From a candidate division FCPU426 bacterium (GTDB lineage: Bacteria > Oederibacteriota > JAAXVQ01 > JAUVAV01): a stretch of DNA of 23,909 nucleotides. The notes under the pieces were generated by a model that did not search any database, was not told the origin of the DNA, and worked only from the letters and a program-made list of their open reading frames with translations. Position 1 is the first letter of the stretch. Each line of letters starts with the position of its first letter. Of the stretch, positions 1 through 23,909 are shown in pieces. The position numbers and the translations under genes were made by a program. Location: the NCBI GenBank assembly GCA_030637655.1, contig DAOWGI010000047.1, forward strand, positions 1 to 23,909. Direction: 5' to 3'.

Positions 1-338
1 AAACACCTAAGCGCTTTACGTAACCGTTGATCGGTCTTTATGTATTTTTCCGGCGCAACTCTGGCTCCGTGCTTTTGGGACCACTCAGTATCAGAGACGC
101 CTAAATATTTCAAGGTGTACAATTTGGAGGGCAAGCGTCTGAGCTTTTGGTTTAAATGGCAATAGGTTTTCAGAAACAATTGTTTGGCTGCCTGAGAGGA
201 GATGCCCTTCTGCGCAGCGAGAAAATCATACATGGATTGAGCATAATGTCGGTTCAACGCATTACTGCGATAAAGCGTGCCGTCCATATCAAAAATCAAG
301 GCACGCACCGGAAAAAACGGAGATTTTCTTTTGGTCAT
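1..338 (-). CDS. HAD-superfamily hydrolase (5' part; runs off the window), possibly nucleotidase-like
   Basis: Not in the ORF track. Manual translation from ATG at 338 (AAGGA upstream; alternative in-frame ATG at 347) gives MTKRKSPFFPVRALIFDMDGTLYRSNALN..., open to the window edge. FDMDGTLY is HAD motif I (DxDGT). Confidence 0.85.
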   Translation of the reverse strand, partial: MTKRKSPFFPVRALIFDMDGTLYRSNALNRHYAQSMYDFLAAQKGISSQAAKQLFLKTYCHLNQKLRRLPSKLYTLKYLGVSDTEWSQKHGARVAPEKYIKTDQRLRKALRC

Positions 339-359
339 TCTAGGCATCCTTAAAATACA

Positions 360-419
360 TAGGGGCGAAAACATGGTTTCGCCCCTACGGTCTGGCGGGC
401 GAGGTAACCTCGCCCCTAC
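360..419 (-). repeat. Two tandem GTAG-type REP-like hairpins
   Basis: GGGGCGAAAC-ATG-GTTTCGCCCCTAC (360-388) and GGGCGAGGT-A-ACCTCGCCCCTAC (~397-419); GTAG foot on the minus strand. Confidence 0.8.
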
Positions 420-499
420 GTATTTCTGGAATTAGATTTTCGCATTTCAATCTTCAGTGTTATCAGTGTGCATCAGTGGCTATTTTTCGATCCTATGTC

Positions 500-1027
500 T
501 TACATCGTTTCTATATATTTATCAATTCCCAATTGTTCCAGCTTGCCGGCTTTTTTATCGATCCCTTGTGCCAATTCCTGACGGAATTTGCGCAAGGTCT
601 CAGCAATGTGGTCATACTTACGAGCCAGTATCTGCGCGGCAAAAAGACCGGCATTGGTCGCGCCGGCCTTACCCACAGCCACAGCAGCCACTGGAATTCC
701 GGACGGCATCTGCACAATGGATAACAAGGAATCCTGTCCATTGAAATAAAGGGTTGGCATGGGAATACCAATCACCGGCACAATGGTCTCGGCAGCCACC
801 ACACCCGGCAGATGCGCGGCCCCTCCGGCTCCGGCAATGAAAACCTCTACGGAACGTTTTTCCATACTCTTGATCCACTCGCGCACACGAGCCGGCGAGC
901 GATGCGCAGAAGCAATGGTAAGGTCATAGCCCACACCAATGTACTCTAAAATATTCACTGTCTCCTGGATGGTCGGCAAATCCGAATCACTACCAATAAT
1001 AATTCCTACCAATGCTTTGTCTTTCAT
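500..1027 (-). CDS. purE: N5-carboxyaminoimidazole ribonucleotide mutase (class I PurE)
   Basis: GSDSD, SAHR, AGAGGAAHLPG, PVIGIP and SIVQMPSGIPV motifs; AGGAGGGG RBS upstream. Confidence 0.97.
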   Translation of the reverse strand: MKDKALVGIIIGSDSDLPTIQETVNILEYIGVGYDLTIASAHRSPARVREWIKSMEKRSVEVFIAGAGGAAHLPGVVAAETIVPVIGIPMPTLYFNGQDSLLSIVQMPSGIPVAAVAVGKAGATNAGLFAAQILARKYDHIAETLRKFRQELAQGIDKKAGKLEQLGIDKYIETM

Positions 1028-1078
1028 TGTCCCCTCCTAATTACTACAAATTCTAAATTCGAAATACAAAAACATTTC

Positions 1079-1194
1079 ACCACAGAGACGCAGAGAAAAA
1101 CACTATAAGATAGGTTGAAAGGCATTGCTAGAAAAACGCATTTTTTTATGCCTTTTATTCTTAATGTTTCTCTGCGTCTCTGTGCCTCTGTGGT
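1079..1194. repeat. Long inverted repeat with ~8-nt periodic arms
   Basis: CACAGAGACGCAGAGAAA (1081-1098) is the exact reverse complement of TTTCTCTGCGTCTCTGTG (1167-1184); an extra CTCTGTGGT unit follows; inner pairing AAAGGCAT/ATGCCTTT. Confidence 0.85.
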
Positions 1195-1202
1195 TAATGC
1201 TT

Positions 1203-2480
1203 TTATTTGAGTCGTGCCAATGCCAGCTTAGCGATATCCTTACGGTATTGTGCGCCGGCAAATGAGATCTTTTCCGCAGCTTGATAAACTTTATCTACCG
1301 CTGCTTTTAAATCCTTGGCTTTGGCAATCACACTGAGTATGCGTCCTCCGCTGGTTACGATCTGTCCATCTTTTTCCGCAGTCCCGGCATGCCAAACCAT
1401 GACATCCGGATCTTGCTCTGCTTCTGCAATCCCGGTAATGGGCAAATCTTTGGGATACGAACCCGGATAGCCTGGCGCTGCCATAACCACACAGACCACA
1501 GCTTCATCTGACCAGCGCACTAGCTCCGGAGTCAGATTCTCATGCAAGCAGGCTTGGGCCGCAGCTATCAGGTCTGAGGTCAACAACGGCAATACTACCT
1601 GGGTTTCGGGATCACCAAAACGGCAATTAAACTCAATTACTTTGGGTCCAAGCGCCGTGATCATTAAACCGGCATATAAAATTCCCCGGTAGGGTGTGCC
1701 TTCCTCCTGCATTCCCGACAAAGTCGGTTCTAAAATTTCTTTTTGAATCTTTTCTTTCAATTCCGGGGTCACAACCGGAGCCGGAGCGTACGCTCCCATA
1801 CCGCCGGTGTTCGGACCTTGATCATTATCAAAAATACGCTTGTGATCCTGAGACCCCACCAAAGGAATAATTGTCTTACCATCTGCAAAGGCCAGAATAC
1901 TGGCTTCCTCTCCTGATAAATATTCCTCAATTACCACACAGTCTCCGGCCTCGCCAAATACTTTATCCACCATAGCCTTCTGGATAGCTTTGTCCGCTTC
2001 TTCGCGTGTCATGGCCACAGTCACACCTTTGCCGGCAGCCAGACCATCTGCCTTGATCACAACCGGGATGCCAAACTCATCCAAGGCTTTGCTTGCTTCT
2101 AGGCTGTGCCGACAGACTGCATACTTGGCAGTAGGAATCCGGTACTTGGTCATAAATTCCTTGGCAAATGTCTTGCTGCCTTCTAAACGCGCGGCTGCAG
2201 CCGTTGGTCCAAAAGCGGCAATTCCTTCTGCCTGCAAGCGATCGGTCAGGCCTAAAGTCAGAGGTATTTCCGGACCAATCAGAACTATTTTGGGTCTCTC
2301 TTTTTTAGCCAGATTGACCAATCCTTCAATATCTTCAGCCGCGACTGGCAAACAGCGCGCGATCTGCGCAATACCGGCATTTCCCGGAGCAGCGATCACC
2401 TCACTCACGCCAACGCTCTGCTTGGCTGCCCAGACCAAACCGTATTCACGACCACCACCACCAACGACCATTATTTTCAC
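1203..2480 (-). CDS. purD: Phosphoribosylamine-glycine ligase (GAR synthetase)
   Basis: GGGGRE, PGNAG, KADGLAAGKGV, QDHKR, GPNTGGMGAY, EFNCRFGDPETQ. Start reassigned to GTG at 2480 (GGAGG RBS; GTGA overlap with the PilZ stop). Confidence 0.97.
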   Translation of the reverse strand: MKIMVVGGGGREYGLVWAAKQSVGVSEVIAAPGNAGIAQIARCLPVAAEDIEGLVNLAKKERPKIVLIGPEIPLTLGLTDRLQAEGIAAFGPTAAAARLEGSKTFAKEFMTKYRIPTAKYAVCRHSLEASKALDEFGIPVVIKADGLAAGKGVTVAMTREEADKAIQKAMVDKVFGEAGDCVVIEEYLSGEEASILAFADGKTIIPLVGSQDHKRIFDNDQGPNTGGMGAYAPAPVVTPELKEKIQKEILEPTLSGMQEEGTPYRGILYAGLMITALGPKVIEFNCRFGDPETQVVLPLLTSDLIAAAQACLHENLTPELVRWSDEAVVCVVMAAPGYPGSYPKDLPITGIAEAEQDPDVMVWHAGTAEKDGQIVTSGGRILSVIAKAKDLKAAVDKVYQAAEKISFAGAQYRKDIAKLALARLK

Positions 2481-2827
2481 GCGGATGCCTCCTGCCCCTC
2501 TTTCCAAATCACAAATTCACGTATTTTATGCTGTTCCTCTTCCGTCAAAGCAACAAACTCAACAGCCACTACTTTATGAGTTCGTTGGGATAAGCGCCGA
2601 ACCACGCGAGCAGTTATATTTTTCAATTCATGCCCGCCCTCCAAATGGAAGCTTATATGGATTTGCTGATTCACAGCAAAAACAATGGAAGATTCCAACC
2701 GGCAACCGGAAGCGGATAATTCACGGATCGAACCCTTGACTTTTTGCGAACTCGGCGGATCCAGTTCCAAATCCTCGACCACCATATCTGCCTTAATGCG
2801 ATATTCCAAACGGCGGTTATCTTCCAT
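2477..2827 (-). CDS. Single-domain PilZ protein (putative c-di-GMP receptor)
   Basis: RRLEYR (RxxxR), ELSASG (D/NxSxxG variant), ARVVR, AVEF and a C-terminal helix, ~116 aa. ATG at 2827 follows GAGGTG; alternative GTG at 2836. Confidence 0.85.
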   Translation of the reverse strand: MEDNRRLEYRIKADMVVEDLELDPPSSQKVKGSIRELSASGCRLESSIVFAVNQQIHISFHLEGGHELKNITARVVRRLSQRTHKVVAVEFVALTEEEQHKIREFVIWKEGQEASA

Positions 2828-2838
2828 TGTATTCACCT

Positions 2839-4422
2839 CTAGTGTTTAAAATGCCGCATGCCGGTAAAAACCATGGTAATCTTATGTTCATTGGCCGCAG
2901 CAATGACCTCTTCATCTTTGACCGAACCACCCGGTTGGATCACAGCACACACACCGGCAATGGCAGCTGCATCAATACCATCCCTAAACGGGAAGAATGC
3001 GTCTGAGGCCATCACCGCGCCGCGAGCCTTATCCCCAGCCATATGTATGGCAATCTCTGCCGCTCCCACACGGTTGGTCTGTCCGGGGCCCACACCTACA
3101 GTCACCCCATTTTGGGCCAGGAGAATGGCATTGGATTTCACATGCTTACAGACGCGCCAACTGAAAATCAAGTCCCGCAATTCTTCCTCAGTAGGTTTTC
3201 TGGCAGTCACAATCTTTAGTCCGTCAGTTGTCACATTTCCCAAATCACGATCCTGCAGGAGCAACCCGCCCAACACTCGCTTGAAATCCATGTTGCGCCA
3301 GGATTGTTTACTTAACTGAGGTTGTGTGATCCGGCCGGTTTCCAGCAAACGAATGTTCTTTTTGGCCTGCAACAGTTCCAAAGCTTCTTCTGTAAAACCC
3401 GGAGCAATCACACACTCCAAAAAAATATCTTTCATCTTCTCTGCAATCGCTTTGGTACAAGGACGGTTCAAGCCCACAATGCCACCAAACGCTGAAACCG
3501 TATCCGCCTCAAAAGCCTTGATATATGCCTCTGTAATATCCTTGCCAATAGCCATGCCGCAAGGATTGGTGTGCTTGATCACGCACGCTGCCGGTTCAGC
3601 AAAATCCTTGACCGGTTCCAAGGCCGCGTGAATGTCCACTATGTTGTTAAAGGAAAGTTCTTTGCCATGCAATTGTTTGGCACCGGTGACCGAGGCTTCC
3701 CTGGTCTTGTCTGTTGCCTGAGCTTGACGATAAAAGGCGGCTTTTTGGTGGGGATTTTCACCATAGCGCAGCGCTTGTTGCTTGTGAAAGGTATAGCGGA
3801 TGGTCTTAGGAAATTCCGAAGTATCATCCAACAGATTGTCCTGCAAATAACAGTGAATACCCATGTCGTATTCTGCTGTGTGATCAAAGGCTTCCACTGC
3901 CAAAGCTTTGAGCGTTGCATCCCTGATTTGGCCGTCATTTTTTTCCATCTCTGCCAGCAGATCCGCATAGCGACCGGGGTTTACAACTACTGCCACGCTC
4001 CGGAAATTCTTAGACGCAGAGCGAATCATGGAAGGTCCGCCAATATCAATATTTTCAATGGCTTCTTCGAGTTTCACATCCGGCTTTGCCACGGTCTTGG
4101 CAAAGGGATAGAGGTTCACCACCACCATATCAATAGGCTCGATATTCTGCTCACTCAATTGTTTCATATGATCCGAATTGTCGCGGAGAGCCAGCAAGCC
4201 GCCATGAATTTTCGGATGCAGGGTTTTTACACGACCGTTCATCATTTCTGGAAAACCAGTGACCTCAGATACATCTTTGACTTCCAGACCCGCTTCTTTC
4301 AAAACCTTGGATGTGCCGCCAGTGGACAGTATCTCCACACCGTATTTGGCCAATCCTTTTCCCAAATCAGCAATGCCGGTTTTATCCGAAACACTGATTA
4401 AGGCTCTTTTAATTTTAACCAT
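2839..4422 (-). CDS. purH: Bifunctional AICAR transformylase/IMP cyclohydrolase
   Basis: RALISVSDK, GRVKTLHP, IDIGGPSM, LRYGENPHQ, ASDAFFPF, ends MRHFKH. Start set at ATG 4422 after AGGAGG. Confidence 0.98.
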   Translation of the reverse strand: MVKIKRALISVSDKTGIADLGKGLAKYGVEILSTGGTSKVLKEAGLEVKDVSEVTGFPEMMNGRVKTLHPKIHGGLLALRDNSDHMKQLSEQNIEPIDMVVVNLYPFAKTVAKPDVKLEEAIENIDIGGPSMIRSASKNFRSVAVVVNPGRYADLLAEMEKNDGQIRDATLKALAVEAFDHTAEYDMGIHCYLQDNLLDDTSEFPKTIRYTFHKQQALRYGENPHQKAAFYRQAQATDKTREASVTGAKQLHGKELSFNNIVDIHAALEPVKDFAEPAACVIKHTNPCGMAIGKDITEAYIKAFEADTVSAFGGIVGLNRPCTKAIAEKMKDIFLECVIAPGFTEEALELLQAKKNIRLLETGRITQPQLSKQSWRNMDFKRVLGGLLLQDRDLGNVTTDGLKIVTARKPTEEELRDLIFSWRVCKHVKSNAILLAQNGVTVGVGPGQTNRVGAAEIAIHMAGDKARGAVMASDAFFPFRDGIDAAAIAGVCAVIQPGGSVKDEEVIAAANEHKITMVFTGMRHFKH

Positions 4423-4453
4423 TATATTCCTCCTGAAAATATCCAACTATTGT

Positions 4454-4481
4454 GGTGGGCGGGTTTAGAACCCGCCCCTAC
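4454..4481 (-). repeat. GTAG-type REP-like hairpin
   Basis: Minus strand GTAGGGGCGGGTT-CTA-AACCCGCCCACC, 1 nt after the purN stop. Confidence 0.8.
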
Positions 4482-4482
4482 A

Positions 4483-5115
4483 TTATGCTTTTTCCAGAAT
4501 CGCTACTCGATTTCCCTTTACCTGCAAACACTCATCGCAAAACAAATCTACCGCACGTGGATAGAGCCGGTGTTCTTCAATGAGAATGCGTTCTGCCAGA
4601 CTCTCAGCAGTATCATGGTCCAAAACCGGAACCACAACTTGTAGAATAATCGGTCCTGTATCCGTTCCTGCATCCACAAAATGCACCGTACAGCCTGAAT
4701 ACTTGGCACCGGAAGCAATCACTGCCTCATGCACATGAAGTCCGTACATGCCTTCTCCACCAAAACCCGGCAACAAGGCCGGATGAATATTCATTATTTT
4801 CAGGGGAAATTTATTCACCAGAGCCGGAGTCAGAATCCGTATATAACCGGCCAGGCAGATCAAATCGATTTTTTCTGCCATAAAGCGCTTAGCCAACTCA
4901 GCATCATAGGCCTCCGGTTTCGAGTATTGCTTGGGATCCAAAAAGAGAGTGGACACTTCCAGAGTTTTAGCCCGTTCCAAGGCTTTGGCCTCCTTTTTAT
5001 TACTCATTACTAAGGTTATTTCCGCGTTACTGAACTGTCCGCTCTTCCAAGCATCCAACAATGCCTGCAAATTGGTGCCGCCGCCAGAAGCCATAACCGC
5101 TATCCGAGTTTTCAT
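4483..5115 (-). CDS. purN: Phosphoribosylglycinamide formyltransferase
   Basis: ASGGGTNLQAL, LAGYIRIL, NIHPALLP, GCTVHFV, DTGPII, EHRLYP. Confidence 0.97.
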   Translation of the reverse strand: MKTRIAVMASGGGTNLQALLDAWKSGQFSNAEITLVMSNKKEAKALERAKTLEVSTLFLDPKQYSKPEAYDAELAKRFMAEKIDLICLAGYIRILTPALVNKFPLKIMNIHPALLPGFGGEGMYGLHVHEAVIASGAKYSGCTVHFVDAGTDTGPIILQVVVPVLDHDTAESLAERILIEEHRLYPRAVDLFCDECLQVKGNRVAILEKA

Positions 5116-5181
5116 AGAAAACCTCTCATTTGGAATTTTTGCATATAGGATATGACTATACCCTTTGAAAGCAGAAAATTA

Positions 5182-5210
5182 ATAATCTTAAGAAAACCGG
5201 GTATTGTCAA
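5182..5210 (-). promoter_or_regulatory. Putative sigma70 promoter for purN-purH-pilZ-purD-purE
   Basis: Minus strand TTGACA (5210-5205), N17, GATTAT (5187-5182). Confidence 0.55.
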
Positions 5211-5260
5211 GCCTAAAATCAATGGCTGACACATCTAATTCAAACGGATAAATAATAATT

Positions 5261-5417
5261 GTAAGGGCGAGGTACCCTCGCCCACCAAAAGCACGATCCG
5301 CTAAGAACTCAAAGGAACACAGAGAAATAATGGTGGCTGGCACCAGCCCTATAAAATATATATAAATTGTAGGGGCGGTTCACTTGTGCCCGTAGTTTGG
5401 GTATTAACCGCCCCTAC
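5261..5417. repeat. Cluster of REP-like hairpins
   Basis: GTAAGGGCGAGG-TAC-CCTCGCCCACC (5261-5286), a GGCTGG/CCAGCC unit (~5332-5352) and GTAGGGGCGGTT...AACCGCCCCTAC (5369-5417). Confidence 0.75.
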
Positions 5418-5427
5418 TTGTTTTTGT

Positions 5428-5594
5428 TGCAGAATCTGATTTCCATACTTAGCAATGCAGGTATGGAACTGATTCCATAATACACTTATTAAGTAAGGAT
5501 ATTTTTCTATGTGGTTCGATGAGTCCCAGAGTATATATTTTGCGAACTGTTTTATGGAATGTATTTCCCATAAATTTTGTCACTTGTAATGACA
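5428..5594. promoter_or_regulatory. Palindromic upstream sites (candidate enhancer-binding-protein sites)
   Basis: TATGGAA-CTGA-TTCCATA (5462-5479), related TTTATGGAA...TCCCATAAA (5551-5574) and GCAGAA...TTCCATA (~5429-5447), plus TGTCA-N7-TGACA (5578-5594). Confidence 0.5.
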
Positions 5595-5662
5595 TTATTT
5601 TTTTCTTCCGTTTTCTTTTTATTTAATAACCGTTTTTTTGTTTCGTGCTTTCCTGTAAAAGT

Positions 5663-5678
5663 TGGTACGAATTATGCT
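5663..5678 (+). promoter_or_regulatory. Sigma54 (-24/-12) promoter
   Basis: TGGTACGAATTATGCT has GG(5664-65)-N10-GC(5676-77), close to the TGGCACG-N4-TTGCW consensus; AT-rich spacer upstream. Confidence 0.7.
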
Positions 5679-5720
5679 TTATTAGTGATCAGGAGTTAAC
5701 TCCAAACTACTTTTTGCGCT

Positions 5721-5811
5721 TTGAGCGTGCGGGTTGAAAACGGGACTCACTCCACCCCCCCGGCATGAGGCTCTTCTTTCGGATAACTCCGAAAGCGACC
5801 CGCACTCTCAA
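5721..5811 (+). ncRNA. Structured leader RNA candidate (three-way junction)
   Basis: Outer stem TTGAG-C-GTGCGGGTTG / CGACCCGCAC-T-CTCAA enclosing GGGACTCA..TGAGGCTC (C-rich loop) and CTTTCGGA-TAAC-TCCGAAAG. Confidence 0.5.
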
Positions 5812-5837
5812 TTTAGACCTTAATGGAGGATCACTAA

Positions 5838-6023
5838 ATGAAACGGAAAGTAATCAGTAAAGGATTTTTAGTAGGAGTTTTAATTGTAGCTTTGGGGACG
5901 CTTTCAATGGGATGCGGGTCACGAACCTGGTCACCAACAGATCCCAGGATAAATGAACCGGATCCTGCAAATATAAATATTCTCGACCGCTGGGAAGCAA
6001 CCATAGAAACCGACATCCAGTAG
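5838..6023 (+). CDS. Small putative lipoprotein (61 aa)
   Basis: GGAGG RBS 8 nt upstream; basic n-region MKRK, hydrophobic h-region, lipobox-like LSMG-C. Confidence 0.7.
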   Translation: MKRKVISKGFLVGVLIVALGTLSMGCGSRTWSPTDPRINEPDPANINILDRWEATIETDIQ

Positions 6024-6075
6024 TTACTACAAAACCCCGCCTCCGCTGCCAGCCGCGGAGTTTCCAGTGATATTA

Positions 6076-6149
6076 TCTCCGGGACCCTATTTCTCCGACA
6101 CGAAGCGACTCCTCCCACACCACCCTGGGTCCCGGAGAATTTTGTTTTT
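6076..6149 (+). terminator. 12-bp stem with a large C-rich loop, followed by a U-rich tract
   Basis: TCTCCGGGACCC (6076-6087) / GGGTCCCGGAGA (6127-6138), then ATTTTGTTTTT. The 39-nt loop is atypical for a simple terminator. Confidence 0.45.
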
Positions 6150-6294
6150 ACTCCCTCAGGCCGGGGATAGAGTAACCACAAATTTTAATTGGCTGGTGTA
6201 TTTAATTTTTTAGCTGCTCAACCGAGAATACTGATGTTCTGAGTAAGTAAGACTTTCACCTCATACTGTGATCCGTTTGGAGGTTCTAAAAACC

Positions 6295-6765
6295 ATGCCC
6301 AACTCTGCTTCCACCGCTTACCTGACAACATTACGCAAGACCAGATCCTCCAAACGGATATTAATTGTGGATGATGAAAAAGATATTGTCAACCTGATTA
6401 AATACCAGCTAAAAGCTGAAGGCTATCAGGTGGTTACTGCTTTTGACGGTTTAGAGGCATTGGAAAAAGTAGCGGAAGAGAAACCGGATTTGGTGATCCT
6501 GGATATTATGATGCCCAAGGTGGATGGCTGGGTGGTCTGTCATAGTGTGAAGGGCAATATTTCAACCCGCAATACCCGCGTTATTATTCTCACTGCCAAA
6601 TCCCAATTCATGGCCAAAATCAAAGGTCTATACATCATGCAAGCGGATATTTATATGTCAAAACCCTTTGAGAACACAGAACTTTTGTCCAATACCGACC
6701 GCTTGCTAAATATTGAGGAAGAAGCTAACTCCGCTCTTCCGGCAGTGCAGCCGACAACCTCCTAA
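6295..6765 (+). CDS. Single-domain response regulator (receiver)
   Basis: ILIVDDE, LVILDIMMP (phospho-Asp), ILTA, SKPF; no output domain. ATG 6295 follows GGAGG; alternative GTG at 6268. Confidence 0.92.
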   Translation: MPNSASTAYLTTLRKTRSSKRILIVDDEKDIVNLIKYQLKAEGYQVVTAFDGLEALEKVAEEKPDLVILDIMMPKVDGWVVCHSVKGNISTRNTRVIILTAKSQFMAKIKGLYIMQADIYMSKPFENTELLSNTDRLLNIEEEANSALPAVQPTTS

Positions 6766-6929
6766 CCCGGACAAGCCGGAACCAAAGATATTTGACAGGA
6801 TAACAGGATTGACAGGATTTATTTAAAATCCCGTATATTCTGTTAATCCCGTCAAAAGAAATTCTTTGCGCTCTTTACGGCGAATAATTTTCTGCCATAA
6901 AAACACGAATTTGAGAATTAAGATACTAA
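6762..6929 (-). mobile_element. Gene-less TTAG-bounded element, copy 1
   Basis: Both ends homologous to 13926-14089; CTAA at both boundaries; internal GACAGGAT/ATCCCGTC periodic inverted repeat. Confidence 0.6.
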
Positions 6930-6936
6930 GCCGCCT

Positions 6937-7164
6937 CTAAAAATCCAGCACACCCAAAAAATTTAATAATCCGACAATGGTAAAAATCATGCCGGTCAGC
7001 ATTAAATAGGTCTGCACACCTTTCAGTAAACGATCGTTGCCTTCTTTCTTGGTTAGCCAACAATGCAAACGCAGATAAAATTTGGATAATATTTCCCGGC
7101 CCAGACTAAAAAAGGCTCCCATAACAATCAAACCCAATGCCACAGAGTTCATTTCCTGATTCAT
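6937..7164 (-). CDS. Small two-TM membrane protein
   Basis: AAGGAGG RBS upstream; two hydrophobic segments; directly downstream of the helicase gene. Confidence 0.75.
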   Translation of the reverse strand: MNQEMNSVALGLIVMGAFFSLGREILSKFYLRLHCWLTKKEGNDRLLKGVQTYLMLTGMIFTIVGLLNFLGVLDF

Positions 7165-7198
7165 ACTTGCATTCCTCCTTAAAAGACACTGTTTGAGA

Positions 7199-9226
7199 TC
7201 ATAACACTACATTTTCCTGCGAAAAGTGTTTGGACACAAAATTACGCACCTGATCCATATGCTGCAGATGTGAACATTGCGGCAGCGTATCTAAAAACAA
7301 TTGTCCCCACCCCCGGGTCTGTATTCGCGGATCCATAATAGCCACAATCCCACGATCCGCATGACTCCTGATCAGGCGGCCGAATCCCTGGCGCAACATC
7401 AGAGCTGCCCGCGGAATGGAGTAGGTCATAAACGGATTCTCGCCCATAAGCGTTAAATACTCCGCCCGCGCTTGATGAATCGGATGCGTAGGCACATCAA
7501 AAGGCAGGCGGGTGATTACTACGCAACGCAAGGCTTCCCCAGGGATATCCACTCCCTGCCAAAAGGTTTCCACACCCAGCATAACGGCATGCGAATCCCG
7601 TTGAAAATAATCGATAAGACGTTGAGGCGCTGCCTCCCCTTGCACGAGAATCATATGCCGCGAGTTCTGTTCCCGCAAATACCCGGCAATTCGATGGAGC
7701 ATGCGATAACTGGTACAGAGCACAAAAACACCCCCGGCAAAAATATTGATTAAGGTCTCTACTGCTGTGAGAATATATTTCTCATAGGCCTCGACATGTT
7801 TGGGATCCGGTATCGCTGTCGGCAGATAAATAGCCGCATGCTCTTGAAAAGGGAAAGGCGAGTGGGTAACCACTTCCAATGCTTCTGGAATTCCCAGGCG
7901 CGAACGCACATAAGAAAAATCATCCTCCACAGCCAGGGTGGCTGAAGTCAATACCACGCTTGCTTCTGTGCCAAAGAGCACGCCGGCCAGTTTGTCACTC
8001 AAATCCAGCGGTGTAATATTCAAGCGTACCTGGGGACCAAAACGGGTTTTTATCTTTTCGGTCCAGTACACTGATTCTTGGCTTACGCGTTCAAACCAGG
8101 TCTGCTCAATTCCAGCCATCTCTGTCAAGCGTCCGGCACAGAATGCCAGGCGTCTGGCCTCTTCCTCGGTTCCGACACTTTCCTGGAGTTCTGTAAGATC
8201 TTGAGCCAAGCCGCGGATCAACTCTGTATCCGGAGCGGCAATAGGCAGGCTGTGCCCGGTGATACGCACCATATCGCTCTGAGAATGAAAAAGATTCAGC
8301 AATGATTTCCACCAGCACTCCTGCTTGGCTGCCAAAACCGCGGCTTTTTCCCGGGTCTTTTCCCGCAAACCGGAATCAATATCCTGCAAGGCATCCAAAA
8401 TATGGACCTTGCCTCGTTTTACCATATCCGACAGCAGATGCAAAACTTCAAACTGTGCCAAGGTATCTCCCAAAAAACGGGTTGCCACATCTTCCAACTT
8501 GTGGGCTTCATCCAGAATCACAGCTTTGTATTCAGGCAACAGACGGCCTTCAGTCATTAGATTTGAAAAGAAGAGATAATGATTGGCAACTAACACATCG
8601 GCTTCACGCTGGCGTTTGCGTGCTTGCAGCAAATAACATTCCTTATACTGTGGACATTGTCTTTGTATACATAAATCATTAATCACACAGACGCGCTGCC
8701 AGAGGGCATCCGATACAGGCTTCGGCAAATCCGCACGTATACCTGATATCTCCCCCTCGCACCAATGCAAACACAATTGCAAATGCTGATTGTACTCCGG
8801 ATCAATTCCTGAAATTTGCTCTTGGCTCCCTTCCCGGATTAAACGAAGCAAGCAAAGGTAGTTCTCCGCACCCAGGCATATCTCAAAGCGAAAATCACGG
8901 GCAAAACATTTCTGCCCTGCCAGACGCGGCAATTCTTTGGTCATCAACTGTGATTGGAGTGCTTTAGTATGCGTGACAATTAACAGTCGCGCTTTGTTCT
9001 CCAAGGCCCAGGCAATACCCGGAACCAAGTAGGCCAAACTTTTGCCTACCCCGGTTCCGGCCTCGGCCAGACAATGCTGTTGGGTATAGAGCGCTTCCTG
9101 AATGGTCTGGGCCAATTCCACTTGTTCTTCGCGCTGCTGATAACCGGGAAGCATTTTGGCCAATGTGCCATTTGCAGCGAAAAAGCGTTTTATGTCCAGC
9201 GGTTGCAAATCTTCTTGTGCTTCCAT
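7199..9226 (-). CDS. DinG/YoaA-family ATP-dependent Fe-S DNA helicase
   Basis: Q-motif REEQ, Walker A EAGTGVGKS, Fe-S cysteines (NYLC...C...CPQYKEC), DEAH, TSATL, FWQGVD, LRQGFGRLIR. Confidence 0.93.
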   Translation of the reverse strand: MEAQEDLQPLDIKRFFAANGTLAKMLPGYQQREEQVELAQTIQEALYTQQHCLAEAGTGVGKSLAYLVPGIAWALENKARLLIVTHTKALQSQLMTKELPRLAGQKCFARDFRFEICLGAENYLCLLRLIREGSQEQISGIDPEYNQHLQLCLHWCEGEISGIRADLPKPVSDALWQRVCVINDLCIQRQCPQYKECYLLQARKRQREADVLVANHYLFFSNLMTEGRLLPEYKAVILDEAHKLEDVATRFLGDTLAQFEVLHLLSDMVKRGKVHILDALQDIDSGLREKTREKAAVLAAKQECWWKSLLNLFHSQSDMVRITGHSLPIAAPDTELIRGLAQDLTELQESVGTEEEARRLAFCAGRLTEMAGIEQTWFERVSQESVYWTEKIKTRFGPQVRLNITPLDLSDKLAGVLFGTEASVVLTSATLAVEDDFSYVRSRLGIPEALEVVTHSPFPFQEHAAIYLPTAIPDPKHVEAYEKYILTAVETLINIFAGGVFVLCTSYRMLHRIAGYLREQNSRHMILVQGEAAPQRLIDYFQRDSHAVMLGVETFWQGVDIPGEALRCVVITRLPFDVPTHPIHQARAEYLTLMGENPFMTYSIPRAALMLRQGFGRLIRSHADRGIVAIMDPRIQTRGWGQLFLDTLPQCSHLQHMDQVRNFVSKHFSQENVVL

Positions 9227-9246
9227 GGTAAAATTCAGAGTTCCTT

Positions 9247-9849
9247 TTAATTTCTAATACTGTCTGGAAAGGGTGGCAATCCTTTGGGACCAATGCGTAT
9301 AAATTTCAAAATACGGCGAATCATACCAAGTTCATAAAGAATACCCAACACACTCAGACAAAAACCCAGTACCGGCACACTCAACATTTTCTGGATTTCA
9401 CCAACCCACCACCGGGTTACACCCAGATGCCAGCCATCCGGCCAAAACCAGAGTGTCAATACAGCACAAATCCAGATGCCGGCTACGATAAAATGCTGTT
9501 GCTTTACGATTTCCTGCAATACCACATCTAATTTCCGTTCCGCAATCCAAATATTGGCACAGCGATCGAAAAAAATAAACAGTGTGAATATGCTCATAGC
9601 AATCCATTCGTAACCGGTTCCGCTGATGTCGCGCGTCTGCTGAGCTTGCGCTACTATCAATACGGTTTGAGAGGATAAAAAATAACCCCATATGAGCAGA
9701 AACAGACTCAGGGTCACACCGCGTCCACGCCCGATTACCTTGAGCACACCATGTGCTGTTCCGAAAACAAATGCCCAGCAGAATCGAAAACAAAACAAGC
9801 TAACACCCAACAGCACAAAACAATTAAAAATTCCGGCACCCGCACTCAT
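9247..9849 (-). CDS. Hypothetical multi-pass membrane protein
   Basis: About five hydrophobic segments; stop lies 20 nt before the helicase start. Start uncertain (ATG 9849 or 9894). Confidence 0.6.
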   Translation of the reverse strand: MSAGAGIFNCFVLLGVSLFCFRFCWAFVFGTAHGVLKVIGRGRGVTLSLFLLIWGYFLSSQTVLIVAQAQQTRDISGTGYEWIAMSIFTLFIFFDRCANIWIAERKLDVVLQEIVKQQHFIVAGIWICAVLTLWFWPDGWHLGVTRWWVGEIQKMLSVPVLGFCLSVLGILYELGMIRRILKFIRIGPKGLPPFPDSIRN

Positions 9850-10010
9850 ACGACAATTACCTTTCCAAACACCAAATTGCACACATCTTCTCATCCCTTT
9901 TTTGAATTGACCAGTAATTTTTTGTATAAATTATAGCGGCCTTTACAGTACAATACGAGCAACATTTCCTATTGTTCGTAGTATGTCAGTAAACTGCTGT
10001 TAAACAAAGG

Positions 10011-10125
10011 TTGTCATTCCCGAGGGTTTAATCGGCCCCGACCGGAAAAGATATATAGGGACGCCTTCGGCAGGAATCTGGTTTTTTTAAACCGTATCCC
10101 CGATACAAGCATTCGGGGATGACAA
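10011..10125. repeat. GTCATTCCCG...CGGGGATGAC palindromic repeat element
   Basis: TTGTCATTCCCGA (10011-10023) / TCGGGGATGACAA (10113-10125), one mismatch; internal ATCCCCGA..TCGGGGAT hairpin. Confidence 0.7.
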
Positions 10126-10188
10126 ACAAAAAAACGCATGACTGACATGTTACTATTGTTTAGTGACCATATTTTCCAGGAGCTTGCA

Positions 10189-10608
10189 ATGCCCGTATTT
10201 CCAGTTTCCGAACAAAAATACCAGGCTTTGGCAGAACGAATGGACGCCTTGGGCATGAAGGAAAAAGATCTGGAGGAACGATTTTTACGCTCCGGCGGTC
10301 CTGGCGGCCAGCATGTGAACAAAGTATCCACCTGTGTGGTACTCCGCCATATCCCAACCGGTCTGGAAGTGCGCTGCCAAAAAGAACGATCACAGAGCAT
10401 GAATCGCTTTTTCGCACGCCGGCTTTTAGCGGATAAACTGGATGAATTGATTAACAAAGAAAAGAGCGAAGCCCAACAAAAACGTGAAAAGCTGCGTCGT
10501 CAAAAACGGCGCCGTTCACGCCGGGCTAAGGCCAAGATGTTGGAGGACAAACGGCATCAGTCTGTGAAGAAACAGCAGCGCTCGTTTCGTCCCCAATTGG
10601 ATGAATAA
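10189..10608 (+). CDS. Codon-independent peptidyl-tRNA hydrolase / ribosome rescue factor (ArfB/C12orf65-like)
   Basis: RSGGPGGQHVNK (GGQ), HIPTG, RSQSMNR, very basic C-terminal tail, no codon-recognition domain. ATG 10189 follows AGGAG. Confidence 0.9.
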   Translation: MPVFPVSEQKYQALAERMDALGMKEKDLEERFLRSGGPGGQHVNKVSTCVVLRHIPTGLEVRCQKERSQSMNRFFARRLLADKLDELINKEKSEAQQKREKLRRQKRRRSRRAKAKMLEDKRHQSVKKQQRSFRPQLDE

Positions 10609-11665
10609 TCTCCCAGATTTGCGGATCCTCAAAACCGATGCGCCAGACAAAAATACCACCCAAGCCTGAATTACGGACCACGTGAATAGTGGCAGCCAGA
10701 CTTTTATGATCACCATACCAGACGTTATGCAGCCCATCCTTGGCGCGGTAGGTATAATGCGCAAAGGGCCCTGCTATAAATCCACCTTTGGATTTGCTCT
10801 GATAAAATATCCTGGCGCTTTTTTGTTGGGCGCGCTTTTTTAACTTAAGCCCGCCGTAATAACGGCCTCGATAAGATTTGTTTTTCCGTTTGACCCAGTC
10901 ATTACCGTATGTTGGATGTCCAATCCAGAAACGTTCCGGATACGGACAGGTCTTGATATACGCAATGACCTTTTTGGTGACACCCAAGGGAATGATGGGA
11001 CCGGGCGGGCCACTGCGAATGTACCAATCATAACACATAACATTCACACGCCCGACTAAAGTGGGAAGCACCTGCCAATCGTAGGCTCTGGTTTTTTTCC
11101 AACCCGGAGAGGAAAATTTAGGCGGCACAGTGATATCCAAGGCTTTTTCTTCCAGATCCAGCGCAGCAGCCAGTTCCCGGACAAAGACAGTTAGGGATTG
11201 ACAGCTGTTGGCTGGTAAATTTTCGTAATCCAGGTCCACGCCGTCATAGCCTAAGTCCAGGACCGCTTTGCGGATATTTTGAATATGCCGGCGCCGAAAC
11301 TCAGGACGCTCCAGCATACGCACAATTATTTCCGGATGGGAAAATCCACCTCCGTAATTTCCCAGTCCCATATACACCGGAATGGCATTATCGCGGCACC
11401 AGGCGGTAATGCTTGTGGCCAGTGCATCGCCTTGCGCAACACGTCGATATCCCAGACCAATCCCGTTTTTAGCAATACAATGATCAGATACCAATACCCT
11501 GGAAATTTTATCCTTGTTTTTCTTGATGGATTCCATACCTCGATCCAAGTCACCCAAACGAACCCAGACAGCCAATCGATCCTCATACTCCGCCGCTACC
11601 GGCAAGACAGCTATCATGTGTATACCAACCAGAAATCCAATACTGAGTAATACTGTTTTTTTCAA
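10526..11665 (-). CDS. Secreted glycoside hydrolase family 18 (chitinase / peptidoglycan hydrolase-like)
   Basis: Signal peptide, catalytic YDGVDLDYE (DxxDxDxE), VMCYD, GPPGPI, GGIFVWRIGFED; TTG start after GAGGAG. Confidence 0.9.
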   Translation of the reverse strand: MKKTVLLSIGFLVGIHMIAVLPVAAEYEDRLAVWVRLGDLDRGMESIKKNKDKISRVLVSDHCIAKNGIGLGYRRVAQGDALATSITAWCRDNAIPVYMGLGNYGGGFSHPEIIVRMLERPEFRRRHIQNIRKAVLDLGYDGVDLDYENLPANSCQSLTVFVRELAAALDLEEKALDITVPPKFSSPGWKKTRAYDWQVLPTLVGRVNVMCYDWYIRSGPPGPIIPLGVTKKVIAYIKTCPYPERFWIGHPTYGNDWVKRKNKSYRGRYYGGLKLKKRAQQKSARIFYQSKSKGGFIAGPFAHYTYRAKDGLHNVWYGDHKSLAATIHVVRNSGLGGIFVWRIGFEDPQIWEIIHPIGDETSAAVSSQTDAVCPPTSWP

Positions 11666-11718
11666 GGTTAACTCCTCAATGATACGCCTTTGATTTTACG
11701 TTTTCTGATTTTAAACCT

Positions 11719-11911
11719 GGCGGGTGGGTTTGGAACCCACCCCTACGATATTTTTCATTCGATTCCTTCGCGTCCTTCGCGGACTAATCCTTTGACTCTT
11801 ACGGTCGAACATACCCAAAAGACGGGCACAGGCAAGGTTTACCCGTACGGTCAATATGGGGCGTATGCAATACGTCCCTACTCTTGGTGGGCGAGATAAC
11901 CTCGCCCCTAC
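11719..11911 (-). repeat. Cluster of four REP-like hairpins plus an orphan periodic arm
   Basis: Minus strand GTAGGGGTGGGTT..AACCCACCC (11746-11719), degenerate GTACGGG unit (11848-11824), GTAGGGACGTAT..ATACGCCCC (11881-11856), GTAGGGGCGAG..CTCGCCCACC (11911-11886); CCTTCGCGT-CCTTCGCGG at ~11765-11782. Confidence 0.8.
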
Positions 11912-12558
11912 AGCACCTTTTCAAATTGTTTGCGTACATCGCTGCGCAAAAAGTACCAGACTAAAAAACCGCCCAAGACCGGAATATCCCAGAAACCGCC
12001 ACCGATCAGGAGTACGACTAACCAACCTAAAGCAGCTAAAATAATTTCCAGCCACGCCAGCGTTAAAACCGCATAGCGTGCTGCTGCCACACAATTCAGC
12101 AGGCCCATGCCCATGATACTTATCCCCATGCTGATCAGCACAATAAACCCTCCGAACCAATTTAAAAACATCCGGCTGCCGGGTATGGAATCCAAGCTGA
12201 CAGGAATGGCATTGGTCATCATGGCACGAATGGGAACCGCTTTGCTGAACAAGGAAAGACCAAGCATAAACAACGCTAATCCAAAAAGGAACACTCCACC
12301 CACAAAAAAACACCAGGCAATAATTTTCAACCCCAGAGAAGGCGCCTCGATCTCTGATTGGTCCTTAGCTTTTTTTTCCAGTTTTTTTCTCGCTGTATCA
12401 ACACACTCGCGGTGATAGACCTGAAAATTGAGCGCAATGGGTTTGCAATCTTTACAGATAGGTTTGCCACATACTCCGCATACCCATTTGGCATTAGTCT
12501 TGTGCTCAAGACATTGCTGTTCTTGTGTATTCGGATATTCGTTGTCCGTCGCTGCCAT
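11908..12558 (-). CDS. B-box-like zinc finger membrane protein
   Basis: C-x2-H-x7-C-x2-C-x4-C-x2-C-x10-H-x2-C at the N-terminus followed by 3-4 TM helices; AAGGAG upstream. Confidence 0.8.
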   Translation of the reverse strand: MAATDNEYPNTQEQQCLEHKTNAKWVCGVCGKPICKDCKPIALNFQVYHRECVDTARKKLEKKAKDQSEIEAPSLGLKIIAWCFFVGGVFLFGLALFMLGLSLFSKAVPIRAMMTNAIPVSLDSIPGSRMFLNWFGGFIVLISMGISIMGMGLLNCVAAARYAVLTLAWLEIILAALGWLVVLLIGGGFWDIPVLGGFLVWYFLRSDVRKQFEKVL

Positions 12559-12586
12559 AAATATTCAATTTCTCCTTAAAAAACAA

Positions 12587-12662
12587 TGATTTAAAGTAGG
12601 GGCACGATGCTTGTTCGACATCGCTTTAGCGAAGTCGAATGCCGTGCCCCTACTTTAAATCA
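12587..12662. repeat. Double-footed REP-like inverted repeat with a nested hairpin
   Basis: Perfect 20-bp IR TGATTTAAAGTAGGGGCACG / CGTGCCCCTACTTTAAATCA enclosing TTCGAC-ATCGC-TTTA-GCGAA-GTCGAA. Confidence 0.85.
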
Positions 12663-12710
12663 AGACATTTGGGTGAGCAAGTCTTTATTTGAGAGAATTA
12701 TTGTTTTTAC

Positions 12711-12743
12711 AAAAAAACCGGCCAGGAATGGGACCCTGGCCGG
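12711..12743 (-). terminator. Rho-independent terminator
   Basis: 9-bp GC-rich stem plus T7 on the minus strand, ~110 nt downstream of purM. Confidence 0.85.
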
Positions 12744-12784
12744 GCAGTACTTCAGCACTGGAGGGGTTTCTGTGGCTGAAGTAT
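12711..12784 (-). ncRNA. Small RNA candidate (~75 nt) with anti-SD loop and intrinsic terminator
   Basis: Stem TACTTCAGC/GCTGAAGTA with CCCCTCC in the loop, then CCGGCCAGG-N8-CCTGGCCGG-T7. Confidence 0.6.
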
Positions 12785-12789
12785 CTAAA

Positions 12790-12818
12790 AACTTAACATT
12801 AGACACCAATCACAGCAA
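12790..12818 (-). promoter_or_regulatory. Putative sigma70 promoter with extended -10
   Basis: Minus strand TTGCTG-N17-TAAGTT with TGn before the -10; predicted +1 falls at the base of the first stem (~12784). Confidence 0.5.
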
Positions 12819-12852
12819 AATGTTTCATTTATTTTTTCGAGGGATTGCCGGA

Positions 12853-13890
12853 CTAATGGTACTCTACTCGGGGCGATCCTGCCTGAATTTCACCTATAAT
12901 ATAGGCTTTTTCTTTCTTTTTATGCAAATGCCGCATGACCCTGGCAGCTTCTTGGCGTGCTACTACCAGAACCATGCCAATTCCCATATTCAAGGCGCGA
13001 TACATTGTGCTCTCATCCAAACGACCGTTCATTACCAGCAACTTAAATATTAGTGGAATCGGCCAACTTCCTTGGTGAATAATCGCTTTGCACTTGGCAG
13101 GTAAAATACGAGGCAGATTTCCAGTCAATCCGCCGCCGGTAATATGCGCCATTCCTTGAATACTGTTTTTCTTGAGCAAAGCTTCTACTACAGACAGATA
13201 TGAACGGTGCACAGCCAGGAGTGCTTCACCTATGGAGGTTCCTAATTCCGGAATCCGTTGCTTGGGTTTGAGCTTCATTTTCTCAAAAAACACTTTACGG
13301 GCCAGGGAATAGCCATTGGTATGCAAGCCGGTGGATGGTAAGCCGATCAGAACATCTTTGGGTCGTATCTTTTTACCATCAATCACTCTTTTCTTTTCCA
13401 CCAAGCCGACAATAGTACCGGCCAAATCAAAATCTTTTCCCTGATATAGACCCGGCATTTCGGCTGTCTCTCCACCCAATAAAGCACACTTGTTCTCCCG
13501 ACAGGCTTGGGCCACGCCTTTCACAATCTGTTCAGCGACTTTGGGATCCAATTTGCCGGTTGCAAAGTAATCCATAAAAAAAAGCGGACGCGCGCCCTGG
13601 ACTAAAATGTCATTCACACAATGATTCACCAGATCCTGGCCGACTGTATCGTATTTGCCCATGAGAGCAGCCAGCATCAGCTTGGTGCCCACACCATCAG
13701 TGGAACCAACCAAAATCGGCTCTTGCCAGCCTTTGGGCATTTGATACAATCCGCCAAAAAGACCGATATCTGTTATCATCCCGGCAGTCCGGGCAGAACG
13801 AACATGCGCGCGCATGCGGCGTACAGCTTCATTTCCCGCGTCAATATTCACACCCGCCTGGGCATAAGCATCTTTGGCTTTCTTTTTCAC
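12853..13890 (-). CDS. purM: Phosphoribosylformylglycinamidine cyclo-ligase (AIR synthetase)
   Basis: YAQAGVNI, TDGVGTK, GGETAEMPG, STGLHTNGYSL, HITGGG, NMGIGM; GTG start after AGGAG. Confidence 0.97.
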   Translation of the reverse strand: MKKKAKDAYAQAGVNIDAGNEAVRRMRAHVRSARTAGMITDIGLFGGLYQMPKGWQEPILVGSTDGVGTKLMLAALMGKYDTVGQDLVNHCVNDILVQGARPLFFMDYFATGKLDPKVAEQIVKGVAQACRENKCALLGGETAEMPGLYQGKDFDLAGTIVGLVEKKRVIDGKKIRPKDVLIGLPSTGLHTNGYSLARKVFFEKMKLKPKQRIPELGTSIGEALLAVHRSYLSVVEALLKKNSIQGMAHITGGGLTGNLPRILPAKCKAIIHQGSWPIPLIFKLLVMNGRLDESTMYRALNMGIGMVLVVARQEAARVMRHLHKKKEKAYIIGEIQAGSPRVEYH

Positions 13891-13925
13891 AAAACATCTC
13901 CTCTAACTTATTTCCGGCCTTACAC

Positions 13926-14089
13926 CTAACCCGGATAAACCGGAACCAAATTTAGCCGCCGATACACGCGGATACACACAAATTAAAATCTTTTTTATCC
14001 ATTAGGCTATAAATATCTGCGTTTATTTGCGTTCATCGGCGGTTAATTTTCTTTCCATTTTTGAAAGAATTTCATTTGTAAGCGCCTAA
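13926..14089 (-). mobile_element. Gene-less TTAG-bounded element, copy 2
   Basis: Both ends homologous to 6762-6929; CCTAAC at both boundaries; internal 10-nt periodic inverted repeat (CGCCGATACA../..ATCGGCGG). Confidence 0.6.
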
Positions 14090-15525
14090 CTTATACGCTG
14101 TTGGTCCATTTCTTTGGAGACGATTTCCCGCGCGCTTTTTTCGTGGCGTTCGTTAAAATCCACCGGATAGTCTCCGTTAAAGCAAGCGCAACAGAAATTA
14201 TTTTCATCTTCTACCATGGCTTTGAGCATTCCCTCATGTGATAAGTACGCTACTGAATCTACCCGCAAGTATTTGGCAATCTCTTCCTGAGAATGCGTGG
14301 CTGCGATCAGTTCTTTGCGCGTGGGAAAATCCATCCCGTAAAAACAGGGATACTTTACCGGCGGCGAACTTAAGCGCATATGTATCTCTTTGGCGCCTGC
14401 CTGACGAATCATCTTGATTATTTTACGGGCCGTTGTGCCCCGAACCAGAGAATCGTCAATAACAATGACCCGTTTCCCTTTGACCGCTTCTTTCACCACA
14501 TTGAATTTAAGTTTCACGCCAAAATCCCGGATAGATTGAGATGGCTCAATAAACGTACGGCCAATATAATGATTACGGATCAGAGCCATTTCAAAGGGGA
14601 TATCGGCTTCCTGGGAAAACCCAATTGCCGTGCATACTCCGGAATCCGGCACCGGAATAACAATATCCGCTGGGTTTTCATTTTCTTGAGCCAGCATCCG
14701 ACCCAAGCGACGGCGTGCTTCCCAACAGGAATGTCCAAAAATCAAGGAGTCCGGTCGCGAAAAATATATATACTCAAAAATGCAATGCGCTTGCCGCTTT
14801 GGTTTGGGCGCAAAACGATGAGATCGCAGGCCTTTTTTGTTAATCAGCAATATTTCACCCGGCTCCACATCGCGCACATACTCGGCGCCAACCAAATCAA
14901 AAGCACAGGTCTCAGATGCCACGACATAAGCTTCTCCCACTTTGCCAAGTGCCAAGGGACGAAAACCATACGGATCACGAATCGCAATCAGAGTATCATC
15001 ATTCATTAAGAGAACCGAATAGGCACCTTCCATCTGGAGCAACGAGGTGGACAACGCCTCTAAAAATTCTTTTTCCCGGCTCCGCGCAAGCAAGTGAATC
15101 AGAACTTCAGAATCCGCCGAGGTCTGAAAAATCGAGCCCTCTTGTACCAGGGTGTTACGGATTTTTTCCGCATTCACCAGATTACCATTATGCGCCAAGG
15201 CCAGATTGCCGCGGCTGTACTCAACCATCAGGGGTTGGGCATTTTTTTCCGTCGATGGGCCGGTGGTGGAATAACGGACATGGCCAATTGCTACGGAACC
15301 AAACAAAGTAGCGAGTTTGTTTTCATCGAACACATCTGCTACCAATCCGGTGCCGCGAACAGCATTGAAACCCAATTCATTACTGGTAATAATTCCCGCA
15401 CCCTCCTGGCCCCGATGCTGTAAAGCATAAAGCATTAAATAGACCAGATTGGCTGCTTCTGCTTGACCGCAAATGCCTGCAATGCCGCATTCTTCCCGCG
15501 GCTTATCCTCCTGCCGGATGTACAT
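14086..15525 (-). CDS. purF: Amidophosphoribosyltransferase
   Basis: Propeptide ending [41 protein letters not shown], Fe-S cysteines (CFYG, CCACF). Confidence 0.98.
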
Positions 15526-17851
15526 AATGTTTTAAACCGCCTTCCCATACTTGGTATAAATTTTTCACACTTTCCCGCAACAATTGCCGGCCTTGATGCC
15601 TGATCGTCAGACGATCACGCACCACAGTTCCAATGTCCGTATAGGGAACTTTGTATTGCCAACACAATTCCTGCATGGCAGACCTATTTTCCGGGGTCAC
15701 GCTAATGATGGCCCGGGACTGCGACTCGGAAAAGAGCAGACTGACATCCGAAAGTCGTGAGGCAAAATACAATTCAGCGCCCAGACCCGGTTGACCATGA
15801 GCTATTCCGAAAAAAGTTGCTTCTGCGGCTGCTACAGCCAAGCCGCCTTCTGAGCAGTCTTGCGCTGAGCGCAGTAAATTTTGGCGTGCCGCGGCAACCA
15901 ATGCCTTTTGCAAAGCAGCTTCCTGCCGTAGATTCAGTTCCGGCGGTTTTCCGGCTTTTACGCCTTTGGTCTCATATAACCAGGACGACCCGCCCATTTC
16001 ATCCCAGGTCTTGCCCAGCAAAATAACGCAATCGCCTCCGGCTTTAAACCAGGGCGTCACAAGCTGACTTTGATCTTCCAGCAAACCGACCACACCCACC
16101 ACCGGGGTCGGATCAACCGCGCCGGCCGGACTCTCATTATAAAAACTGACATTACCGCCGGTAACCGGTATTTGTAAAGCCCGGCATACTTCAGCCATCC
16201 CGCGCACTGCTTGCTTGAACTGCCAAAAGATTTCAGGATCCATGGGATTCCCAAAATTGAGACAATCCGTAACACCCAGGGGCTGAGCTCCGGTAACAGC
16301 CACATTGCGCGCCGCTTCAGCCACTGCGATTCTACCGCCCAGGCGCGGATCCAAGTATGTGTAGCGTCCATTTCCATCTATGGAAACACTTACTGCTTTG
16401 CGCGTATGTTTAATGCGTAATACCGCGGCGCCCGCACCGGGTAGCAGCACAGTATTGGTCCGTACCATGTGATCGTACTGTTCCCACACATATCGTTTGG
16501 AGCACAAATTTGGCGCGGCCAACAATGTATTCAATGTTTTAGCAGGTGTCTCGGTTACTTTTAACGCTTGGGGGGGGATGTTTTTGGTTTTCTCTAAATA
16601 CGCGGGTTTACGGGCCAAACGAAGGTAGGTCGGATATCCCGGATACTTGGTATCTGCCAAGGCGCCGGCCGGAATATCAGTTACCATCTTTCCATAATGT
16701 TTAATCCGGATTTTACGGTTTTTGGTCACTTTTCCAATATCCGCTGCGTACAGATTCCATTTTTTTAAAATTTGTTTCACTTTTTTCTCATGCCCTTTTT
16801 TAGCTACCAGCAACATCCGTTCCTGGGATTCGGAGAGCATGATTTCATAGGGCACCATATGCGTTTCGCGCTGCGGCACTTTTTCCAGTTCAATCTCCAT
16901 CCCGGTCCCGGCCCGGGCAGCCATCTCACTGGTAGCGCAGGTTAAGCCTGCCGCACCCATGTCTTGAATACCCACCAAGTGTTTTCCACGAATCAACTCC
17001 AAGGTGGCTTCCAGCAATAATTTTTCCATAAACGGGTCCGCCACTTGCACTGCGCTCTTGCGTTCTTCAGCTTCTTCGGAAAGTTCATCCGAGGCAAAAG
17101 TAGCGCCGTGAATGCCATCACGCCCGGTGGTGGAGCCAATATAAAAAACACGATTCCCCACACCAGTGGCCCGGCCCAAAGCCAATTCTTCATGTTTCAT
17201 AAACCCCACTGCCATGACATTGACCAGGCAATTGTCTAAATAAGTATCATCAAAAATAACCTCACCACCAATAGTGGGGACTCCCATGCAATTACCGTAA
17301 CCGGCAATACCTTCAACCACGCCGGTGAAAATATGCCGTGCTTTAGCGTGATTCAATTTTCCAAACCGCAGCGAATCCAAACAAGCAACCGGTCTGGCTC
17401 CCATGGTAAAAATATCACGTAAAATTCCGCCCACCCCGGTGGCTGCTCCCTGGTAGGGTTCAATCGCGCTGGGATGATTATGGGATTCCACCTTAAAGCA
17501 GACTGCGCGCCCGTCTCCAATATCCATAACTCCTGCGTTTTCGCCCGGACCTTGAATCACCCGCGGTCCACGGGTGGGAAACTGTTTGAGCACAGGCCGG
17601 GAATTTTTGTACGAACAATGCTCTGACCACATGACAGAGAACATACCCAGTTCCGTATAAGCCGGGACACGTCCCAATATTCGTTGTATGGTCTGGTATT
17701 CCTTAGGGGTTAAACCATGCTCTTTGACAATCCCGGGGGTGATGTCCGGATCACCGGAATAGGCCTGCGGTGCTTGCCTGCCATTCGCACGCTTCGTTTT
17801 CGTACTTGCCTTACGGACTTTTACTTGCTTTACTTTTTTTCTCAAGATCAT
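15503..17851 (-). CDS. purL: Phosphoribosylformylglycinamidine synthase subunit PurL (small type)
   Basis: [57 protein letters not shown]. Start is ATG 17851 or TTG 17845. Confidence 0.98.
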
Positions 17852-17918
17852 TACTCCTTCTTACGTCTCCTGCGATTAAGGTCAGTTGGCAGCTGACCTG
17901 GTTTAAAACGATATTTTA

Positions 17919-18611
17919 TTAAGTACGCAGTTTTGTTTTTAGTAAACACCAAGCCAGACGCCAGGCACCGGCCCGGGATGATTTCTTTTTTTCTTCTACA
18001 GGCTTGGGCATGTAGGATATAGGAACTTCCGGAATATGTGTGCCTCGTTTAAGTATTTCAGCGGTTATTTCGGAGTTAAATTCAAATCCATTGGAAACAA
18101 ATTCCGTTGCTTGCAATATGGATTTGCGGAATACTTTATAGCCTGAAGCGATGGCGGTTATTTTAGCATTGAAAAAAAGGCGGGTCAACCACGATAGCAG
18201 GTACTCCCGAAAATAGAGATACGCTCCTGCCCGGCCGGTAAGCCGCCCTAATTTGGCGCCCAGCAAACAGGACCCATAGACCACATCGCTTTCGTTGGCT
18301 TGAATGGGTTTGATCAAAACCGGATAATCGGTCGGATCATACTCTAAATCCGCGTCCTGTATGAGGATGATCTCCCCTGCCGCTTCAGCCAAACCGGCTC
18401 TAATGGCCGCGCCTTTTCCAACCCGGCAAGGCAAGGTTATGATTTTAACTTCCGGTACTGAAGCTGCCAATTCACCGGTAGCGTCCTGCGAACCGTCATC
18501 CACTACAATAATTTCACCTGAAAAAAAATCAAACTCCTGCTTTACACGATGCAGAATCTCAAGTATGGTGTTTTGCTCATTATAGGCAGGAATGATTACT
18601 GAAACGTCCAT
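17919..18611 (-). CDS. GT2 polyprenol-phosphate glycosyltransferase-like protein (DPM1/GtrB type)
   Basis: SVIIPAYNE, VVDDGSQD, GKGAA, QDADLEYDP, EVPISY. ATG 18611 follows GAGGGGG. Confidence 0.88.
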   Translation of the reverse strand: MDVSVIIPAYNEQNTILEILHRVKQEFDFFSGEIIVVDDGSQDATGELAASVPEVKIITLPCRVGKGAAIRAGLAEAAGEIILIQDADLEYDPTDYPVLIKPIQANESDVVYGSCLLGAKLGRLTGRAGAYLYFREYLLSWLTRLFFNAKITAIASGYKVFRKSILQATEFVSNGFEFNSEITAEILKRGTHIPEVPISYMPKPVEEKKKSSRAGAWRLAWCLLKTKLRT

Positions 18612-18652
18612 GTGCACCCCCTCATTTTGAATAGTTCTTTTACTTGGCTCGC

Positions 18653-21175
18653 TTATTGGTCTCCGAAAAACATCCCTTCCAGACGTTCTAAATTCTGTCT
18701 GGCCTTCTCCTGTTTAGTATCCTTTTCTAAAGCTCTGGTAAAACAGCGCTTGGCTTCTTTCTGATTTCCAAACTGCATATGTACGGCACCCAGATTATTG
18801 TACGCCCACGGGGCTAAATCCGCCAGCTGTTCCGCTTTTTGATAATACTGCAAAGCTTCTTCATACTTTTTTTGATCCAAATACCAATTCGCTAATCCAA
18901 GATATGAATATTGCCAGTCAGGCGCCAAAGCAGCCATCCGGATAAGATGTGCCCGAACATCCTCCCTTTTATTTCTGCGCTGCGCACGCTGTAATACACC
19001 ATAATGCTGCGTTACTTTGCCTACAGTGGCTCGATCGTAAGTAAACAAGGGACGACCTGGCTTGATAATTTTACTGCGATCCGGTTTTTCCGATATGGTG
19101 TACAGCACCATTTGTCCTATTTTGGCTCTTGCTACCGTGTAGTGCGTAATAAATTCCTGGAACCTATGTATGGCCTCAGCTTCCCAGATATAGGTCTCCC
19201 AGCCCCGAACCCGCGCAGCCTCCTGATAATGAATAAAAAGATGCGTAAATCCCAAACCGCGCAAGCGAGACCATACGGCCTCGGCACTTTCTGCTTCATC
19301 CAACCATTGGATAAACGGCGTACGATCATGCACTGTGGAGGAAAGCACTGCGCGCTCAATATAATAGGTGCGCGCTTCTCCCAGCAGCAGTATTTTCGAG
19401 GTTTTTGGCAACTGATTGATGATCCGAGCCATGGGCGTATAGGTATTCATCAGCTTGCGATCTAAATAGGTCTGCTTGCTTTCCAGCCCAAAAAAGAATC
19501 CCACGGGATCACGATGCGAAAGAATAATATCAAATTTGGCGGTTAAAACCCAGAATGCCAAAAACACCAGCGTCCACTTGCCCAGGGTTACCAACCCGCG
19601 GTTCCATTGCTCACTTTGCTTCAAAGCCATAGCTCCCAAAATGGCCAGGAGCGGCAAACACGGAATCAGATACCGCGTGATTTGCGTCTGCGTAGTCCAG
19701 ATAAGTATAGTTACTGTTGACACTGCAACCAGGCAAATAAATAACGGCGGGCCACGATAACGCCGGGCTCCCAGCAGGATCAGCACCCAGGGCGCTAAAA
19801 ATAAATACGTGGCACCGATAAAAGAATTGCTGGTCGCCATATAAAAACTCAGATCCCAGGGCTGGCGTAAATACTGAATCCAGGTGCGATCACTGTACTC
19901 CCGGAACTCGTACATTTCCTGTTCCATTTTGATTTCATCAATTAATGGACTATGAATTTTTGTAAAGGCAAAGGGATAAACCGGATTTCCGGTATAGATA
20001 TAATTCCTGGCCCAAAAAGGCAGGATTATCAAGAAACCAACCACAAACAACTGTATGCCTATCAGCAGGACTGGTTTCCACAAAATGGCATTACGATACT
20101 TTAATAACACCAACCCAATGGTAAACGGACCCAGCATAAACGCAGTAGTATATTTACACGCAAAGGCCATTCCCATCAACAGGCCGGTCAAGACAACCTG
20201 GCGGGTGGACGTCTTTTCCGCTTGATACCATTCCAGCAAAGCATTCACACCCAACACGGCAAAGAAAACAGCTCCCACATCTGCGCCGGCAACTTCCATA
20301 TTCATCGCGACCACAGGTGTGGCCAAAAAGAGCCCTGCCGCCCAAAAACCAACCTTTCGTCCTGAGATACGCCGTCCCAGGGAAAAAACAGCCAGACCGC
20401 CCAGCACACCAAGTGTAGCATGCAGTATCCGGGCCAAGCGTTCGTCAGTGACCAGCAAAGCCCCGGTATACAACATCTCTACAGCCATGGGAAAATGCGA
20501 GTGAATCGTATAGGGCACATGAAAAATATGGTGCTCACGAATCCAGTGGGATGGAACTGCCAGATGATACACCAAAGCATCATAGAAGAGTTCCGGCACA
20601 TTGACCTGTACAAACACTTGCAACAAACTAAATAGAACAACAACAGCTAATCCCCATTCGGTCCAGGTGAATTTTTTTCCCAACCACCCGGAGTGGGGCT
20701 TCACTTCCTGACGGTGATTCCAGAGCAACCATCCACCCCAGAGTGTGCCAATGACCAACAGCACGGTAAACAGCCAGTGATAGTACAACCCCAGCAAACC
20801 CAAGGCGTGAATACTGTACGAGAGTCCCGCGAATCCCAATCCGAGGGAATACAATGTGGATTCCAAACGACTTCGGTTGCCAACAAACCATTTCCCCAGC
20901 ACAGCACGTCCCAGACCATAGGCAGTCACGAGAAAAGCAGCCCACCAGAGCCAGTTTTTCAGCATACCCAACCAATGCCCCAGAATGGTCATTGCTCCCG
21001 GAGCATTAAATCGTTGCAGATTGAAAAAATAGAGAATGTGTTGGAAATTAAAGGAAAAAGCTTGCATGGTCTTCCAAGCCAGCAACAGGGCCCAGCCTGC
21101 TAATAGCAATACGGCCAACCAAGCATATTCAGAGGTTTTCTGTTTTTGAATGGGGGAAAGATTTTTCTTCGCCAC
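18653..21175 (-). CDS. Multi-pass membrane GT-C-like (PMT/ArnT-type) glycosyltransferase with C-terminal TPRs
   Basis: More than 12 TM segments, YDALVYHL loop, GMAFACKYT, GNPVYP, RYLIP; TPRs (LGLANWY..ALQYYQKA, AYNNLGAV..A..CFTRAL); adjacent to GT2. Confidence 0.75.
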   Translation of the reverse strand: MAKKNLSPIQKQKTSEYAWLAVLLLAGWALLLAWKTMQAFSFNFQHILYFFNLQRFNAPGAMTILGHWLGMLKNWLWWAAFLVTAYGLGRAVLGKWFVGNRSRLESTLYSLGLGFAGLSYSIHALGLLGLYYHWLFTVLLVIGTLWGGWLLWNHRQEVKPHSGWLGKKFTWTEWGLAVVVLFSLLQVFVQVNVPELFYDALVYHLAVPSHWIREHHIFHVPYTIHSHFPMAVEMLYTGALLVTDERLARILHATLGVLGGLAVFSLGRRISGRKVGFWAAGLFLATPVVAMNMEVAGADVGAVFFAVLGVNALLEWYQAEKTSTRQVVLTGLLMGMAFACKYTTAFMLGPFTIGLVLLKYRNAILWKPVLLIGIQLFVVGFLIILPFWARNYIYTGNPVYPFAFTKIHSPLIDEIKMEQEMYEFREYSDRTWIQYLRQPWDLSFYMATSNSFIGATYLFLAPWVLILLGARRYRGPPLFICLVAVSTVTILIWTTQTQITRYLIPCLPLLAILGAMALKQSEQWNRGLVTLGKWTLVFLAFWVLTAKFDIILSHRDPVGFFFGLESKQTYLDRKLMNTYTPMARIINQLPKTSKILLLGEARTYYIERAVLSSTVHDRTPFIQWLDEAESAEAVWSRLRGLGFTHLFIHYQEAARVRGWETYIWEAEAIHRFQEFITHYTVARAKIGQMVLYTISEKPDRSKIIKPGRPLFTYDRATVGKVTQHYGVLQRAQRRNKREDVRAHLIRMAALAPDWQYSYLGLANWYLDQKKYEEALQYYQKAEQLADLAPWAYNNLGAVHMQFGNQKEAKRCFTRALEKDTKQEKARQNLERLEGMFFGDQ

Positions 21176-21197
21176 GTATGTAGTCCCCTCCTCGGAT

Positions 21198-21896
21198 TTA
21201 GGCCAGGATACGTGCGCTATTTAATAATGACCGGAATATACTGAGTCCGTCCGAGGAACCCATTGCCGGTTCCATACAGCGTTCCGGATGCGGCATCATA
21301 CCCAAAACATTCCCTCGTTCATTGCATATTCCGGCAATATTGTCCACCGACCCATTGGGATTTGACTCAGAAGTCACTTGCCCGTCAGGTGCCGCATATC
21401 GGAAAAGAATTTGATCGCGTGCTCTTAGGTGTTTCAAGGTGGCTTGATCACAATAATAATTGCCTTCACCGTGCGCAATTGGAATATTCAGTACCGTACC
21501 TTTGGGAATGTGCCGGGTAAACGGGGATAGCTGTGATTCTACCCGCAAGGGTACGTATTTACAGATAAACGTCAAGGTTTTGTTGCGGAGCATGGCTCCG
21601 GGCAACAACCCTGCTTCTAAGAGTATCTGAAAACCATTGCAAATACCAATAACCGGTTTGCCTTGTTCGGCATGGGCCAGGACCATGTCCAGCATGGGTG
21701 AAAAACGGGCAATGGCGCCGGTTCGCAAATAATCCCCATACGAAAACCCACCCGGCAAGATCAAACAATCGACACGCGGGGATGTTTTGCTTTTGTGCCA
21801 TATGAACTCAACAGGTTGCTGCAATACATCGCGGACCACGGAATAGCAATCATGGTCACAATTGCTGCCGGGAAATACCACGACTCCGAATTTCAC
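21198..21896 (-). CDS. purQ: FGAM synthase glutaminase subunit
   Basis: [48 protein letters not shown] start overlaps the purS stop. Confidence 0.98.
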
Positions 21897-22177
21897 GCCG
21901 CCCTCTTGGCATCATTGCTGATTTTAAGATGATAGTGCTCAATTACAGGATTGACCAGCAATTTATCGCACATGCGGCGCGCTTGTTTCTCTACTTCTGT
22001 CTTGTTCAAGTTCGCGGCAAAACTAAGTTTGAAATACTTGCCCAGACGGGCGCCGGTCAAGCTGGTATAGCCCATGGAATGGAGCGCGCGTTGTACGGTC
22101 GTTCCCTGAGGATCCAAAACGCTGGGTTTTAAGGTGACAAACACCTCAACCATCCAATCTTTTTTCTTCCGGAGCAT
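21893..22177 (-). CDS. purS: FGAM synthase subunit PurS
   Basis: [26 protein letters not shown]. Start reassigned to ATG 22177 after GGAGGA. Confidence 0.96.
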
Positions 22178-22200
22178 CGACTTCCTCCAATTTATAAATA

Positions 22201-22236
22201 AATTGTAGAGACGTAACATGTTACGTCTCTACAATT
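22201..22236. repeat. Perfect 36-bp palindrome (GTAG REP-like)
   Basis: AATTGTAGAGACGTAACATGTTACGTCTCTACAATT equals its own reverse complement. Confidence 0.9.
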
Positions 22237-22252
22237 ATGTTCGCAACATAAT

Positions 22253-23551
22253 TTATTTTTCCAAACCAATAGAACGAAATATTTTATCCACCTGTTTGGT
22301 ATGGTATTTCATATCAAAACACTTTTTGTAATCTGCGCTGGTAAGCCGCTGCTTGATGTCCGCATCGTTTTGTACTAATTGTTGGAAGCTGACCTCTTCC
22401 TGCCAAGCCTGCGTGGCCAACTGCTGTACTTTGCGGTAGGCCAGATCTCGTGACATGCCTCTTTCCACCAAGGCCAATAGCACTTGTTGCGAATGAATCA
22501 GTCCAAAGGTCATATTGAGATTGCGTGCTATGTTCTTAGGATTTACCACCATATTCTCGATGACCCGGTTCATTAATTTTAATTGATATTCCAGTATTGC
22601 TGTGGCATCCGGCAGGATCATACGCTCAACCGAAGAATGGGAAATATCCCGTTCGTGCCATAAGACCATGTTCTCCAGACCGGACATGGCATAGCCGCGC
22701 AGCAATCTGGCCAGGCCGGTAATGCGTTCACAAAGAATCGGATTACGCTTGTGCGGCATAGCAGACGATCCTTTTTGTCCTTTGGCAAAAAACTCCTCTA
22801 TCTCGCGTACCTCGGTTCGGTGTAAATGCCTGATTTCAACCGCAATGTTTTCCAGAGTACCGCCGATCTGGGCCAACACACAAAGATAATCAGCATGACG
22901 GTCGCGCGAAACCACCTGCGTGGCAGGAACTTCGGCCTGAAAGCTTAATTTTTTTGCCACCCGGGCTTCCACCCGCGGATCCTGATTCGCGTAGGTTCCC
23001 ACTGCACCGGAAAGTTTGCACACTTCAACCGCTGGTCTGACGCGCGCAAAGCGTTCACGCTGCCGTCTCACTTCAGTAAGAAAAACAGCCATTTTCAATC
23101 CCAAGGTAATTGGTTCAGCGTGTACTCCATGCGAACGTCCAATCATCACCAGGTTTTTATATTTTTTGGCTTGCCGGACCAGAATTTGTTCCAACCGTTT
23201 CAATTGCGCGTCCAACAAATCCGAGGCTTCCCGCAAACGCAAAGATTGGGCCGTGTCCACCACATCAGTAGATGTCAACCCATGATGGAGATAACGACCA
23301 ACCGATCCCATGGATTCCGCCGTAGAAGAAACAAAAGCAATAATGTCATGATTGGTGATTTTCTCAATAGCTGCCGCCCGTTTAGGATTAATCCGCGCTT
23401 TCTGTTTCATGGCACGAAAAACCTTTTTTGGCAAAATACCCAGATCAGCTTGCGCTTCTGCCACTGCCAGTTCGACTACCAACCAGGTCTCCAGTTTGTG
23501 CTTTTCCGACCAAATGGCAAGCATTTCTTTTGATGTGTAACGTTCAATCAT
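22253..23551 (-). CDS. purB: Adenylosuccinate lyase
   Basis: MIERY, HDIIAF, HHGLTSTD, GRSHGVHAEP, SGAVG, KGSSAMPHKRNP, WHERDISHSSVER. Confidence 0.98.
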   Translation of the reverse strand: MIERYTSKEMLAIWSEKHKLETWLVVELAVAEAQADLGILPKKVFRAMKQKARINPKRAAAIEKITNHDIIAFVSSTAESMGSVGRYLHHGLTSTDVVDTAQSLRLREASDLLDAQLKRLEQILVRQAKKYKNLVMIGRSHGVHAEPITLGLKMAVFLTEVRRQRERFARVRPAVEVCKLSGAVGTYANQDPRVEARVAKKLSFQAEVPATQVVSRDRHADYLCVLAQIGGTLENIAVEIRHLHRTEVREIEEFFAKGQKGSSAMPHKRNPILCERITGLARLLRGYAMSGLENMVLWHERDISHSSVERMILPDATAILEYQLKLMNRVIENMVVNPKNIARNLNMTFGLIHSQQVLLALVERGMSRDLAYRKVQQLATQAWQEEVSFQQLVQNDADIKQRLTSADYKKCFDMKYHTKQVDKIFRSIGLEK

Positions 23552-23713
23552 TAGTCCATACCTTCTATATATTATGATCTTCCCATTAAAAAACGGATGT
23601 AAGCAGCCAGAATCCTGTGAAATTCAGAAAACGCTTGATTTCCATGCTTTTTATTGATGTAACGACAATGTTTTCAGCTTCTGTTAAAAAAAATCATCCT
23701 AAAAAGAGTTTGC

Positions 23714-23742
23714 ATTATAACCAACCCACTGCCTGCGGTCAA
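23714..23742 (-). promoter_or_regulatory. Sigma70 promoter of the purB operon
   Basis: Minus strand TTGACC-N17-TATAAT, implying a leader of about 155 nt. Confidence 0.8.
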
Positions 23743-23845
23743 GGAATTTTGAACTCCGAAAGTAACCCGGCAAATTGTAACTCATATTGCAACATTACCT
23801 GATTGCTACACAAACAGGCAAATAGTTACTTTATCCTTAAAAAAC

Positions 23846-23885
23846 TCACCACAAAGGCACAAAGGACACTAAGATACACAAAGGA
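23846..23885. repeat. Left arm of a periodic-repeat hairpin (partner probably beyond the window)
   Basis: TCAC-CACAAAGG-CACAAAGGA-CACTAAGATA-CACAAAGGA resembles the TCACCACAGAGA arm at 1077. Confidence 0.6.
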
Positions 23886-23909
23886 AAGCCTAAGATAGAC
23901 CTTAATTAT

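Follow-up and report, generated by a model that had tools for sequence, protein, structure and literature searches.

The window analysed here, a 23,909-nt stretch of a contig from a candidate division FCPU426 bacterium, contains two short gene-less segments whose ends are alike and whose interiors differ, raising the question of what these cassettes are and whether they belong to a mobile family. On the minus strand, which is the functional strand of both, the two copies are identical at 24/26 nucleotides of one end (CCTAACCCGGAcAAgCCGGAACCAAA vs ...tAAa...), share a spaced motif at the other (TTAG-N3-CTTA-N6-AAATTC-N8-ATGG-N2/3-GAAAATTA-N2-CGCCG), and are each bounded by TTAG. The window contains two perfect matches to the right-end pattern TTTGGTTCCGG-N5-CCGGGTTAG, where 0.01 would be expected, and 0/100 shuffles gave two or more. 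Neither copy contains a terminal inverted repeat (TIR) or an open reading frame (ORF) of at least 80 aa, and their interiors are two distinct long hairpins (folding z-scores of -5.7 and -3.3). An earlier, sequence-only reading of this DNA, which described two gene-less cassettes with conserved ends, TTAG boundaries and different hairpin interiors, is therefore borne out at the descriptive level. The parts of the two copies are as follows.

6762-6929, minus strand: cassette copy 1, a non-autonomous element of 168 nt with an A-type central hairpin
6762-6786, minus strand: R module (right end) of copy 1, TTTGGTTCCGG-CTTGT-CCGGGTTAG
6791-6856, minus strand: central long hairpin of copy 1, A type, with GACAGGAT-like arms
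6888-6910, minus strand: L-module hairpin (left end) of copy 1, TTCGTG.../...CAGAA, bulged
6926-6929, minus strand: left-boundary TTAG of copy 1, interpreted as target-derived
13926-14089, minus strand: cassette copy 2, a non-autonomous element of 164 nt with a B-type central hairpin
13926-13950, minus strand: R module of copy 2, TTTGGTTCCGG-TTTAT-CCGGGTTAG
13955-14042, minus strand: central long hairpin of copy 2, B type, with CCGCCGATGAACGC... arms
14048-14070, minus strand: L-module hairpin of copy 2, TTCTTTC / GAAAGAA
14086-14089, minus strand: left-boundary TTAG of copy 2

The R module of copy 1 consists of a small CCGG/CCGG hairpin followed by GTTAG, and the adjoining G at 6761 belongs to the flank or target. 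Copy 1 has as neighbours a response-regulator gene on the plus strand, whose TAA stop codon (6763-6765) falls within the right-end TTAG, and a DinG-like helicase gene. Copy 2 lies between purF and purM; the G at 13925 is its flank, followed by GTGTAA left over from the ancestral end of purF, and the current purF stop codon is the TAG at 14086-14088 derived from the left TTAG. With this insertion purF lost its last two codons, and purF and purM are now separated.

Searching the whole genome (3.28 Mb) identified 81 R motifs at two or fewer mismatches, while a reversed control motif yielded none. Using nhmmer, 90 right-end (R) and 61 left-end (L) modules were found, forming 51 L-R pairs within 400 nt, so that the further copies with paired ends anticipated by the earlier reading do exist. 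Most pairs span 161-169 nt and one spans 93 nt; forms of approximately 90 nt lack any central hairpin. The central interiors fall into at least four subfamily-specific hairpin types found in both orientations (the A-type hairpin has the orientation of copy 1 in a minority of 6 copies and is flipped in 30), and no gene cargo was found within elements of this genome. The exchange of cargo put forward in the earlier reading is at present a conjecture. The boundaries are sharp: BLAST coverage rises from 9 to 27 hits where the left TTAG begins, at its first T, and drops past the right TTAGG. Base counts were T31 T37 A37 G31 of 38 at the left end and T66 T66 A65 G56 of 68 at the right end, where the next base is G in 63/68, and 23 of the 38 full copies are flanked by TTAG at both ends. 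Copies are scattered across many contigs and form no array, many are decayed or nested, two head-to-tail junctions share a single TTAG, and one nested insertion has TTAT at both ends. In all, this genome carries about 70-90 insertions, placed precisely between genes.

The cassettes resemble classical MITEs in their small size, lack of genes, high copy number, intergenic position, hairpin formation and descent from an autonomous parent, but unlike them they lack TIRs. The contrast is made plain by a TIR-MITE with 8-bp duplications that this genome also harbours and that has taken up part of a cassette. The modular repeats BOX and bcr1 share the same small, gene-less, highly repeated, intergenic and hairpin-forming character. 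REP/REPIN repeats, in which hairpins with a GTAG head border a single-copy RAYT gene, were considered and rejected: such repeats are present in the genome but have different sequences, and the cassettes have no GTAG head except in C-type interiors. In these C-type copies, the interior is formed by a GTAG hairpin.

We then compared filled and empty sites. The purF and purM genes are adjacent in 10/10 family relatives, with a gap between the aligned gene ends of 21-45 nt in eight and of 132 and 267 nt in the other two. The sequence ATAAG-TTAG[element]TTAG-GTGTAA of this genome corresponds to ATAAG-CCAG-GTGTAA in one relative (G003). A second empty site was found in another phylum for a full-length element: the paralogous host sequence reads ...aaagca-TTAGG-gctgtt..., whereas at the filled site aaagca is followed by TTAGTACC on the left and gctgtt is preceded by GGGTTAGG on the right. 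Thus, two independent empty sites have a single TTAG(G), G003 itself reading CCAG, where the filled sites have the element and a second TTAG, as the expectation of empty alleles in relatives had foreseen; among the assembled contigs, no empty allele of copy 1 or copy 2, and no circle or excision product, was found. These findings show that the elements are insertions at TTAG followed by G, without TIRs. The absence of TIRs, the apparent absence of a duplication and insertion 3' of a fixed 4-5-nt word are shared with IS200/IS605 elements and PATEs, although a 4-bp duplication is conceivable. IS608, for example, lacks TIRs, has subterminal hairpins and inserts 3' of a fixed tetranucleotide without duplicating any further sequence.

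Exact matches to the R motif were found in at least 117 genome stretches, whose titles point to many phyla. In two of these (L092 and L057), L and R modules enclose an ORF of 505 and 510 aa, respectively, within elements of 1644 and 1677 nt. Another genome (G041) has six full-length copies with 90-100% DNA identity, unrelated flanks and the same boundaries in 6/6, and a cultured example is present on Paraburkholderia phytofirmans pOLGA1. From L to R, the full-length layout (~1.65 kb) comprises the target TTAG, an L module of NNN-CTTAC plus a small hairpin, one ~505-aa gene on the opposite strand, a spacer of about 55 nt, the R module TTTGGTTCCGG-N5-CCGGGTTAG and the target G. In place of the gene, the cassettes carry a long subfamily-specific hairpin or, in the ~90-nt forms, nothing; they are small, non-coding and multi-copy, and have their ends in common with the autonomous element. 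The ~505-aa protein belongs to a family of 7746 representatives (50%-identity clusters) at E<=1e-3, mostly found on contigs of 1.6-2.5 kb and annotated as 'hypothetical' or 'MarR/ArsR regulator'. No Pfam or NCBIfam family covers the protein, and we found no published description of the element family in the literature.

Gene-bearing versions, which the sequence-only reading had suggested looking for, are thus present in other phyla, and together with the paired copies and the empty sites they support its central proposal of non-autonomous mobile DNA at TTAG, lacking TIRs and served by an enzyme in trans. In this genome, a profile HMM search of 38,518 six-frame fragments found no homologue of the protein at E<=10 (positive control, 1e-212), and homologues were found in 0/99 genomes of the phylum. 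As no enzyme gene is assembled here, the roughly 70-90 copies are either relics or orphans whose helper has been lost or left unassembled. On balance, an undescribed IS-like transposon that moves as a single strand by means of a Rep_trans-like nuclease is the likely parent of the cassettes, which would be its miniature, non-autonomous (MITE/PATE-like) derivatives.

The junctions bear on a different reading, in which the cassettes are site-specific recombination cassettes (attC-like, moved by a tyrosine or serine recombinase, or IS110-type with a guide RNA) that exchange at a TTAG core. The same tetranucleotide stands at both junctions and once in empty sites, circles would also yield head-to-tail junctions with one TTAG, and the genome encodes two intact tyrosine recombinases and one IS110-type DEDD gene. 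The copy 2 junctions, GTTAGGC and GTTAGGT, do fit the integron core GTTRRRY, as had been pointed out, but this is only a degenerate 7-mer. With conserved ends, variable structured middles and a GTTRRRY-like junction word, the cassettes resemble integron cassettes and attC sites; they differ in that their cores are direct, with GTTAGG in the same orientation at both ends and no RYYYAAC partner at the left end, and in having no attC-like inverted core pair, array, attI, linked intI or genes. No recombinase gene is flanked by L or R modules, the PF00589 matches (on contigs C83, C41 and C91) do not adjoin any element copy, and a 4-bp core is short for tyrosine recombinases. The protein of the full-length relatives matches no integrase, resolvase, DEDD, DDE, HUH or transposase model in Pfam or NCBIfam. 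We consider recombination at a TTAG core very improbable, and the integron/tyrosine recombinase and IS110 proposals of the earlier reading are not supported, given the direct cores, the dispersed copies and the lack of integrase or DEDD matches.

The preferred reading, a transposon acting through a single strand, is addressed by the structure and orientation of the copies. In the L hairpin, 83.8% of cells are paired compared with 72.1% in shuffles, and 0/500 shuffles reach the observed value; the pairing is inflated by the use of a hairpin finder in choosing part of the set. In 5/7 pairs both sides change, so that compensatory changes maintain the L hairpin, and the T-G wobbles are compatible with the L-to-R strand alone; all copies have the R hairpin CCGG-N5-CCGG. 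The L-to-R strand is the G-rich strand in 46/68 copies (p 0.005) and is co-oriented with local genes in 47/68 (p 0.002), while the same modules carried inside the TIR-MITE display no orientation bias (11/22 and 12/22). Since GC skew and gene strand are correlated (r 0.90), this strand bias cannot separate replication from transcription. Finally, the first T is less fixed in the left TTAG (31/38) than in the right one (66/68; Fisher p 0.01).

Some of these features could instead reflect cassettes that are primarily functional RNA or DNA modules (intercistronic stabilisers, insulators, or suppliers or maskers of Shine-Dalgarno sequences), their spread being secondary. In addition to the covarying L hairpin, a co-oriented ORF of at least 80 aa starts no more than 60 nt downstream of 30/68 R ends, in many cases at a distance of 3-30 nt, and many copies are followed within a few bases by a start codon. 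Relative to both flanking genes, 34 copies are co-oriented and 15 anti-oriented (p 0.009), and pairing between the element ends (CUUA with UAGG) can close a three-hairpin fold. However, the downstream genes are unrelated, Rfam gave no match at gathering score or at E<=10, hairpin noise aside, and 13/68 copies are antisense at gene ends, where they overlap the stop codon of a converging gene; that copies often adjoin stop codons follows from the TAG within TTAG and the TAA within its complement. The decay and nesting of many copies, the unbiased orientation of the TIR-MITE-carried modules, and the presence of the same ends around a gene-bearing element in other phyla also argue against a primary function, which we regard as unlikely.

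The presence of TTAG at both ends raises a third alternative, namely that the cassettes are cut-and-paste MITEs of a DDE element (IS5-like, YTAR) with a 4-bp TTAG duplication, and that the 505-aa protein is a regulator or passenger. IS5 is reported to target YTAR-type sites, and both the 23 copies with TTAG at either end and the nested insertion are in keeping with such an element; the TTAT at both ends of the latter fits a 4-bp duplication better than an element-borne TTAG. In addition, CCTTAC close to the left end and GTTAGG at the right end form a short, imperfect inverted repeat, which is perfect in Chloroflexi copies (CCTAACCCG/CGGGTTAGG) and shows a compensatory change in Paraburkholderia. 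Because of a 7-nt offset of this repeat at the left end, the element termini themselves, TTAGTATCTTA... and ...CCGGGTTAG, are not inverted repeats. Moreover, the two TTAGs are unequally conserved, the strand bias seen in TTAG-bounded copies is missing from TIR-MITE-carried ones, and the sole gene within all six copies of genome G041 encodes the protein with a predicted TBP fold rather than a DDE or other transposase known to NCBIfam or Pfam. We therefore give this alternative little credence and return to the single-strand transposon.

What kind of enzyme the protein may be was approached through a structure model of residues 1-390, which has high confidence (pLDDT 95.4, pTM 0.92) and a TBP-like fold. 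The top Foldseek matches are Rep_trans initiators (4cij, E 6e-5, prob 0.99; 4cwe, E 4.4e-4, prob 1.00). In VIA-align, the model scored Z 8.9 against TBP (180 aligned, rmsd 3.9), Z 7.2 against RepDE (181 aligned, rmsd 5.2) and Z 6.7 against RepSTK1 (198 aligned, rmsd 4.9), values that are middling by the tool's scale, with TBP itself scoring as high as the Rep proteins; the C-terminal winged helix reached Z 8-9.7. Family-invariant residues fall in four motifs (FRLQIYFNGH, QVEFATD, IKLYDK and ARVE) that, in a by-eye reading with no scored alignment, are colinear with pT181 RepC RIEFNPNK, RLDLAFD, IRIYNK and WRVE. The invariant or near-invariant residues are K316, Y318, K320, R326, E328, E244, D248 and D20, which correspond in order, again by eye only, to RepC IRIYNK, WRVE and RLDLAFD and to the residues named in the available description of RepC. 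The available description of RepC places the catalytic Tyr, its R/K neighbours and metal ligands in these motifs.

The Rep_trans/MOB_T proteins (pT181 RepC/RepD, RepSTK1) are thus the best structural matches, with a TBP-like fold and colinear catalytic motifs, including [RK]-x-Y-x-K and R-V-E, that the element protein is predicted to share. In Rep_trans, as described in the accounts consulted, a separate DNA-binding part reads a palindrome adjoining the hairpin nick site, and the pT181 origin hairpin is likewise built on CCGGCTA.../...TAGCCGG, as is the R hairpin of the element. The element protein differs in its 505-aa length, its large insertions and its C-terminal MarR/ArsR-like winged helix, and it has no significant sequence match: hhalign against pT181 RepC gave a probability of 0.09%, and PF02486 matched neither the protein (E<=1) nor any of 70 members (E<=0.01). 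It is also encoded by a 1.65-kb chromosomal multi-copy element, whereas the habitats given in those accounts for Rep_trans/MOB_T are plasmids, phages and conjugative elements only. Rep-Arvir proteins (DUF7845), described as initiators of archaeal viruses and plasmids, have the same two-part build, with a TBP-like catalytic domain recognisable only by structure and a MarR-like winged helix, and resemble the element in a cis-acting downstream hairpin, as far as that description goes (PMC13107129). They differ in serving archaeal replicons rather than bacterial transposons, and DUF7845 matched none of 70 element-protein members at E<=0.01.

Among transposons, IS200/IS605 elements and PATEs share with this family subterminal hairpins at both ends, strand specificity with an orientation bias, and short gene-less derivatives. 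They differ in their enzyme, since the element protein is not a Y1 HUH TnpA (no PF01797 match in full-length relatives) and has a predicted TBP-like fold, and in that the two end hairpins of the element are unlike each other and the right one abuts the cleavage word; none of the four Y1_Tnp matches in this genome has L or R modules on its flanks. IS91, ISCR and Helitrons (HUH Y2) likewise have a single gene for a replication-initiator-type tyrosine nuclease (predicted here), no TIRs, a junction tetranucleotide, a 3' subterminal hairpin and possible head-to-tail tandems. In contrast, the element nuclease would be of another superfamily, without HUH motif or helicase domain, and the same word, TTAG, is found at both element ends; no evidence of one-ended read-through carrying flanking genes was found in this genome. 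An HUH enzyme was the closest of the three guesses made from the sequence, as the reaction would be the same nick-and-join, but the predicted enzyme has an unrelated fold and no HUH match. IS110/IS1111 was set aside as a candidate: the element protein has no DEDD (PF01548) domain, and the single DEDD gene of the genome (contig C66) is bordered by other repeats.

We propose that the 505-aa protein is the transposase, and that its N-terminal 390 residues form a TBP-fold, Rep_trans-like nuclease with a predicted catalytic Tyr318 in K-x-Y-x-K and carboxylates D20, E244 and E328, while the C-terminal winged helix would read the element ends. At each of the two ends, the protein would make a nick 3' of TTAG in the L-to-R strand, and the nicked single strand would then be transferred to TTAG sites by the peel-and-paste route of IS200/IS605 or the rolling-circle route of IS91, with insertion probably into the lagging-strand template.

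Whether these elements represent a new class of prokaryotic transposon, very abundant among environmental bacteria of many phyla, whose transposase is a TBP-fold, Rep_trans-like tyrosine nuclease with a winged helix, and thus an independent recruitment of an initiator alongside the HUH families, is in our judgement an evenly balanced matter. If so, one more nuclease superfamily would join the few enzyme types known to move DNA, and the 7746-cluster family would be a transposase family. The class would give rise to hairpin MITEs specific for TTAG, which insert at stop codons and ribosome-binding regions with neither gene broken, and would account for common unexplained hairpin repeats in metagenome-assembled genomes, as well as some contig breaks. 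Such a system would be directly testable, being compact and single-protein, with a strict 4-5-nt target, single-strand chemistry and a cultured source in pOLGA1.

Direct reading of the sequence placed the two cassettes exactly where the sequence-only reading had put them, in the following setting (genes identified with Pfam):

6268-6765, response-regulator gene, with copy 1 behind it
6762-6929, minus strand, copy 1 of the cassette
12853-13890, PurM-type AIR synthase gene, flanking copy 2
13926-14089, minus strand, copy 2 of the cassette
14086-15525, PurF-type amidotransferase gene, flanking copy 2

On the minus strand, both copies are laid out as a left-end (L) module, a long hairpin and a right-end (R) module. 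The L module reads TTAG-N3-CTTA-N6-AAATTC-N8-ATGG-N2/3-GAAAATTA-N2-CGCCG and the R module TTTGGTTCCGG-N5-CCGGGTTAG in both copies, while the long hairpin between them is not the same. The R pattern has two matches in the window against 0.01 expected (two or more in 0 of 100 shuffles). No ORF reaching 80 aa lies in either copy, and each folds more stably than its shuffles (z -5.7 and -3.3). Rfam gave no match over the window at the gathering score, and at E<=10 returned nothing but microRNA-type hairpin noise for the two elements. The TAA stop of the response-regulator gene falls within the right-end TTAG of copy 1, and the present purF stop codon comes from the left TTAG of copy 2. Logan contigs from public runs break at repeats and none bridges either copy; one from a 94%-like strain covers most of copy 2. 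These contigs carry no weight for or against expression or excision of either cassette. Elsewhere in the window, summed contig depth in public run X1 is raised at 11563-11839 (~86) and 12394-12670 (~157) versus ~15, which suggests more short intergenic repeats there.

The 3.28-Mb assembly contains 81 matches to the R pattern at up to two mismatches, and the reversed control has none. Iterated genome-wide nhmmer searches recovered 90 R and 61 L modules which, when paired within 400 nt, form 51 L-R pairs and leave 39 solo R and 11 solo L modules, thereby supplying the further paired-end copies that the sequence-only reading had called for. Pair lengths are mostly 161-169 nt, with one copy of 93 nt that lacks the central hairpin. 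Where L and R lie far apart, or L stands alone, the locus is a contig end, a nested repeat or a D-type copy. No copy in this genome bears a gene. At least four types of interior (A, B, C and D) were found. Within the L/R frame, the A hairpin lies as in copy 1 in 6 cases and flipped in 30, the B hairpin lies as in copy 2 in 17 and flipped in 18, and 19 R ends have another interior or none. That central hairpins (e.g. window 6791-6856) occur both ways round in a fixed frame implies either inversion of the whole hairpin or its re-synthesis by template switching. Copies are sparse in close relatives: of 10 genomes in the family, 4 carry one to three R motifs, and none of 30 other sampled genomes of the phylum carries any.

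The ends of the element are sharply defined. The number of covering BLAST hits steps up from 9 to 27 at the first T of the left TTAG and falls after the right TTAGG. Among 38 left ends, the four positions of this word are T in 31, T in 37, A in 37 and G in 31, preceded by random bases; among 68 right ends they are T in 66, T in 66, A in 65 and G in 56, followed by G in 63 and, beyond that, by no preference. TTAG stands at both ends of 23 of the 38 full copies. The first T is less fixed in the left than in the right TTAG (Fisher p 0.01), and such variability would be expected if the left word belonged to the target and the right word to the element. In IS608, the left word is the target's and the right word the element's. 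One nested insertion, whose two ends both read TTAT, counts against a fixed right word borne by the element.

Empty sites of the single-TTAG type, which the sequence-only reading had proposed to look for, were found at two independent loci. The first is that of copy 2: purF and purM are adjacent in 10/10 genomes of the same family, and the gap between their aligned ends measures 21-45 nt in eight of ten relatives, and 132 and 267 nt in the other two. Where a relative reads ATAAG-CCAG-GTGTAA, this genome reads ATAAG-TTAG[element]TTAG-GTGTAA, so that the insertion comprises the element plus four bases, and copy 2 now cuts off the former purF end (..Q V stop), which lies behind it. The longer spacers of the two remaining relatives (L041, 267 nt; L042, 132 nt) hold other GC-rich hairpin repeats, such as GTAGGGAACGGTCGCGACCGTTCCCTAC, and the same intergenic site has thus been colonised independently. 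The second empty site is in an unrelated gammaproteobacterial genome, where a full-length relative of the cassettes sits in another repeated sequence. An uninterrupted copy of this host repeat reads aaagca-TTAGG-gctgtt, and the filled site has aaagca|TTAGTACC at its left and GGGTTAGG|gctgtt at its right junction; the G after the right TTAG is therefore derived from the target, which is TTAG then G. The two empty sites settle that the cassettes are insertions.

A portion of the R modules (22/90) sits in another element, a true MITE with GTAAYATGTCAGTGAA inverted repeats and 8-bp duplications (e.g. GTAATTGC and GGAATTTT), copies of which lie, for example, on contigs C45 (locus L029) and C49. This MITE has captured part of a B-type cassette, namely the 3' part of L, the B-type hairpin and an R variant (..CCGGATTAG). 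A 176-bp MITE at window 9977-10152 has inverted ends GTAGTATGTCAGT...ACTGACATGTTAC and TATTGTT(C/T) on its flanks; a contig of the ~94%-like strain from one public run connects 9976 to 10153 with the MITE absent, so this insertion appears polymorphic. Hairpin repeats headed by GTAG (e.g. GTAGAGACGCGATTAATCGCGTCTCTAC, and several GTAGGGGC... types) cluster around fragments of Y1_Tnp (RAYT-like) genes, at contig C60:1-1100 (locus L034) and on other contigs. At the C60 locus, one such hairpin lies immediately 3' of codons for MPNHIHGIIEI, which we take to be the HUH motif, and the same GTAG-headed hairpin forms the interior of C-type cassettes.

Among the 68 copies outside the inverted-repeat MITE, with gene calls that are crude and ORF-based, those between two co-oriented genes point in the same direction as the genes in 34 cases and opposite in 15 (p 0.009); converging genes surround 8 and diverging genes 2, called ORFs contain 2, and for 7 close to a contig end the calls give a neighbouring gene on a single side. 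A co-oriented ORF starts within 60 nt of the R end in 30/68, at 13/68 the R end overlaps a converging frame at its TAA stop, and the left TAG is the stop codon of a long frame in 6/38. These placements at stops and starts follow from the target word, which holds TAG (TAA on the other strand) and often precedes GAGG.

Exact matches to TTTGGTTCCGG-N5-CCGGGTTAGG are present in at least 117 stretches, and many of those listed lie at contig ends. By record title, the matches listed include Proteobacteria, Acidobacteria, Chloroflexi, Planctomycetes, Nitrospirae, Armatimonadota, Gemmatimonadetes, Bacillota and others. Most of these loci are short elements with lineage-specific hairpins or hairpin-less forms of ~90 nt. 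Gene-bearing versions, which the sequence-only reading had suggested seeking in relatives, are present at L092 and L057, elements of 1644 and 1677 nt in which an ORF of 505 or 510 aa lies on the opposite strand between the L and R modules, its stop adjoining L and its start ~55 nt from R. Three further loci hold fragments of the gene. The L092 genome has six copies of 90-100% DNA identity, each reading flank|TTAGTACCTTACC...CCGGGTTAGG|flank with unrelated flanks. One full-length copy (L092, identical with L168) has a 17-21-nt direct repeat, TTAGGTTTATA(TA)TACCGCTT, on both sides, and this repeat is absent around the other five. A cultured example is found on Paraburkholderia phytofirmans pOLGA1, where the protein is annotated 'ArsR family transcriptional regulator' and the L pentamer and R terminus of its end variants have undergone a compensatory G/C change.

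The protein was difficult to place by sequence. Pfam at E<=1 gave only weak winged-helix hits, 70 diverse members of the family matched winged-helix families alone, NCBIfam had no model, a profile search of PDB sequences returned MarR-like matches alone, and the ESM atlas returned 'hypothetical protein' clusters. Members are numerous: of 8000 clusters at 90% identity that were scored, 7956 pass E<=1e-3, mostly on contigs of 1.6-2.5 kb and under the names 'hypothetical' or 'MarR family'. At 50% identity, 7746 representatives pass the same threshold, and 756 pass E<=1e-30. In the full-length AlphaFold model (pLDDT 67.7) only the winged helix, residues 391-505 (Z up to 9.7), matched anything. Residues 1-390 folded alone with 70 sequences gave pLDDT 95.4 and pTM 0.92, and their best Foldseek matches in the PDB were rolling-circle initiators of the Rep_trans type (4cij, E 6e-5; 4cwe, 4.4e-4; 4cwc, 1.5e-3; probability 0.99-1.00), with TBP next in rank. 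VIA-align gave Z of 8.9/8.6/8.3 for TBP, 7.2 for RepDE and 6.7 for RepSTK1 over 175-198 residues, values that are middling by the tool's own warning. The TBP fold is that of Rep_trans enzymes, and the archaeal Rep-Arvir family joins a TBP-like domain to a MarR-like winged helix (PMC13107129). In RepDE, the nucleophile Y191 is flanked by R189 and K193 with R212 near, and D46, D142 and E214 are the metal ligands (PMC4797284). Invariant or near-invariant residues of our family lie in FRLQIYFNGH, QVEFATD, IKLYDK and ARVE, an order shared with RIEFNPNK, RLDLAFD, IRIYNK and WRVE of pT181 RepC (plasmid record); hhalign against RepC was not significant (probability 0.09%), its sole aligned stretch being the first motif pair. 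Judged by predicted fold and motifs, the 505-aa protein likely belongs to the Rep_trans superfamily. The pT181 nick-site hairpin AACCGGCTACTCTAATAGCCGGTTGG (origin, L191 4352-4382) and the R module of the gammaproteobacterial copies, TTCCGGCTATGCCGGGTTAGG, have CCGGCTA.. / ..GCCGG(G)TT(A)GG in common, a likeness that may be chance.

No helper gene was found in the present genome, either by tblastn (best E 0.15) or by a profile HMM against 38,518 six-frame fragments (nothing at E<=10; positive control 1e-212). None of 99 genomes of the phylum gave a homologue in a search with the alignment as query, which had no internal positive; a single-protein search recovered 5/5 known carriers. Repeats are often lost from bins, and at a genome completeness of 91.6%, loss of the helper and its non-assembly are indistinguishable. 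As candidate enzymes we also considered Y1_Tnp (four hits), DEDD (one) and integrases (two intact), none of which has flanking L or R modules.

Insertion at TTAG|G, a single TTAG in empty sites, the lack of terminal inverted repeats and conserved hairpins are established. We propose that at each of the two ends the protein would nick one strand, 3' of TTAG, and move this strand. Three features of the sequences fit single-strand chemistry of this kind, one being the greater variability of the left TTAG described above. In 15 elements of several phyla, a set partly picked with a hairpin finder and hence favouring pairing, the L hairpin is maintained by compensatory change: 83.8% of its cells are paired versus 72.1% in shuffles (0/500 reach it) and 44-60% in slid controls, both sides have changed in 5/7 pairs, and T-G wobbles pair on the L-to-R strand only. 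The L-to-R strand is also the G-rich strand at 46/68 TTAG-bounded copies (p 0.005), while modules borne by the inverted-repeat MITE show no bias (11/22); this strand bias would fit the same chemistry, with replication and transcription not separable as its source since skew and gene direction correlate at r 0.90. A junction scan of metagenome contigs gave 14 pattern hits, of which 12 were chance and two were real head-to-tail R|L junctions with a single TTAG in common:

L195, ~930-1010, head-to-tail junction; the upstream element holds the N-terminal half of the 505-aa gene
L199, ~2070-2150, head-to-tail junction

Both fit insertion behind the terminal TTAG of a resident copy, or multimers, and may be tandem insertions rather than circles. 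At L066, the terminal word is repeated just past the R module (...GCCGGGTTAGG CGGGTTAGGGAAGG CGGGTTAGGGA CGGGT), as though the cleavage site had undergone slippage or been end-processed repeatedly.

Taken together, the family copies, the empty sites and the gene-bearing relatives elsewhere bear out the initial view of a non-autonomous, TTAG-bounded mobile element served in trans. The analogies to integrons and IS110 fell away; the protein fails the defining enzyme test for both, and likewise for IS200/IS605 and IS91. In behaviour, the TTAG elements are nearest to IS200/IS605 with its miniature derivatives and to IS91/Helitron-type elements; in enzyme, to Rep_trans initiators and archaeal Rep-Arvir proteins. 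Where PMC13107129 treats the distribution of Rep_trans, it lists plasmids, filamentous phages and conjugative transposons solely, and full-text literature searches brought up no description of such a transposon. Among other carriers, one with six R motifs has all of them gene-bearing, one with 24 has one full gene and one fragment, and one with 83 has homologues of 26-28% identity alone, so this genome is not alone in carrying a MITE swarm but no close helper. The cassettes appear to descend from an undescribed and very widespread transposon family with a Rep_trans-like enzyme.
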